From: Candidatus Freyarchaeum deiterrae
GTDB taxonomy: Archaea; Asgardarchaeota; Jordiarchaeia; Jordiarchaeales; Jordiarchaeaceae
Assembly (NCBI GenBank): GCA_037305845.1
Contig: CP147778.1
Coordinates: 544,001-608,000, forward strand
Length of the DNA: 64,000 nt
Direction of reading: 5' to 3'
In this document: piece by piece, positions 1-64,000 of the stretch
Layout: each line of letters starts with the position of its first letter
Numbering within the stretch: the stretch's first letter is position 1
Position numbers and translations under genes: made by a program
The notes under the pieces: generated by a model
The model's database searches: none
What the model was told of the DNA's origin: nothing
The model's input: only the letters and a program-made list of their open reading frames with translations

Positions 1-1
1 C

Positions 2-79
2 AAGCTTGAAGGCCCCTTGGCTTTAGGGATGAAGCTGACTGGGGCAATGAAGGCAATGGCCCAAGCACTCAAGGGCTAA
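2..79 (+). CDS. 3' end of an SCP2 sterol/lipid-binding domain protein (partial, begins before the window)
   Basis: Frame 2 reads KLEGPLALGMKLTGAMKAMAQALKG*, matching the SCP2 C-terminal K-x-x-G-x-L-x-x-A/G-M-K-L pattern and the end of the next gene. Confidence 0.65.
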   Translation, partial: KLEGPLALGMKLTGAMKAMAQALKG

Positions 80-186
80 TAGAGTTGTTAGGGTCTCTTC
101 ACAAGAGCTGAAAAAAGTATGTATGTTGTTTCATAAAAAAGCAATACCAGTTTCTCTTTAATAATAGATATAGTGGAGGTTTTGTA

Positions 187-828
187 ATGAGTAATCCAAA
201 AGCTGCTAAAGCAAGTAAACCGAAAGCTGCCCCAGAAGCAACGCCAAAGGCAGCTGCTGCGGGAGCAAAGGATTTGAAAAGTGAAGCAGAAGCAATGTTC
301 AAAATGTCAGATAAGGAGTTGATGGATGTCCTGCCTTCCTTCGTCCCTAAGACGAAAGGTAAGGGACCGGAGTTGTTGAAGGCTATACCAGACCTACCGC
401 AGAGGTTAGCTCAGAGGCTGGCGAAGAGCGACGTTAAGGCGTGGGCAAATAATGCACCCAAAGCATCAGATGCATTTACGACATATCTGTGGGAAATAAC
501 AGGCGCGATGGTTGAAAAAGATCCAGATTTAAAAAGCGCGGTGAATAGTGCAGGAGAGATCAAAGTTAATTACGAAGCCACAGATAGTCCCATGAAAGGG
601 CACTACCATATATGGGGCGGGAAAATCGACGGTGGACCGGGTGTGGTGACACCAACCGACCTTAAACTCTCATCAGACACAGACACTCTGATAAAACTGA
701 CCACAGGAGCCCTCGACGCGACACAGAGCTTCATGGCGGGCAAGTACAAAATAGACGGAAACCTAGCCACAGCAATGAAGATGGCTCCAGTAATGGCTAA
801 AATAGCCGCAGTCTATAAAGGAAAATAG
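187..828 (+). CDS. SCP2 sterol-carrier domain protein with N-terminal Lys/Ala/Pro-rich extension
   Basis: C-terminal LIKLTTGALDATQSFMAGKYKIDGNLATAMKM is typical of SCP2; GGAGG SD upstream of the ATG. Confidence 0.8.
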   Translation: MSNPKAAKASKPKAAPEATPKAAAAGAKDLKSEAEAMFKMSDKELMDVLPSFVPKTKGKGPELLKAIPDLPQRLAQRLAKSDVKAWANNAPKASDAFTTYLWEITGAMVEKDPDLKSAVNSAGEIKVNYEATDSPMKGHYHIWGGKIDGGPGVVTPTDLKLSSDTDTLIKLTTGALDATQSFMAGKYKIDGNLATAMKMAPVMAKIAAVYKGK

Positions 829-871
829 GCTCGATTTTTTCAATATTTTTTTTCTCTCTTTTTCTTTCTTT
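829..871 (+). terminator. T-rich archaeal terminator
   Basis: Several oligo-T runs directly after the stop codon. Confidence 0.55.
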
Positions 872-1061
872 AATTCTTCCCTTACATACTTTATTCTCTT
901 TATGAAGGATGAAAAGCCATTAAAGCGTCGAGAGAACAGCTATTTTAGCCAAAAAGCTTTTCGATGCGAAATAGTTAAAGAACATAGTTTAACGGTTAGA
1001 GTATGACAGGATGAAGTTGCAAACCACATCTAATTAAATGCTATGAGAGGGAAAGAATAAA

Positions 1062-1688
1062 ATGTTGGATGATTTGGGTAAAAAAAATGTTAATATTGAT
1101 AATATAGCTAAAAGGGCTTTAGAAGATGATAAAGTACTTTCGGAATTATTTGAAGGAATTTTGTCTAAGAAGGATACAATAAGATATAATAGTTTTAAGG
1201 TTTTTATGCTCTTAAGCGATGAGCACCCCGAAGTTTTGTACCCTAAATGGGATTTCTTTGTTGAACTCTTGAGCAGTGATAACACTTCCCACAGAAATAT
1301 TGCGGTCAACATCCTAGCAAATCTTACAAGTGCAGATAAAGAGAACAGGTTTGAGAAAATATTTGACCAATATTACAATCTACTAGATGATGAGAGTGTG
1401 ATTCCCGCTGCACAACTCGCAGGCAACTCCGGCAAGATTGCCCAGGCAAAACCAAAACTACAAACTAAGATAACAAAGAAGTTATTAGGCATAGATGAAA
1501 CCCACCACGAACAACAACGCAAGGAATTGATAAAAAGCTACGCCATAAAATCATTAAGTGAATACTTTGAACAAGCCGAAAATAAGAAGGAAATAATAGA
1601 ATTCGTTAAAAAACAATTAGAGAGTAAGAGTCCAAAAACCAGAAAGACAGCGAAGGAATTCCTGAAGAAGTGTGACAAAAGCAATTAA
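1062..1688 (+). CDS. HEAT/ARM-like helical repeat protein
   Basis: Amphipathic helical repeats (LVELLSSDN..HRNIAVNILANL; LLDDESVIPAAQLAGNSGKIA; LESKSPKTRKTA). Confidence 0.6.
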   Translation: MLDDLGKKNVNIDNIAKRALEDDKVLSELFEGILSKKDTIRYNSFKVFMLLSDEHPEVLYPKWDFFVELLSSDNTSHRNIAVNILANLTSADKENRFEKIFDQYYNLLDDESVIPAAQLAGNSGKIAQAKPKLQTKITKKLLGIDETHHEQQRKELIKSYAIKSLSEYFEQAENKKEIIEFVKKQLESKSPKTRKTAKEFLKKCDKSN

Positions 1689-1912
1689 TCAAGTTAATGT
1701 GGTAAAAGGGTGCAAGTAATATGCACTGATTTTTATAGGTAGAAGGTAATTGATGAGAGTGACTACCACTATCTCTTATGCCACTAGGAGGAAATAACGG
1801 ATAAGGAAGAATATGATACTTATTTTGAGAATAATGATTAAAATGTTAACATCAGTCAAGAATTTGAAAATAAATAAAAAGAGGGATAGTTTGTTTGTAT
1901 CTTTCCAAAAGA

Positions 1913-2755
1913 TTACAGGTTTCTGGAGGAGTAGAAAACCCAGGCCCAGAGAATGAAAGCTACGAGCATCGCCCCGAAGCCGATAATTAGACCTACAATA
2001 GGAAAAACTACCAGAGCACTATAGTCTACGTAGGAAAATCTACTAATAAGTAAAATCGCACCGATGAAAACCAACGCGTTTATGATGCTCAGGACTCCTG
2101 CGACTGCGGAAGCCGCGGGCTTAGCGGTCGCTTTACGTACCGATATGCCGGTCCAACCGAGCAGGAAGAATGTGAAACCCAGTACCAAAAACCCTATCCA
2201 GATGACGGAAAAATTGGGTATAAGTATCGGGAAAAGGGGATAACTGGACTCCCCCATCATCATCCATGCTGCCGTATATCCTGTTGTCAGATTCCCCATA
2301 ATAATGAGCAAGGCGCCCGATGTGATTCCTAAAACGCTGAGGATAAGACCAATCACACCCATGGCTCCCCCACCAATTTTGTACGTACCGAGGAAACCAA
2401 CACCGATCAGAATGCTGGTCGCGATGAGAAGTATAGACAGGACGAAGGATAGTGCACCGAACAGGGAAGCGGACGGCAAATACGGAGAGAGAAATATAAA
2501 TGGATAAACATGCTCATACCAAAGCTGCGTAGGCTGGTTAAACAGGTAAGTGGTGTAATAGGACACATCTACGGCGAAAATGTGTATTTCATTATAAAAT
2601 TGGGGTAATACAAAGCCCCATACTACTCCTATAGCCGCCGTTATAGCTCCTGTTATTCCTCCAGCTGTACCAGTTAGCAACGCTCTTCTGGACAAATTTA
2701 TCTCCTTTACCCTAGCATTGAAAATTATTCTTGCTTTATTAGAAATCTTTAACAT
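1913..2755 (-). CDS. Multi-pass membrane protein, unknown function
   Basis: About 6 hydrophobic segments. Confidence 0.7.
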   Translation of the reverse strand: MLKISNKARIIFNARVKEINLSRRALLTGTAGGITGAITAAIGVVWGFVLPQFYNEIHIFAVDVSYYTTYLFNQPTQLWYEHVYPFIFLSPYLPSASLFGALSFVLSILLIATSILIGVGFLGTYKIGGGAMGVIGLILSVLGITSGALLIIMGNLTTGYTAAWMMMGESSYPLFPILIPNFSVIWIGFLVLGFTFFLLGWTGISVRKATAKPAASAVAGVLSIINALVFIGAILLISRFSYVDYSALVVFPIVGLIIGFGAMLVAFILWAWVFYSSRNL

Positions 2756-2793
2756 ATTAACTTTGGTGTCGAGGCAATCATTTAGATTAAGCT

Positions 2794-3110
2794 TTATTTA
2801 TGGGCGTCTGCAAACAATTCTCAGAAGTCGAATAGTTCGAAGCCGACTCCCTCTCCTCTTTCTTTTGGTCCTGAACACTTTTGAACAGTAGCATGCAGAA
2901 TGGACAATTAGTAACCGGTCCGCTGACTCCGAATTCTTAGGCTATTCTCTATTCTTCTTGTGGCTAGTCGGTCTGCGAGTTCGAGGAAGACTGATCTGAC
3001 TCCGCCTCCTCCGCAGCACCAGTCGGATTTTAGTACTTTAACTAAAGAGGACGGAGGCATTCTAGCTGTTGCTTGTATTCTATTACTCAGGATTTCCTTG
3101 CATCTGGTTA
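2794..3110 (-). pseudogene. Relic of a CCG-domain Fe-S oxidoreductase (GlpC/HdrD-like) C-terminus
   Basis: Minus strand reads SDWCCGGGGVRSVFLELADRLATRRIE, then after a frameshift VTNCPFCMLLF, then FELFDF*ELFADA*; CCG-domain motifs interrupted by frameshifts and a stop. Confidence 0.7.
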
Positions 3111-3229
3111 ACTGATTCTCCCCAAAACCATTGTTTTAAGCGCTTTACTTCCAAGAGAAATAAAAAAAGAGGAAGGGGGGTTTCGATAACTCTATCACTA
3201 GAGTTAGAAACACTGTTATTATCTTTTGC

Positions 3230-3403
3230 TTAAATTGAAACCGAGAAGGATACTGAGGTGATTGGGCTGTTACCAGCTTGGTCGAAGGCCATAACTTCCA
3301 TGGTGTGAATACCGTTTGAGAGACCAGTGAACTTGTGGCTGATTCTCGTTCCCGCATTGATCCAGGAGCTGCCGTCAATTCTGACCGCGTAGTGGTCTAA
3401 CTT
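3230..3403 (-). pseudogene. Orphan Ig-like/FnIII-type domain fragment of a surface protein
   Basis: Reads KLDHYAVRIDGSSWINAGTRISHKFTGLSNGIHTMEVMAFDQAGNSPITSVSFSVSI*; preceded in frame by TGA, with no start codon for the domain. Confidence 0.7.
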
Positions 3404-3530
3404 TCAACAGAAAATGATGGAAATGCGCGAAACTTCCACGGAATCGCCCAAAATCTGATAAAAAGAGTAAATAAAGTTTAGGTGCTAATTATATTCACCA
3501 TTAGTAAAGTTTTAACTAAGAGGTGATTTC

Positions 3531-4124
3531 GTGGTAAGACCTGAAGGTTCTTCTCTAATCGGCTGCTGCGGAATTTACTGCGGTGCATGTCCATCTAACA
3601 CGGGGATAACCCGTGAGGCGGCTGAAAAGCTTCAGAAGCTGCTTGACGAAGCGAAAACAGGAGAAATAGCGTTCATAATGGGAATCGCCGACAAGTATCC
3701 CATATTCCATGAGGTTCTCACTCTCTTCGCAAATCAGCCCAAGTGCTCAGGGTGCGGCTCTGAATCCCCCACAGCTTCCTGCGCCATTAGGAAGTGTTGC
3801 CATGAGCGTGGCCTATCTACCTGCGCCGAGTGTGAGGAAAATGAAAGATGCATAACCACGCCTGAAGACTTTGACCTCGGAAAAGCAATTGGTGAAGCGC
3901 TTACAAGAGCGGAACCAGGGGTGCAAGGAGGCCTACCAGAATTACCAAAAGAGGTTTTCATGCAAATCATCAAACAGAGATACCATGACTGGAATATAGA
4001 AAACCTAAGCATCATCAAATCTAAGGGATACGCTGCATGGCTGAAGAAAATGGAAACAGCTGTAAAAAACGGTTTTTATACAGGGCAGGTAATTCAAGAC
4101 AAAGAAGAGGAGAAAGGGCGATAG
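3531..4124 (+). CDS. DUF3795-family Cys-rich (putative Fe-S/Zn) protein
   Basis: GCCGIYCGACP...CSGC...CAIRKCC..GLSTCAECEE pattern; GAGGTG SD. Confidence 0.75.
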   Translation: MVRPEGSSLIGCCGIYCGACPSNTGITREAAEKLQKLLDEAKTGEIAFIMGIADKYPIFHEVLTLFANQPKCSGCGSESPTASCAIRKCCHERGLSTCAECEENERCITTPEDFDLGKAIGEALTRAEPGVQGGLPELPKEVFMQIIKQRYHDWNIENLSIIKSKGYAAWLKKMETAVKNGFYTGQVIQDKEEEKGR

Positions 4125-4348
4125 GATTCATTTCAAGTATGTTAAAAAGAATAGATAAAAAATGGGACAAAATTTTAGAATTCTCCCCTATTTTTTAAAA
4201 TTCATAATTTTATTTTCGAAAATATTAATTTTTAATCTAGAATTATTGTGAACCTCGCAATAAATTTTATTCATTTTTGAGATATTTTTTTATATATAAT
4301 TCTCCTAAAATATAATTAGCATTCTAGGAAAACGATGAGGAAGGTTGG

Positions 4349-5371
4349 ATGGTGGCATTGCAGAAAAAAACAGGTCTCCCAATTGCCTTAATTCTTCTTT
4401 TATTCGTTTTCTTAATTATACTAAAAATGCTGCAGAGTCAAAATCTGGTGCTTTTTGTTTTGCTCTCAATAATGATTGTCTCTTTGCTCGGTGCGGGAGC
4501 TGCTGTGGATAGATTCAGAAAGAAATATGTTATTCCGGTTGGGGCTTTGGCCAGCCTAGAGAATATTATTGTGGACCACTTACCTAGCGGCAGCACTTTG
4601 TGGGCTTTTGACTTTTTCAGAATGAAACAGAATACGATTATTGTTTCGGGATTTATAGCGGCAGTGAAGTTTTTTATGATTGAAATGCTTAAAGGTAATC
4701 TCAAGAAATTGGAGACAGAGTTTGGAACCTTTATAAAAGAGGACGGAGACCTCTTAACTGTTACCTGCATAACTAGTGGTAACACCAGCTCAGAGGAAAA
4801 CTGGATTAGGCAAAGACTGCAAGATTTTTTGTGTACAGCTGAACTCCGGCATCGGAATGATCTTCGCAACTGGATGGGTAATGCGTCTATTTTTGAAGAA
4901 TCGTTCTTAGAGATCATTTCTTCAATGATTAATATCTCTAAAGCCTTGAAGCTTCAGAAGCGGAGAATCCGTAAGATGGAGAAGAAAAAAGAGAGGCTTT
5001 CTGCAGAACTTGCAAATTTGGATTCAAAGAAAGATATTATTAAAACACAGTTTGAAAATGATAAAATTAGTGAAGAAGAGTTTGAAGCCAGAAGCACTAG
5101 GATCAAACAGGAATACAAAAGAATACGTGATTACTATATCAATGCCTGTTTCTTATTATCAAGAGTAGTCCGTGAACCAAAAGAAGTTAACATTGAAGTC
5201 TCCAAGAAGATAGAGGGTATAAAGGATACTTTTCTTGAGATTAAAATTGAAATTGCCAATTTGCAGGTAAAAAAAATAGAGGGCATTATCACTCCAAACG
5301 ATATAAGAAATAAGAATAAACTTGAAGAAAAATTAACAGACCTCATCGAAAATCTAGATAAACTCAACTAA
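4349..5371 (+). CDS. Membrane-anchored protein: 2 TM helices, longin-like domain, coiled coil
   Basis: Two N-terminal hydrophobic helices; IIVDHLPSGSTLWAFDF...IVSGFIAAVKFFMIEM..GNLKKL longin/roadblock-like pattern; C-terminal K/E heptad-rich region. Confidence 0.55.
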   Translation: MVALQKKTGLPIALILLLFVFLIILKMLQSQNLVLFVLLSIMIVSLLGAGAAVDRFRKKYVIPVGALASLENIIVDHLPSGSTLWAFDFFRMKQNTIIVSGFIAAVKFFMIEMLKGNLKKLETEFGTFIKEDGDLLTVTCITSGNTSSEENWIRQRLQDFLCTAELRHRNDLRNWMGNASIFEESFLEIISSMINISKALKLQKRRIRKMEKKKERLSAELANLDSKKDIIKTQFENDKISEEEFEARSTRIKQEYKRIRDYYINACFLLSRVVREPKEVNIEVSKKIEGIKDTFLEIKIEIANLQVKKIEGIITPNDIRNKNKLEEKLTDLIENLDKLN

Positions 5372-5419
5372 TCATAGTGAAAAAGAAGCTAAGTATTTAA
5401 TTCACTTCCTTGCAATAGA

Positions 5420-6511
5420 CTAGTGTGTTCTTTCAGTTTCAACTCTCATCATGGCTTCTCTTCCAGTTTTTTCAGGAATTTCTTCCCTGGCCCTAACTAG
5501 TTTTATGGCATTTTGGGGGCATTTGTGGGCGCAGATTCCGCAGCCTATGCATCTTTCCTCAAGAATCATTATTCGGTCATCTGATAGGTCTTCAGTGTGG
5601 GGATAGTGGCGGTAGATTGCCTGGAGGGGGCACCACTTAACGCAGGTTTCGCAGAGACGGCAGGCTTCCCCGTCTATTTCCGGCATGAAGTTCGATTTGG
5701 CAACAGCTCTGGGATTGTGGAGTTCGGAGATGCCTCTCAGGAGTATGCAGCAGTCTGTGCAGCAGTTGCAGATGAAGCTTGCTTTCTCCTGCTGGTTATT
5801 TATGGTGTGAACTAGGCCCGCGTCTTCCGCTTTCTGGAGGATTTCGAGTGCTTCCTCCTTTGTTACTTGTCTTCCGTTGCGGTGTTTGACCATGAAATCA
5901 GCGAATCGGTCGAAGCTGAAGCAGACGTCTAGGGGCTTGTCGCACTTGTTTGCTGCGAGTCTGCAGGCGCAAGGGTTAATCGCTATGCTTCTTGCTTCTT
6001 CTATGAATTTGCTTACTTTCTCGAATGGTAGAATTTCGGTCTTGATGTCGAGTTTCTCCTCAACTGGGATAACTCTCATGAAGGGGTAGTTTGAGGCTCC
6101 TAATTCGTATCCCCAGTGTGAGTACATTTTCTCGTGGAGTCTTGCGAATTCCCTCTTCTCGTCTGTCATTACGCCGTTATTCATGTGGAGTTCGAAAATT
6201 CCAGCAACGTAGGGCAGCATGCTGTAGTAGTTCTTGTTATCCTTGCTGCTGGTGAACTCTGCTATTGCTCCTTTGTCAGCGAGTCTCTTAAAAGTGGTTT
6301 TAACATAATCCGCATCTTTTCCAGTTTCCTCGGCTACCTGCTCTATGGTCTTCGTTTCCATCAAGGGGGCGTTGAAGGCTGAAGAAACAAGTTCGGCTTC
6401 CTCAGGGGTGTAAACTATGCTTAGAAGCTTTAGCATGTCCTTGCTCCTGGGTGCTCTTATGGGCCACCTGTTGATTTTCTGTCTTAAACGCTCGTAAACA
6501 TCTTCACTCAA
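5420..6511 (-). CDS. 4Fe-4S dicluster domain protein with N-terminal HTH-like region
   Basis: CACR, ICNCCTDCC, CRLCETCVKWCP and CIGCGICAHKCP motifs. Confidence 0.85.
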   Translation of the reverse strand: MSEDVYERLRQKINRWPIRAPRSKDMLKLLSIVYTPEEAELVSSAFNAPLMETKTIEQVAEETGKDADYVKTTFKRLADKGAIAEFTSSKDNKNYYSMLPYVAGIFELHMNNGVMTDEKREFARLHEKMYSHWGYELGASNYPFMRVIPVEEKLDIKTEILPFEKVSKFIEEARSIAINPCACRLAANKCDKPLDVCFSFDRFADFMVKHRNGRQVTKEEALEILQKAEDAGLVHTINNQQEKASFICNCCTDCCILLRGISELHNPRAVAKSNFMPEIDGEACRLCETCVKWCPLQAIYRHYPHTEDLSDDRIMILEERCIGCGICAHKCPQNAIKLVRAREEIPEKTGREAMMRVETERTH

Positions 6512-6809
6512 AAAAAATCACACCCTACGGACTACAGTAAATGGAATCAGTCTTTAATTTTATGTTTGGAAATTTATGCTAATTTGCATTAACGTTCTCT
6601 TATAACATATATAAATTTATTGAATTTACTATATATTAGTATAGTACTACAGCCGAGTATAGTACAGGAGCATGAATGATAAATCAACGAAATAATATCA
6701 AAGCAGCTCCACAATAATTTTTATATTCAAATTTTTATAAAATGAGGTAGCGTGCTGTATTATGTCATGTTATCCTTGCTACTGGTGAACTCGAAAAAAG
6801 GAAGAAATT

Positions 6810-7274
6810 TTAGGATGAAGAATTCTTGATACATAAGACCTGACTCGGAACTTTTCCTGGGTGAAACAGTACACCTACTACGATTGGTGACAGGGAATAG
6901 GTTAGTAGCACGTATGGCCACATATAGCCCGCGAAAATGTTCCACCCTACCAAGATTTCTTGGACTGGAAGTCCGAGTAAGAGATTCCCGCCCCATTCGA
7001 ATAGCAATGTCAATCCCAACCAGAGAAGCCCCGCAAGTATCAGATCCTTGGTTTCGTACTCCTTTACGCGTCGGAGTAAGAAGTATGCTAGAACGCAAAC
7101 GTACACAATCCGGGTGGACATTCCTATTTGATGCGCTACCAATTTACCCAATATCGGCTCATAGACCAGATTCATCAGAACAAAGAAGTTGAACCCAGAG
7201 ATAGGAATGTTCAGTAACCAAAAACCCCCCGCATTCCTCATTAATGGCTTGTTCACATTTATCACTTCCTTCAT
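6810..7274 (-). CDS. Small membrane protein, divergent from TetR
   Basis: About 4 TM segments (GLLWLGLTLLFEWGG...WPYVLL). Confidence 0.65.
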   Translation of the reverse strand: MKEVINVNKPLMRNAGGFWLLNIPISGFNFFVLMNLVYEPILGKLVAHQIGMSTRIVYVCVLAYFLLRRVKEYETKDLILAGLLWLGLTLLFEWGGNLLLGLPVQEILVGWNIFAGYMWPYVLLTYSLSPIVVGVLFHPGKVPSQVLCIKNSSS

Positions 7275-7281
7275 GTGAATA

Positions 7282-7396
7282 ATATACGACTAGTATATCA
7301 TCCATGTCTAATATCTGACTATTAGTCATTATTTATACTTACGGTCAATAAGTATTTAAGGTTTTTGACCATCGGTCATTAATCGACCAATAGTAT
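7282..7396. promoter_or_regulatory. Five palindromic (TGAC/ATAC)-N5-(GTCA/GTAT) boxes, putative TetR operators
   Basis: ATAC-GACTA-GTAT 7284, TGAC-TATTA-GTCA 7316, ATAC-TTACG-GTCA 7335, TGAC-CATCG-GTCA 7366, CGAC-CAATA-GTAT 7384, all in the divergent promoter region. Confidence 0.7.
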
Positions 7397-7458
7397 AAAT
7401 TTTTAAGTAGCTTCCGTCATAAGTTAAGAGAGGAGACAAATGTGGACTCGGTGAAAAT

Positions 7459-8139
7459 ATGCCTGATAATGAATCACAAAACACTTTGCGCAAAAAGCGG
7501 AAGTGGGAGAAGCATAGGAAAGAGATTCTGGAATCTGCAAAAAATCTGTTTAGTGAGAAAGGTTTTGAGAATACAACGATGGATCAGATTGCAGACCGCG
7601 CTGACGTGAGTAAAGGAACGTTATATAACTATTTCGTGTCCAAGGATGCCCTAATTCTCGCCATAGCCGCGGAAGGGTACGAAAAGCTCGCTGATATGTT
7701 TGAAGGAGCCAGCTTGCCCGGTCGGACTGGTCTCGAAGAAGTCGAGGCAATGGGAAAAGCGTATTATACATTTTCCCGAACTAACCCCCTCTACCACGAA
7801 GCAATCCACCGCGTTGGTAACGCAGGGAACTTGTCATTAACTCAAAATGAACTAACCAACCAGCAATCACAAACACAAGAAGCCCAAGAATTCTCCCGGC
7901 AGTTTCAACGATTCTTGGATATTTGGCTCCAAGGCGTCCAGCGGGGGTACGACGACCGGTCAATTGCGTTCAGGCACCCTCCCGCAGTTCTAGCTCTCCT
8001 ACTCGGGGCAGTGACGAGTGGGGTAGCCCAGGAGCTCCCACATCGGCTTCCCATCTTGAGCCGATTCGATGTTCAGGAAGAAGAAGTGATGAATTTGCTG
8101 TTTAAATTGCTAGGAGACGGCCTGAAACCACGAAATTAG
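7459..8139 (+). CDS. TetR/AcrR family transcriptional regulator
   Basis: ILESAKNLFSEKGFENTTMDQIADRADVSKGTLYNYFVSKDAL HTH signature. Confidence 0.95.
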   Translation: MPDNESQNTLRKKRKWEKHRKEILESAKNLFSEKGFENTTMDQIADRADVSKGTLYNYFVSKDALILAIAAEGYEKLADMFEGASLPGRTGLEEVEAMGKAYYTFSRTNPLYHEAIHRVGNAGNLSLTQNELTNQQSQTQEAQEFSRQFQRFLDIWLQGVQRGYDDRSIAFRHPPAVLALLLGAVTSGVAQELPHRLPILSRFDVQEEEVMNLLFKLLGDGLKPRN

Positions 8140-8352
8140 ATCAGATCCATTGATAGATTGAATCGCAGATAAGAATAGGGTTAAATAACCAAAGGTTGCC
8201 TGCTAGTGGCGATTATCCGACTACCCTTTCCCAGTACTTTAATCCCTGGAAAAAGGAATATTCTTAGTTCTTCTTAAGATTTTGGCAAGAAATCTTTGCC
8301 ATGAGTACTCCAAACTTTTTTAAAAAAAAAGGTGGATAGGAATTTTTTCTTG

Positions 8353-9081
8353 CTAACTTTGGTTAGATTGTCTGGAATGAAGCTTCGTTGCTCCCCATAT
8401 TACACCCCATACTATAGCTGCGGGTATGAAGACCACTAGTGCTAGAGGAAGGAAGATTGTGATTAGGAGATCGGTATATGCCCATGTGAAGTAGGTTACT
8501 CCAAGGTATAACTGAGCCCATAGATTTGTAGTCAGAAGCTCTATTATTGCGATAAGTTGTATAATGCTCAAAACTGCGGCACCAAACCCACGTGGAAAAA
8601 CACTGACACCCCAAGGTTTACCTTCCCCACCGAACCAACCAGATTTACCCTCCTCCTTGGATTTCAACGCTAGGAAAATGATTCCGAGTACTGTGTAAGG
8701 AATCGATGTAAATATCAGGATGATGAAGTAGGGCATAACTGATTGCGCGAAAACGCCGTAAAAAATCCAAATATAGTAAATCACGAGATACACTAGTAAA
8801 TCGGGAATTCCTAAATATTGCAAGATTACGTAGTATGAGGTGAGTATTGTGGTGTTAAAGATGCCCACATGAAATACCATTGCCATCGTCCAAGCTGCCC
8901 ACCAGTAAGCATCATAGTATAGAAATCTGAGTCCCAGCCAACCCGCAATGGTAGCACCAACAAGGCCTGCAATTATCGCTGACCATCTTCTCATTTTGAA
9001 AGCTGCTGCGAATGATTTCTGCGTAACCAAAAATTGTCCTACCATGGCAAATGCCACTAAAGCGAAAATAATTTCCTGCAT
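8353..9081 (-). CDS. Multi-pass membrane protein, unknown function
   Basis: About 7 hydrophobic segments. Confidence 0.7.
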   Translation of the reverse strand: MQEIIFALVAFAMVGQFLVTQKSFAAAFKMRRWSAIIAGLVGATIAGWLGLRFLYYDAYWWAAWTMAMVFHVGIFNTTILTSYYVILQYLGIPDLLVYLVIYYIWIFYGVFAQSVMPYFIILIFTSIPYTVLGIIFLALKSKEEGKSGWFGGEGKPWGVSVFPRGFGAAVLSIIQLIAIIELLTTNLWAQLYLGVTYFTWAYTDLLITIFLPLALVVFIPAAIVWGVIWGATKLHSRQSNQS

Positions 9082-9164
9082 GGATTAAGTCAAAATAGGA
9101 AATCATATTTAAAAATTTTGTTTTCTGCACGGATTAAGCAAAAGTAGGTAATCATATTTAAAAA
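9074..9164 (-). repeat. Imperfect tandem duplication (about 43-nt units) of the promoter and start codon of the 8353..9081 gene
   Basis: ctgcatggattaagtcaaaataggaaatcatatttaaaaa versus ctgcacggattaagcaaaagtaggtaatcatatttaaaaa. Confidence 0.7.
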
Positions 9165-9273
9165 AGGCAATATTTGCGGAATCTACTGTTTTTAGTGTTC
9201 CCAGCGTTAAAAAAAAGGAGGAGAAAGGATAAAAAATAATATGAGCAGATAAGGGTTGGGTAAAATTGGATTT

Positions 9274-10173
9274 TTATTCTCGGGGAACTTTGAAGTATTC
9301 GTAGAAGCCTCCTCTGCTTCCGGGTTTCTGTTGGGGATGTCCTAGGAATCCGGAGATAACCATTTTTTTAAGCAGCATGGGCGGCTTGTATGCATGGTCA
9401 CCGGTTTCGTTGTAGATGTAGTCTAGTATGTGGTATATTGTGTCTAATCCTATGAAGTCTGCTAGCGTGAGTGGCCCCATTGGCCAGTTGAAGCCTAATT
9501 TGACCATTGTGTCTATTTCTTTTACTCCTGCTACGCCTTGCTCTAGCATTCTAATGACTTCGGCTACCGTGTAGGATATGAATCTTGTTGTGAAAAATCC
9601 TGGTCCATCCGCGGCGCTGACAGGAATCTTATCCATTTTTTTTGAGAGCCCCAAGATTACATTGTATGTTTCGTCGGATGTCAGTGTGCCTCGTATAATT
9701 TCTATTAGTTTCATAACTGGTGCTGGATTGAAGAAGTGCATTCCTATGAATTTTTCTGGACGTTTTGTGGCTGAGGCTTGATCCGTAATCATCAGGGAGG
9801 ATGTGTTTGAGGCGAATATGGTTTGTTTGGGGCATATTTCGTCCAGTTTTTTCCATGTTTCTTTTTTGGTTTTCATGTCTTCGGCTATGGCTTCTATTAC
9901 TATGTCAGCGTTTCCCGCTCCCTCTTTTAGATCCTTTGTACCCTTTATTCTAGCTACTGTTTTGTCAACTTCTTCCTTGGTTATTTTACCCTTTTCAAGG
10001 GCTTTTCCCAGGCTCTTCTTGACGCGTTCCATGGACTTTTTAACTAGGTCGTCTGAAACTTCAATGAAGGTGGTGTTGTAGCCCAATCTAGCGCAGATTT
10101 CTAATATTCCTGAACCCATTATGCCTGCTCCTAGAATGCATATATTTTTAACATCTTCTATTTTCATCTTCAC
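9274..10173 (-). CDS. hbd: 3-hydroxyacyl-CoA (3-hydroxybutyryl-CoA) dehydrogenase
   Basis: GAGIMGSG Rossmann motif, IEAIAE, SNTSSL, GMHFFNP, PMGPL. Confidence 0.92.
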   Translation of the reverse strand: MKMKIEDVKNICILGAGIMGSGILEICARLGYNTTFIEVSDDLVKKSMERVKKSLGKALEKGKITKEEVDKTVARIKGTKDLKEGAGNADIVIEAIAEDMKTKKETWKKLDEICPKQTIFASNTSSLMITDQASATKRPEKFIGMHFFNPAPVMKLIEIIRGTLTSDETYNVILGLSKKMDKIPVSAADGPGFFTTRFISYTVAEVIRMLEQGVAGVKEIDTMVKLGFNWPMGPLTLADFIGLDTIYHILDYIYNETGDHAYKPPMLLKKMVISGFLGHPQQKPGSRGGFYEYFKVPRE

Positions 10174-10376
10174 ACCTTCTCCTAACTAGTTTTAAAAAAG
10201 TTAATAGTCGACATCATACTTAAAACTTTTCTCAACCCTCAAATCCTTATCAAAATAAACGGTAAAAAGTAACTTAAATCTTGAACATTTTGGAACAAGT
10301 ATTAACAAACAGTAACCAAAAAGGAAATTAGTAGTATCAAGAAAGATTTAATACAAAAGTTTAGAGGCGGATAGTT

Positions 10377-11165
10377 TTGGATTTCGAAGATATAATTTAC
10401 GAAAAAAGGAACGGTGTTGCCACCATTACCATAAATAGACCCCAAGCTCTTAACTCCTTTAGGTCAAAAACTCTCGATGAGATGACCGCAGCTTTCGAGG
10501 ACGCCGAGGAAGACGAAGACATAAGGGTAGTTGTCTTTACCGGCGCCGGTGACAGAGCTTTCTGTTCTGGGGGAGACATCTCTGAGATGGGAAAACTGAG
10601 TCCCGCAGTTGGAAGGAAGTTCTTGGGTAAATGCCTCAAATTATCCACGACTATGAGGAACCTGTCGAAGCCTATAATTGCTAGGATTAACGGCTACTGT
10701 CTGGGAGGCGGAAACGAGCTGAACATGTTTTGCGACCTCGCTATAGCTTCGGAGAAAGCGGTACTAGGCCAGGTTGGCCCCAGAGTAGGTAGTGTCCCTA
10801 TCTGGGGTGGCACTCAGATGCTACCCAGGGTTGTAGGTGAGAGGAAGGCTAGAGAGATGATATTTCTCTGTAGGAGATATACTGCGAAGGAAGCTGAGGC
10901 TATGGGTTTGGTTAATAAGGTTGTCCCAGCTGAGCAGCTGGACGCTGAGGTTGCTAAGTGGTGTGAGGAGATTAAGGCTCTGAGTCCACAGAGTATAAAG
11001 CTCTCAAAAATAGCTCTGAACTTTGGATCCGACCTTCTGTATCCATCCTTTGTCCACGGCCGAGACATGTTAGCACTGGTTTATGGTTCCTACGAACTTA
11101 CTGAGGGTATGGATGCTTTTCTCAAAAAGAGAAAACCGGTGTGGAAACCAGAGGAAAAGGAATAA
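10377..11165 (+). CDS. Crotonase family, MenB/BadI-like (ring-cleaving hydrolase type)
   Basis: AFCSGGD, GGGNEL, GQVGPRVGS...GERKAREMIFLCRRYTA typical of the MenB/BadI subfamily. Confidence 0.8.
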   Translation: MDFEDIIYEKRNGVATITINRPQALNSFRSKTLDEMTAAFEDAEEDEDIRVVVFTGAGDRAFCSGGDISEMGKLSPAVGRKFLGKCLKLSTTMRNLSKPIIARINGYCLGGGNELNMFCDLAIASEKAVLGQVGPRVGSVPIWGGTQMLPRVVGERKAREMIFLCRRYTAKEAEAMGLVNKVVPAEQLDAEVAKWCEEIKALSPQSIKLSKIALNFGSDLLYPSFVHGRDMLALVYGSYELTEGMDAFLKKRKPVWKPEEKE

Positions 11166-11172
11166 TAAGATG

Positions 11173-12429
11173 CTAGGTTTCTTCTCTCTCCCTTCTTTTT
11201 TTCTTCGCATCATTGATTATCTCACGGGCTATGAGAAAGGTTAGTATCTCCGTTGTCCCTCCCGCTATCTTCATCATTCTCGCATCCCGGTAGTACTGCT
11301 CCACTGGGAATTTTGTGGTGTAACCAATTCCTCCGAGAACCTGAAGAGCATCATTACAGACTTCCACACTCATACTGGTTGAAAACATTTTTGCTTCAGC
11401 CGCCTCCTTGGTAGCGGATCTACCAGCATCAATGACTCTTGCGGCTCTCAAAGTTAGGAGACGGGCGGCCTCTATTTTGGTGTTCATCTCGGCCAGTTTG
11501 AAGCTCACAGCCTCAAAGCTGGATATTGGTTGATTGAACTGATCCCTTAGAAGAGAGTACTCCAAGGCTATTTCATAGGCTCGACGTGCGTGACCGATTG
11601 CTTCACCAGCGATAACTGTTCTCTCTATATCCAATTCGTCGAGTAGAATCCTGAAACCCTCGTTCTCTTTTCCCACCAGATTCTCTGTGGGAACCTTCAG
11701 ATTTGTGAAGCGTAGATGGCCGTTTCTGGCTCCTTTCATGCCTAGGAGTTCAAAGTGCTCCAGAACCTCGAACCCCTCCATATCTTTTTCAACCACGAAA
11801 CAACTCATGCCTTTGTGAGGGTGCACGTTGCTGTTGGTTATTGCAAAAGTGGTGTTGACCTCAGCTTCTCCTCCGTTCGTAATGAATCTTTTTTCACCAT
11901 TCAGGACATAGTGGGTGCCCTCTCTGATTGCCGTGGTCTGCATGCCTGCGGCGTCCGAGCCGACCTGCGGTTCTGTAATCACTATTGCTCCGATTTTCTC
12001 ACCCGAAAGTACGGGTTTAAGGAACCTTTCTTTTTGATAGTCAGAACCAAACCTGGATATGGGTATACCGCCTAAAATTGATGATACTCGCGCTGTGCTG
12101 GTCACCGGGCTGACTGCTGCTAATTCCTCTGATACTATAAAATCCTTGGTAACGCCGTTTCCCTCATTCAGGCCTCCGCACTCTTTGGGGAAGGCATTAC
12201 GGCAGTAACCTCTCTTGGCGATTAGTTGTAACGCTTTTCGTGGGTAAACATTGTCTCTCTCAAATTGCTGGGTCATAGGAGCGATTTCTTCGTCCAAAAA
12301 GGTTCTTACCTCTCCTCTGAAAGAGTTCTCTTCCTCGGTAAACAACCACAGGCTTTCCTTTGAAACGCTGTATCCTTGAGGTAGTATTAGGTCCTCATAC
12401 TCTATTGGGGTGTTTTTGTTGGCTTTCAT
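11173..12429 (-). CDS. Acyl-CoA dehydrogenase
   Basis: ITEPQVGSDA, LNGEKRFITNG, RDQFNQPI, QVLGGIGY, YRDARMMKIAGGTTEI. Confidence 0.93.
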   Translation of the reverse strand: MKANKNTPIEYEDLILPQGYSVSKESLWLFTEEENSFRGEVRTFLDEEIAPMTQQFERDNVYPRKALQLIAKRGYCRNAFPKECGGLNEGNGVTKDFIVSEELAAVSPVTSTARVSSILGGIPISRFGSDYQKERFLKPVLSGEKIGAIVITEPQVGSDAAGMQTTAIREGTHYVLNGEKRFITNGGEAEVNTTFAITNSNVHPHKGMSCFVVEKDMEGFEVLEHFELLGMKGARNGHLRFTNLKVPTENLVGKENEGFRILLDELDIERTVIAGEAIGHARRAYEIALEYSLLRDQFNQPISSFEAVSFKLAEMNTKIEAARLLTLRAARVIDAGRSATKEAAEAKMFSTSMSVEVCNDALQVLGGIGYTTKFPVEQYYRDARMMKIAGGTTEILTFLIAREIINDAKKKRREREET

Positions 12430-12673
12430 ATTGGCTCACTCCACGCTAACTAATTAATTAGTCAAATGTATATTAAACTTTTATTAATTGTTAAATATTA
12501 TTTAAAATGATAATGAAAAATAGGAGCCCATAATAACTTTGTTAATCGTTTTGAGTTGGAATTTTTGAGAACGTTATTGTTTGGATAGTTAAAAAAAAAG
12601 GATCGTTGGCAATTTTTGAGGTATAGATTTAAATCAGTTATTTTGTAATATTAGTGGAGTTAGTTGTGATTAT

Positions 12674-13738
12674 TTGTGGAGAGTGGATACAATCACGATT
12701 TCAAGGCAGCAGGCAATTATCAAGAAAATAATGGATAAGTATGAGAGTGGGAAGCGGGCTGAAGCTATAAACGAGTTACTGTACAATCTAAGAGACAAAG
12801 ATTTTAGGGTTCGAGCCAACTGTGTAGAAGCTCTGGGTAATATAGGCGACTTGGGGACAATAGACCCTTTAACCGAACTCTTACACGATGACTATAGCGA
12901 GGTGAGAATAGCAACTGTACAAGCGCTGGGAAAAATGGGTGACGTCAGAGTCATAGAACCTCTTAAGGAGCTACTTAACGACGAGAGCGGAGAAGTCAGA
13001 TTAGTGACGGTGAAAACCCTAAGCAAAATCGGCGGGGAAAAGGTTATCCAACCATTAATAAATGCCTTGGACGACCAGGATAACAGGATTCAAACCTCGG
13101 CAATCGAAAGCCTGGGAAGAATGGGGCCAAAAGCAGTAAACCCCCTACTTAGAACACTAGAGAGTGAGAACGAGTACACCAGAGCTTATACCGCAAAGGC
13201 TCTAGGAGAAATCGGGGATCCCAAAGCAACTGAAGCACTAATAAAACTCACAGACGACCCAAGCAACATAGTGAGGATTAACGTTATTGAAGCTCTTGGA
13301 AGAATAGACGACCCAAGAGTAGTGGAACCGTTAATTAAAGCTCTAAATGACGAGGAAGTCGAAGTAAGAATAAACGCGGTGAAGGCACTGAAAATAGCAA
13401 AGTCGGAAAAAGCAAAGCAACACCTGATTGATAGCTTAGAAGACCCAGACAGCCGTGTTCGGATGTGGAGCGCGGACGCCCTAGGGTACAAAGCTGATAG
13501 TTCAGCAATTGGACCACTTATTAATCTGCTTAAGGATAATGATCCCCGCGTGAGAGAGAACGCAATCAAAGCCTTGGGAAAAGCCGGAGACTATGAAGCA
13601 GTGCCACCCTTAATGGAATTATTGAGAGATAAAGATGAAAAAATCAAAGACCTCGCAGATAAATCACTCGCAATGATCGCCAAAAAATACGGACTCTCAA
13701 GAGATGAGTTAATAAGAAGGCAAGGAGCCAAGCTCTAA
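12674..13738 (+). CDS. HEAT repeat (PBS lyase-like) protein
   Basis: About 10 repeats of VRxxAVxALGxIGD.RxxEPLxxLLxD. Confidence 0.92.
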   Translation: MWRVDTITISRQQAIIKKIMDKYESGKRAEAINELLYNLRDKDFRVRANCVEALGNIGDLGTIDPLTELLHDDYSEVRIATVQALGKMGDVRVIEPLKELLNDESGEVRLVTVKTLSKIGGEKVIQPLINALDDQDNRIQTSAIESLGRMGPKAVNPLLRTLESENEYTRAYTAKALGEIGDPKATEALIKLTDDPSNIVRINVIEALGRIDDPRVVEPLIKALNDEEVEVRINAVKALKIAKSEKAKQHLIDSLEDPDSRVRMWSADALGYKADSSAIGPLINLLKDNDPRVRENAIKALGKAGDYEAVPPLMELLRDKDEKIKDLADKSLAMIAKKYGLSRDELIRRQGAKL

Positions 13739-13866
13739 GCAATATAAAGGCCAAATCTTAAAACTATGGTTGCTGAAATCTAAGAACTCTTTCTGAGCAC
13801 ACTCCTGATAAAGACTTAAGATAGAATTTTAAAGTAAAATTCTTTTTTCTGCCTAGTCATAAGATG

Positions 13867-14646
13867 CTATTTTTTGTTAAGGTATTCTTTCAGCCATGAT
13901 TTGAGGTTTATTTGTGTAAGTATTTCGTAAACGTGTGTGTTTTCTATATCAAACACTTTTCTGGGAGATGGTTCCCTTGAGGCCTCGTATATAACTGCTT
14001 TGATAGCTTTAGCTGCAAAGGGTGGGAGACTGTGGATTAGTTGGTCTGCTAGGCTTTGTGCCTCGTTCAACACCTTGTTGTCTGGAACCACGTTTTTTAC
14101 CAAGTTTAATTGCAGCGCTTCTTGTGCGGTTATGTTTCTTCCTGTTAAGATAAGGTCTAGCGCAAGTCCTCTGCTTACCGTTCTTAGATATAGGCTTGTT
14201 AGTCCCCAAAGTAGGGGAAAGCCTATTCTTGATTCGGGAAGACCGAATACCGCCTTTTCCCCAGTTATTCTAAAATCGCAGGCTAGAGCAAGTCCTAAAC
14301 CAGGTCCTAGAGCGAAACCCCTAATTGCGGCTATTGTGGGTTTTGGATACTTCTCCATCCTCTGAAAAAAATTGTAACCAGTTTCCATTAGAACCAATAT
14401 TTCCTCTGTGGAAGCTTTTCCAACAGCCTTTAGGTCTATTCCTGCGCTGAAAACTCTCTCTCCCCCGGTTAATATAATCGCTCTTATTTCGTCGTACTTT
14501 TCGATAATGTTCAGTGCTTTGGTTATGTCATTGAAAAGGTCAATGTAGAGAGCGTTTACTGGGGGTTTGTTTAGGGTCAGTATAGCAGTTTGGTTTCTCA
14601 AATCTGTTTTGACGAGCTTCAAATCTTGTAAAGATTCACCTTCCAA
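13867..14646 (-). CDS. Enoyl-CoA hydratase/isomerase family protein
   Basis: FSAGIDL, PTIAAIRGFALGPGLGLALACDFRI, FGLPE. Confidence 0.88.
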   Translation of the reverse strand: MEGESLQDLKLVKTDLRNQTAILTLNKPPVNALYIDLFNDITKALNIIEKYDEIRAIILTGGERVFSAGIDLKAVGKASTEEILVLMETGYNFFQRMEKYPKPTIAAIRGFALGPGLGLALACDFRITGEKAVFGLPESRIGFPLLWGLTSLYLRTVSRGLALDLILTGRNITAQEALQLNLVKNVVPDNKVLNEAQSLADQLIHSLPPFAAKAIKAVIYEASREPSPRKVFDIENTHVYEILTQINLKSWLKEYLNKK

Positions 14647-15264
14647 AGTGCTCTTCTCCTCCTTTTATTCGGTTTGTTGTTTTTCCTTCTTTTTTGTTTA
14701 GGGACTGCTTTGAGTATTTCTCAAAATCTGCGAGCAATTAGTATTCATTATAAAAATAGATTTATAACTATGCCCTATTTTCGCCTCTTATAAGGAGTTT
14801 TCAATAGATATGTCTTTGATGAACACAATTGAGCATGTGAAACCATAAAAACAACTAATTTTGGTTTAAGATAATAGATATAAGGATTGCGAGCATAAGT
14901 TAAGGTAGATATTTATTTTAAGATGTGGAAATATACTTGAGAAAACAGCTTTTTGATGAAAAATGAGATGCCTGAGCTTAAAAAGAAGGGTGATTTCAAA
15001 AATGGCTTTTTCCCATGTCGGATTAACGAATGAAAAAAGCAGTTTTCCGTTCGAAACGGCTATCAAAAGCAAACTATTTCAAAAATATGAGGAAGAAAAG
15101 GCTGGGAAAAAGTGTATCTTTAAGGAAGGGGTTGGCTTACAGCAGAGAAATAAGCAAGTTACATTGCCTGAGAAGTGAATAATTTGAAAACAGCAGTCTT
15201 GAATGGAAGGAGAATTAGGAAAATTCCCATAATTATAATAAAAAAAGATTTTAAGGGAGGGATT

Positions 15265-15501
15265 TTGAAAAACAAGGTCATCGAATGCCCCCTAGTGGGT
15301 CAAATAAAATTTCGATGCGGGCACATGGAATGCCCACACTTTGTTAAAGCTCTCAACGGGTATGTTATTTGCGTCGCAAAAAAGAATGACGATCCATTAG
15401 ACTGGATGAAAGGCAGACCACCAAAAGGCAGGCCCCCAAATAAAACTTCTGAAAATGAAGACGAACCCTTATCTTCACTAGAAAATAAGGGAGAAGAATA
15501 A
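15265..15501 (+). CDS. Small Cys/His-rich protein with tandem KGRPP (AT-hook-like) motifs
   Basis: TTG at 15265 follows GGGAGG SD; ECP...RCGHMECPHF...IC, then MKGRPPKGRPP and an acidic tail. Confidence 0.55.
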   Translation: MKNKVIECPLVGQIKFRCGHMECPHFVKALNGYVICVAKKNDDPLDWMKGRPPKGRPPNKTSENEDEPLSSLENKGEE

Positions 15502-15732
15502 GTTTTATCTGCGAAGAATCACCCCAATATAAAATTAGATTGGTTTAAATACTGGTGAAATAGCGGTATTTTGAGAATCAAAATTATATCTTTTGTTTAC
15601 TCTGTTTTTTCATATCTAAAATGCATCTATTAATTATAAGAAATTTTTAGTTAATAATTGTTAATCCAAATCCTAATATTTATTTAGCGTTGATTTTACT
15701 GTTTGTTGTGACATTGGAAGAGGAACAGGAAG

Positions 15733-17688
15733 ATGCCTAAATTCAGATTAGTGTCAGAGTATACACCGCAGGGCGATCAGCCGGATGCTATCGCGCAGCT
15801 GGTAGAAGGTTTAGAGAAAAATCTGCATCACCAAACCTTGTTAGGCGTTACCGGTTCTGGAAAGACTTTCACCATGGCTAACGTAATAGAAGCGGTTCAG
15901 AGACCTACACTGGTAATTTCACACAACAAAACTCTGGCGGCTCAACTGTTTAGTGAGTTTAAGGAGTTCTTTCCGGAGAACGCTGTGGAGTATTTTGTAA
16001 GTTATTACGATTATTATCAGCCCGAGGCTTACGTTCCACAAACGGATCTCTACATAGCTAAAGATGCCTCGGTCAATGAAGAGATTGACAAGATGCGAAA
16101 CGCTTCCACCCGAGCCCTAATTGAGCGAAGGGATACCATAGTAGTGGCGAGTGTTTCCTGCATTTACGGCCTCGGCTCTCCCGAGTATTACAAAAGCATG
16201 GGGTTTTTCTTGGAGAGAGGGCAATCCAAGAGCAGGGAGGAGATTCTAAGAGAATTGGTGGATATACAGTATGAACGCAATGATGTCAACCTCGAACGAA
16301 CTAAGTTCCGGGTTCGTGGTGATGTAATTGAGGTTTATCCCTCCTACGAGGATGTTCTGATTAGGGTAGAGCTCTTCGGAGACCGTGTTGAGAGAATAAG
16401 AGAATTAGACCCCCTAACTCGCGAAACAAGGGAGGAGAAGGACAGAGTTTACATCCTTCCTGCAAAACATTACGTTATACCGGGAGAAAATCTGTCAAAG
16501 GCTATAGAAGCCATAGAGGAAGAGCTAAAGGAGAGATTAAAGGAGTTAAGGGGGAAGAACAAACTTTTAGAAGCTCAGAGACTGGAGCAAAGAGCCAAAT
16601 TCGACCTAGAAATGCTGCGAGAGATGGGTTACTGTCCAGGCATTGAGAATTACTCACGACACCTTGACGGCAGAAGCCCCGGAGAAAGACCCTTCACGCT
16701 CATTGACTATTTCCCAAAGGACTACCTCCTCTTTATTGACGAATCACACGTAACTATTCCTCAACTGAGAGGAATGTATGAGGGCGACAGATCCCGAAAA
16801 AAAACCCTGGTGGAGTACGGCTTCCGACTTCCATCGGCTGTCGATAATAGGCCACTCTGCTTCGAGGAGTTTGAAAGCCTAGTTAATCAAGTAGTCTACG
16901 TTTCAGCCACCCCCGGACCTTACGAGTTAGAGAACAACGAACAACTTGTGGAGCAGATTATCCGACCTACTGGCCTTATGGATCCCCAAGTTGAGATACG
17001 CCCAGTTGAGGGACAGATAGACGACCTACTGGCGCGGATTAGGGAGCGTGCGGAGGGGAACGAGAGGGTTTTGGTCACCACTCTTACAAAGAGGATGGCT
17101 GAGAACCTAACTGAATACTATGAGAATCTGGGAGTGAAAGTCAGATATTTGCACTCGGAGATTGAAACCCTCGACCGGGTAGACATCGTGAGGGATCTGC
17201 GTTTAGGAGAATTCGACGTGCTCATAGGTATAAACCTCTTAAGGGAAGGACTCGACCTACCTGAAGTCTCCCTAGTTGCCATACTTGACGCTGATAAGGA
17301 GGGATTTCTGAGATCTGGGCAGTCTCTTATTCAGACCATCGGAAGGGCTGCTAGGAATGTTAACGGCACCGTAATAATGTACGCGGATAACATAACCGAA
17401 GCCATGAGGAGAGCAATAAGCGAAACGGATAGGAGACGGATGAAACAGATGAAGTATAACGAGGAACATGGAATAACACCCCAAACCATAGTGAAAGCTA
17501 TCCGCGACATGACGGGAAGAAGACATGAGAATGTAGAGATTGAGAAGCTAACAGATGAAGAACTGCCACTTGTGATAAAGGATCTGGAGAGAGAGATGAG
17601 AGCAGCAGCTGCCAGTTTAGAATTTGAGAGAGCTGCAGCGATTCGCGACAAACTCTTATTGCTCAAATCGGTAAAGGAAGGAAAGTAA
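15733..17688 (+). CDS. uvrB: Excinuclease ABC subunit B
   Basis: [36 protein letters not shown]-terminal UVR domain. Confidence 0.98.
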
Positions 17689-17690
17689 CC

Positions 17691-20531
17691 ATGGGTAAAG
17701 ACAAGATAATTGTCAAAGGAGCATCGGAACACAACCTCAAAAACATTGATGTGGAGATCCCACGCGATAAGCTCGTAGTAATTACGGGGCTGAGCGGCTC
17801 TGGGAAATCATCTCTAGCATTCGACACTATCTATGCAGAGGGCCAGAGGAGATACATTGAATCCTTATCCTCATACGCCCGCCAATTTCTGGAAATGATG
17901 GATAAACCCAGCGTAGAATACATAGAGGGCTTATCTCCAGCAATATCCATAGAGCAAAAGCCCCCCAGCAGAAACCCCAGATCCACCGTGGGAACAATAA
18001 CGGAAATTTACGATTACCTCAGGCTGCTCTACGCGAGAGTGGGAATACCCCACTGCTGGAAGTGTGGAAAAGAAATCACACAGCTCACCACCGAGCAAAT
18101 AGTCGACCGAATAATAAGCCTCCCCGAGGGAACAAAAATACAAATCCTAGCACCCATAGTTAAAGGGCGAAAAGGCGAATACCGCAAAATCCTAGAGAAC
18201 CTTAAGGATGAAGGGTTTGCCAGGGTCAGAATAGACGGAGAAATAATGAACCTAGAGGGAGAGATAAATCTCGACAAGAACAAAAAACACGACATAGACC
18301 TCGTCGTAGACAGATTGGTTATCAAACCCAGTGTCCAAAAAACTCTCACCGATTCTGTGGAGACCAGCCTCAAATTCGGAGATGTAATTAAAGTCTTAAT
18401 AAATGATGATAAGGAGAGCATTTACAGCAGACGCTTAGCCTGCGAGGAATGCGGAATGGGATTTGAGGAACTAAGCCCTCAGATGTTTTCATTCAACAAC
18501 CCTCACGGAGCGTGCACCTATTGTAGCGGACTAGGAACCACTAGAAGAATCGATTCCGACCTAGTGATTCCCAATAAGGATTTATCGCTAGCAGAGGGAG
18601 CGATAGCTCCTTGGCACAATCCCATAGGCAGCTGGTATCTACGGAGACTGGAAGCAGTAGCAGGGCACTATGGTTTCAACATTTACACTCCAATGAAGGA
18701 TTTAACCCAAAAACAGCTCAGCGTGATTTTATACGGAACAAAAGACCGCGTCAAATACCTCTATGATAACGAAGAGAGAGGTGTTCACTTTGAGTATGAA
18801 GGAAGCTTTGAGGGAGTTGTAACTAATCTGGAGCGCAGGTACCGTGAAACCAAATCCGAGTATATTAGGCAAGATATGGAAAGTTACATGGATATGAGCC
18901 CTTGCCCCCACTGTAATGGAGACCGACTGAAACCCGAGAGTCTAGCAATAACTGTAGGAGGGCGTAACATCGCTGAAGTCACAAAAATGTCTGTAGAACA
19001 GGCTCAAAGATTCTTCAATCAGCTGCAACTCGGAGAGAGAGAACAGATAATAGCCGAAAAAATTCTCAAAGAAATTAAATCCAGACTGAATTTCCTAATG
19101 AATGTGGGACTGGACTATATCTCCATGGATCGGGCGACAGGAACGCTAAGCGGAGGAGAAGCTCAGAGAATAAGACTAGCCACACAAATCGGAAGCAGCC
19201 TAGTAGGAGTAATTTATATACTGGACGAGCCGAGCATCGGGCTTCACTATAGGGATAAGAAAAGGCTGATTGAAACCCTGAAAGAGCTTAGGGACCTGGG
19301 CAACACAATTCTAGTTGTCGAGCATGATGAGGACACCATAAGAGCCGCGGATTACATTATCGACCTCGGTCCGGGTGCTGGCAGAAACGGCGGCTGGATT
19401 GTGGCTACTGGAACACCAGAGGAGATAATGGCCAACAAGAATTCTTTAACCGGCCGCTATCTCTCAGGAGACCTTCAAATACCCATCCCATCCAAGCGAC
19501 GCAAGGGTAACGGTAAAAACCTGATTCTCAAGGGAGCGCAGCAGAACAACCTTAAAAAAATTGATGTGAAATTCCCACTGGGATTATTCATCTGTATTAC
19601 CGGAGTCTCGGGATCCGGCAAGAGCAGCCTAGTTTACGAAATCTTATACAAGGCGCTGGCGCAAAAGTTTTATCGCGCCTTGGATAAGCCAGGAAAATTC
19701 GATAGGATAGAGGGATTGGGAAACATAGACAAGGTTATCATGATTGACCAGTCCCCCATCGGTAGAACTCCCCGTTCCAACCCCGCAACGTACACAAATG
19801 TCTTTAGTGACATAAGGGATGTTTTCTACAAAGTTCCAGAAGCCAGAATGAGAGGATACCAACCAGGAAGATTCAGCTTCAACGTGAGAGGCGGAAGATG
19901 CGAGGCGTGTGAAGGAAACGGAACCATAAAAATCGAGATGCAATTCCTGCCAGACGTATACATCAAGTGTGACAACTGTAAAGGAAAAAGGTTCAACCGG
20001 GAAACTCTGGAAATAAAATATAAAGGAAAGAACATTCACGATGTACTGGAAATGACCGTAGACGAAGCCTTGGAATTCTTCGAAAACATTCCAAGAATCA
20101 AGAAAAAACTTCAAACCATAAAAGACGTAGGACTCGGATACATTCAACTAGGACAACCCGCAACCACGCTATCAGGCGGTGAAGCACAAAGAGTAAAACT
20201 CTCCAAAGAGCTAAGCAAGCAGAGCACCGGAAGAACACTATACATACTTGATGAACCGACAACAGGATTGAGTTTTGCGGATATTCAGCAACTTTTGGAT
20301 GTTTTGGGTAGGCTTGTGGATTCGGGTAATACGGTTATTGTGATTGAGCACAACCTTGACGTAATAAAAGTTGCGGACCATATAATTGACCTTGGGCCTG
20401 AGGGTGGATACCGAGGAGGCGAGATTGTTTGTGAGGGAACACCGGAGGAAGTGATAAACGTCCCCTCGTCATACACCGGTCAAGCTCTGAAAAGAGTTTT
20501 GGGAGTGGAGGTTAGTGGAACAACGCGCTAA
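17691..20531 (+). CDS. uvrA: Excinuclease ABC subunit A
   Basis: Two ABC modules ([28 protein letters not shown] twice) and zinc fingers. Confidence 0.98.
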
Positions 20532-22314
20532 AGAGGCCCCCGAAGAGCCCGGCGTTTATATCATGAGGGACAGTAAGGGAAAAATTATCTATGTAGGTAA
20601 GGCTCGCAACCTCCGGAACAGGGTTAAATCATACTTTTCTCCCTCGAGAAAACCAGATTCTAAGGATGCCTTAGTTAATAACATTGCGAGTCTGGAGTAC
20701 GTTATCACCAGCGACGAAGCGGAGGCTATGATTCTAGAGTGTGACCTCATTAAGAAGTATCTGCCGAGGTATAACGTTGCGTGGAAGGACTCCAAAACTT
20801 TCCCATATATCAAAGTGACGTTAAACGAGGAGATTCCACGTGTTTTGGTCACCCGTGAATTATTAGATGATGGAGCAAAATATTTTGGACCGTATACTTG
20901 GTTCAAGAAAGTGAAGGAGAATCTGAAGTACATTCGGAAATTGTTTGGCGTTTGCGGCTCTGAGAGTCTCATACAACCGAGTAAAATGAAGAGACCATGC
21001 TTAGAATATCACATATACAACTGTTCAGCCCCCTGCGTTGGAAAAATAAGTAGAGAAGAGTACATGAATAGAGTGGAGCAGCTACTTCTTTTCTTGGCTG
21101 GTGAAAAAGAAGAACTGGTTGAGCAGCTTTACCTGGAGATGGAGAAGGCTTCCCAGGAATTGAGGTTTGAGGAAGCAGCAAAAATCAGGGATCGAATAAA
21201 CGGTGTGGAAAAGGCTATTGGTCGACAGAAATTTTTATCCACGAAGTTTAGGGACACCGATATTATAGGATTAGAGAAGCTTGGCAGGAAAGTGTGTATT
21301 GAACTTCTCTTTCTTCAGAGTGGAAGAATGGTTGAGCGAAAAGAATTTGTTAGAGAGGAAAGGGGAGATGCCACCGATGAGGAGCTGATATCGGGATTCG
21401 TTAAACAGTTCTACATCGGCGCAGAGGTTCTTCCCGAAAAGATAATTGTAGAGAAGGATTTCGAGGATAAGGAACTGGTGCAAAATTGGTTGGAGAAAAA
21501 GAAGGGGGAACCTATTCAGATTCATACTCCGGCTGACGAGGAGGAAGAGAGCCGAGTCAAATACGCGAAAAAAATGGCCACGATGATCTTAAACGAACGG
21601 AAAATGAAGAGCGAACTTGAACGGGAATTAACTCTGGACTCCGTAAGAGACCTACAAAATTTGTTGAAACTAACGGAGCTACCTCTCAGAATAGAGGCTT
21701 TCGATATCTCTAATATTATGGGAGAGGACGCCGTGGGCTCCTTGATTGTTTTTGAGGAAGGAAGGCCGAAAAAAGAGGATTACCGTAGATTCAAGATTGA
21801 AACTGTTAAGGGTCCAGACGACCCAGCCATGATGGGCGAAATTGTTCATCGTAGGTACAGGGGATTATTGGAAAGAGGCGAAACGCCCCCAAACCTTATT
21901 CTTGTGGACGGAGGGAAAGGCCAGCTTAACGCTGCGGTGAATAGCCTTAAAACACTGGGCCTAAGTATTCCAGCTATAGGGTTGGCGAAAAAGTTTGAAG
22001 ACATTTACACGCCAGAAGAGGGTGTACCGATTAGTTTGCCTTCGGATTCGAAAACACTCTTCCTTCTTCAGAGGGTGAGGGATGAAGCTCACCGATTCGC
22101 TCTCAGTTATCATAAGAAGCTTCGAGAGAAGAAACTTAAAGAATCAGTACTGGAATCCATCCCCGGTGTAGGGAGAAAAAGAAGAGATGAACTCTTGAAA
22201 CATTTTGGTTCCCTAGAAAGCCTGAGAAAAGCTACGGTTGAGGAGATAAAGAGTGTGCCGAGCATGAATGAGGAAGTGGCAAAGAGAGTATATGACTATC
22301 TAAGGGAATCGTAA
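20515..22314 (+). CDS. uvrC: Excinuclease ABC subunit C
   Basis: GIY-YIG (PGVYIM..IIYVGKA), UVR domain, [19 protein letters not shown], HhH. Confidence 0.97.
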
Positions 22315-22489
22315 CTTTTGAGCGTAATGCTTTTGATTCTGATTGTGGAGCCTTCTAGTCGGCTTATTGTTCAGCAAGTTTTTTAGAATATAATTAGTTT
22401 TTTATTAACACCTCTTTGCTGAAAACCTTAATAACTCTCTAGTTTCATATTTGTTAGTAAGATGTCATTGCTTGAAGAGGTGGCCAAGT

Positions 22490-23002
22490 TTGGCTGAAAA
22501 TGACAAGAGAGAGGAACTTAAAAAAACTCTCCGAAAAGCGGTAGCTCTTCTCGGAGATATTTCCGAAAAAATCGATGAAGTGACCTCAGCGCTCTCTTTC
22601 GCGCTCAGTATTGTAGGATACCGAGAAGGAGCGTCAATTCCAGAGGGAGTTGTAGTGGCTGGGGCGAAAGGTTCTCCGCCGGTTCCTATAACCTTTAAGA
22701 AAAAGGAAGACAGGGTAGCCGAAGTTTCGAAGGTAGTCGCACGTCCCGTAGACAGTAGATTCAAAACCCTGGAGGAATTAGTACCGGAAGGAACTCACAT
22801 CAAGGCGATGGTTTCAGAACTAGACGAGGTTAGAGATTGGATAATGGGAATCTCCCCGACGCAATCAACAGTAATGTATCAAATAAACCAGTGGAGCAGA
22901 ATACTCAAAAACTATCCCTACCAAAAACTGACAGAACGAGACGGGGGAGAGCTAATGTTCTCTATACATGAGTGGAAAACACGTTTATCAAAGATGAGTT
23001 AA
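22490..23002 (+). CDS. Hypothetical protein (N-terminal coiled coil, linker, C-terminal helical domain)
   Basis: TTG at 22490 after GAGGTG SD, in frame with the 22451 ORF. Confidence 0.65.
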   Translation: MAENDKREELKKTLRKAVALLGDISEKIDEVTSALSFALSIVGYREGASIPEGVVVAGAKGSPPVPITFKKKEDRVAEVSKVVARPVDSRFKTLEELVPEGTHIKAMVSELDEVRDWIMGISPTQSTVMYQINQWSRILKNYPYQKLTERDGGELMFSIHEWKTRLSKMS

Positions 23003-23127
23003 CTGGTATCCCCACTTACTTTCTTCTAATTACTCACTAAATTAGTAATGTTTTGAATATTTTTGATATAACTTTCTACTCTTTTTATAATAAAATACTC
23101 CGATCTCCAAGCTCTTTCTATCTTATT

Positions 23128-24843
23128 TCAATGAGTATGATTTTTCATTTCCTGTTCTCTGAGCAATTTTCGGTGAACTTTTCCAATTGGCGTTCTCGGA
23201 ATCTTATCAGTGAATTCCACTATTCGGGGCCATTTGTAACCAGCCATCTCGTTCTTAGCCCAATCCTTTAGTTCATTCTCCGTGATTTTACCTTTATACT
23301 CCTCCTTTACAACCACAAACGCTTTGATCGTTTCCCCTATCTCTGGTTCCGGCACGCCTACCACGGCGCACTCGAAAACCGCCGAGTGTTGATACAGTTT
23401 GTCTTCAACCTCGTCGGGTAACACTTTGTAACCTTTATACTTTATCATGTCGCTTTGTCTACCAACTATGTAGAAGTAGCCCTTCTCATCCATGTAAGCC
23501 AAGTCACTTGTATGGAGCCAGCCGTCCTCAAGGGTTTCCTCGGTTTTTTCTGGTTTTTTCCAGTACCCTTTCATCACCTGGGGGCCCTTCACCATTAACT
23601 CGCCGACTTCTCCGGTTGGGAGTTCTTTAGATCTAGTGTCCACATCTACAATCTTAACGTCGGTATCAATTACGGGTATGCCTATGCTCAATCCTTTCTT
23701 GGAAAGCCATGTAGGGTTCATATGTGTAGCGGGACTCGCCTCGCTGAGACCATAGGCCTGTCCCACATCCGAACCTACAATTTCCTTCCATTTCTTAATG
23801 AGCTCCTCGGGTATTGGAGCTGTACCCGAAATTACTCTATAAAGGGACGACAAATCATACTTTTGAAAATTAGGGTCATTAATCAAGAACTGGAACATTA
23901 GCGGAATGCCAATAAAATTTTCGGTTCGGTACATCTCTACGGCTTTCATTACTTGTTCTGGGTCAAAGCCGGTGTAGAGAATCATCATAGCTCTTTGCGC
24001 TATATATAGTTGAACTTGGCTAAAACCAAATATGTGACACATCGGCAGTACTGTTATACAGGATATTCTACCTTCTTCTTGTGGTGAGTTGGGTTCAATT
24101 CCAATGAGTTGGTATACGTTTGAGACTATGTTGTAATGAGTTTGCATTACTCCTTTCGGTAGTCCTGTGGTTCCCCCTGTGTACATTATAACGCATAAGT
24201 CTTCTTTAGGGTTTATTTCCACTTCGGGAGGTTTCGCTGGATATTTTTCCATTAATTCCTTTAGACTTGTGGTGCCAGGTCTTTTTTCTCCGCAGACGAT
24301 TATGTTTTCTATTTCAATCTTTTCTCTTACCTTTTCTATATTTGGATAGAGTGAGGAGCTGCAGATCAACGTGTCCATGATGCCACTGTCGTTAACGATG
24401 TACTCAATGTCTGATGGTTTGAGCATGGGGTTGATTGGAATCGCAACGGCTCCGTTCTGGCTGATTCCATAAACCGAGAATATGAATTCTGGGGAGTTGG
24501 TCATGTAAATACCAACGCCTCTACTCTTCTCCACACCCATATCTGCTAATCCCGCCGCTATTGTGTCGCTCCAGTGCATTAGTTCCCTGTAAGTGTATTT
24601 CTTTTCCTCCGGCACAAAGTATATTGCCAGATTATGTGGGTATTTCCGTGCCGCTTCTCGACCGATGTAGTGTATTGGTATCTCAGGATACTTTATGGTT
24701 TTAGGAACGCCCTTTGGGTGTAACTTTTCCCAGAGGCGGTTGGGTCTCACCCAGGGGCTCTGGTTCTTAAAGTCGTAATCTACTTTGTAATAGGGTTTTT
24801 CTTCTATCAACCTGAATCCACCCCTAAAAAGTAACATCTTCAA
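23128..24843 (-). CDS. fadD: Long-chain fatty acid-CoA ligase (AMP-binding)
   Basis: YTGGTTGLPKG, YGLSE, GPQVMKGYW, WLHTSDL, C-terminal PRTPIGK. Confidence 0.9.
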   Translation of the reverse strand: MKMLLFRGGFRLIEEKPYYKVDYDFKNQSPWVRPNRLWEKLHPKGVPKTIKYPEIPIHYIGREAARKYPHNLAIYFVPEEKKYTYRELMHWSDTIAAGLADMGVEKSRGVGIYMTNSPEFIFSVYGISQNGAVAIPINPMLKPSDIEYIVNDSGIMDTLICSSSLYPNIEKVREKIEIENIIVCGEKRPGTTSLKELMEKYPAKPPEVEINPKEDLCVIMYTGGTTGLPKGVMQTHYNIVSNVYQLIGIEPNSPQEEGRISCITVLPMCHIFGFSQVQLYIAQRAMMILYTGFDPEQVMKAVEMYRTENFIGIPLMFQFLINDPNFQKYDLSSLYRVISGTAPIPEELIKKWKEIVGSDVGQAYGLSEASPATHMNPTWLSKKGLSIGIPVIDTDVKIVDVDTRSKELPTGEVGELMVKGPQVMKGYWKKPEKTEETLEDGWLHTSDLAYMDEKGYFYIVGRQSDMIKYKGYKVLPDEVEDKLYQHSAVFECAVVGVPEPEIGETIKAFVVVKEEYKGKITENELKDWAKNEMAGYKWPRIVEFTDKIPRTPIGKVHRKLLREQEMKNHTH

Positions 24844-25026
24844 AGTTGAACTACTGATATGTTCATAAGTCGTATTTAAATTTGATTATTTTTATTATAA
24901 ACGAGCAAAGAGTAGGGGAAATGAAATGAGTTTAATAGGAGTTTATGGCTACCTTTCTGAGATTTTTATGAATCTTTGTATATTTTTAAAATGATGATGT
25001 TTTCTGGCCTTGATTATTTTTAAAAC

Positions 25027-25680
25027 TCACTTATTTTTGTATCCGATAATTTTTTTTTCGGAGTACAATTTCTTTAGTCCTTTGTAGACTTCTGTTCCTT
25101 TTTTGATTGTTTCGAGGTCTTCCTCATTCACTTTTCGGACGAGCTTTGCAGGTAATCCTATTATTTCGGATTTGGGTGGAAACTTTTTGTTGTAGGGTAC
25201 GAAGGTGTTCGCTCCGACGATGCTGTATTCTCCGATTTCAGAGTTGGTCATCACGGTAGAGTTCATTCCTATCATTGCATTGTTTCTGATTTTGCAGCCC
25301 CGGACTACGGCTCCATGCCCGATTGTAACGTTGTCGCCTATTTCGGTTTCCACAGTCATGTCACTGTGTATGACTGTGTTGTCTTGTATGTTGGTGTTTT
25401 TACCTATAGTGATTTTTCCTTCGTCTCCTCGGATTACGGCATTGAACCAGACGCTTGAACCCTCCCCTATTTCTACGTCTCCATAAATTTGCGCTCCTTC
25501 GGCGACGAAAACGGATTCGTGAACTTTCGGTTTAAGTATTTCTACCTTTTTGTCATTTGGCATTTTTCTTATACCCTCCATGGAGTCATATTTTTTATTT
25601 AGGGTATCTATTTTTTGCTTTTCTCTGTCGAACTGATTATTGGTTTTGTGGGGGTTTACGTTTCTTCCAATGTTTACCAT
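25027..25680 (-). CDS. Gamma carbonic anhydrase family (hexapeptide repeat) protein; true start probably ATG 25563
   Basis: GDVEIGEGSSVWFNAVIRGD, NIQDNTVIH, TIGHGAVV. Confidence 0.88.
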   Translation of the reverse strand: MVNIGRNVNPHKTNNQFDREKQKIDTLNKKYDSMEGIRKMPNDKKVEILKPKVHESVFVAEGAQIYGDVEIGEGSSVWFNAVIRGDEGKITIGKNTNIQDNTVIHSDMTVETEIGDNVTIGHGAVVRGCKIRNNAMIGMNSTVMTNSEIGEYSIVGANTFVPYNKKFPPKSEIIGLPAKLVRKVNEEDLETIKKGTEVYKGLKKLYSEKKIIGYKNK

Positions 25681-25772
25681 TGAGAAAAACTATTGCATAT
25701 TAAATCTATTTCCAAATAAGAGTTAAGAAGCCTTAAAGCAAAAATTATGGACAAATAAGCCATCAGTTTTGA

Positions 25773-27059
25773 TTATGAATCTTCGGGCGGAATCTTTTCT
25801 CTTCGGGTCTTTCTAGACACGTTTTGAACCTTTTCAGGTTTTTCCAGGCGCATTTCGGGGAGCTTTTGCCTACCCACGTATATGATTAGAGGTATTGTCA
25901 GCAGTATTATCAGTATGCTTATTATGGTAACGATTTGGAAGCCTGAAAACTTGTTGGTAGCCCAACCTTCAAACACGGGAGCCAGTAAGTAGGGTGCTAG
26001 AGCATACCCAAAGTATCTAGCGCTATTGAAAAGTGATGAGCCAGCCCCCCTCAATTTGGGCGTGAGCTCCACTGAGAACGCCGTTAAAGGCAACCAAAAC
26101 ATGTTACTTGCGACCCCGTATATCGCGTTTGAAATCAGGAACGTCAAAAATCCTTGCGATAAGAAAAGCAAAAACAGTGAAAACACACTTACAGCAAGTC
26201 CCACATAGGCTATTTTCCTTCTTCCCCATCTATCGGTTATATATCCGAATAACGGAGCTAAGAAAATAACAACAGCACCCGCAATGGAGAGAATTATACC
26301 TATGGATTCAGAGTTTAGGTATAAAGGTGGCTGTGACAGTGTCTCTGAGAGAAATGATTGTACACCTACAAATCCTAGGAAACCGAGAAACCCAGCAGCA
26401 CTAAGTGCCAACACACCTTTTGAAGAGCCAACCTCTTTCAATTCCGCAAAAACATGTTTGATGAGGTGTATATCGATTTCCTTAGGCTCATTAACATTTC
26501 CGAGGACGAACCAGATAAGAACAAGTGAGAGAAACGCCATGCCGCTCAACATAAAGTAGATATCCCACCACTCGTTAGCCAAAAAACCAGCGAGCAGGGG
26601 ACCAAGGGCAGTTCCTCCAGCAAGTACCGATGAGTAGACCCCTATTACCTTTCCTCGATACTCGATTTTTGTAAGATCCCCAATAGCCGCGGGTAAAACT
26701 GGTCCTATGAAAGCGAAGCCTATTCCACAGAGAAATCTTGCTCCCAGAAATACCCAGATATTAAAGTGTGGACTGAAACCGATTATCATCAAACCTATTC
26801 CGTAGATTAAGAAGCCCCAAGCCAAAACAGGCCTCCTGCCATAAACATCAGACATGGTTCCCGTGAAAAGCTGAAAGAACGCGAAAGGAGCCATCAAAGC
26901 AGTTATAGCGAGCAAAACCGTACCCACGTCTGCATTAAAAGTAGACATCAATGTTGGTACCAAAGCCAACACCGTGTTAGCGGACAAAGGACCCACGAAT
27001 CCCACGATGTAAAGCACCAAGAGCTTAGAGTTAGCATAACGAGACCGGACACTAGTCAC
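25773..27059 (-). CDS. MFS transporter (DHA1-like)
   Basis: About 12 TMs; GTMSDVYGRRP and GYITDRWGRR motif A. Confidence 0.92.
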   Translation of the reverse strand: MTSVRSRYANSKLLVLYIVGFVGPLSANTVLALVPTLMSTFNADVGTVLLAITALMAPFAFFQLFTGTMSDVYGRRPVLAWGFLIYGIGLMIIGFSPHFNIWVFLGARFLCGIGFAFIGPVLPAAIGDLTKIEYRGKVIGVYSSVLAGGTALGPLLAGFLANEWWDIYFMLSGMAFLSLVLIWFVLGNVNEPKEIDIHLIKHVFAELKEVGSSKGVLALSAAGFLGFLGFVGVQSFLSETLSQPPLYLNSESIGIILSIAGAVVIFLAPLFGYITDRWGRRKIAYVGLAVSVFSLFLLFLSQGFLTFLISNAIYGVASNMFWLPLTAFSVELTPKLRGAGSSLFNSARYFGYALAPYLLAPVFEGWATNKFSGFQIVTIISILIILLTIPLIIYVGRQKLPEMRLEKPEKVQNVSRKTRREKIPPEDS

Positions 27060-27325
27060 TAATCACACATTCCTAAATATTTGCTTTTCACATTAAACAG
27101 AAACAAGAATATTAATATTTCTATCTTCGGATAATCCAAATCTTAACTTTTATCTCCATAGCTCATAAATCATCCACTGTGGGAGGGTACTCCCCTCCCG
27201 AGAGACGGGATCCTTTAACCTCTTCAGAATTTCTTTAATCTTATCCGAGCTCAGAGCGCCTCTTCAACAATTGTACCATAAAGACTTCATTATAATCATA
27301 TTTTTGAAATTTAGGCTGGATTAAA

Positions 27326-28108
27326 TTACTTTTTTCTGCTCCTCTTTTCCATATAACTTGTAAAGAGTTTTCCAATATCCTCTGTTCTTAAACATATATC
27401 CTGAGCAAGTACGGTGTACTCGAGTACAGTTTCCATGTCTACTTCTAGGGATTTGTTCGCGATTTTTTTGGCGAGGCCGATTGCAATTAGGCCGTTGTCC
27501 TTGATTTCGTTCGCCATCTCAGTGGCTGTGTCCATAAGTTTTCCCGCGGGGACAATCTTGTTCACTAATCCTATTTTCTCAGCTTCCGCTGCGTCTATAA
27601 GTCTGCCAGTGAATATGAGTTCTTTCGCTCTTCCAAGTCCAACTATTCTGGGGAGCCTCTGAGCCCCTCCAAGGTCTGGTACGATGCCGAAGCAAACCTC
27701 GGGGATACCCATCCTAGAATTATCCGCTGCTATCCGAATGTCACAACAGAGTGCTATTTCCAATCCGCCACCGATAGCTGCACCATTGATAGCCGCTATG
27801 ACTGGTTTCTCAATGTTCTCAAGCAGGCTCCAGCCCATCTGGAACTTTCTCAACATATCCCTGAAACTGGAGGAAGATGCCCCACCGAGAGCTCCCAGTG
27901 CAGTGAAATCTATACCTGCTGAGAAAACAATTCCTGCACCGGTCACAATAACAACTTTAACCTCACTATCGTCTGATACAATTCTTGCAGCTTCTCCAAT
28001 CTCACCGAACATTTCATTGTTTATAGCATTTTTTTTCTCAGGTCTGTTAAGAATAATTTTCCCTATGCCGTCTTCCTTCTCAATCAAAATAGTTTCCAGT
28101 TCCTTCAC
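27326..28108 (-). CDS. Enoyl-CoA hydratase
   Basis: LNRPEKKNA, FSAGIDF, GGGLEIALCCDIR, IPEVCFGIVP (both catalytic Glu present). Confidence 0.92.
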   Translation of the reverse strand: MKELETILIEKEDGIGKIILNRPEKKNAINNEMFGEIGEAARIVSDDSEVKVVIVTGAGIVFSAGIDFTALGALGGASSSSFRDMLRKFQMGWSLLENIEKPVIAAINGAAIGGGLEIALCCDIRIAADNSRMGIPEVCFGIVPDLGGAQRLPRIVGLGRAKELIFTGRLIDAAEAEKIGLVNKIVPAGKLMDTATEMANEIKDNGLIAIGLAKKIANKSLEVDMETVLEYTVLAQDICLRTEDIGKLFTSYMEKRSRKK

Positions 28109-28202
28109 AAAATTCCTCCTAAACAGTTTAGAAATATCTCTCTATGTTGCATAACATCTTGTTACTAACCTATTTTTATAACCATATTTGCCTAGTAAAG
28201 TT

Positions 28203-28724
28203 TTACAATGCAAAGTCTTCTCTATCAAAGATGGATTCAAGCTTAATGCCGTAGGACGCTAGTCTCTCACTGGCTCCTTCTAGTAAGTCAACTATGGTTA
28301 CTGCGTGCTCTACTACGCATCCAGCCTCTCTCACAGTTTTAGCCACGTTAAGAAGTGATTCTCCACTTGTCGCTACATCGTCTACAAGAACAGCCCTTTT
28401 TCCAAGGTTGCCCTCGATCTGCTCCCTTAATCCGTACTTAGGGACTTGTTTTCGGACGAAGAAACCGGGAATTCCTCCTAGCGCGCATATTGCCGAAATT
28501 AGAGGAAGCGAGCTATCCTCAGTTCCCCCCACGCAGTCTGCATTATACTGCTTAATTTTAGGCAACATAGTCTCAGCAATCAGTTTACATCCCGTTGGAT
28601 CGAGAGCTATGGGTCTTATGTTGAAGTAAAAGTTGCTCATGCGTGTACTCGAAAGAATTATGGGTTTACCCCTTACAACTCCTTTCTCAATAATTAAACG
28701 CTTAAGCTCATCTCTAGATGACAA
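28203..28724 (-). CDS. pyrE: Orotate phosphoribosyltransferase
   Basis: ILSS..SNFYFN, FFVRKQVPKYG..IEG, LVDDVATSGES PRPP motif. Confidence 0.85.
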   Translation of the reverse strand: MSSRDELKRLIIEKGVVRGKPIILSSTRMSNFYFNIRPIALDPTGCKLIAETMLPKIKQYNADCVGGTEDSSLPLISAICALGGIPGFFVRKQVPKYGLREQIEGNLGKRAVLVDDVATSGESLLNVAKTVREAGCVVEHAVTIVDLLEGASERLASYGIKLESIFDREDFAL

Positions 28725-28907
28725 GTAATCGCCTCAGAAAGACTAAGACTATCTTTTTATCAAGAGGTTTCACTTCAAACTTAAAAACTTTCCACCCAAA
28801 AAAGGAGATATCATTTACAAAGATTCGCAATAGCGTTCCATTCCTTTAAGATTGAAATGCATCGCAAGGAAGTTATTAAAAAAAAGGGAAAAAAGAAATC
28901 GTTTTTT

Positions 28908-29047
28908 TTATTTTCATTTGAACTTCGGTTGTTCTCTTTTCCAGAAAGGCTGATTAGTACTGAGCTTATGAAGTCCAGCCTCTTGAGTTGGTTAAATGTT
29001 AACCAATAGAGGGGAGGTTCACTCTTATGGATGATATGTTTGTACGT
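28908..29047 (-). pseudogene. Relic of a formerly fused C-terminal crotonase domain (internally deleted)
   Basis: In frame after the TAG of the upstream gene: TYKHIIHKSEPPLYWLTFNQLKRLDFIS (crotonase N-terminus), then SAFLEKR/QPKFK*K* (crotonase C-terminus). Confidence 0.7.
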
Positions 29048-30259
29048 CTAACCAGCACCGACTTTAGCGCCATATTCGAAGAATCCTTTACCGGCCTTAA
29101 CGCCAGTCTTCCCTTCGCTAACCATTTTTGTCAGTAACTCGTCCGGCTTATAGTAGTCGCCGTATTTGGCTTGCTTATCCTTGAGAATCTTCACTATTTT
29201 GTCTATTCCCCACGCGTCAGCCATTTCGCAGAGACCCTTTGGGTAGCCTAATCCCAGTTTAACTCCTGTATCTATGTCCTTTGGGTCAGCTACATCGTTT
29301 CTAATAAGCCATGTCGCCGCGTTAACTACCGGGGCGAAGATCGTTATGGGATCGAACTTGTCTCCTACACCTTTCGGAATTGTAGGGCGTCCCTTGCTCC
29401 AGTCGTAGAACCCCTTTCCAGTTTTTTGCCCGTACTCTTTTTTACTAGCTTTTTCCGCGAATAGTTTCTCTGGTCCTGCAGCCTTTGGATCTCTTTTCTT
29501 TGCTCCTTCTCCAGCTTTCACTATAGTGTCTATGCCGTTGTAGTCAGCTAATAGGAATGCGCCCATAGGTAATCCGATCTTGTAAGCTAGAGCGGAGTCG
29601 ATTTCCTCCACTTTTGCTTCGCCTCTCTCCACTGTTCTGGCGGCTTCGACAAATAGTGGTCCCACTAGTCGGTTGACTATGAATCCGGGAACATCTTTTC
29701 TGCACATGACTACTTGTTTGCCCATCTTCTTCGACATTTCCTCTGTGGTCTGGGCGGTTTCGTTGTCTGTTTTTTTTCCTCTGATTATTTCTACAAGGGG
29801 CATGAGTGGCGGAGGGTTGAAGAAGTGCATTCCGATAACCCTTTCGGGTTTGCTTGTCGCACTCGCGATGTCCGATATGGGAAGAGTGCTGGTGTTTGTT
29901 GCCAATATTGCGCGCTTGGGTGCCTTTGTATCAAGTTCTTTGAATATCTGTTTTTTGAGATCCATGACCTCTGGTATGGCTTCTACAATAAAGTCCGCAT
30001 CTTTAACAGCCTTATCGAAGTCCACGACACCCTTCAATTTCGACCAAGCTTTATCCGCCATCTCCTGGCTGATTCTTTTCTTTTCAGCAAATTTATCCAA
30101 GCTACTTTTAATATTAGCCATTCCTTTATCGACAAGTTCCTGATTTATGTCCCTGAGAACAGTTTCATAGCCGGCTAAAGCAGCGAGCTCTGCTATACCA
30201 TGACCCATGATGCCAGCGCCTAGCACGGCCACTTTTTTGACTTCACTTATTTTTACCAT
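29048..30259 (-). CDS. 3-hydroxyacyl-CoA dehydrogenase with two C-terminal dimerisation domains (archaeal bifunctional-enzyme type)
   Basis: GAGIMGHG, VEAIPE, TNTSTL, GMHFFNP, two G-x-K-x-GKGFY/F motifs. Confidence 0.92.
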   Translation of the reverse strand: MVKISEVKKVAVLGAGIMGHGIAELAALAGYETVLRDINQELVDKGMANIKSSLDKFAEKKRISQEMADKAWSKLKGVVDFDKAVKDADFIVEAIPEVMDLKKQIFKELDTKAPKRAILATNTSTLPISDIASATSKPERVIGMHFFNPPPLMPLVEIIRGKKTDNETAQTTEEMSKKMGKQVVMCRKDVPGFIVNRLVGPLFVEAARTVERGEAKVEEIDSALAYKIGLPMGAFLLADYNGIDTIVKAGEGAKKRDPKAAGPEKLFAEKASKKEYGQKTGKGFYDWSKGRPTIPKGVGDKFDPITIFAPVVNAATWLIRNDVADPKDIDTGVKLGLGYPKGLCEMADAWGIDKIVKILKDKQAKYGDYYKPDELLTKMVSEGKTGVKAGKGFFEYGAKVGAG

Positions 30260-30625
30260 TTTAATTCTCCCCTAAAATTATTTGAAACTAAGAGTTAACC
30301 TTACTATAAAGCTTTTCACTAAAAATAGTTTTCCTAGATCCTTTGTTTCATCTTTTTATACATTAGTTTTGCTAGGTTGAAGTTTGATAAAGTCTCATAT
30401 TCAGATTTTTGTTTGTTCTTGTTCAGTCATATGTTTTTGAATTACCAGTACACTGCTTATTAATGGTTTATTTGATACTTCAACAATTTGTCGGTACGGA
30501 GAGGGAGCTGAAATTTCTAGAGGAAAGGTTTTCCTCGGGCGATCTGAGGCTGCTGTGGTTTACTGCATTTTTCTCTAAAGGTTTATAATTGTTGCATTCT
30601 AGTGGTATAGTGTGAGAGTGTTGTT

Positions 30626-31134
30626 ATGGGTGTTGGCAGGGTTTCCGCGGAGTACCGAAGACTTTTGGAGGACTATGTTTCGAATATTCTTTTACACTTT
30701 GGGGACCGGTTGAGGTCTGTGTGTCTTTTCGGCTCCGTTGCCTGAGGGGAGGCCACTCCTGAGAGTGCCATTGATGTTCTTGTTGTTGCCGATGACCTTC
30801 CAAGAGATGTGGGTTTAAGGACGAGGGAAACGAATTGGATTCATATGAAGCTAAGAGAGATGGAATCCTATCACTCACTAAAAAACTTGGGAGAAATTGC
30901 TTAATTTCGGACATCTTCCTCACCCCTCAAGAGGTGGAAAAGCATCCACCTATACTCTTAGACATGATAGATGACGGAGTACTCCTCTACGATAGAGATA
31001 GCTTCCTCGAGAACGCTCTGAAAAAACTATCTGAAAGACTGAGGGAGCTGGGAGCGAGGAGAGTTAAGACGGAAAAGGGTCACTATTGGATTCTCAAGCC
31101 TGACGCTAAGCCGTCAGAGGTGGTAAAGATTTGA
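30626..31134 (+). pseudogene. Minimal nucleotidyltransferase (MNT) antitoxin, disrupted
   Basis: MGVGRVSAEYRRLLEDY, frameshift, FGDRLRSVCLFGSVA*GEATPESAIDVLVV (stop inside GSxARG; DxD changed to AxD), second frameshift into ISDIFLTPQEV...YWILKPD. Confidence 0.8.
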
Positions 31135-31547
31135 GAAATACGAAAATGGCTTCCGATCATATTTTCAGAGCGCAGAGATGCTTAAGGGAAGCTGAACTAG
31201 CCCTGAAGGAGAAAGACTACGCGGGAGCGGTTAGAAGATCGCAGGAAGCTCTAGAACTAGCAGTAAAAACCATCTTGAGGTACATTACAGTTGAGTATCC
31301 GAGAGAGTACGATGTTAGCGGTGTTCTCGCACAGGTTGAAGACAGGTTGCCCAACTATCTGAGAGAAAGACTCCAAGACATTATAGAACTTTCAGCAGAG
31401 CTAGCTAGGGTTAGGGGACCTGCACTCTACGGTTACGAAATAGAGGGAATACCTGCCAGAGACACCTTTGGAAGAGACTATGCAGAAAACACTTACCACA
31501 AGGTCAAGGAGTCGTGGGCCTCTGCACCGAATTTCTTAAACCAGTAA
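31131..31547 (+). CDS. HEPN domain protein (MNT-HEPN toxin), possibly degenerate
   Basis: LREAELAL..DYAGAVRRSQEALELAVK, YPREYDV, RGPALYG; overlaps the MNT stop codon. Confidence 0.8.
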   Translation: MRNTKMASDHIFRAQRCLREAELALKEKDYAGAVRRSQEALELAVKTILRYITVEYPREYDVSGVLAQVEDRLPNYLRERLQDIIELSAELARVRGPALYGYEIEGIPARDTFGRDYAENTYHKVKESWASAPNFLNQ

Positions 31548-31775
31548 AAAATCTTTCAGGTAGTTAATCCGCCCCAACAACCACTTCAAGTTTTGACACC
31601 ACGTGGCTCCATAAAGATCCCGAGTCAACTTCCACATCAGGTTTGCCTAAAGCGAAGGGAACATCAATCTCAACTATTTTCTCTAGAGCGGCTTCAAACA
31701 TCTTTCTAGCTACTTCAGCTTCCTGTCATTGAAATTCAAAAGCTTCTTTATGTGGGAATTTTTATATAGTGGGAG

Positions 31776-32048
31776 GTGGGATTAATTCTTTGGTGTGCAT
31801 ATTTGACCGGGGACTTAGTTAAGGTTGACAAAAAGGGGAGAATTTTTATACCTACTAAGATTCGGAAGGAGTTAAATATTAAGAACATTGTTGAGATTGA
31901 GGTTCAGGGGAGGAAGATTATTTTGAAGCCGGTTGAAGATCCCTTGGATTCCTTGGAAAAAATGGTTGTTAAAGGTACGAAGGATGTTGAGAAAGAGATT
32001 AGAATACTGCGGGGTATAGCTGAGCGCGAACTCACTAAGGGGGGGTAG
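31776..32048 (+). CDS. AbrB/MazE-like antitoxin (VapB); start probably TTG 31803
   Basis: VKVDKKGRIFIPTKIRKELNI...IILKP. Confidence 0.88.
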   Translation: MGLILWCAYLTGDLVKVDKKGRIFIPTKIRKELNIKNIVEIEVQGRKIILKPVEDPLDSLEKMVVKGTKDVEKEIRILRGIAERELTKGG

Positions 32049-32056
32049 CTAATACT

Positions 32057-32473
32057 GTGCCGTTTCTCATTGAAACCGATGTCCTACTCGCCCTAATATC
32101 ACCAGAAGATAAATACCATGTTGATGTAATTAAGTTGCTTGATAGTTTTGTTGGAGAAATTCGGCTCTCCCCTTATGCAGTAGTAGAATTAGACCTACTT
32201 TTAAAATCGGGAGGAATTGTTATCACCGAAATCAAAACTTTCTATTCACTTTTAAGTAAGGTCTTGCAATATCGAAAGGTAGACTCACTTTTGATTAAGC
32301 CAACTTATCACGGCGAAGCGGGAGAGCTTAGAGAGAAATATAAAGGGCTAACTTACTTCGATAGCCTTCACGCAGCGATTGGAATAACCGAAAACTTGGA
32401 ACTACTAAGTTATGATAAGGAATATCTCAAGATAAAGGAGTTAACATGCACAAGCCCAAAAAAATACGTTTAA
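32057..32473 (+). CDS. vapC: PIN domain toxin (VapC family)
   Basis: LIETDVLLAL, ELDL, LTYFDSLHAA, LLSYDKEY. Confidence 0.85.
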   Translation: MPFLIETDVLLALISPEDKYHVDVIKLLDSFVGEIRLSPYAVVELDLLLKSGGIVITEIKTFYSLLSKVLQYRKVDSLLIKPTYHGEAGELREKYKGLTYFDSLHAAIGITENLELLSYDKEYLKIKELTCTSPKKYV

Positions 32474-32577
32474 AGTTATTCTAGTTTCATTGCTTATTTA
32501 TACACTTCAATTGAGGTTCGAAAATTATTTTCAACCAATTCATCTATCGATTTAAGGACTTTTCACTAGGGGTAATC

Positions 32578-34452
32578 CTAGATTTTGTTTAGGAATTTTT
32601 CTATTTCTTCTTCCGCGTTGTCTGCTCTGATGTATATGGGTACGTTTGCCAGTCCTGTGGCGATGTAGCTTGAGAGCAGCCAGTCGCCGGGTGTGAATTC
32701 TAGGGTTTTTTCGAGTATGTTTTTGTCCATCATGAATGTGTTGCTGATTAGCCCCCGGTCGTAGGGTCGGGGTAGGGTGCTTACGAAGTATGTGTGTAAT
32801 TGCTGTAGGGCGCTGGTGTTGAGGTGGGCTATTCTCTGGGTGGCTATGCATCCGCCTAGACCGTATTTCCTTCCCTGTCGGAGCAGTCTTTCGACTTCGA
32901 TGGAGCACTGTTTATCTATTCCGGATACGTTTCCGGGATTCGCTACAAATTCCTGCGCTTCGTCCCAGACGAAGAGGATGTAGGGTCTTACTTTGAACTC
33001 TCTTTTTCTCTGGGCGAGGACGTTTTGGGTTAGGTCTATGACTAGCTGTTTTATTATTTGGGGGTCGCTGATTGAGACGCTGATGAGTCGGGTGTCTCCT
33101 TCTATTAGTCCTTGTATGGCTTCTGTGGTTAAACCCTCGCTGGAGTCGGTTTCTTCTCTTCCATGGAAGTAGCGGGCCATGTGTTCTCTCGTTTCAAACC
33201 AGCCGTAGAGGGTACTTTTTTCGTGTATTTTGTAGGCTTCGGCTATCTGTGGGGCGGCTATTGCTATTTTGTCTACGAACTCTCGGTCTATTTCGTCGGA
33301 TTCTATGCAGCCCTTCTCTTTCATGTGGTTTGCGGTTAGTATCTCGATTTCGTTTAGCGCTTCTACGTAGTTCGGTTTGCCTTGGTTGTCTGCCTTTAGC
33401 GCGACTACATCGTCCAGAAATTCTTGGAAGGTGGGAGTTCTCTGCACTTGCCGCACAAAGTGGGTAACCCTGTCCTGTGCATAAATTTTTTCCATTCCTT
33501 TAACCACTCTTGGATCATCCTCGAAGAGCTTTGGTTTAACGATTGAGTTGTAGAGTTTTTCTGCGGTCTCCGCTTTGTGCTCTAGAATAATTTTTGAGGG
33601 TATTCTCGGGTCTGCGAACAAATTCATTAGAAGGAAGGGGTATTCACAGGATATATCGAAAATTACCACCTTTGTGTCCGCGGTGTGTATCAGTAGCCTT
33701 CTCAGAACGTTCGAAAGCATATTACTCTTACCACCGCCAGTAAATGCGAAGATGCCGAAGTGGTATCTCACCAGTGAATCGTAGTCAATGTAGATGGGAA
33801 TGTTCTCAGCTGAAGCCTCAAACATCTTAATAGTTCCCAGCCTGGGATCTTTCCAGGGATCACTACTCGTCCCCTTAGAACTGAAGCCTATTTTCTCTAA
33901 CACTTTGCGGTTATACATGTCCTTAATCATTTCCTTGTTGAGAATGTAGACCTTTTCTCCAACGACCGGATAGGAGAATCCCCGCTTATAATCAAATTCG
34001 TGGTTCTCGCCGGTTACGAGGTCGTAGTTTATGGGGATTGCCGATATCTGTATAATCATGGTGGACTTGTCGCTGGTTTCCCAGTCGTTGACCGATTGTT
34101 CGATGACTTCAAACTGGAGAGGGTAGTACTGGTAGTCTTTCAAGCCTCTCAGACCGAAATGCTCCGGCCAGAAACGCAGAATCTCCATGAGAGTGTATCT
34201 GGTTCCACCCGTCTCCTTGGTTCTAAAGTTTCTCACCGCCAGAAGCATTCCTGAGTCGATTAGCCTCAGGAGGTCTCTATCGTACTCTGCTAGAACCCGG
34301 CAGGTGTATGGTGAGGATGAGCCGAATTCTTCACTGGAGGTCTCCTGGCTTGGAACCACTCTTCCAAGTCTCGCCTTGAATTTTCCATCGAAATCCGTAA
34401 AGTACAGTTTAAGCTCCTCTTCTAAGCTGCTCAATCTCACCCCTCCTTTCAC
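32578..34452 (-). CDS. HerA-family ATPase/helicase (DUF87)
   Basis: N-terminal barrel-like region, HFGIFAFTGGGKSN Walker A, IFDISCEY, FVWDEAQEF Walker B, RQGRKYGLG, ATQR. Confidence 0.9.
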   Translation of the reverse strand: MKGGVRLSSLEEELKLYFTDFDGKFKARLGRVVPSQETSSEEFGSSSPYTCRVLAEYDRDLLRLIDSGMLLAVRNFRTKETGGTRYTLMEILRFWPEHFGLRGLKDYQYYPLQFEVIEQSVNDWETSDKSTMIIQISAIPINYDLVTGENHEFDYKRGFSYPVVGEKVYILNKEMIKDMYNRKVLEKIGFSSKGTSSDPWKDPRLGTIKMFEASAENIPIYIDYDSLVRYHFGIFAFTGGGKSNMLSNVLRRLLIHTADTKVVIFDISCEYPFLLMNLFADPRIPSKIILEHKAETAEKLYNSIVKPKLFEDDPRVVKGMEKIYAQDRVTHFVRQVQRTPTFQEFLDDVVALKADNQGKPNYVEALNEIEILTANHMKEKGCIESDEIDREFVDKIAIAAPQIAEAYKIHEKSTLYGWFETREHMARYFHGREETDSSEGLTTEAIQGLIEGDTRLISVSISDPQIIKQLVIDLTQNVLAQRKREFKVRPYILFVWDEAQEFVANPGNVSGIDKQCSIEVERLLRQGRKYGLGGCIATQRIAHLNTSALQQLHTYFVSTLPRPYDRGLISNTFMMDKNILEKTLEFTPGDWLLSSYIATGLANVPIYIRADNAEEEIEKFLNKI

Positions 34453-36334
34453 GGAAGCTGGTCATGTAGTAAACAAATTTCTTCAAATCTTTATTCGTCA
34501 TAATCCACTCCTTAGCGGTATCAATCAGGTTCCTAAACAGGGAGTAATTCCACTTCGCCACATTATCCGCAATGAACAGTGGCTTATTATGCCCGAACAC
34601 CTCGGGAATAGTTGAAGACGTTGTAGCCGTAAGAGTAACCAGAGTAAGGTTCTGAAGCTCGTTTCCATTTCCCTCATTCTTCATTATAAAGATATTCACA
34701 GGCTCTTCTCCAACATAAATCTGGCGGAAACTCTCAATATTTTCCTTTCTCATATCGTATTCTGGGTAGGCCAACCGGTCTATGAGTAGAACGTTGCTCC
34801 TCAGTTTTGGATCGTGCACAGCCTCTTGCAGTTGTATGTAGCTTTTGAGAAACAATCTTTCCATGGTTATCTTGTTTTTCCTCGCTCCCATAACATATCT
34901 CGGTCCTCTTTGGTGATCCGGTACAATTGTGGTAAAAGCGGAATCGTACTCTATTAGGCTCCAGGGGGGATGGAGAGTGTCGTAACTGTTGAAGGAGAAG
35001 GACTGTAAAAGCATCCGGTCGGTGTTGGGAAGAGTCGAGAAGCATTCTGGCGAAAGGGTGCAGCTGAATAGGTTGCAGTTAGAGCAGACGGGAATGAAGT
35101 GGTTCTTAAAATCACTCGCCGCGGTGTCCTTAGTTATTCCCAAAAGTAGAACTTTTCTTTTCCAGCACTCCTCGATGAGCATGTAGAAGCAGAAAAGGGT
35201 AAGAAAGGCAATGTCCAGCGTGGACATATATTGAGAAGTACCATCCGCTCTCTCTATAATCATCTTATTACCCGCCGCGGATTCCTCTATGTCTTCTTGG
35301 AATATTCCCCGTCCCAAACTTCTAACCATTTTAGAAAGTCTCTCCCAAGAATTCCTATACCGAGGGTTGATACTGTATTCAGGATGGCTGTGAAGAATTA
35401 TACCCTCTCTCACAAGACTGCTAATATACCTACCCACCTTTTCTTCTCGCGCGGAATCATTTATTCCCAATTCTTCACAAATCTGCTTCAACGTGATAGG
35501 GGATTCCTTCTTTTCCAAAAGGAGAATTATGCTGTGGCGCAAATAGTCGCCTCTAGCAGGAGGAAGGCTAAGTTCGGGATTCAAGACCCGGTACCGGCCG
35601 ATGAAGAGATCGTTTTTATCAATGGGTTCACCATCCACCATGTATCCCATTATGGCGCACTTCTTGTCCCAGTAGGTTTTCTTTGAGGTTTCCTTGGCGA
35701 TGGCGCGTTGAGTGCCTGAGAGAGACCTATCTAGGAAAAGAATCTTCACAGGGTCTTTTGGATTAGTCACCAGAAGATATGCCAGATAGTATTCTGCGAA
35801 GGTCATAATCCAGTTCGCGATCGCCGAGTTGTCCGCTATCTCCTGTTCAGATAGTGGCTGAGAAAGTAGACCCTCTGGATCGTCGCCTTCACGGAAAAAT
35901 GTCTGGTCAATCTCCGGAACCTCATTAATATAAACTGGAACACAGCTAGAGATGCCCCTTCCCTCTTCTAAAAGTCGAGTGTAGTATTCAACCGTGGGTT
36001 TGGAATCTTTATTGAATTGGATTTGACCGTCTGCAGCGTAGGCACCTCCGAAGAAGAGGATAAAGTCGAAAAGTCTTTTTGAGTACTCTGTCCCATCCAC
36101 CGCTGCGAATCTAACCGTGTCGGAACCGAAAAAGTCCACAGCGGTGCTATAAGCCTTTTCAAGGTTTAAATCTTTGACCAAGAGTTTGGATATGAAATTG
36201 TTTATATCATCTATTGAAGAGAACCTGTTTTTGTAGTCGGTGAGTTGTCGCTCTACGCCTTTTAACAGAATGCTGCTGATCCTACTTATCTGAGAACTCA
36301 GGAAAGATTTTCCCATAACAATTACTCCTAACAA
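34409..36334 (-). CDS. NurA-family nuclease, unusually long, with winged-helix insertion
   Basis: FAAVDGT, FAEY, ILFLDRSL, LGITKD, GHNKPLFIAD NurA motifs; overlaps the HerA start. Confidence 0.8.
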   Translation of the reverse strand: MLGVIVMGKSFLSSQISRISSILLKGVERQLTDYKNRFSSIDDINNFISKLLVKDLNLEKAYSTAVDFFGSDTVRFAAVDGTEYSKRLFDFILFFGGAYAADGQIQFNKDSKPTVEYYTRLLEEGRGISSCVPVYINEVPEIDQTFFREGDDPEGLLSQPLSEQEIADNSAIANWIMTFAEYYLAYLLVTNPKDPVKILFLDRSLSGTQRAIAKETSKKTYWDKKCAIMGYMVDGEPIDKNDLFIGRYRVLNPELSLPPARGDYLRHSIILLLEKKESPITLKQICEELGINDSAREEKVGRYISSLVREGIILHSHPEYSINPRYRNSWERLSKMVRSLGRGIFQEDIEESAAGNKMIIERADGTSQYMSTLDIAFLTLFCFYMLIEECWKRKVLLLGITKDTAASDFKNHFIPVCSNCNLFSCTLSPECFSTLPNTDRMLLQSFSFNSYDTLHPPWSLIEYDSAFTTIVPDHQRGPRYVMGARKNKITMERLFLKSYIQLQEAVHDPKLRSNVLLIDRLAYPEYDMRKENIESFRQIYVGEEPVNIFIMKNEGNGNELQNLTLVTLTATTSSTIPEVFGHNKPLFIADNVAKWNYSLFRNLIDTAKEWIMTNKDLKKFVYYMTSFRERRGEIEQLRRGA

Positions 36335-36652
36335 ACCATGGAATATATCTTTTTAGAATACTTTGTCTTGAAGAACACCTGACCCCCGAGTTCAAGAACC
36401 ATAATATTAATATCAAGTTTACACGATTTAAAGATATCATATTATTGAAAAAGTCAAAGAAACAATTTTAAGCATTTTACCATAGTAAACTTTCAGAGCT
36501 TCCTTAATGATATTATTAACATTTTTATCTTCAAATGTTATTTGTATTTTTAAGCAGTCATTAAGCTCATTATGAACATTGATTAATTAAGCAAGATTTT
36601 TCCAACAATTACATTTTTCCAATTCTCGTGAAGCGATTACAGTTGGGGTGAA

Positions 36653-38374
36653 ATGATGAAGTTTTCTACTCTAGCGAAGTGTTTTGAGAATTTAGAAAAC
36701 ACTTCAAGCCGGCTTGGGATGACCGACATCCTGGCGAGTCTCTTCAAAGAGTGTACGGTTGAGGATATAGACAAGGTTATTTACATGCTTCAGGGTGTTG
36801 TGGCTCCTCCCTTTAAGGGTATAGAGATGGGTATGGGGGAGAAGTTTGTTCAAAAAGCGGTGTCTAATGCGTCGGGTGTTTCGAAGGAGGAGGTGGTTAA
36901 GGAGTATAAGTCATCTGGTGACTTGGGAATAGTGGTTTCAGGTCTTCTTCCTAAAAAAGAAGGAAATCTTACGGTCTCCCAGGTTTGTGATGCTTTCATG
37001 AAGATTGCGACGGCTTCGGGTAAAGGTACACAGGAAGTGCGAATTAAAGCCTTAACGGAACTCTTAAAGAACTCTTCCCCACTGGAAGCGAGGTACTTGG
37101 TTAGGATACCTTTGGGTAAGCTTAGGCTGGGTGCAGGTGATGCCACGATAATAGATGCGCTATCTGTGAGAATTGTTGGCGATAAGTCTATGAAGGGAGA
37201 GATTGAGAGGGCTTACAATCTCTGCTGCGACATGGGCTTGGTCGCCAAAACGCTGTATACGGATAGGATAGCAATCTCAAATTTTGAGATTAAGGTGGGT
37301 AACCCTATTAAGCCGGCTTTGGCTGAGAGGCTCCCCAGTGTGGAGGAGATAATTGATAAGATTGGTGAGTGCTACGCAGAAGCCAAATATGATGGGTTCA
37401 GAATCCAGCTCCACAAAGAGGGGGACAAGGTCGAACTCTTCTCGAGAAGAATTGAGAGAATGACCCACATGTTTCCTGAATTAGTCCAGGCAGCCAGAGA
37501 ACAAATTAAAGGGGATGCCATCATTGAGGGAGAAACTATAAGTTATAATGAATCCACAGGAGAATTTTTACCATTTCAGTTCACTATTAGAAGAAAGAGA
37601 AAACACGGAGTAGAGGAAATGGCGGAGCAGTATCCTGTGGTGTACTTCGCCTTCGACATTCTTTACAACGGCCAAGACCTTACAAAGAAGTCCTACATCG
37701 AAAGGAGAAGTGTTCTGGAAAGTAGCATTAGTGAAGGTGAAAGAATTAGAGTTTCCGAGAAGATAAGAACTAAAGACGCCGAGGAGATGAAACGTTTCTT
37801 CAATGAGAGCATTGAGAGGGGACTGGAGGGAATCGTGGCAAAAGATTTGAACGCTCCATACACAGCTGGAGCCAGAAAGTTTGCGTGGATAAAATTGAAG
37901 AGGTCATACAAGGGTGAATTAGCGGATACAATTGATGTCACAATTGTAGGGTATCTCGCCGGAAGAGGATCCAGAGCAAAAATGGTGGGAGCCCTGCTAG
38001 GAGCGGTCTACGACGAGGAGACTGAAACTTTCAAGACCGTAGCCAAAGTGGGCTCCGGAATGACGGAAGACCAAATGAAAACGCTGAAGAAAATGTTAGA
38101 CGAGATTAGGGTTGAAAACAAACCGAAAAACGTGGATGCAATCATAGTTCCCGATGTCTGGACTTATCCTCAGTACGTGGTTACGGTGTCCGCTGATGAG
38201 ATAACATTATCGCCTTCACACACCTGCGGCAGAGTCCAAGATTTGGGATACGCTCTCAGATTTCCCAGAATGGTGAGCTGGATAAGGGAAGATAAAAAAC
38301 CCGAGGACTCCACTACGGTAAAAGAGATAATAGAAATGTATAATATGCAAAAACATGCAAAGACTGGTGAATGA
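36653..38374 (+). CDS. lig: ATP-dependent DNA ligase (archaeal type)
   Basis: EAKYDGFRIQLH (motif I), IIEGE, FAFDIL, EGIVAK, WIKLK, ALRFPR. Confidence 0.96.
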   Translation: MMKFSTLAKCFENLENTSSRLGMTDILASLFKECTVEDIDKVIYMLQGVVAPPFKGIEMGMGEKFVQKAVSNASGVSKEEVVKEYKSSGDLGIVVSGLLPKKEGNLTVSQVCDAFMKIATASGKGTQEVRIKALTELLKNSSPLEARYLVRIPLGKLRLGAGDATIIDALSVRIVGDKSMKGEIERAYNLCCDMGLVAKTLYTDRIAISNFEIKVGNPIKPALAERLPSVEEIIDKIGECYAEAKYDGFRIQLHKEGDKVELFSRRIERMTHMFPELVQAAREQIKGDAIIEGETISYNESTGEFLPFQFTIRRKRKHGVEEMAEQYPVVYFAFDILYNGQDLTKKSYIERRSVLESSISEGERIRVSEKIRTKDAEEMKRFFNESIERGLEGIVAKDLNAPYTAGARKFAWIKLKRSYKGELADTIDVTIVGYLAGRGSRAKMVGALLGAVYDEETETFKTVAKVGSGMTEDQMKTLKKMLDEIRVENKPKNVDAIIVPDVWTYPQYVVTVSADEITLSPSHTCGRVQDLGYALRFPRMVSWIREDKKPEDSTTVKEIIEMYNMQKHAKTGE

Positions 38375-38411
38375 GATCTGCCTTTTTTTAAAAAAAAAAG
38401 AAATAAGTGGA

Positions 38412-38759
38412 TTAAAGGCCCACAAGAGCCGATAGGATATAGCCTATCATGTAAGAGCGTAGTATGTAATCGTAGTACCAGCCGCTTCCGAAGAAAACAC
38501 CGTTCAAAACCACTCCCAGTTCTACCAGAAGATTTGTCCCTGCAAATACTTGAACACCCAAAGAGACTCCGAGTATTGTTCCCAAGGGCGACAGACCCAA
38601 CCCTTGAGCATCAGTAATTATGCTACTCACAATGTTCAGTATCTGCGTTTGTGTAATCATTAGGAAAGTTATTAGTCCGAACCATATGCCTATTATAACC
38701 AGAATTGCGAGAGCTAACCTTGCTACTGCTTCTTCTTTCAAGTTTTTCATCTCCTCCAA
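38412..38759 (-). CDS. Small membrane protein
   Basis: About 3 hydrophobic segments. Confidence 0.55.
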   Translation of the reverse strand: MEEMKNLKEEAVARLALAILVIIGIWFGLITFLMITQTQILNIVSSIITDAQGLGLSPLGTILGVSLGVQVFAGTNLLVELGVVLNGVFFGSGWYYDYILRSYMIGYILSALVGL

Positions 38760-38858
38760 AACGTTACTCTACTAATGATTGGAGGATATTTATAAATTAT
38801 TTGCTTATGGCACAGTTTTAAAAACTAGTTAATTATCCTTTAAAAGTATCAAAATAAA

Positions 38859-39008
38859 TAGAGAAAAGTAATGTCTTTTTCGTCAATATTAGAATTTTTC
38901 TACCTATCTTGCGAACCGGTAGGGGAGATACTAGACCGACTTTGGCTTTCGCTGAATTCATATTGGCTTCATTTTCGCTTAGGGCAATGCTGTATGTTAC
39001 TGCTCTAA
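38859..39008 (+). ncRNA. Candidate structured RNA (nested stems)
   Basis: Hand-found pairings TAGAG..AGTAATGT/ATGTTACT.CTCTA, GTCAATAT..GAATTT/GAATTCATATTGGC and CCTATC/GGTAGG; G-U pairs favour the + strand. Confidence 0.3.
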
Positions 39009-39042
39009 AAAAAATTATCACTAGTTAAAAAATGGAAAGATG

Positions 39043-39118
39043 GGAGATTTGGTCGCTTTGGCTAAGTTTCGGGAACAAAATTTCATTTATCTTTTCGATT
39101 TTATTCCCACCAAATCTC
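39043..39118 (-). promoter_or_regulatory. Candidate SECIS element (circularly permuted, K-loop form) in the 3' UTR of the selenoprotein gene
   Basis: mRNA: GAGAUUUGGU GGGAAUAAAAU CGAA AAGAUAA AUGAA AUUUUGUUCCC GAAA CUUAGCCAAAG CG ACCAAAUCUC; 10-bp outer stem, 11-bp inner helix, tandem G.A core. Confidence 0.55.
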
Positions 39119-39576
39119 TAACTTTTTAATTTTTTAAGGACTTCGAATATTTCCTCGTTTTTGGGGATGTCCTGCATTGAATCGCCGTAGTGCGCATACT
39201 GTATGATTCCTTCTTTGTCTACTACTAGTAAAGCGGGCATTCTTCCCAATTTGAGTGGGTTAACCTCTTGTTTCAACAAGTTGGGAACCTTTTTGGTTTG
39301 GTCGTAGTATACTGGGTATTTTCCTTTTGCGTATTTTGTTTCCATTTTTTGGGAGTTTGCCAGTGTGTCTGCGGTAATGGGGTATAATGCGGCATTTAGC
39401 TGATCGAATTCGTTGAGGTGGTTTGCTAGTCTGGCGATGTGTGCTCTGCAGTATGGTCAGTTGATACCTCTGAGAAGGACTACTACCACGTTTTTCTTAC
39501 CTTCAAAGTCCTTTATGTTGACATTTTCTCCTCTTGAGTTCGGCAGGCTGAATTCTGGAATTTTTGTGCCTACCAT
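39118..39576 (-). CDS. Peroxiredoxin-like (AhpC/TSA, thioredoxin fold) selenoprotein, Sec at codon 40
   Basis: MVGTKIPEFSLPNSRGENVNIKDFEGKKNVVVVLLRGIN-TGA(39459..39457)-PYCRAHIARL continues in frame into the 39118..39345 ORF (PALLVVDKEGIIQYAHYG...IPKNEEI); 152 aa. Confidence 0.88.
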
Positions 39577-39715
39577 TTTGAACTTGTCATTCGTCTTGTA
39601 GGCACCTCCTCCATTCGCTAAAAGATAGAATAGTATATTTTTATTTATAGTTTTTGCGGTTAATATAGGGTTGTGGATATTAATGAAGCTAAGGAAATGG
39701 CAACACTATTGTTTT

Positions 39716-40522
39716 CTATTTTTTACTTTTTGGGCACGGCTCATCTAGTAATGCTATTACTTCCTTGTATTGTTTCAAATCCGCTGGTACGGTTAGTTGC
39801 ATCTCTTCCAAGAAGTCTGAGTACATTTTCTGGTCTAGGACCTCGCATAGGAAGTCTTTAATTTTGTGAGCGACTCTTAATCCCTCTGAACCACATTGAT
39901 CAACTAGATTTAGGAAAATACTCGCCATTGATTCTCGGAGGGAGCTTTGGAGTTCTTTGCCTTTATCAGGTATTTTTTTCCGCATCTTCCAGACAGTATT
40001 AAAAATCTTCAGTGCTTCCTCTGCTTTTTTAACCCTCTTGTCACAACTAAGTGTAGAAGCCAAGTTTAGGAGAGTTTGTCCTTTGCTGTAGACAGCTATC
40101 GCGTAGTCCGGCACTATTTTTAAAGCCGCATCGTAACTCTTTATAGCCTCTTCGTACCTGCCTAGTTTTCCAAGAGCGATTCCCTTATTGTAGTAGGTTA
40201 CAAAGTTATGATGGTTTATTTTTAACGCGTCATCCAGACTTTCTATGGCTTCTTCATACTTATTCAGCTTTATGAGAGAGCCGCCCTTATTGTTTAAAGC
40301 TTCTACGTCTTTTGGGTTTATTTTTAGAACCCTGTCGAAACACTCTACAGCCTCATCGTGTCTTCCTAGCTGGTCCAGCGCGGTGCCCTTGTTAGTCAGA
40401 GCTACTTCGTCTTGAGAATTGATATTCAGAGCCTTGTTATAAAATTGTATAGCCTCTTCATATTTTCCCTCATCAACCAGAGAGTTCCCTTGGTTAACGA
40501 GGTCTTCTTCAGACTCATCCAT
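39716..40522 (-). CDS. TPR repeat protein
   Basis: 4-5 TPRs (ALTNKGTALDQLGRHDEAVECFDRVLKINP). Confidence 0.92.
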   Translation of the reverse strand: MDESEEDLVNQGNSLVDEGKYEEAIQFYNKALNINSQDEVALTNKGTALDQLGRHDEAVECFDRVLKINPKDVEALNNKGGSLIKLNKYEEAIESLDDALKINHHNFVTYYNKGIALGKLGRYEEAIKSYDAALKIVPDYAIAVYSKGQTLLNLASTLSCDKRVKKAEEALKIFNTVWKMRKKIPDKGKELQSSLRESMASIFLNLVDQCGSEGLRVAHKIKDFLCEVLDQKMYSDFLEEMQLTVPADLKQYKEVIALLDEPCPKSKK

Positions 40523-40674
40523 AAAATAACCCTCCTTTTAATCTGATTTTGCTAAATCATAAAATTTAGCAGTTCCATATCCGTAAATTCATCAGTTCTA
40601 ATTATATAAGGCGTCCTAGTTTTTATGTTTTATTTTAAAAAAATATTTATTCCACTTGTTGAATCTGGAATTTT

Positions 40675-41586
40675 CTATACCTTTTTCAGAATGTCTCTGT
40701 ACACTGAGGCTTCTGGGTGGATTTCTATATCTGTTTTTTTAATGAAGTTCTGGTATCCCCGTTCTCCCAAAATCTTAATCAAAAGTTTTTTTATGTTTAC
40801 AACGCTTGGTGAAGCCGCAGAGCCGCAGACTTCAGCCAGATTTTGTATAACCTGAATCATAATGCGAGGAACATCGACCTTGAATCTTTGCACAACCTCG
40901 GGAGACAGCTTTTCTACATCCCAAACCGATTCCAAACTTTCAAGGACCGCACTAACCCTGGAGATTGCATTCTCACAGCTCAATGTACCGGGGAAAACCA
41001 GCAGAGCTAGGGCCTTATTAAGAGAAGCTTCAGCCATTTGAGGGTTCAAAGCTAGTGCCTCGTCAAAAAGTTTAGCCGCTTCATCGAATCTTCCCAAACG
41101 CAGGAGAAGATTGCCCTTGTTGTAGATTGTTTCCGCATCCTTAGGATTTATCTCGAGAGCCTTATTGTAACACTCTAGAGACTCATTAAAGCAGCACAGG
41201 TTTAGCAATGCATTCCCCTTGTTATGCAAGGCTTCCCAGTCCTGGGAATTTATCTCCAAGACCTTGTCAAAAAAATTAATCGCTTCCCTAGATTTACCCA
41301 GCTCGCAGAGGGCGGTGCCCTTATTGAACAAGGCCTCTGAGTTTTCCGGTTTCAGAGCTAGAGCTTCATCATAGTAGTGAATAGCCTCCTCCAACTTACC
41401 TTGCTCAAAAAATTCGTTGCCCTTGTTAACCAGATCCTTAACCTTCTTTGAATCCAAGCCTATGCCTCTCCAACAAAAACCATCAAATGATAACCTTTTC
41501 TCTCTTTCCCTTCTTATATCTTGCAACCATTGAGGCTTTGACCGCATCCAAATAAATATTAGTGGTTGTGAAGCAACAATTATCAT
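40675..41586 (-). CDS. TPR repeat protein, paralog of the neighbouring gene; true start probably the internal TTG (LDSKK) near 41457
   Basis: About 4-5 TPRs; GGAGAGG SD before the TTG. Confidence 0.88.
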   Translation of the reverse strand: MIIVASQPLIFIWMRSKPQWLQDIRREREKRLSFDGFCWRGIGLDSKKVKDLVNKGNEFFEQGKLEEAIHYYDEALALKPENSEALFNKGTALCELGKSREAINFFDKVLEINSQDWEALHNKGNALLNLCCFNESLECYNKALEINPKDAETIYNKGNLLLRLGRFDEAAKLFDEALALNPQMAEASLNKALALLVFPGTLSCENAISRVSAVLESLESVWDVEKLSPEVVQRFKVDVPRIMIQVIQNLAEVCGSAASPSVVNIKKLLIKILGERGYQNFIKKTDIEIHPEASVYRDILKKV

Positions 41587-41696
41587 TTCTGAGTAAAAAT
41601 TTAGTTAATTTTAAATAAAACAAGTATAAAATAATATTTAACCTGTTTAAAGTAGGAATCTTCTTTTAGAAAGAATAGAGGAGAGAGGTTTCTAAA

Positions 41697-43475
41697 ATGA
41701 GTAAGAAAACCAAGGCAAATCCTAGCAAGGAAAAAAAGGCAGCAAAAGAAGCCGCTAAACCAAAAGCAAAAGAAGCTGCTAAACCTATAGAAGGAGAGTT
41801 ACCAGACTACATAAAGAACAAAATCTGGTTGAAGAAATACCCTAGTGACTTCCCTAAAGAAGTTAAAATACCCACGGATAAGTCAATACCGGATGTGGCG
41901 GACGAAGCCGCAGAAAAGTGGCCAAACGAGGTAACCACAATATTCTACGGGAGAGAGTTCACCCGAAAAGAGTTTAAAGACAACATCGACAGGCTCACCA
42001 CAGCCTTCCAGCAGAAACTGGGAATCAAGAAAGGCGACAAGATAGCAATATACCTGCCCAACTGCCCCCAGTTCATAATAGCGTACTTGGCTGGCCTGGC
42101 AGCCGGGGCAACCATGACCTGCATCAGCCCGCTCTTCGTTTCCAGAGAAGTCGCGTACCAGATAAAAGACAGCGGAGCACAAACCCTAGTAACAATGGAT
42201 ATGTTCTGGAAAAATGTAGAAGAAGCAAAAAAGGAGGTTAAACTCAAAAACATCCTTATAACCAACATATTTGGACAGACACCCAATGTGCCAGAAAATG
42301 CTGCCCAAGGAATCCACCATATGACAAATTTGATTAAAGACACCGCACCCAACGTGACAAAAGTAAAATTCAATCCCATGAAAGACATTGCGGTAATTCA
42401 GTACACCGGTGGCACAACTGGCCTTCCCAAGGGTGCGCTCCTCACACACAACAACCTCATAGCAAACGCAATACAAATCCTACCCATAAATGAAACATTA
42501 AGGAAGAGATTCCATGAAGACAAGGTCAAGGCTATCACTGTGCTTCCTTGGTATCACATATATGGCCAGACCTGCGAGATCGTACTGAGCCAAATGATTG
42601 AGACAACCGGTGTCGTTTTTGCAAATTTCGACCCCGGAGCGGTTATTGACGCCATTCAGAAGTATAAACCATGGGTGTTATTAGGAGTATCTGCTATGCT
42701 TATCGCGCTCATGAACCACCCCAAGGCTCATGAGACGGATTTCACCTGTCTCAAATTTATGAGCATGGGAGCTGCACCGACTCCGGATGAGGTTGCGAAT
42801 CAGTGGAAGAAACTTTCAGGATGGCCGCTTAGTGAAGGTTTCGGTTTAACTGAAGCGAGCCCTGTCACTCACAGTCGAGCCGCTGTGCTGTTCGGCGAAA
42901 AATTGGGCAGCATCGGTCCACCGATTCCCAATACACTGGCTGGTGTAGTGGACCCGGAGAGCAACAAGTTCCTACCCATTGGTGAGATGGGTGAGCTGGT
43001 GATCAGCGGTCCCCAGGTTATGCAAGGCTACTGGAACAGACCGGAGGAAACCAAGAAAGTTTTCTTCGAGGCTGGAGGATACAAGTGGCTCAAAACCGGA
43101 GACCTAGCTAAGATGGATGACGAGGGATACTTCTACATTGTGGACCGCACCAAGGACATAATAAAGTATAAAGGCCACAGCGTTTATCCACGGGAAATCG
43201 AGGAAGTCATCTTCGAGCACCCAGCTGTACTGGAATGTGCAGTAATTGGTATACCAGACCCCAAAGCTGGAGAGAATATCAAGGCATTCATTTCGCTCAA
43301 ACCGGAGTGCAAGGGCAAAATAACCGAAGAGGAGATGAAGAACTGGATAAAGGAGCGGGTGGCGGCTTACAAGTATCCCAGATACGTGGAGTTCATCGAC
43401 ACTATTCCCAAGACTATCGTGGGCAAGGTTCTGAGACGAGTGCTTAGAGAGAGAGAAGCTGCAAAAATGGGGTAA
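41697..43475 (+). CDS. fadD: Long-chain fatty acid-CoA ligase, tandem copy 1
   Basis: QYTGGTTGLPKG, EGFGLTE, WLKTGDL, PKTIVGK. Confidence 0.92.
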   Translation: MSKKTKANPSKEKKAAKEAAKPKAKEAAKPIEGELPDYIKNKIWLKKYPSDFPKEVKIPTDKSIPDVADEAAEKWPNEVTTIFYGREFTRKEFKDNIDRLTTAFQQKLGIKKGDKIAIYLPNCPQFIIAYLAGLAAGATMTCISPLFVSREVAYQIKDSGAQTLVTMDMFWKNVEEAKKEVKLKNILITNIFGQTPNVPENAAQGIHHMTNLIKDTAPNVTKVKFNPMKDIAVIQYTGGTTGLPKGALLTHNNLIANAIQILPINETLRKRFHEDKVKAITVLPWYHIYGQTCEIVLSQMIETTGVVFANFDPGAVIDAIQKYKPWVLLGVSAMLIALMNHPKAHETDFTCLKFMSMGAAPTPDEVANQWKKLSGWPLSEGFGLTEASPVTHSRAAVLFGEKLGSIGPPIPNTLAGVVDPESNKFLPIGEMGELVISGPQVMQGYWNRPEETKKVFFEAGGYKWLKTGDLAKMDDEGYFYIVDRTKDIIKYKGHSVYPREIEEVIFEHPAVLECAVIGIPDPKAGENIKAFISLKPECKGKITEEEMKNWIKERVAAYKYPRYVEFIDTIPKTIVGKVLRRVLREREAAKMG

Positions 43476-43756
43476 CATTACCATTACTCTCTTTTTTTTA
43501 TTTGTTAGCCTTTTATTTTAAATAGAGTAAGATACCAGACAATAATTCGTAAAACCCCACTTATTTTAGAAACAGTAAGATGAGGAGTTTTAAAAAAGGA
43601 GTAAGAAGAAGAAGCAAAACACGGGAAACTAACGTAATTCAGTTCTGAAGGCTTCTTTTGAAGCGTTTGAAGTTTGTATTTAAAGGAAAAATACATTAGA
43701 ATTGAGCAGTTTTACCGAATTTATCAGCTCCATGTCTATTTTTAAGATTGTATTAT

Positions 43757-43780
43757 TTTTCAATTAATTTTATATAAGAG
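43757..43780 (+). promoter_or_regulatory. Conserved TATA-like promoter of the ligase paralogs
   Basis: caattaattttatataagag here and caattaattttaaataagag near 45792; a similar ttaattttaaataa lies upstream of copy 1; shared agaggagagag SD. Confidence 0.6.
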
Positions 43781-43872
43781 ATGGGAAAGAGTACTATACA
43801 AGTTGTTCAAAAAGAGGAACAATCTCCCTTTTATAAATAAAACAAAAAAGTATAGAGGAGAGAGATAAAAAA

Positions 43873-45693
43873 ATGAGTAAGAAAAAAGAATCAAAAGCAG
43901 CTGCTAAACCAGCAAAAGAAGCTGCTAAACCAGCAAAAGAAGCTGCTAAACCAGCAAAAGAAGCTGCTAAACCAGCAAAAGCAGCTGCCAAACCAAAGGA
44001 AGGAGAGTTACCAGACTATATAATTAACAAAATCTGGTTGAAGAAATACCCCAAAGAAGTAGCCACTGAAGTCAAAATACCCACTGACAAGTCGATACCC
44101 GACCTGTTCGATGAAGCAGTAGCAAGAAATCCAGACTTTATATCCATGATATTCTATGGAACACAGATACCCCGAAAATGGTTTAAGGACCAAGCGGACA
44201 GACTCGCCACAGCCTTCCAGAAAAAACTGGGAATCAAGAAAGGGGACAAAATAGCGATATATCTACCCAACTGCCCCGCTTTCATAGTAGCGTACTCTGC
44301 TGGACTGAAGGCCGGAGCAACCATGACCTGCATCAGCCCGCTCTTCGTTTCCAGAGAAGTCGCGTACCAGATGAAAGACAGCGGAGCACAAACCCTAGTA
44401 ACCATGGACACATTCTACCCAAGAGTAACCGCGGACGAAGTAAAAAAAGAGGTTAAAATCAAGAACATCATCTTAATGAACCTATTTGGACAGCCAGTTA
44501 CCGTGCCAGAAAACCCTGCCCAAGGAATCTACCATATGGCCAACCTGATAAAAGACACCGCGCCCGACGTAACCAAAGTAAAAATAGACCCTATGAAAGA
44601 CCTCGCGGTGATCCAGTACACTGGAGGCACAACCGGTCTACCCAAGGGTGCAATGCTCACGCACAACAACCTCATATCAAACGCCTACCAGATTAGACCG
44701 GCCACTGATGCACAAATGAAGAAGTTCAAGGAACCTATCATTAAAGCAATCAGCGTGCTTCCATGGTATCACATATACGGTCAGACCTGTGAAATCGTGA
44801 CTGCCCAACTGCTCGATTCAACCGCTACCGTTTTTGCAGATTTCAACCCCCAGCTTGTTCTTGAAGCCATCAACAAGTTTAGACCCTGGCAGTTCTTAGC
44901 GGTTTCCGCCCTGCTCATTGCACTGATGAACCACCCCAAGGCCAAGGAAACAGATTTCACCAGTCTCAAATACATGAACATGGGTGCCGCGTCAACCCCG
45001 GACGTGGTTGCGAATCAGTGGAAGAAACTCTCAGGATGGCCGCTTAGTGAAGGCTACGGTCTAACTGAAACAAGCCCCGTCACCCACACTCGACCCGCAT
45101 CACTGTTCGGTGAAAAATTGGGCAGTATCGGTCCACCGATTCCCAATACACTTGCAGGCGTAGTGGATCCGGAGAGCAACAAGTTCTTACCAATCGGTGA
45201 GATGGGCGAGCTTGTGATCAATGGTCCCCAGGTGATGCAGGGCTACTGGAACAGACCAGAAGAAACCAAGAAGGTGTTCTTCGAAGCCGGAGGGCTAAAG
45301 TGGCTTAAAACCGGTGACCTTGCCACGATGGACAAAGAAGGATACTTCTACATAGTGGACCGTACTAAGGACATAATAAAGTACAAGGGACACAGCGTCT
45401 ATCCCAGAGAAATTGAGGAAGTCCTCTTTACGAACCCCGCGATACTGGAGGCCGCGGTTATCGGTATACCAGACCCTGAGGCCGGTGAGAACATAAAAGC
45501 GGTCATTGTGCTGAAACCGGAGTCCAAGGGCAAAGTAACCGAGAATGAGATGATAGAGTGGTGCAAGAAAAACATGGCGGCCTACAAGTATCCCCGATAC
45601 GTGGAGTTCGTAGACGCTCTACCCAAGACAAATGTAGGCAAAATCCTAAGAAGAGTACTCAGAGAGCAGGATGCTGCGAAGAGAAAGAAGTAA
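43873..45693 (+). CDS. fadD: Long-chain fatty acid-CoA ligase, tandem copy 2
   Basis: Same AMP-binding motifs; N-terminal AAKPAKE repeats. Confidence 0.92.
   Translation: MSKKKESKAAAKPAKEAAKPAKEAAKPAKEAAKPAKAAAKPKEGELPDYIINKIWLKKYPKEVATEVKIPTDKSIPDLFDEAVARNPDFISMIFYGTQIPRKWFKDQADRLATAFQKKLGIKKGDKIAIYLPNCPAFIVAYSAGLKAGATMTCISPLFVSREVAYQMKDSGAQTLVTMDTFYPRVTADEVKKEVKIKNIILMNLFGQPVTVPENPAQGIYHMANLIKDTAPDVTKVKIDPMKDLAVIQYTGGTTGLPKGAMLTHNNLISNAYQIRPATDAQMKKFKEPIIKAISVLPWYHIYGQTCEIVTAQLLDSTATVFADFNPQLVLEAINKFRPWQFLAVSALLIALMNHPKAKETDFTSLKYMNMGAASTPDVVANQWKKLSGWPLSEGYGLTETSPVTHTRPASLFGEKLGSIGPPIPNTLAGVVDPESNKFLPIGEMGELVINGPQVMQGYWNRPEETKKVFFEAGGLKWLKTGDLATMDKEGYFYIVDRTKDIIKYKGHSVYPREIEEVLFTNPAILEAAVIGIPDPEAGENIKAVIVLKPESKGKVTENEMIEWCKKNMAAYKYPRYVEFVDALPKTNVGKILRRVLREQDAAKRKK
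43900..43995 (+). repeat. 21-nt in-frame tandem repeat encoding AAKPAKE (about 4.5 copies)
   Basis: gctgctaaaccagcaaaagaa repeated in tandem. Confidence 0.9.
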
Positions 45694-45885
45694 TTCTAAA
45701 AACTTCTTTTTTCATTTTTTATTTTTTTAAAAAAGAAATGCTATCGTATTTTTGATTATTACTATTTCTACTTTTTGCTTCATAGTTCCTGCAATTAATT
45801 TTAAATAAGAGTTAAATAGTAGAATACAGTTATTAAAAAGAAAATTAATTTTCTCTTCAAAAAAGTATAGAGGAGAGAGTAAAGA

Positions 45886-47607
45886 ATGAGTAAAAAAGAA
45901 TCAAAAGAAGGAGAACTACCAGATTATATAAAGAAAAAAATTTGGCTGAAGTCTTACCCCAAAGATGTGCCCAAAGAAGTTGTAATACCCACAGATAAGT
46001 CGATATCCGACCTGTTTGATGATGCTGTAGCAAGGAATTCCGAGTTCGTAAGCATGATATTCTATGACAGAGAAATCAAAAGAAAAGACTTTAAGGACAG
46101 AGTGGACAGGCTCTGCACTGCCTTCCAGCAGAAGCTTGGAGTCAAGAAAGGTGACAAGATAGCGATATACCTGCTCAACGGCCCAGACTACATCGTAGCG
46201 TACATGGCTGGACTGAAGGCCGGAGCGACCCTGACCTGCATCAGCCCGCTCTTCGTTTCCCGAGAAGTCGCTTATCAGATAAAGGACAGCGGAGCACAAA
46301 CTCTGGTAACCCTTGACATATTTTACCCCAGAATAACCGTGGACGAAGTGAAGAACGATATCAAAGGACTCAAAAACGTTATCCTGACGAACCTGTTCGG
46401 ACAGACACCTAACGTGCCCGAGAGCAAGGAGAAAGGAATCTACCACATGGCAAACCTGATACAAAACACTGCTCCCAACGTGACAAAAGTAAAAATAGAC
46501 CCCATGAAAGACATCGCCGTAATCCAGTACACCGGAGGCACAACCGGTCTACCCAAGGGTGCACTCCTTACACACTACAACCTCATAGCAAACGCCTACG
46601 AGGTTAAAGGTGGAACAGAAGCAATGGAGAAGAGGTTCAAGGAAGATAAGGTTAGATCTATCAGCTTACTTCCTTGGTATCACATATACGGTCAGACCTG
46701 TGAGATTGTAGCTGGTCAGCTGATCGATACAACAGCTGTGGTTTTTGCAGATCCGGGTAATACTGCACTGGTTCTTGACGCTATTAATAAGTATAAGCCT
46801 TGGTTTATCTTGGCGGTTCCCACTATGCTAATTCAGTTCTTGAACAACCCCAAAACTAAGGACACAAATTTCACTAGTGTCAAATACATGAACATGGGTT
46901 CCTCATCGACCCCGGATGCGGTTGCGAACCAGTGGAAGAAACTCTCAGGATGGCCACTCAGCGAAGGCTACGGTCTAACTGAAGCAAGCCCCGTGACACA
47001 CACCCGACAAGCTGTGCTATTAGGTGAAAAAAATGGTAGCATCGGCCCACCCATTCCCAATACACTTGCAGGCGTAGTGGATCCGGAGAGCAACAAGTTC
47101 CTACCCATTGGAGAGCTGGGTGAGCTAGTGATCAGCGGTCCCCAGGTTATGCAGGGCTACTGGAATAAACCAGAAGAGAGCAAGAAGGTGTTCTTCGAAG
47201 CCGGAGGATACAAGTGGCTGAAAACCGGTGACTTGGCCAAGATGGACAAGCAGGGATTCTTCTTCATAGTGGACCGTACTAAGGACATAATAAAGTACAA
47301 GGGACACAGCGTTTATCCCAGAGAAATCGAAGAAGTCCTCTTTACGAACCCCGCGGTACTGGAGTGTGCAATTATTGGTATACCAGACCCTGAGGCCGGT
47401 GAGAACATAAAAGCAATAATAGTGCTGAAACCAGATTACAAGGGCAAGGTTACCGAGGATCAGATGAAGGACTGGCTTAAGGAGCGGGTGGCAGCATACA
47501 AGTATCCCAGATACATAGAGTTCGCGGACAGTCTCCCCAAGTCCAACGTGGGTAAAGTTTTAAGAAGAGTACTCAGAGAGCAGGATGCTACGAAGAGAAA
47601 GAAGTAA
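45886..47607 (+). CDS. fadD: Long-chain fatty acid-CoA ligase, tandem copy 3
   Basis: Same AMP-binding motifs. Confidence 0.92.
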   Translation: MSKKESKEGELPDYIKKKIWLKSYPKDVPKEVVIPTDKSISDLFDDAVARNSEFVSMIFYDREIKRKDFKDRVDRLCTAFQQKLGVKKGDKIAIYLLNGPDYIVAYMAGLKAGATLTCISPLFVSREVAYQIKDSGAQTLVTLDIFYPRITVDEVKNDIKGLKNVILTNLFGQTPNVPESKEKGIYHMANLIQNTAPNVTKVKIDPMKDIAVIQYTGGTTGLPKGALLTHYNLIANAYEVKGGTEAMEKRFKEDKVRSISLLPWYHIYGQTCEIVAGQLIDTTAVVFADPGNTALVLDAINKYKPWFILAVPTMLIQFLNNPKTKDTNFTSVKYMNMGSSSTPDAVANQWKKLSGWPLSEGYGLTEASPVTHTRQAVLLGEKNGSIGPPIPNTLAGVVDPESNKFLPIGELGELVISGPQVMQGYWNKPEESKKVFFEAGGYKWLKTGDLAKMDKQGFFFIVDRTKDIIKYKGHSVYPREIEEVLFTNPAVLECAIIGIPDPEAGENIKAIIVLKPDYKGKVTEDQMKDWLKERVAAYKYPRYIEFADSLPKSNVGKVLRRVLREQDATKRKK

Positions 47608-47798
47608 CCCTTAAAACTTTTTTTCATTTCTATTCTATTTTTTGTAGTTTTATTTTAAAGATTTAGTCAAGGTTGTACATAATCTTGTTTTTTGTGAGAT
47701 TATTTCATTTTTTAATATTATTACTGTTTGTGGTATTGTTTATTAATTCGTAGAACGATAAAGTATAAAGCATAATGCTATTATGGTAGGTTTTATTT

Positions 47799-49502
47799 AT
47801 GCCTAGCTCAAAAGAGTCTGGGAAGTTGCCCGAATATGTTAGGAAGAAAATTTGGTTGAAGAGTTATCCCAAGGGTTACCCTCAAAAGATTAAAGTACCC
47901 AAAAAATCTTTACCTGATGCGTTCAGAAAAGCGGATAAAAAATACGGTAACTCCGTTAGCATCGTTTTTTATGATAAGGAATACTCCCGTAAACAAATTA
48001 GGGAGTGGGCTGATAGATTTGCTACAGCTCTCTACAAACTGGGAGTGAGAAAGGGTGACATAGTGGCGATCTACCTGCCGAATTGCCTTCAGTTTCTAGT
48101 AGTGTACTTTGGCATTTTGGAAATAGGGGCCACGGTTACCGCTATCAGTCCCCTATTTGTGCCCCGTGAGGTTGCCTACCAGCTGAATGACAGCGGAGCA
48201 GAAACCATAGTAACAATTGATCTTTTCTACAACAACGTGAAACAGATTAAAAATGAAACACGGCTCAAAAACATTATAGTGTGCAGTCTACTGGGGGGCG
48301 GACTCCGACTCGAGGCAGAAGACTTGGATAAAATATTGAAATATGATGAACTAATAGAGGGAGCTTCACCGAATCCACCAAGGGTAAAAATAAAACCCAA
48401 AGAAGATGTGGCAATTCTCCAGTACACCGGAGGAACCACGGGCTTGCCTAAGGGTGCGATGCTTACACACTACAACGTTTTAGCCGACGCGTTGCAGATA
48501 GCGCCCATCATAGAAACCTTGAACAAAAAATTTGGTTTTAAAAGAACCATAGCAATTTCGGTTTTACCCTGGTATCACATATACGGCCAGACTGTTGAAA
48601 TTGTCGTTGGTAACCTATTAAACAGCCTCGGTATCGGTTTTACTCAATTTGATCCCGCTTCAATTCTCGAGGCGATTCAGAGGTATAAGCCGAATATATT
48701 TATTGCTGTTCCAGCTATTCTGATCTTTTTGTTGAACCATCCGAAGTCTCATGAGATCGACTTTTCCAGTTTGAAGTATCTTACTATGGGTGCTGCCCCC
48801 GCTCCTGTCGAACTTTTTAAGCAGTGGCAGCAGTTATCGGGTAATCTTCTTAGTGAGGGTTATGGTTTAACAGAAGCCAGCCCAGTTACTCATACTCGTT
48901 GTGCTCCGATTTTTGATGGGGTTCCAGGTTCTGTTGGCCCTCCTGTGCCTAATACCCTAGCGGCTATAGTGAACCCAGAAACTAACGCGTTTCTGCCTAT
49001 CGGTGAGCTGGGTGAGCTGGTGGTCAGCGGTCCTCAGGTTATGAAAGGTTACTGGAAACGCCCCGTGGAAACCGAAAAGGTGTTCTTTTACGCTGGCGGT
49101 GTAAAGTGGCTGAAGACCGGCGACCTTGCCCGGATGGATGCAAATGGTCATTTTTACATTGTTGACCGCGTCAAGGACATAATTAAGTATAAGGGTCACA
49201 GTGTTTATCCGAGGGAGCTTGAAGAGGTTTTATTCGAACACGAGGCGGTAATGGACGCTACGGTGATTGGTGTGCCTGACCCTGAGGCGGGTGAGCAGAT
49301 TAAGGCTTTTATCGTTTTGAAGCCCCAGTTTAAGGACAAGGTCAAGGAAAATGACGTTTGGTCCTGGTGCAAGGAGAGAATGGCGGCTTATAAGTATCCG
49401 AGGTACATCGAGTTTGTAGGGTCTCTTCCTAAGAGTATGGTTGGTAAGACTTTGAGAAGGGTGCTGAGAGAGCAGGAGGCACAAAAAACAAGGGCAACCT
49501 AA
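47799..49502 (+). CDS. fadD: Long-chain fatty acid-CoA ligase, tandem copy 4 (more diverged)
   Basis: Same AMP-binding motifs. Confidence 0.92.
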   Translation: MPSSKESGKLPEYVRKKIWLKSYPKGYPQKIKVPKKSLPDAFRKADKKYGNSVSIVFYDKEYSRKQIREWADRFATALYKLGVRKGDIVAIYLPNCLQFLVVYFGILEIGATVTAISPLFVPREVAYQLNDSGAETIVTIDLFYNNVKQIKNETRLKNIIVCSLLGGGLRLEAEDLDKILKYDELIEGASPNPPRVKIKPKEDVAILQYTGGTTGLPKGAMLTHYNVLADALQIAPIIETLNKKFGFKRTIAISVLPWYHIYGQTVEIVVGNLLNSLGIGFTQFDPASILEAIQRYKPNIFIAVPAILIFLLNHPKSHEIDFSSLKYLTMGAAPAPVELFKQWQQLSGNLLSEGYGLTEASPVTHTRCAPIFDGVPGSVGPPVPNTLAAIVNPETNAFLPIGELGELVVSGPQVMKGYWKRPVETEKVFFYAGGVKWLKTGDLARMDANGHFYIVDRVKDIIKYKGHSVYPRELEEVLFEHEAVMDATVIGVPDPEAGEQIKAFIVLKPQFKDKVKENDVWSWCKERMAAYKYPRYIEFVGSLPKSMVGKTLRRVLREQEAQKTRAT

Positions 49503-49610
49503 TTTCTACGCTCTCGTTTTAATTTTTCCTTTTTCGGTATCTAGAGACTGCAAAACTTTATTTAGGAATAATTTCTATTCTTGAAATACGTTTCGCTTGG
49601 TTGGTAAGGT

Positions 49611-50441
49611 TTGGATATTGTTTTTGAGGTGGTGTTTTTTATGCCGAAGTTTGAGACGGTTCTTTATGAGAAGAAAGGCAGTGTAGCGGTTATAACGCTT
49701 AACCGTCCTGAGAAGCTGAATGCTCTGAATTCGCAGATGAATAAGGATCTGAAACGTGCTTTAGGGGAGACTAAAGATGACCCCAAGGTGAGGGCTGTAG
49801 TTCTCACAGGTGCGGGTCGCGGTTTCTGTGCAGGCGCTGATATTTCGGATTTTGCTGGCGGTGTCACGCTTGAGGACTTTAAGAAGCTGACTGAGCAGGG
49901 TATTACACCTGAAACTCTCATTACACCTTATGATTTGATTGAAGTGCCTAAGCCTATTATTGCGGCGGTTAACGGTGTGGCGGTGGGTTTCGGTACAAAT
50001 GTTCTTTTGAACTGTGATATCATAATTGCTTCTGAAGCGGCTAGTTTTGGAGAATTCTTCGTCAGAATGGCGATACTTCCGGATATGAATGGATGCCTAC
50101 TGCTCCCCCTGCTTTTGGGAATTCACAAAGCAAAAGAACTAATTTTCACCGGTGATCGAATAAATGCTCAGGAAGCGTTAAGAATAGGACTGGTTAACCG
50201 AGTAGTTCCACCGGATCAGTTGATGCCTACAGTGATGGAACTCGCGAATCGGCTGGCTGAGGGGCCCCCTCTGGCGCTGGCGATGTCTAAGAAGTTTATT
50301 TATGAGGGTTTCCAAAAAATATTTGATGAGATGATTGTAAAGGAAGCTCAGTATCAAACCCAGCTTTACGCCTCTGAGGACCACAGAGAGGCTGCGGCGT
50401 CATTTCTAGAAAAGAGAAAACCAGTTTTCAAGGGCAAGTAG
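49611..50441 (+). CDS. Enoyl-CoA hydratase/isomerase, PaaG-like; start probably ATG 49641
   Basis: LNRPEKLNAL, FCAGADI, FVRMAILPDMNG (Asp-type, no catalytic Glu), FLEKRKPVFKGK. Confidence 0.88.
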   Translation: MDIVFEVVFFMPKFETVLYEKKGSVAVITLNRPEKLNALNSQMNKDLKRALGETKDDPKVRAVVLTGAGRGFCAGADISDFAGGVTLEDFKKLTEQGITPETLITPYDLIEVPKPIIAAVNGVAVGFGTNVLLNCDIIIASEAASFGEFFVRMAILPDMNGCLLLPLLLGIHKAKELIFTGDRINAQEALRIGLVNRVVPPDQLMPTVMELANRLAEGPPLALAMSKKFIYEGFQKIFDEMIVKEAQYQTQLYASEDHREAAASFLEKRKPVFKGK

Positions 50442-50476
50442 TTTTTTAGCGGCGTCCTTATTATTCCTATCTTTAT

Positions 50477-51226
50477 TTATTTTTGTTTGTTTTTTGGTTT
50501 GTTTTGGGTATCTAGAACTTTGAAGAGAGTGGTTCTGAGTTCCGGGAATCCTTTTGCTACTGCTATGGCTCCGTACTTGTTTCCATCGGGATTCTCTTGC
50601 CAGTCTATCCATACAGCGTCTATGCCGGCTGCCTTCGCTCCTTGTATGTCCGTCTGTTGGCTGTCTCCTACATGAATGGCTTGTTCGGGTTTAATATCCA
50701 GTCTCTTTAAAACTTCTAGAAAAGGTTGAGGACTAGGTTTGGCTTCGGGGGTTGTTTCACCCGCGACTACGTAGGTGTCAAAAAATTTCGCCAGTCCGGA
50801 GGCTTTGAATCGATTCTCCTTCCATCCTGGGGCGACATCTGTGTCGCTTAGCAGGCCGAGTTTGTATCCCTTTTGTTTGAGCTCTTTTAGGAGTTCCGGT
50901 GCGCCTTTGTAGACTTTGGATGTGTCTCTTAGAACTGTCCAGTAAGTACTGGTCAGTTTGTAGATGAAGTCTTGGGGAACGTTGGTTACATTTAGCTCTT
51001 TGAAAATAACGTTCCACCACTCGTTTCTGTTTCGTATTAGCTTTTTCTCCTCTTCGTATTCAGTTTTTTTTACTAATTCAAGTATAGTTTTGTAGTTGGC
51101 TTTTATTCCCCTTTTTTTTAGGCAATCAGTTATGAGCTTTGTCACTTTTTTGTGTGATTCTATGCGGTTAGAGAAAGAATCTATAAGGGTTCCATCAAAA
51201 TCAAAGATTATTCCCAGCTTTTTCAT
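50477..51226 (-). CDS. HAD-superfamily hydrolase
   Basis: FDFDGTL, LLSD, KPSP, HVGDS..DI.GAKAAG. Confidence 0.92.
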   Translation of the reverse strand: MKKLGIIFDFDGTLIDSFSNRIESHKKVTKLITDCLKKRGIKANYKTILELVKKTEYEEEKKLIRNRNEWWNVIFKELNVTNVPQDFIYKLTSTYWTVLRDTSKVYKGAPELLKELKQKGYKLGLLSDTDVAPGWKENRFKASGLAKFFDTYVVAGETTPEAKPSPQPFLEVLKRLDIKPEQAIHVGDSQQTDIQGAKAAGIDAVWIDWQENPDGNKYGAIAVAKGFPELRTTLFKVLDTQNKPKNKQK

Positions 51227-51354
51227 TTCACAAATCCCCTTTAGAATATCTACAAAATAATCAGTATTTTATGAAGAATGAAGTCATCCCATTTAAATTT
51301 TTGCACCAAGTAATTTTTTGTTTCTGGCTTTTCAAAAAAAGGAATGATGGGGGT

Positions 51355-52086
51355 TTAACCGTATTTTTCTTTTACCCAGGAGTAGATTACTTCTAGTTGT
51401 TTTTTGAGGCGTGCCTTTTGTTCGGGTGTCTTTCTGGATTTCGGTTTTTCGGAGGGAATCGCGTAAATGTCTAGTACTGAGCCTTGGGGCTGGTCTACAA
51501 ATTTTACGGTTACTGGTGTGTCGCACTCTATGTCTTCTATGTTGTATCCCGCTTCTTCCATGGACACTCGTAGTGCGATTAGGGTGTTGCAGCCATCCAC
51601 TCTTACGTAGCCTAATACTAGGGGTAGCTGGGGTAGGAACGCTTCTGCGGCGAAGCCGAGTATTGCGTAGCTGTGGAGGATACCTTGGGGTTTTAACTCA
51701 ATCCATTCTGTTTCCTCTAGGTTGCATTCTGGTCTCCAGCAGTGTGCTCTTGGTGGCATAAATTTGTCTCCGCAGTGGGGGCATTGTGTGCCGTAGATTT
51801 TTTTCTCTAATAAACCCTCAAAGAACTTTGACACTCTTCCGTAACTGTGATTATATAGGATATCGTAGGGTCTGTATACTCGCATGTATCTTCTGGATTC
51901 GAGCTCATCTATTCGCGGTCCCTCATCTGCTTCTATGATCTTGTAACCCGCTATCGACATTTTACCCAAACTTCCCCAATCCTTGAATTGGGGGTCTAGG
52001 GGTGCTTCTTTAATGATTTTGGCGTTGTGTCCCAGCTCTCCAATTTTGGGCCATTTGAATTTCTTTTCTTTAGACATCATTTTCAC
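51355..52086 (-). CDS. DUF35 Zn-ribbon/OB-fold thiolase partner
   Basis: FFEGL..KIYGTQCPHCG..FMPPRAHC..EC, followed by an OB fold. Confidence 0.88.
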   Translation of the reverse strand: MKMMSKEKKFKWPKIGELGHNAKIIKEAPLDPQFKDWGSLGKMSIAGYKIIEADEGPRIDELESRRYMRVYRPYDILYNHSYGRVSKFFEGLLEKKIYGTQCPHCGDKFMPPRAHCWRPECNLEETEWIELKPQGILHSYAILGFAAEAFLPQLPLVLGYVRVDGCNTLIALRVSMEEAGYNIEDIECDTPVTVKFVDQPQGSVLDIYAIPSEKPKSRKTPEQKARLKKQLEVIYSWVKEKYG

Positions 52087-53399
52087 CTCGTCAGAATTGC
52101 CACAGCTATGGCGGTTCCTGTTCCTGCATGGCTGTGAAGCAAACCGGTTTCCGCCTCGGCAACCTGAGTTTTGCCACCCAAATGTTTTTCAGGAATCATC
52201 TGTTTCAATTGCCACAAGAGCTCCACACACTGCCCTATGGCTGTGGAACCCACTGGGTGACCCATGCCTTCCAGTCCTCCGCTGGGGTTGACAGCAACCT
52301 CACTGTCTACGTACACCTGGCCCTCTCGGATTAGTTTTCTTCCTTCCCCAACATTGCAAAGCATTAAATCTTCGTAGGTTTGTAGCTCACTGATATCGTA
52401 GGCATCATGAATCTCGATTACATCTAGCTCGTGAAGTGGATCGGATATTCCCGCCATCTTGTAGGCTGTTTTTGCAGCCATCTTACAAGCACCAAAATTG
52501 GACATCTCAGGATAAGGCTCTCTAGGTTTTATAGCGTAGTCCGGGTACTGTTTCTTGGAATCCCTGTTTACAGCCGCCCAGTTAGGGCTATCCACCCTAT
52601 CTCCCGGTCTCATGAAATCTGTACCCAAGCTTATACCGTCAATCCAAACCGGCTCATCGGTGTAGTTTCCAGCGACGTCCTCCGAGGCCAGGACTACACA
52701 GGAAGCCCCTTCAGTTAAGAGGCAACAATCCATAGTTTTCAGTGGCCAAGCTAAGAGTCTTGAGTTAAGCACATCGTCAACCGAGATTTCTTTTCCTCCA
52801 TTTTCCTGTGGCCACTGGGCGTAGGGGTTGTCTAGTGAGTAGTTTTTGTTCTTTACCGCTATAAGGGCAAAGTCTTCCTCGGTATCACCGTAAAGGTACA
52901 TGTGTCTTGCTGCCATGGCAGCGTAGTATCCGGTGTAGTATCCGCCGGCGGGGAATTCGAAATCGGTGTCTGAGGCTAGGGCTATGAATTCATTTGCTTT
53001 GGCTGTACCAACTTCTCCCTGCTTTTCAACTCCGGTTACTAAACACACCTCGGAGAGGCCAGATGCGACTAGTGCAAAACCCGCACGTATAGCTGCGAGT
53101 GGTCCCGCTCCTCCGTCTTCAACTCTGAAGACTGGTTTTGGTGTTAAACCTAGGTAGTCATTTATTGTCCATGACATGGCTAACTGCTGCTCAAAGTGAT
53201 CAGCGAAATATGAGCATACATGGTTATCAATATCTCTTATGGTCAGGTCTGGGCAATCGTTAAGGGCTTCCTTGAAGGCTTCCGCAACCATTTCTTCCTG
53301 ATTCTCGTATCTGGGCCGCGCATATCTTGAAATACCACCAGTAATTATAGCAACGTTTCTCATCATATTCGGAACAAACATACTGCACAAAGTTTTCAC
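52083..53399 (-). CDS. Thiolase-superfamily protein (SCP2-thiolase type) lacking the nucleophilic Cys
   Basis: RVEDGGAGPLAA, GVEK, KN....NPYAQ, DCC, EIHDAY, NPSGG...GHPVGSTA. Confidence 0.88.
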   Translation of the reverse strand: MKTLCSMFVPNMMRNVAIITGGISRYARPRYENQEEMVAEAFKEALNDCPDLTIRDIDNHVCSYFADHFEQQLAMSWTINDYLGLTPKPVFRVEDGGAGPLAAIRAGFALVASGLSEVCLVTGVEKQGEVGTAKANEFIALASDTDFEFPAGGYYTGYYAAMAARHMYLYGDTEEDFALIAVKNKNYSLDNPYAQWPQENGGKEISVDDVLNSRLLAWPLKTMDCCLLTEGASCVVLASEDVAGNYTDEPVWIDGISLGTDFMRPGDRVDSPNWAAVNRDSKKQYPDYAIKPREPYPEMSNFGACKMAAKTAYKMAGISDPLHELDVIEIHDAYDISELQTYEDLMLCNVGEGRKLIREGQVYVDSEVAVNPSGGLEGMGHPVGSTAIGQCVELLWQLKQMIPEKHLGGKTQVAEAETGLLHSHAGTGTAIAVAILTR

Positions 53400-53619
53400 C
53401 TTCTTCCTGCAAGATAATGTTGGCTATTAATTTGAGAGCAATTTAACTTTATAAAAAGGTTACTGAACGATTAGGAGCAGCGTAACTTGAACACATTTTT
53501 ATTGGTTAAGGGCTAGCGAATCAAGTGTTTTAGTAGATAAGCAGCAATTTGTTGTGATTCAAAACATTTAATTTTGAGCAATCGTACAAATCAGTATTCA
53601 CTGTTAGAGGAATGAGTCT

Positions 53620-54216
53620 TTGGCGGAGATAATTGCCTGCGTGCGAGAAACGGATGGTGGATACGAAGTTTTCCCTATGGCAAGGAGGGAAGCCCACAGG
53701 AAGAACGTTGAACATCTTGTTGTTAGGATTCTGGGTTTTAATAGAGATGGAATGCTCCTGGTTCAGAAGAGGTCCCTCACAAAGAAAAGCCACCCCGGAA
53801 TGTACACAGACAGCGCCAGTGGACATGTTCTTTACGAGGAGAATTTCAGTTTCGAATCCATTATTAAAAGCGCGGAGAGGGAACTCTGGGAAGAAATGGG
53901 AGTAAAAGGAGTGCTAAAGCCCTACCTAGACAAGAAATTCGATGCAGAAGACTTAGAACTAAACTATGTTTTCCTCGCGCTCATAAAGGGACAAACCAAA
54001 TTCAACGAGGAGGTAGACGCTGAAAAAAGTGGGTTCAAAACCGTGGATCAGTTGAGAGAGATGCTCAAAAAAGAGAAATTCGTTGAGTTTGCAAAAGAAC
54101 TGTGGGAAAAGTTCCTAGTGGAATACCCCACAACCGAAGCGGTGAAAAGTCTAGCAGAAACAATGGAACATTACCACCAAAAGAAACCAAAAACTGACCA
54201 CTTAAACCACATTTAG
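53620..54216 (+). CDS. NUDIX hydrolase (IDI-1/YfcD-like)
   Basis: H.VV..FN..G.LLVQKRS..K..HPG..DSASGHV...SAERELWEEMG. Confidence 0.82.
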   Translation: MAEIIACVRETDGGYEVFPMARREAHRKNVEHLVVRILGFNRDGMLLVQKRSLTKKSHPGMYTDSASGHVLYEENFSFESIIKSAERELWEEMGVKGVLKPYLDKKFDAEDLELNYVFLALIKGQTKFNEEVDAEKSGFKTVDQLREMLKKEKFVEFAKELWEKFLVEYPTTEAVKSLAETMEHYHQKKPKTDHLNHI

Positions 54217-54607
54217 AATTGAACGTAGAAAGGGAAAACAACCCTGTTTCGATGGTTCATATTTAATTTACACGAATTATTTGGTAATGGAGAAAATGGA
54301 AAACTTCGCAAAAGCTGCATAAATACTTATATTGGCGGGTTTAGCGATTTTTGGTCTTATGTTTCTAATTATAAAAAATCCAATTTCAGATATCGGAATT
54401 ATTTTAGTTTTTGTAACCGCACTACTTTGAACAATTGGTTTTACACATTTTAGAAGAAGAAGAAGAAAATCGTGGGGACAATAACGTAATTAAATTTCTT
54501 GTTGAAAAGCAATGCTTCCCCTTTGATTGGGTCAAATTTTTGGTAATGAGTGAAGGGAAAAACGTTTAATTGATGAAAAGTTAGTGTTATAAAAGGGTTG
54601 ATTTAAA

Positions 54608-55084
54608 ATGTCAGAACCAGAGACTGTAGATTTGGTTATTGATCATAAGTTGAAGCGTGTTACGCCAGAAATGATTGACTGGTGGTGGGGCACTATCTCC
54701 AACACAGAGCGCTACAAGTTGTGGCACCCAAAGGCTCACAAGTTGTTTGAATCGGAAGGCGATCTCATTTTTCGCGTTGAGGAGGAAATTGGTGGAAATC
54801 TCATAAAGACGCGTACTCGCCCAGAAACTCCAAGTTCAATACCTGTACCTACAACCTACAGCCACGTCTTCGCGATGAGTGTCCTTGACGATAACAACAA
54901 ACCACAGAGCTGGATCGTGCATGAATACGAGGCAATGCCGAACGGAACGCGAATGCGCTCGACATTTCGATTACCTAAAGGGGTTCCTCCAATTTTTACC
55001 GAAAGCTTGCGCAAGCATAATCAAGAAGAGATGACGCATTTAGCTAAAATTCTTCCAGAACTGTACAAGAAAGAGAACAAGTAA
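54608..55084 (+). CDS. DAPG hydrolase (PhlG)-like protein
   Basis: VTPEMIDWWW...ERYKLWHP..H, EEIGG, GTRMRSTF, H..EEMTHLA..LPELY. Confidence 0.75.
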   Translation: MSEPETVDLVIDHKLKRVTPEMIDWWWGTISNTERYKLWHPKAHKLFESEGDLIFRVEEEIGGNLIKTRTRPETPSSIPVPTTYSHVFAMSVLDDNNKPQSWIVHEYEAMPNGTRMRSTFRLPKGVPPIFTESLRKHNQEEMTHLAKILPELYKKENK

Positions 55085-55151
55085 TTAATTGACCTTCTGA
55101 TGCCTACTATATCAAAGACAGTCAGCCATAAAAACCAAGTTTTTTTTTTCC

Positions 55152-55275
55152 TTTAAATAGACACGTGTCTATATGTGGCGAGTCTGGGTATCCACTGGAG
55201 GCGACAAGTTCCCCAAAGGGTGTGAAGTCCAAGGGAATCATAGATTTATGTCTGCTTGACCCGATACCCTGAGTT
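55152..55275 (+). ncRNA. Candidate small structured RNA with its own TATA box and a 16-bp palindrome
   Basis: TTTAAATA at 55152; perfect palindrome ATAGACACGTGTCTAT 55157..55172; nested stems GGGTATC/GATACCC, AGGC-GACA/TGTC-TGCTT and GTTCCC/GGGAAT. Confidence 0.35.
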
Positions 55276-55764
55276 TTAAAATATTTTCTGCATCAAGTGT
55301 ACGTCTAAGAGCTTTCCAAACTTGCGTCCCACTTCTCTCATAGTTCCTATATGCGTAAACCCCAGAATTTCAAATAAATGAATGCTTGCTTTATTATTTT
55401 CTTCAATTCTAGCAATGACTGTGTGAAGCCCAGCATTGCCTCCTTTACGCAAAATAGCTTCAGTTAGCTTTTTACCAATACCCTTTCCTCTATATCTTTC
55501 CCTAACATACAGTGATATTTCTGCAGTGTCAGAATAAGCGCATCGGTCTGACCACATGCTTAAAGACGCCCACCCAATAATTAAGCCATTATCCTCTGCA
55601 ACTATTAAGGGAAATCTGGAATTATGATTGCCAAACCAGACTTTTTGTTCCTCTACTGTTTTGGGTTGAGTATCAAACGTCGCAACTGTATTAAGGATAG
55701 CATCATTATATATTTCGGTAATTGCGGAGAGGTCATCTATTTTTGCATCTCTTATTTTTAACAC
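55276..55764 (-). CDS. GNAT N-acetyltransferase (phosphinothricin/methionine sulfoximine type)
   Basis: IYNDAILNTVATFD, AEISLYV..YRGKGIG, NKASIHLF..GF, VGRKFGKLLDV. Confidence 0.9.
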   Translation of the reverse strand: MLKIRDAKIDDLSAITEIYNDAILNTVATFDTQPKTVEEQKVWFGNHNSRFPLIVAEDNGLIIGWASLSMWSDRCAYSDTAEISLYVRERYRGKGIGKKLTEAILRKGGNAGLHTVIARIEENNKASIHLFEILGFTHIGTMREVGRKFGKLLDVHLMQKIF

Positions 55765-55906
55765 ATCTAATCACACCAGTCAGAAAATCCAGCCAAGAAC
55801 TCTGAAACAATAACCTTTTTAACAATTTACCCTAATAGTATAAGTCACTTATGATGCTTCTACTCTAAACATAAACAATCATACAAAAATAGAATAATAG
55901 GTAAGA

Positions 55907-58900
55907 ATGATGAAGAGCATTTTGAGAAACAAGAAAACCTTAAGGATAGCAGTAGTTTTAGCAGCAGTCCTACTCTCCACAACAATCCTCGCGGCTACCA
56001 CAATCCAAAACCAGAACCAAAACGCTAATCCCCTAATCAGCGTATATATGCAGGGCATCCCCCAGAGCCCTAATGCAGTCATTCAACCCAAGCAGGACAT
56101 CGGGGTTAACTGGGATTTTTCAGGAAACCAGTCTGAATCGATAAATGTTACGGCTGACAACATAGTGATAAACGGACACGGATACTACCTGCTGGGCTCC
56201 GGATCCGGAAACGGCTTCAGATTAACAGGCAGGCACAACGTAACCATCATAAACGTCCAAGTCACAGGATGGAGTACTGGCTTCCGGTTAGACTCCGGTT
56301 CCAACAACAATAATTTTACAAATAACACAGCAAACAATAACACTCAATACGGATTCTACCTGGACTCCGGCTCCAACAACAACACACTCTCGAATAACAC
56401 AGCAAACAATAACACTAACAACTCAGGCTTCTACCTGTACAACAGCTCCAACAATACTCTTTCAGGTAACACAGCAAACAACAACACCAAGGAATTCGGC
56501 TTCGTCTTATACTCCAGCTCCAACAATACTCTTTCAGGTAACACAGCAAACAACAACCTATACGGCTTCGACCTATACTCCAGCTCCAACAATACTCTTT
56601 CAGGTAACACAGCAAACAACAACACCAACACAGGCTTCAGCCTAGGCTCCAGCTCCAACAACAATAATTTTACGAATAACACCGCAAACAAAAACACCAA
56701 AAACTGTGGCTTCGTCATATCCGACAGCTCCAACAATACATTTACGGGCAATAACACAGCAAACAACAACGTCTTCGGCTTCGAAATAGTCGGGAGTTCT
56801 AACAACAACACTTTTTCGGGTAACACTGCAAACAACAACAGTAACGCAGTCAACAACGGCGCCGGTTTCTTACTAGGCTCCAGCTTGAACAACAATACTC
56901 TTTCCAATAACAACGCAACTAACAACGACCACGGCTTCTGGCTAGATTCCGGTTCGAATAACAATACTCTTTCGGCTAACAATGCGAACAACAACAGTTA
57001 CGGCTTCTACCTAATCTCCAGCGCGAACAACACTCTTACGAGTAATAACACCGCAAACAACAACATTTACGGCTTCTACCTAATCTCCAACTCGAACAAC
57101 AATATTCTTTCGGGTAACACAGCAAACAACAACAGTTACGGCTTCTATCTAGAATCCAGCTCAAATAAGAACAATCTTACAAGTAACACCGCAAAATACA
57201 ACACCTACGGTTTCTACCTGAACAGCAGCTCAAACAACAATACTCTTTCGGGTAACAACGCAACCAACAACCAACACGGCTTCTGGTTGTACTCTAGCTC
57301 AAACAACACATTTACGGGCAACAACGCAACCAACAACAACAATGAAGGCTTCCACCTAGAGTCCGGTTCCAACAACAACACTCTCTCTGGTAACACAGCA
57401 AACAATAACACCATGCACTCAGGCTTCTACATTTACTCCAGCTCAAACAATACTTTTTCAGGTAACACAGCAAACAACAACACCAACGAAGCCGGCTTCT
57501 ACATTTACTCCAGCTCAAACAACAACAATTTTACAGGTAACACAGCAAACAACAACTACTACGGCTTCTGGTTGTACTCTAGCTCATACAACACATTTAC
57601 GGGCAACAACGCAACCAGCAACAACAACACAGGCTTCAGTCTAGGCTCCAGTTCAAACAATAACAATTTTACAGGTAACAACGCAACCAGCTACAACAAC
57701 ACAGGCTTCAGCCTGTCCTCCAGCTCAAACAACAATCTTACAGGTAACACGGCAAACAACAACAATGATGGCTTCGAAATAGTCGGGAGTTCAAACAACA
57801 ATGCCCTTACGGGTAACACGGCAAACAATTGCCAAAATAACGGCTTCTACATTTACTCCAGCTCAAACAACACTCTTTCAGGTAACACGGCAAACAGCAG
57901 CAACAACACAGGCTTCTACCTATTCTCCAGCTCAAATAATAATACTCTTACGGGTAACATAGCAAACAACGATGCAGGGTACGGCTTCTATGTAACCTCC
58001 AGCTCAAATAATACTTTTACAAATAACACAGCAAACAACGTTAACAATGGTTTCGGCTTCTGGCTGATCCATAGTTCGTACAATAATCTCACAAATAACA
58101 CAGCAAATTACAATAATATATGCGGTTTCGACCTGTACTACAGCTCTCACAATAATCTTTCGGGTAACAACGCAAACAACAACTCTCAATACGGCTTCTT
58201 ATTAGCCACCAACTCAAAAAACAATATTCTTACGGGTAACAACGCAAACAACAACGGCGACGGCTTCAGCCTAGGCGATAACTCGAACAACAACGATCTT
58301 ACAGTTAACACAGCAGACAACAACACCCAAAACGGCTTCTACCTACAATACTGCCCGTACAACAATCTTACGGGTAACACCGCAAACAACAACTCTCAAT
58401 TCGGCTTCTGGTTGTACTCTAGCTCATACAACACATTTACGGGCAACAACGCAACCAGCAACAACAACACAGGCTTCAGCCTGTCCTCCAGCTCAAACAA
58501 CAACAATTTTACAGGTAACACAGCAACCAGCAACAACAACACAGGCTTCAGCCTGTCCTCCAGCTCAAACAACAATCTTACAGGTAACACGGCAAACAAC
58601 AGCGACTTCGGCTTCGAAATAGTAGGGAGTTCGAACAACAATATCCTTATGAGTAACACGGCAAACAACAATAACGAAGGCTTCTACCTAACCAGCAGCT
58701 CGAACAACACTCTTACGAGTAACAATGCAACTAACACCATTAACTTCGGCTTCTACCTAGTCAGCAGTTTGAACAACACTCTTACGAGTAACAATGCAAC
58801 TAACACCAACGGCTACGGCTATATCCTGTGGAATAGCTCGTACAATATTCTTTCGATTAACGCCGCTATAAACAACAACGACACCGGCTTCTATTTGGTT

Positions 58901-59776
58901 GGGAATTCTACTGTTAATACTCTTACGAGTAACAATGCAAACAACAACACAGGCAACGGCTTCTACCTAGATGTCAGCTCGAACAACAATACTCTTACTG
59001 GTAACAACGCAAACAACAACTCTCAATACGGCTTCAGACTATCCTCCAGTTCGAACAACACTCTTACAGGTAACACAGCAAACAACAACGGCCTCGGCGG
59101 CTTCTACATAGACCCCAGCTCAAACAACACTCTCTCAAATAACAACGCAACTAACAACTACTACGGCTTCTACCTGTACAACAGCTCAAACAACACTCTC
59201 TCAAATAACAACGCAACTAACAACTACTACGGCTTCTATTTGAGTGGGAATTCTACGGGTAATAGCATAGTAAACAGCACTGCTTTAAACAATATTAATG
59301 GAGTATACGACTGGTCTACTTGTACAGGCGTCAATGATTTGGATTATTATCTATGTGTGAATGTTACGGGTGTTTCGGGTTCCCCGCTGTCTGGCGCGGA
59401 TGTTGAGGTTTTGAGCAATGCAACGGTTGTGTACACTACTACAACTGGCTCGAATGGTCTCACCTCTTGGATCGCTGTCCCCTATCAGACGTTCACGGCA
59501 AATGGCACGATGACTAATAACACTATCACTGTTACTGTGCAGTATTCCGTTTCAAACATTTCGAGAACGGTAGACATGTCCTCGTCGCATATGGAAACAT
59601 TCCAGTTCACACAGGTGGCTGGGCCGTCTTCAATGCTTCCTGTGATGCTGTTGCTTTTGGCTGGTGAGCAGAGTGGTGTTAGTCCTATGGTTTACGGTGC
59701 TGTGGGCATTGCCGTTGTGGTGGGTGTGGTTCTTGTTGCTGGTTTGGTCTACTACTTCCGAAGAATGAACGCTTAA
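55907..59776 (+). CDS. Large Asn/Ser-rich right-handed beta-helix (NosD/CASH-like) cell-surface protein
   Basis: N-terminal signal peptide; roughly 45 repeats of GFxLxxSSNNTLxGNTANNN; C-terminal TM anchor followed by YYFRR. Confidence 0.9.
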   Translation: MMKSILRNKKTLRIAVVLAAVLLSTTILAATTIQNQNQNANPLISVYMQGIPQSPNAVIQPKQDIGVNWDFSGNQSESINVTADNIVINGHGYYLLGSGSGNGFRLTGRHNVTIINVQVTGWSTGFRLDSGSNNNNFTNNTANNNTQYGFYLDSGSNNNTLSNNTANNNTNNSGFYLYNSSNNTLSGNTANNNTKEFGFVLYSSSNNTLSGNTANNNLYGFDLYSSSNNTLSGNTANNNTNTGFSLGSSSNNNNFTNNTANKNTKNCGFVISDSSNNTFTGNNTANNNVFGFEIVGSSNNNTFSGNTANNNSNAVNNGAGFLLGSSLNNNTLSNNNATNNDHGFWLDSGSNNNTLSANNANNNSYGFYLISSANNTLTSNNTANNNIYGFYLISNSNNNILSGNTANNNSYGFYLESSSNKNNLTSNTAKYNTYGFYLNSSSNNNTLSGNNATNNQHGFWLYSSSNNTFTGNNATNNNNEGFHLESGSNNNTLSGNTANNNTMHSGFYIYSSSNNTFSGNTANNNTNEAGFYIYSSSNNNNFTGNTANNNYYGFWLYSSSYNTFTGNNATSNNNTGFSLGSSSNNNNFTGNNATSYNNTGFSLSSSSNNNLTGNTANNNNDGFEIVGSSNNNALTGNTANNCQNNGFYIYSSSNNTLSGNTANSSNNTGFYLFSSSNNNTLTGNIANNDAGYGFYVTSSSNNTFTNNTANNVNNGFGFWLIHSSYNNLTNNTANYNNICGFDLYYSSHNNLSGNNANNNSQYGFLLATNSKNNILTGNNANNNGDGFSLGDNSNNNDLTVNTADNNTQNGFYLQYCPYNNLTGNTANNNSQFGFWLYSSSYNTFTGNNATSNNNTGFSLSSSSNNNNFTGNTATSNNNTGFSLSSSSNNNLTGNTANNSDFGFEIVGSSNNNILMSNTANNNNEGFYLTSSSNNTLTSNNATNTINFGFYLVSSLNNTLTSNNATNTNGYGYILWNSSYNILSINAAINNNDTGFYLVGNSTVNTLTSNNANNNTGNGFYLDVSSNNNTLTGNNANNNSQYGFRLSSSSNNTLTGNTANNNGLGGFYIDPSSNNTLSNNNATNNYYGFYLYNSSNNTLSNNNATNNYYGFYLSGNSTGNSIVNSTALNNINGVYDWSTCTGVNDLDYYLCVNVTGVSGSPLSGADVEVLSNATVVYTTTTGSNGLTSWIAVPYQTFTANGTMTNNTITVTVQYSVSNISRTVDMSSSHMETFQFTQVAGPSSMLPVMLLLLAGEQSGVSPMVYGAVGIAVVVGVVLVAGLVYYFRRMNA
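56270..59270 (+). repeat. Intragenic array of about 66-72-nt repeats
   Basis: Recurrent ggcttc...ctccagctc(a/c)aacaa...ggtaacacagcaaacaacaac; includes near-identical multi-unit duplications. Confidence 0.9.
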
Positions 59777-59780
59777 AATA

Positions 59781-59839
59781 GGGGCTAGAGGACTTTTGAC
59801 CGATTATTCGGCAGTCTTGCCCTCGGCTCTTCTTTTTTT
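59781..59839 (+). terminator. GC hairpin followed by a T-tract
   Basis: GGGGC.AGAGGACT..TG.CCGA-loop-TCGG.CAGTC...CCTC.GCTCT followed by TCTTTTTTT. Confidence 0.6.
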
Positions 59840-59926
59840 GTAGCCTTTATCTTAATCCTTAAATATCGCGAATACTATAGTAATACTATAAAATCCCCAA
59901 AAAACAGTGTGAGTGAGATGTAAAGT

Positions 59927-60385
59927 ATGGCTGACGAATATGTAGATGTCTTCACATGCATAGAATGTAGGAATCCCAGAGTGGCAACGGATTCTAAGGT
60001 GAGAAAGGACTTCGCCATAATTTCAGGAAAATGCCTCAAAGGACACCCCTTCGACCTGAAACTTCCAATGGATCAGGAGCACAAGTGGATCGGTTATCTC
60101 AGAAACAGCATATACAAGTGCAGATGCGGAATGCCCCTAGAGGACGTCAAGATAAAGGAAGGAGAAAAGGAAACCCTGCTCACGCTCAAGTGTACAAAAC
60201 ACACTCAGACAAGAAATGTAGACACGGTACTCTGGCACACCATCTCTGCTGACAAAGACACACAAAAAGCTATGCAACACGACGAAGAATTGGAACTGGA
60301 CTCGTACATAAACAATTTAGAAGCAAAAAAAATCGATAAAGCCGGCAGGAAAGAGGAGCAATCGTCACCGCAAAAGTGGCCATAA
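59927..60385 (+). CDS. Small Zn-binding protein with two Cys/His repeats
   Basis: FTCIEC...KCLKGH, then YKCRCG...KCTKH. Confidence 0.65.
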   Translation: MADEYVDVFTCIECRNPRVATDSKVRKDFAIISGKCLKGHPFDLKLPMDQEHKWIGYLRNSIYKCRCGMPLEDVKIKEGEKETLLTLKCTKHTQTRNVDTVLWHTISADKDTQKAMQHDEELELDSYINNLEAKKIDKAGRKEEQSSPQKWP

Positions 60386-60788
60386 TAGTAAACGTGGATA
60401 TACGGCGTCCCATAAAACTACATTCAATCCTTTAGAAGGATTAATTCTTAAATAAAATCAGAGAAAAATTAAGGAGAAAGCCAAAATCCAAACAAGAATT
60501 AATCCATATTCTTTCATATCTTTTTATCAGGTAGTATCAATAATAGAAAACCATCTAAAAATTTTAAAAGCTAAGAATTCTCCTGCCAAATCTTTCATTC
60601 AATTCTTGCATCAGGATTTGAGCAATTATTTTTTATCTTCTTTTATCGCATTTTCTCCACTTAGCCCGAAATATCAGAACAGAAATTTATATGCTGGGCC
60701 TAAAAATACTCGAAACGGAGCCTAAAACCGCGCAAAGCTCTTTTTTGGGAAAATTCAATTTTTGAGGCTATATTTTTATATAGATTAA

Positions 60789-62786
60789 ATGCGTCGTTTC
60801 AATAGTGACGATTATCATGTCTTTTTGGAGGTGCCCAGAATAAAAGAACTAATTAGTAGAGAAAAGGGCAAAAAAGTGGTAATGCTTGGAAACGAAGCTA
60901 TGGCTAGAGGAGCGCTGGAAGCTGGAATTGGATTCGCAAGCACTTATCCAGGAACACCAGCAAGCGAAGTCGGAGACAGCCTCGCCGAAATAGCTCAAGA
61001 TTTACCAGGACTAACATTCCAGTACTCGACCAATGAATATGTAGCGCTGGAAACCGCAATCGGAGCCAGCTGGTCTGGGGTTCGATCACTCTGCACCATG
61101 AAGATGGTCGGAATGAACGTCGCAGCCGACCCCCTGTTTACACTGGCATACAGCGGTGTCGTCGGAGGCCTCGTTATAATTAACGGTGGAGACCCCAGTG
61201 CATCATCCAGCACGAATGAACAGGACAACAGATACTATGGATTGCACGCCCGCATTCCGGTTGTGGAACCATCAAGTACACAGGAGAGCAAGGACTTTTT
61301 GGTTGAGTCTTTTAACATATCTGAAAAGTATGATGTACCAGTAATCGTGAACAGTACTGCTAGGGCCAGTCATGCGGTAGGGGTTGTGGAACTCGGAGAA
61401 CTTAAGGACCCGCCGAAGGAGGGATACTTCAAGAAAAACTGGGCAAAATACTACAACGCCCAAGTGCTGACAGTAATGAACCATCAAAAACTACTTAGAA
61501 ACCAGGAAAAAATGATACAGGAATACGCCCCGGTCACAAAGCTGAATAGAATACTTCCTGGAGATTCTAAAACGGGGGTAATAACCTCAGGAATGTCTTA
61601 TGACTACACACTGGAAGCCTTAGACATTCTTGGAATTTACGATGTGCCCATCCTTAAACTCGGATTAGTTTATCCTCTCTCACCTAAACAGATCACGGAT
61701 TTTGCTTCAAATCTAGAACAGATTATTGTAATGGAGGAATTGGATCCCTTCCTTGAAGGAGAAGTCAAAAAGATAGCTTATGACCAAGGGCTGGAGATTC
61801 CGATTAAAGGTAAGGAACTCTTCCCAGCGGCAGGAGAGCTGAATACGGAAATAGCGATGCAGGCCTATGCTAAGACGTTTGCCAAAGTACTACCCATAAA
61901 TATGGACGAACTAAACTTGAAAGTGTTTGGAGCAGCAATGATACTCCCTATGAGGCCCCCAGGCATGTGCCCGGGCTGTCCGCACAGAGCCACGTACTAT
62001 GCTCTCAAAAAGGCGGTTCAAGATAAAGGATATGACATAATATGGGCTAATGATATAGGTTGCTATGCAACAGGCGCTTTGCCCCCATTCCAGATGGGTG
62101 ATTTGATGACCTGCATGTCTGCTGGTGAGAGTATTGCTTCGGGTATGAGTTATAAGACCAAGAAGCAGAAGACTGTGGCTTTCATTGGTGATTCAACCTT
62201 CATGCATACAGGTATGCCGGGACTTTTGAACGCGGTCTGGAATGATGCGGATTTACTCCTGGTTATCATGGATAACAGGTGGACGGCTATGACCGGTCAC
62301 CAGCCTACTCCCGAAACTGGTATTAACTGGTCGGGCAAGAAATCCAAGTCTGTGAATATTAAGGACATCGTTAGTGCTCTCGGTGTTGACTATGTACGTA
62401 CGGCTGATCCGTTTAATGTTAAGAATACAATTGCGATGTTCGAGGAAGCTATGAAGAAGACAGGTGTACGAGTAGTTATTTCTCAGCAGGAATGTATTCT
62501 AGAGTCTAGACGGCGTAGCAGGACTGCTATTGAAGAACTTAAGGAGAAGGGTGTTAAGCAGTACATCGATGTTAATGAAGATGCCTGCATCTTCTGTGAG
62601 GAGTGCGTCAAGGAGTTCGGCTGCCCAGCGATGACAGTTACAGAGTTTGAGGGAGAAAAAGTTTCCCACATTGACATGTCCAGGTGTGTGGAATGCATGG
62701 TATGTAAGCAAATCTGCAAGGGGTGCGCAATCAGCGTTACCAAGGTTTTCCCGGGTACAACTATTCTGGAGGAAAAGGGCAAATGA
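60789..62786 (+). CDS. iorA: Indolepyruvate:ferredoxin oxidoreductase alpha subunit; true start probably near 60831-60840
   Basis: MLGNEAMARGA, YPGTPASE, NEYVALE, MCPGCPHR, DIGCY, IGDSTF.H, TAMTGHQP, C-terminal 2x4Fe-4S. Confidence 0.94.
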   Translation: MRRFNSDDYHVFLEVPRIKELISREKGKKVVMLGNEAMARGALEAGIGFASTYPGTPASEVGDSLAEIAQDLPGLTFQYSTNEYVALETAIGASWSGVRSLCTMKMVGMNVAADPLFTLAYSGVVGGLVIINGGDPSASSSTNEQDNRYYGLHARIPVVEPSSTQESKDFLVESFNISEKYDVPVIVNSTARASHAVGVVELGELKDPPKEGYFKKNWAKYYNAQVLTVMNHQKLLRNQEKMIQEYAPVTKLNRILPGDSKTGVITSGMSYDYTLEALDILGIYDVPILKLGLVYPLSPKQITDFASNLEQIIVMEELDPFLEGEVKKIAYDQGLEIPIKGKELFPAAGELNTEIAMQAYAKTFAKVLPINMDELNLKVFGAAMILPMRPPGMCPGCPHRATYYALKKAVQDKGYDIIWANDIGCYATGALPPFQMGDLMTCMSAGESIASGMSYKTKKQKTVAFIGDSTFMHTGMPGLLNAVWNDADLLLVIMDNRWTAMTGHQPTPETGINWSGKKSKSVNIKDIVSALGVDYVRTADPFNVKNTIAMFEEAMKKTGVRVVISQQECILESRRRSRTAIEELKEKGVKQYIDVNEDACIFCEECVKEFGCPAMTVTEFEGEKVSHIDMSRCVECMVCKQICKGCAISVTKVFPGTTILEEKGK

Positions 62787-63427
62787 AAAAGGTAAACATT
62801 TACATCTGTGGTGTGGGCGGTCAGGGAACAATGACTCTGGGACTTCTTTTAAAGCAGGCTGGCGTTCTCGATAACATGATGGTTACCGGAACGGAGTCTC
62901 GGGGAGCTTCTCAACGAGAGGGTTCAGTGGACAGCCATGTGAGGTTCGCTATTCTCGACACCGGTGAAGAGTTTGATGAGCGTAAGTCCATTCACTCACC
63001 GCTCATTCCCACCCGCCAAGCTGACCTATATTTAAGCATGGAACAAGCTGAGACTCTGCGGAACATCAAGTACGTTTCCGAGGACGGTATCGTCATAATG
63101 AACAAGTATGAGATATGGCCCCCCACCGTGAGAACTGGTGACGCCCAGTACCCCACCCTTGAACAGACTTTGGAGAACGTGAAGAAGTTTAACAATAACG
63201 TATACGTGGTCAACGCTAACAAGTTGTCCGAGGAGAAATACGGAGACTATTCGGGAGTTAACATGATCTTTCTAGGCGTCGCTATGGCTACTGGAAAAAT
63301 TCCTGTAAAAATAGAAACCATTGAGAAAATTATTAGTGAACAGACGCGGAATCCAGAGAAGAACATCGAGCAGTTTAGACTCGGCCTCGAAGAAGGAAAA
63401 AAGATTATGTCCGCCGGAACCGCGTAA
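62783..63427 (+). CDS. iorB: Indolepyruvate:ferredoxin oxidoreductase beta subunit
   Basis: ATG 62783 overlaps the iorA TGA; GVGGQG, GASQREGSVDSHVR, NMIFLG. Confidence 0.92.
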   Translation: MKKVNIYICGVGGQGTMTLGLLLKQAGVLDNMMVTGTESRGASQREGSVDSHVRFAILDTGEEFDERKSIHSPLIPTRQADLYLSMEQAETLRNIKYVSEDGIVIMNKYEIWPPTVRTGDAQYPTLEQTLENVKKFNNNVYVVNANKLSEEKYGDYSGVNMIFLGVAMATGKIPVKIETIEKIISEQTRNPEKNIEQFRLGLEEGKKIMSAGTA

Positions 63428-63586
63428 CTCAATTTCTAAAAGTAAAAAGTTTACTGGGATATTATCCCACCCTCATTTTTTTAACGAACTGCGAAACTTG
63501 AATATTCTAATAATAAAGATTTAGTGGTTCTCTTTTTCATAGAAAATTAAAATTGAAATGCCGACAGAATAGTGTTCTTTTCGATT

Positions 63587-64000
63587 TTAAAGGGAGGAAC
63601 GGTAATCCGGCCTGAAACTTGTTTTTGTTAGGTTGGAGCTACCAGTGGCGATCAGGTTTCCTTCTATATCGTGTATTTCAGCCATTGCGTGTACAATTTT
63701 CCGTCCTTCGCGTACAATTTGTCCCTTAACCCGAACCTTCTCCCCTACTTTCACCTTTCCTAAATAGTCTACGTGAAAATCTATACTTATCAGAAATCCT
63801 TCGTATCCGAGGGTTGCGCATGTTACTCCAATGGTGTCATCCATTAGAGCGCACTGCATTCCGCCGTGTAAAAGTCCAGTGGGATTAGCCATCTCAGGGC
63901 GAACCACAAATTCAAATTCCATCTCTCCACGTTTGACGTTCATAATAGTTCCATTCAACCACTTTGTAAAGGGAGGAACCGGAAACTCTTGCGCTCCTCT
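63587..64000 (-). CDS. PaaI family thioesterase (5' end outside the window)
   Basis: MANPTGLLHGGMQCALMDDTIG, VDYL, GRKI; frame stays open to the window edge (RGAQEFPVPPFTKWLNG). Confidence 0.9.
   Translation of the reverse strand, partial: RGAQEFPVPPFTKWLNGTIMNVKRGEMEFEFVVRPEMANPTGLLHGGMQCALMDDTIGVTCATLGYEGFLISIDFHVDYLGKVKVGEKVRVKGQIVREGRKIVHAMAEIHDIEGNLIATGSSNLTKTSFRPDYRSSL

Follow-up and report, generated by a model that had tools for sequence, protein, structure and literature searches.

A conserved three-armed RNA behind Asgard prxL selenoprotein genes, probably a SECIS element that lost its kink-turn core

Introduction

How is a UGA codon read as selenocysteine (Sec) if the RNA behind the stop codon lacks the core of a SECIS element? 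The question is raised by a locus of Candidatus Freyarchaeum deiterrae (GCA_037305845.1), whose genome is one contig of 3,576,204 bp. The window analysed here is a stretch of 64,000 nucleotides (CP147778.1, positions 544,001 to 608,000), and coordinates without a contig label are positions in it. An earlier note on this DNA had read the RNA that begins at the stop codon of a selenoprotein gene as a circularly permuted SECIS. In that reading the functional kink-turn would be a K-loop at the helix tip, with the conserved AAA placed after the helix and the mRNA entering at the apical end. Is the element permuted, or is it an ordinary SECIS that has lost a part? To answer this, the 3' regions of its orthologs were compared with each other and with the SECIS elements of other Asgard Sec genes.

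Results

The prxL gene and the fold of its 3' element

The gene and the parts of the element are as follows, all on the minus strand.

39118..39594 (-): gene of a Prx-like (PrxL, AhpC/TSA fold) selenoprotein; stop codon UAG at 39120-39118
39457..39459 (-): in-frame TGA (Sec), first position of the UxxC redox motif, the single TGA in the ORF
39109..39118 (-): 5' strand of the outer helix P1, starting at the last base (G) of the stop codon
39044..39053 (-): 3' strand of P1 (10 bp)
39098..39108 (-): 5' strand of P2 (11 bp), the equivalent of SECIS helix II, with ordinary pairs where the tandem G.A core would be
39071..39081 (-): 3' strand of P2, pairing with 39108-39098
39082..39097 (-): apical loop L2, 16 nt, beginning CGAAAA and ending AUGAA
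39054..39068 (-): P3 hairpin, with 5' strand 39068-39065, loop UAGCCAA 39064-39058 and 3' strand 39057-39054
39027..39042 (-): pyrimidine/U-rich tract directly after P1

The gene itself is already known, since Prx-like selenoproteins of the same subfamily are within the published Asgard set. PrxL orthologs are present in 100 of 400 Asgard genomes, and the TGA is retained in 105 of 107 ortholog matches. The earliest in-frame ATG of the ORF is at 39576. The true start is probably the ACG at 39594-39592, which aligns to the Met of orthologs and lies about 10 nt downstream of AGGAGG. This ACG start is common to all 6 Freyarchaeia and one other PrxL gene. Among 98 orthologs the start codons are ATG (48), TTG (23), ATT (14), ACG (7) and others (6); the near-cognate ones might serve translational tuning. 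Downstream of prxL there is a 115-aa hydrophobic ORF without Pfam match (38412-38759, minus strand).

The helices described in the earlier note were found on the minus strand where it had put them. The outer stem of 10 bp is formed by 39118-39109 and 39053-39044, and the 11-bp helix has one U-G pair that favours the mRNA strand, as the pair breaks on the opposite strand. The loop that starts with CGAAAA and ends with AUGAA is also present (39097-39082). It has an A-run on its 5' side and a G on its 3' side, as in canonical Asgard SECIS, and in this lineage it is possibly closed by a tandem G.A / RUGA K-loop. The minimum free energy of the element is -23.5 kcal/mol (z = -4.37), and none of 200 shuffled sequences is equally stable. 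RNAfold, which the earlier note had suggested as a check, predicts neither the G.A pairs nor P3 in this copy; both rest on comparison with orthologs. Such comparison also changes the meaning of the letters after the helix. The GAAA (39070-39067) is there, but its A's form the 5' side of P3, and the mini-stem CUU/AAG that follows is a degenerate remnant of a 4-bp helix, as pairing across orthologs shows. P3 keeps 2 of its 4 pairs in this copy, while 85 of 104 orthologs keep all four. The tract 39042-39027, similar to U-rich tails in orthologs, is probably an archaeal terminator.

Conservation and covariation behind Sec genes

Is the fold a property of the whole family? We collected 105 Sec-type PrxL 3' regions from about 100 Asgard genomes, one of them a partial match whose UGA was not seen. 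Nearly all 105 copies are followed by the same three-armed element, and P1 begins 0-13 nt from the stop codon in 101 of them. In a plain MAFFT alignment of 92 sequences, 93% of the cells of P1, P2 and P3 are paired, and two-sided changes occur in 19 of 22 pairs. By helix, P1 has 95.7% of its cells paired with two-sided changes in 4 of 7 pairs, and P2 has such changes in all 11 pairs; compensatory changes are seen in all three helices. The pairing score exceeds all 500 shuffles and all slid registers, though kinship among the sequences inflates controls of this kind. These counts were made on a stated structure after RNAalifold had recovered only P3 from the MAFFT alignment, a shortfall probably caused by misregistration of P1 and by the AU-rich helices. 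The conservation and covariation that the earlier note called for are thus present, and the three-armed RNA behind prxL is confirmed as a real structure.

The element also follows the Sec codon. The earlier note had regarded an equal occurrence behind Cys orthologs as evidence against its proposal, and the element was not found behind either of the two non-Sec PrxL orthologs, which are sisters on the tree and represent one lineage. In these two genes (L055:2143-2601 and L067:504-959) Asp replaces Sec (DLFC). In G141 the non-Sec ortholog sits directly behind a Sec copy. The element is absent as well behind Bcp/AhpC paralogs and behind five bacterial Sec homologs. In a scan of five whole genomes, a covariance model of the prxL element matched nothing but prxL 3' ends. 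Less selective searches were of little use: a degenerate DNA pattern gave about as many matches over 400 genomes as its reversed control, and a generic core-free scan of the genome for three-way junctions gave 47 matches, which include 4 canonical elements and miss this copy, so it is not specific. PrxL paralogs with two UGA codons (UxxU) in L063, L084, L011, L076 and L079 carry the same core-less element.

Canonical SECIS of other Sec genes

What do other Sec genes use? Six others were examined in this genome, namely hdrA, vhuD, an hdrA-vhuD fusion, selD, vhuU and a HesB-like gene. All six are followed by an element with the canonical core, P1 and P3, which folds as a larger three-way junction: an outer helix, the SECIS hairpin, and then a hairpin with a GC-centred loop. 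The earlier note had proposed to inspect such genes; the three-way junction is shared, but the core is canonical in all six. Across Asgard classes the core was parsed in 23 of 31 selD, 22 of 26 Sec-vhuD and 26 of 31 vhuU genes, and in none of 9 non-Sec controls. P3 appears in 70 canonical Asgard elements, with GC in or at its loop in 65 of the 70. These counts come from a permissive hairpin finder, and in the rough alignment of canonical P3 arms 71% of cells are paired. Many of these loops resemble GNRA tetraloops.

Several observations were made on these genes. The HdrA-MvhD fusion (L041, G000 C1 ~8400-5999, minus strand) has four in-frame UGA codons at Cys positions, all served by a single SECIS in which the stop codon doubles as the AUGA. 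The HesB-like ORF (G000 C1 ~775970-776420, plus strand) has a UGG motif and a canonical-core SECIS with the same three-way junction; its family is outside the seven Asgard selenoprotein families of PMC11227280. A Sec-vhuD gene of another genome (L211, G145 C11 ~388000, minus strand) is followed by a three-way junction without AUGA/GA core or K-loop, a second core-less example. The selD gene (L031, G000 C1 ~2458220-2458249, plus strand) has a 30-nt in-frame insert which contains TAA and resembles a bulge-helix-bulge intron. An in-frame TAA interrupts selD also in four congeners and in G009, and in some congeners the Sec-vhuD matches are broken by a similar stop, which is perhaps just the end of the gene.

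Search for a canonical SECIS near prxL

Might a canonical element lie elsewhere near the gene? A strict scan for the AUGA/GA core found nothing in the interval 39900-38400, and in orthologs it matched 8 of 105 regions against 4.4 in shuffled sequences, near background. A simplified version of the published loose pattern, with no indels and no energy filter, matched 97 of 105 real and 85 of 105 shuffled sequences. As real and shuffled sequences are matched nearly alike, this pattern cannot establish a canonical SECIS. The methanogen-type pattern (GAA/A bulge and G-C pairs) has one match in the 105 regions, and this element does not have it. A covariance model of canonical elements gave nothing significant around the gene; in forward orientation it matched prxL hairpins weakly and below significance, and this copy not at all, and its sensitivity is low, with 2 of the 6 canonical elements of the genome found, both from its training set. 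Thus the check for a canonical SECIS near the gene, also proposed in the earlier note, found none by the core scan or by this model.

Collinear or permuted

Do the parts of the prxL element stand in the canonical order? Profiles were built from 70 canonical Asgard SECIS as parsed in this analysis. Scored with them, each collinear feature fits 91-99% of the 105 copies, while the permuted core is positive in 49% and reaches canonical strength in 33%. AAA lies within the first 7 nt of the apical loop in 96 of 105 copies (in canonical loops the AAA is imposed by the parser). AAA after the helix scores positive in 54% with the profiles and is counted in 55 of 105 copies. A G near the 3' end of the loop is found in 99 of 105, or in 77 of 105 against 51 expected under a stricter symmetric test. 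P3 with GC is present in 104 of 105. The spacing from apical loop to P3 has its mode at 19 nt in prxL and at 19-20 nt in canonical elements. The P2 stem has a mode of 11 bp, about 2 bp above the canonical 9 bp, and the apical loops are 11-17 nt long, mostly 12-16. UGA stands just 5' of P2 in 2 of 105 copies; the bases at this place are the end of P1. No GA/AA quartet partner was found after the prxL stem.

The two places for the adenines can be told apart. The A's after the helix form the 5' side of P3 and covary with the bases opposite them in that helix. In GC-rich genomes (L073-L075) they are gone, while the AAA in the loop is kept. Furthermore, the P2 loop is an ordinary apical loop. Within lineages the two kinds of loop are almost the same: the selD loop of one genome (G160) differs at one to three positions from the prxL loops of G155 and G160, and that of another (G170) matches a prxL loop of the same family. 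In canonical elements, as here, P3 comes after P2 on the 3' side.

What then is the apical K-loop? The full RUGA/GA pattern, which has the tandem G.A/A.G pairs and the U at L3 of a K-loop, occurs in 35 of 105 copies, this one included. The protein tree requires at least 12 changes of its state, in genes that keep their UGA throughout. In register, it is found in 6/6 Freyarchaeia, 5/5 members of the Borrarchaeum family, 3/3 of family f24, 2/3 Atabeyarchaeia-like copies and 19/76 of the large Lokiarchaeia family. Of the 38 copies with tandem GA, 35 also have RU despite their wide divergence, and selection may therefore act on the K-loop in those lineages; tandem GA occurs in 5 of 70 canonical loops. 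We take the K-loop as a possible accessory L7Ae site in some lineages, not as the core. Two other roles for the loops were considered and rejected. One is mimicry of the GCCA end of tRNA-Sec by the P3 loop, as canonical P3 loops are mostly GCAA/GCGA-like. The other is a pseudoknot between the P2 and P3 loops, for which no consistent complement was seen by eye.

Sec machinery of the genome

SelD, EFSec and SepSecS are encoded in the genome, and EFSec is closest to Methanococcus SelB. A tRNA-Sec candidate (G000 C1 ~810400-810500, minus strand) with a UCA anticodon, an apparent T-arm intron and a GCCA end was found by hand; ARAGORN and Rfam missed it. The L7Ae-domain matches in the genome are only 123 aa and 114 aa long, and no L7Ae-domain protein of SBP2 size was found among them. 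This is in line with the published absence of SBP2 from Asgards.

Discussion

The fold, its conservation, its association with Sec, the collinear order of its parts and the missing core are all observed. They are best explained if the prxL element is a collinear Asgard 3'-UTR SECIS that lost its basal kink-turn core, which we consider probable from the comparison of sequences. Asgard SECIS are three-way junctions in which the outer helix P1 is joined by two arms: the helix P2, whose apical loop is rich in A, and the short hairpin P3, whose loop has GC at its centre. An AUGA/GA kink-turn core forms the base of P2 in most Asgard genes. In the prxL subfamily about two ordinary base pairs would take the place of the core (P2 of 11 bp rather than 2 + 9), which leaves the distance between the two loops unchanged. 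These loops, of P2 and P3, might be recognized by the recoding machinery, i.e. EFSec with Sec-tRNA, directly or via an adaptor. Alternatively, P3 could make a tertiary contact, given the GNRA-like loops of canonical elements. Since the canonical covariance model has no significant prxL matches, the homology with canonical SECIS rests on motif and geometry.

Why could the core be lost? In the eukaryotic SECIS, the feature recognized by eEFSec is the apical loop and the feature recognized by SBP2 is the kink-turn. As Asgards have no SBP2, the kink-turn would be dispensable in them and could be lost. Binding of one SECIS feature by eEFSec and of another by SBP2 is described in PMC11881835, which also cites in vitro work where archaeal SelB failed to bind its cognate SECIS. 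A more tentative scenario, which we hold rather doubtful, goes further. In the ancestral PrxL element the site of an L7Ae-family protein would have shifted along the helix, from base to tip, where a K-loop holding the AAA replaced the lost kink-turn; it would have been kept in Freyarchaeia, Borrarchaeum and others and lost later elsewhere. The GC loop of P3 would be a determinant common to all Asgard SECIS, dropped toward eukaryotes when SBP2 took over the core.

Might the element have no part in recoding at all? It could be derived from a SECIS and act in the 3' UTR to stabilize the mRNA, to protect its 3' end or to control it in response to selenium, possibly via L7Ae, with Sec insertion directed otherwise. 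The core required by every published Asgard model is absent (PMC4989117, PMC11227280), the sequence is unusually conserved for a SECIS, a U-tract lies just downstream, and the frequent near-cognate start codons of prxL hint at translational control. However, no other SECIS candidate was found near the gene; the element is lost together with Sec in the non-Sec orthologs and is absent where bacterial recoding applies; and its position, geometry and loop motifs match the SECIS of other Sec genes. We therefore consider a purely non-recoding role unlikely.

The circularly permuted SECIS of the earlier note is less probable still. This copy fits it well (10.4 bits for the permuted core), RUGA/GA stands in register across several lineages, and L7Ae does bind K-loops (PMC1874613). 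Its origin can be explained, because this copy belongs to the K-loop subclass and has a degenerate P3. Yet a K-loop complete in a third of the copies and changing repeatedly while UGA stays, A's that pair within P3, and a P2 loop equal to canonical apical loops do not suit a permuted core, and the comparison largely refutes this reading. An independent small RNA, such as a box C/D guide with a C'/D' K-loop, or a terminator hairpin or repeat, is scarcely probable: archaeal C/D guides typically contain K-loops (PMC1874613 and its reference 48), but the element has no CUGA or RUGAUGA box and no Rfam match, does not resemble a terminator, and occurs as one copy per gene, always at the 3' end of prxL. 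Least probable of all is recoding by another SECIS in the vicinity of the gene, eukaryote-like or of methanogen type; type I eSECIS-like elements are reported as the major form for prxL (PMC11227280) and lokiSECIS are reported behind Loki PrxL genes (PMC4989117), but the PrxL genes of the published set belong to two subfamilies, this one and another, and the scans described above speak against it.

If the prxL element is indeed a core-less SECIS, what does it mean? The AUGA/GA kink-turn core is the ground on which the Asgard SECIS is held to be the forerunner of the eukaryotic one. Here a widespread element keeps Sec without that core. This suggests that Asgard ribosomes read the A-rich apical loop together with a third arm that has been overlooked, and that only the coming of SBP2 made the core obligatory. 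It would shift where the archaeal recoding factor should be sought and gives baits and mutants for a SECIS-binding factor. It may also bear on the failure of a lokiarchaeal SECIS in Methanococcus (PMC11881835). In addition, a model of the prxL element could find missed Asgard selenoproteins.

Comparison with known systems

By location and association with Sec, the prxL element is most likely a SECIS, one without the core that serves as criterion for the published lokiSECIS. Neither P3, even for canonical elements, nor a core-less type is described in the texts of PMC4989117 and PMC11227280 or in that of a 2026 review (PMC13188914), which give a hairpin only. The supplementary SECIS tables of PMC11227280 and PMC11291895 hold no matching text, and a literature search for three-way-junction or permuted SECIS returned nothing relevant. 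The earlier note was therefore right that standard SECIS models miss the element (no Rfam SECIS family matched it, even at E 10, and the AUGA/GA core scan was negative) and that its shape is absent from published Asgard models; the topology, however, is collinear and core-less, not permuted.

How does it compare with each known system? Like the lokiSECIS, or Asgard eSECIS-like type I (PMC4989117, PMC11227280), it stands in the 3' UTR beside the stop codon of an Asgard selenoprotein gene in a genome without SBP2, and it has the upper helix, the A-rich 5' side of the loop and the G near the loop 3' end. Unlike it, the prxL element has no AUGA before or GA after the helix, has a helix of about 11 bp with a loop of 11-17 nt instead of a 9-bp stem with an 11-nt loop, and is a three-way junction with P3, an arm that the two papers do not describe. 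With eukaryotic SECIS (types I and II) it shares unpaired adenines at the end of a helix of about 11 bp and the presumed action from the 3' UTR. The eukaryotic elements have a kink-turn core for SBP2 with AAR 11-12 nt above it, but the prxL element has no such quartet at the helix base and no large internal loop, it carries the extra arm P3, and it has no Rfam match. Like the methanogen SECIS (PMC9622424, PMC11881835), it is a short 3' UTR element near the stop, and the SelB of its archaeal host resembles that of Methanococcus, but the GAA/A bulge and G-C pairs are missing. The K-loop of archaeal box C'/D' guides has its counterpart in the 35 copies where tandem G.A closes the terminal loop with RUGA on the 3' side; unlike those guides, the element has no C/D boxes, its K-loop is not conserved family-wide, and its L7Ae site is putative. 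L7Ae is known to bind K-loops, among them that of the apical loop in the normal SelN SECIS (PMC1874613).
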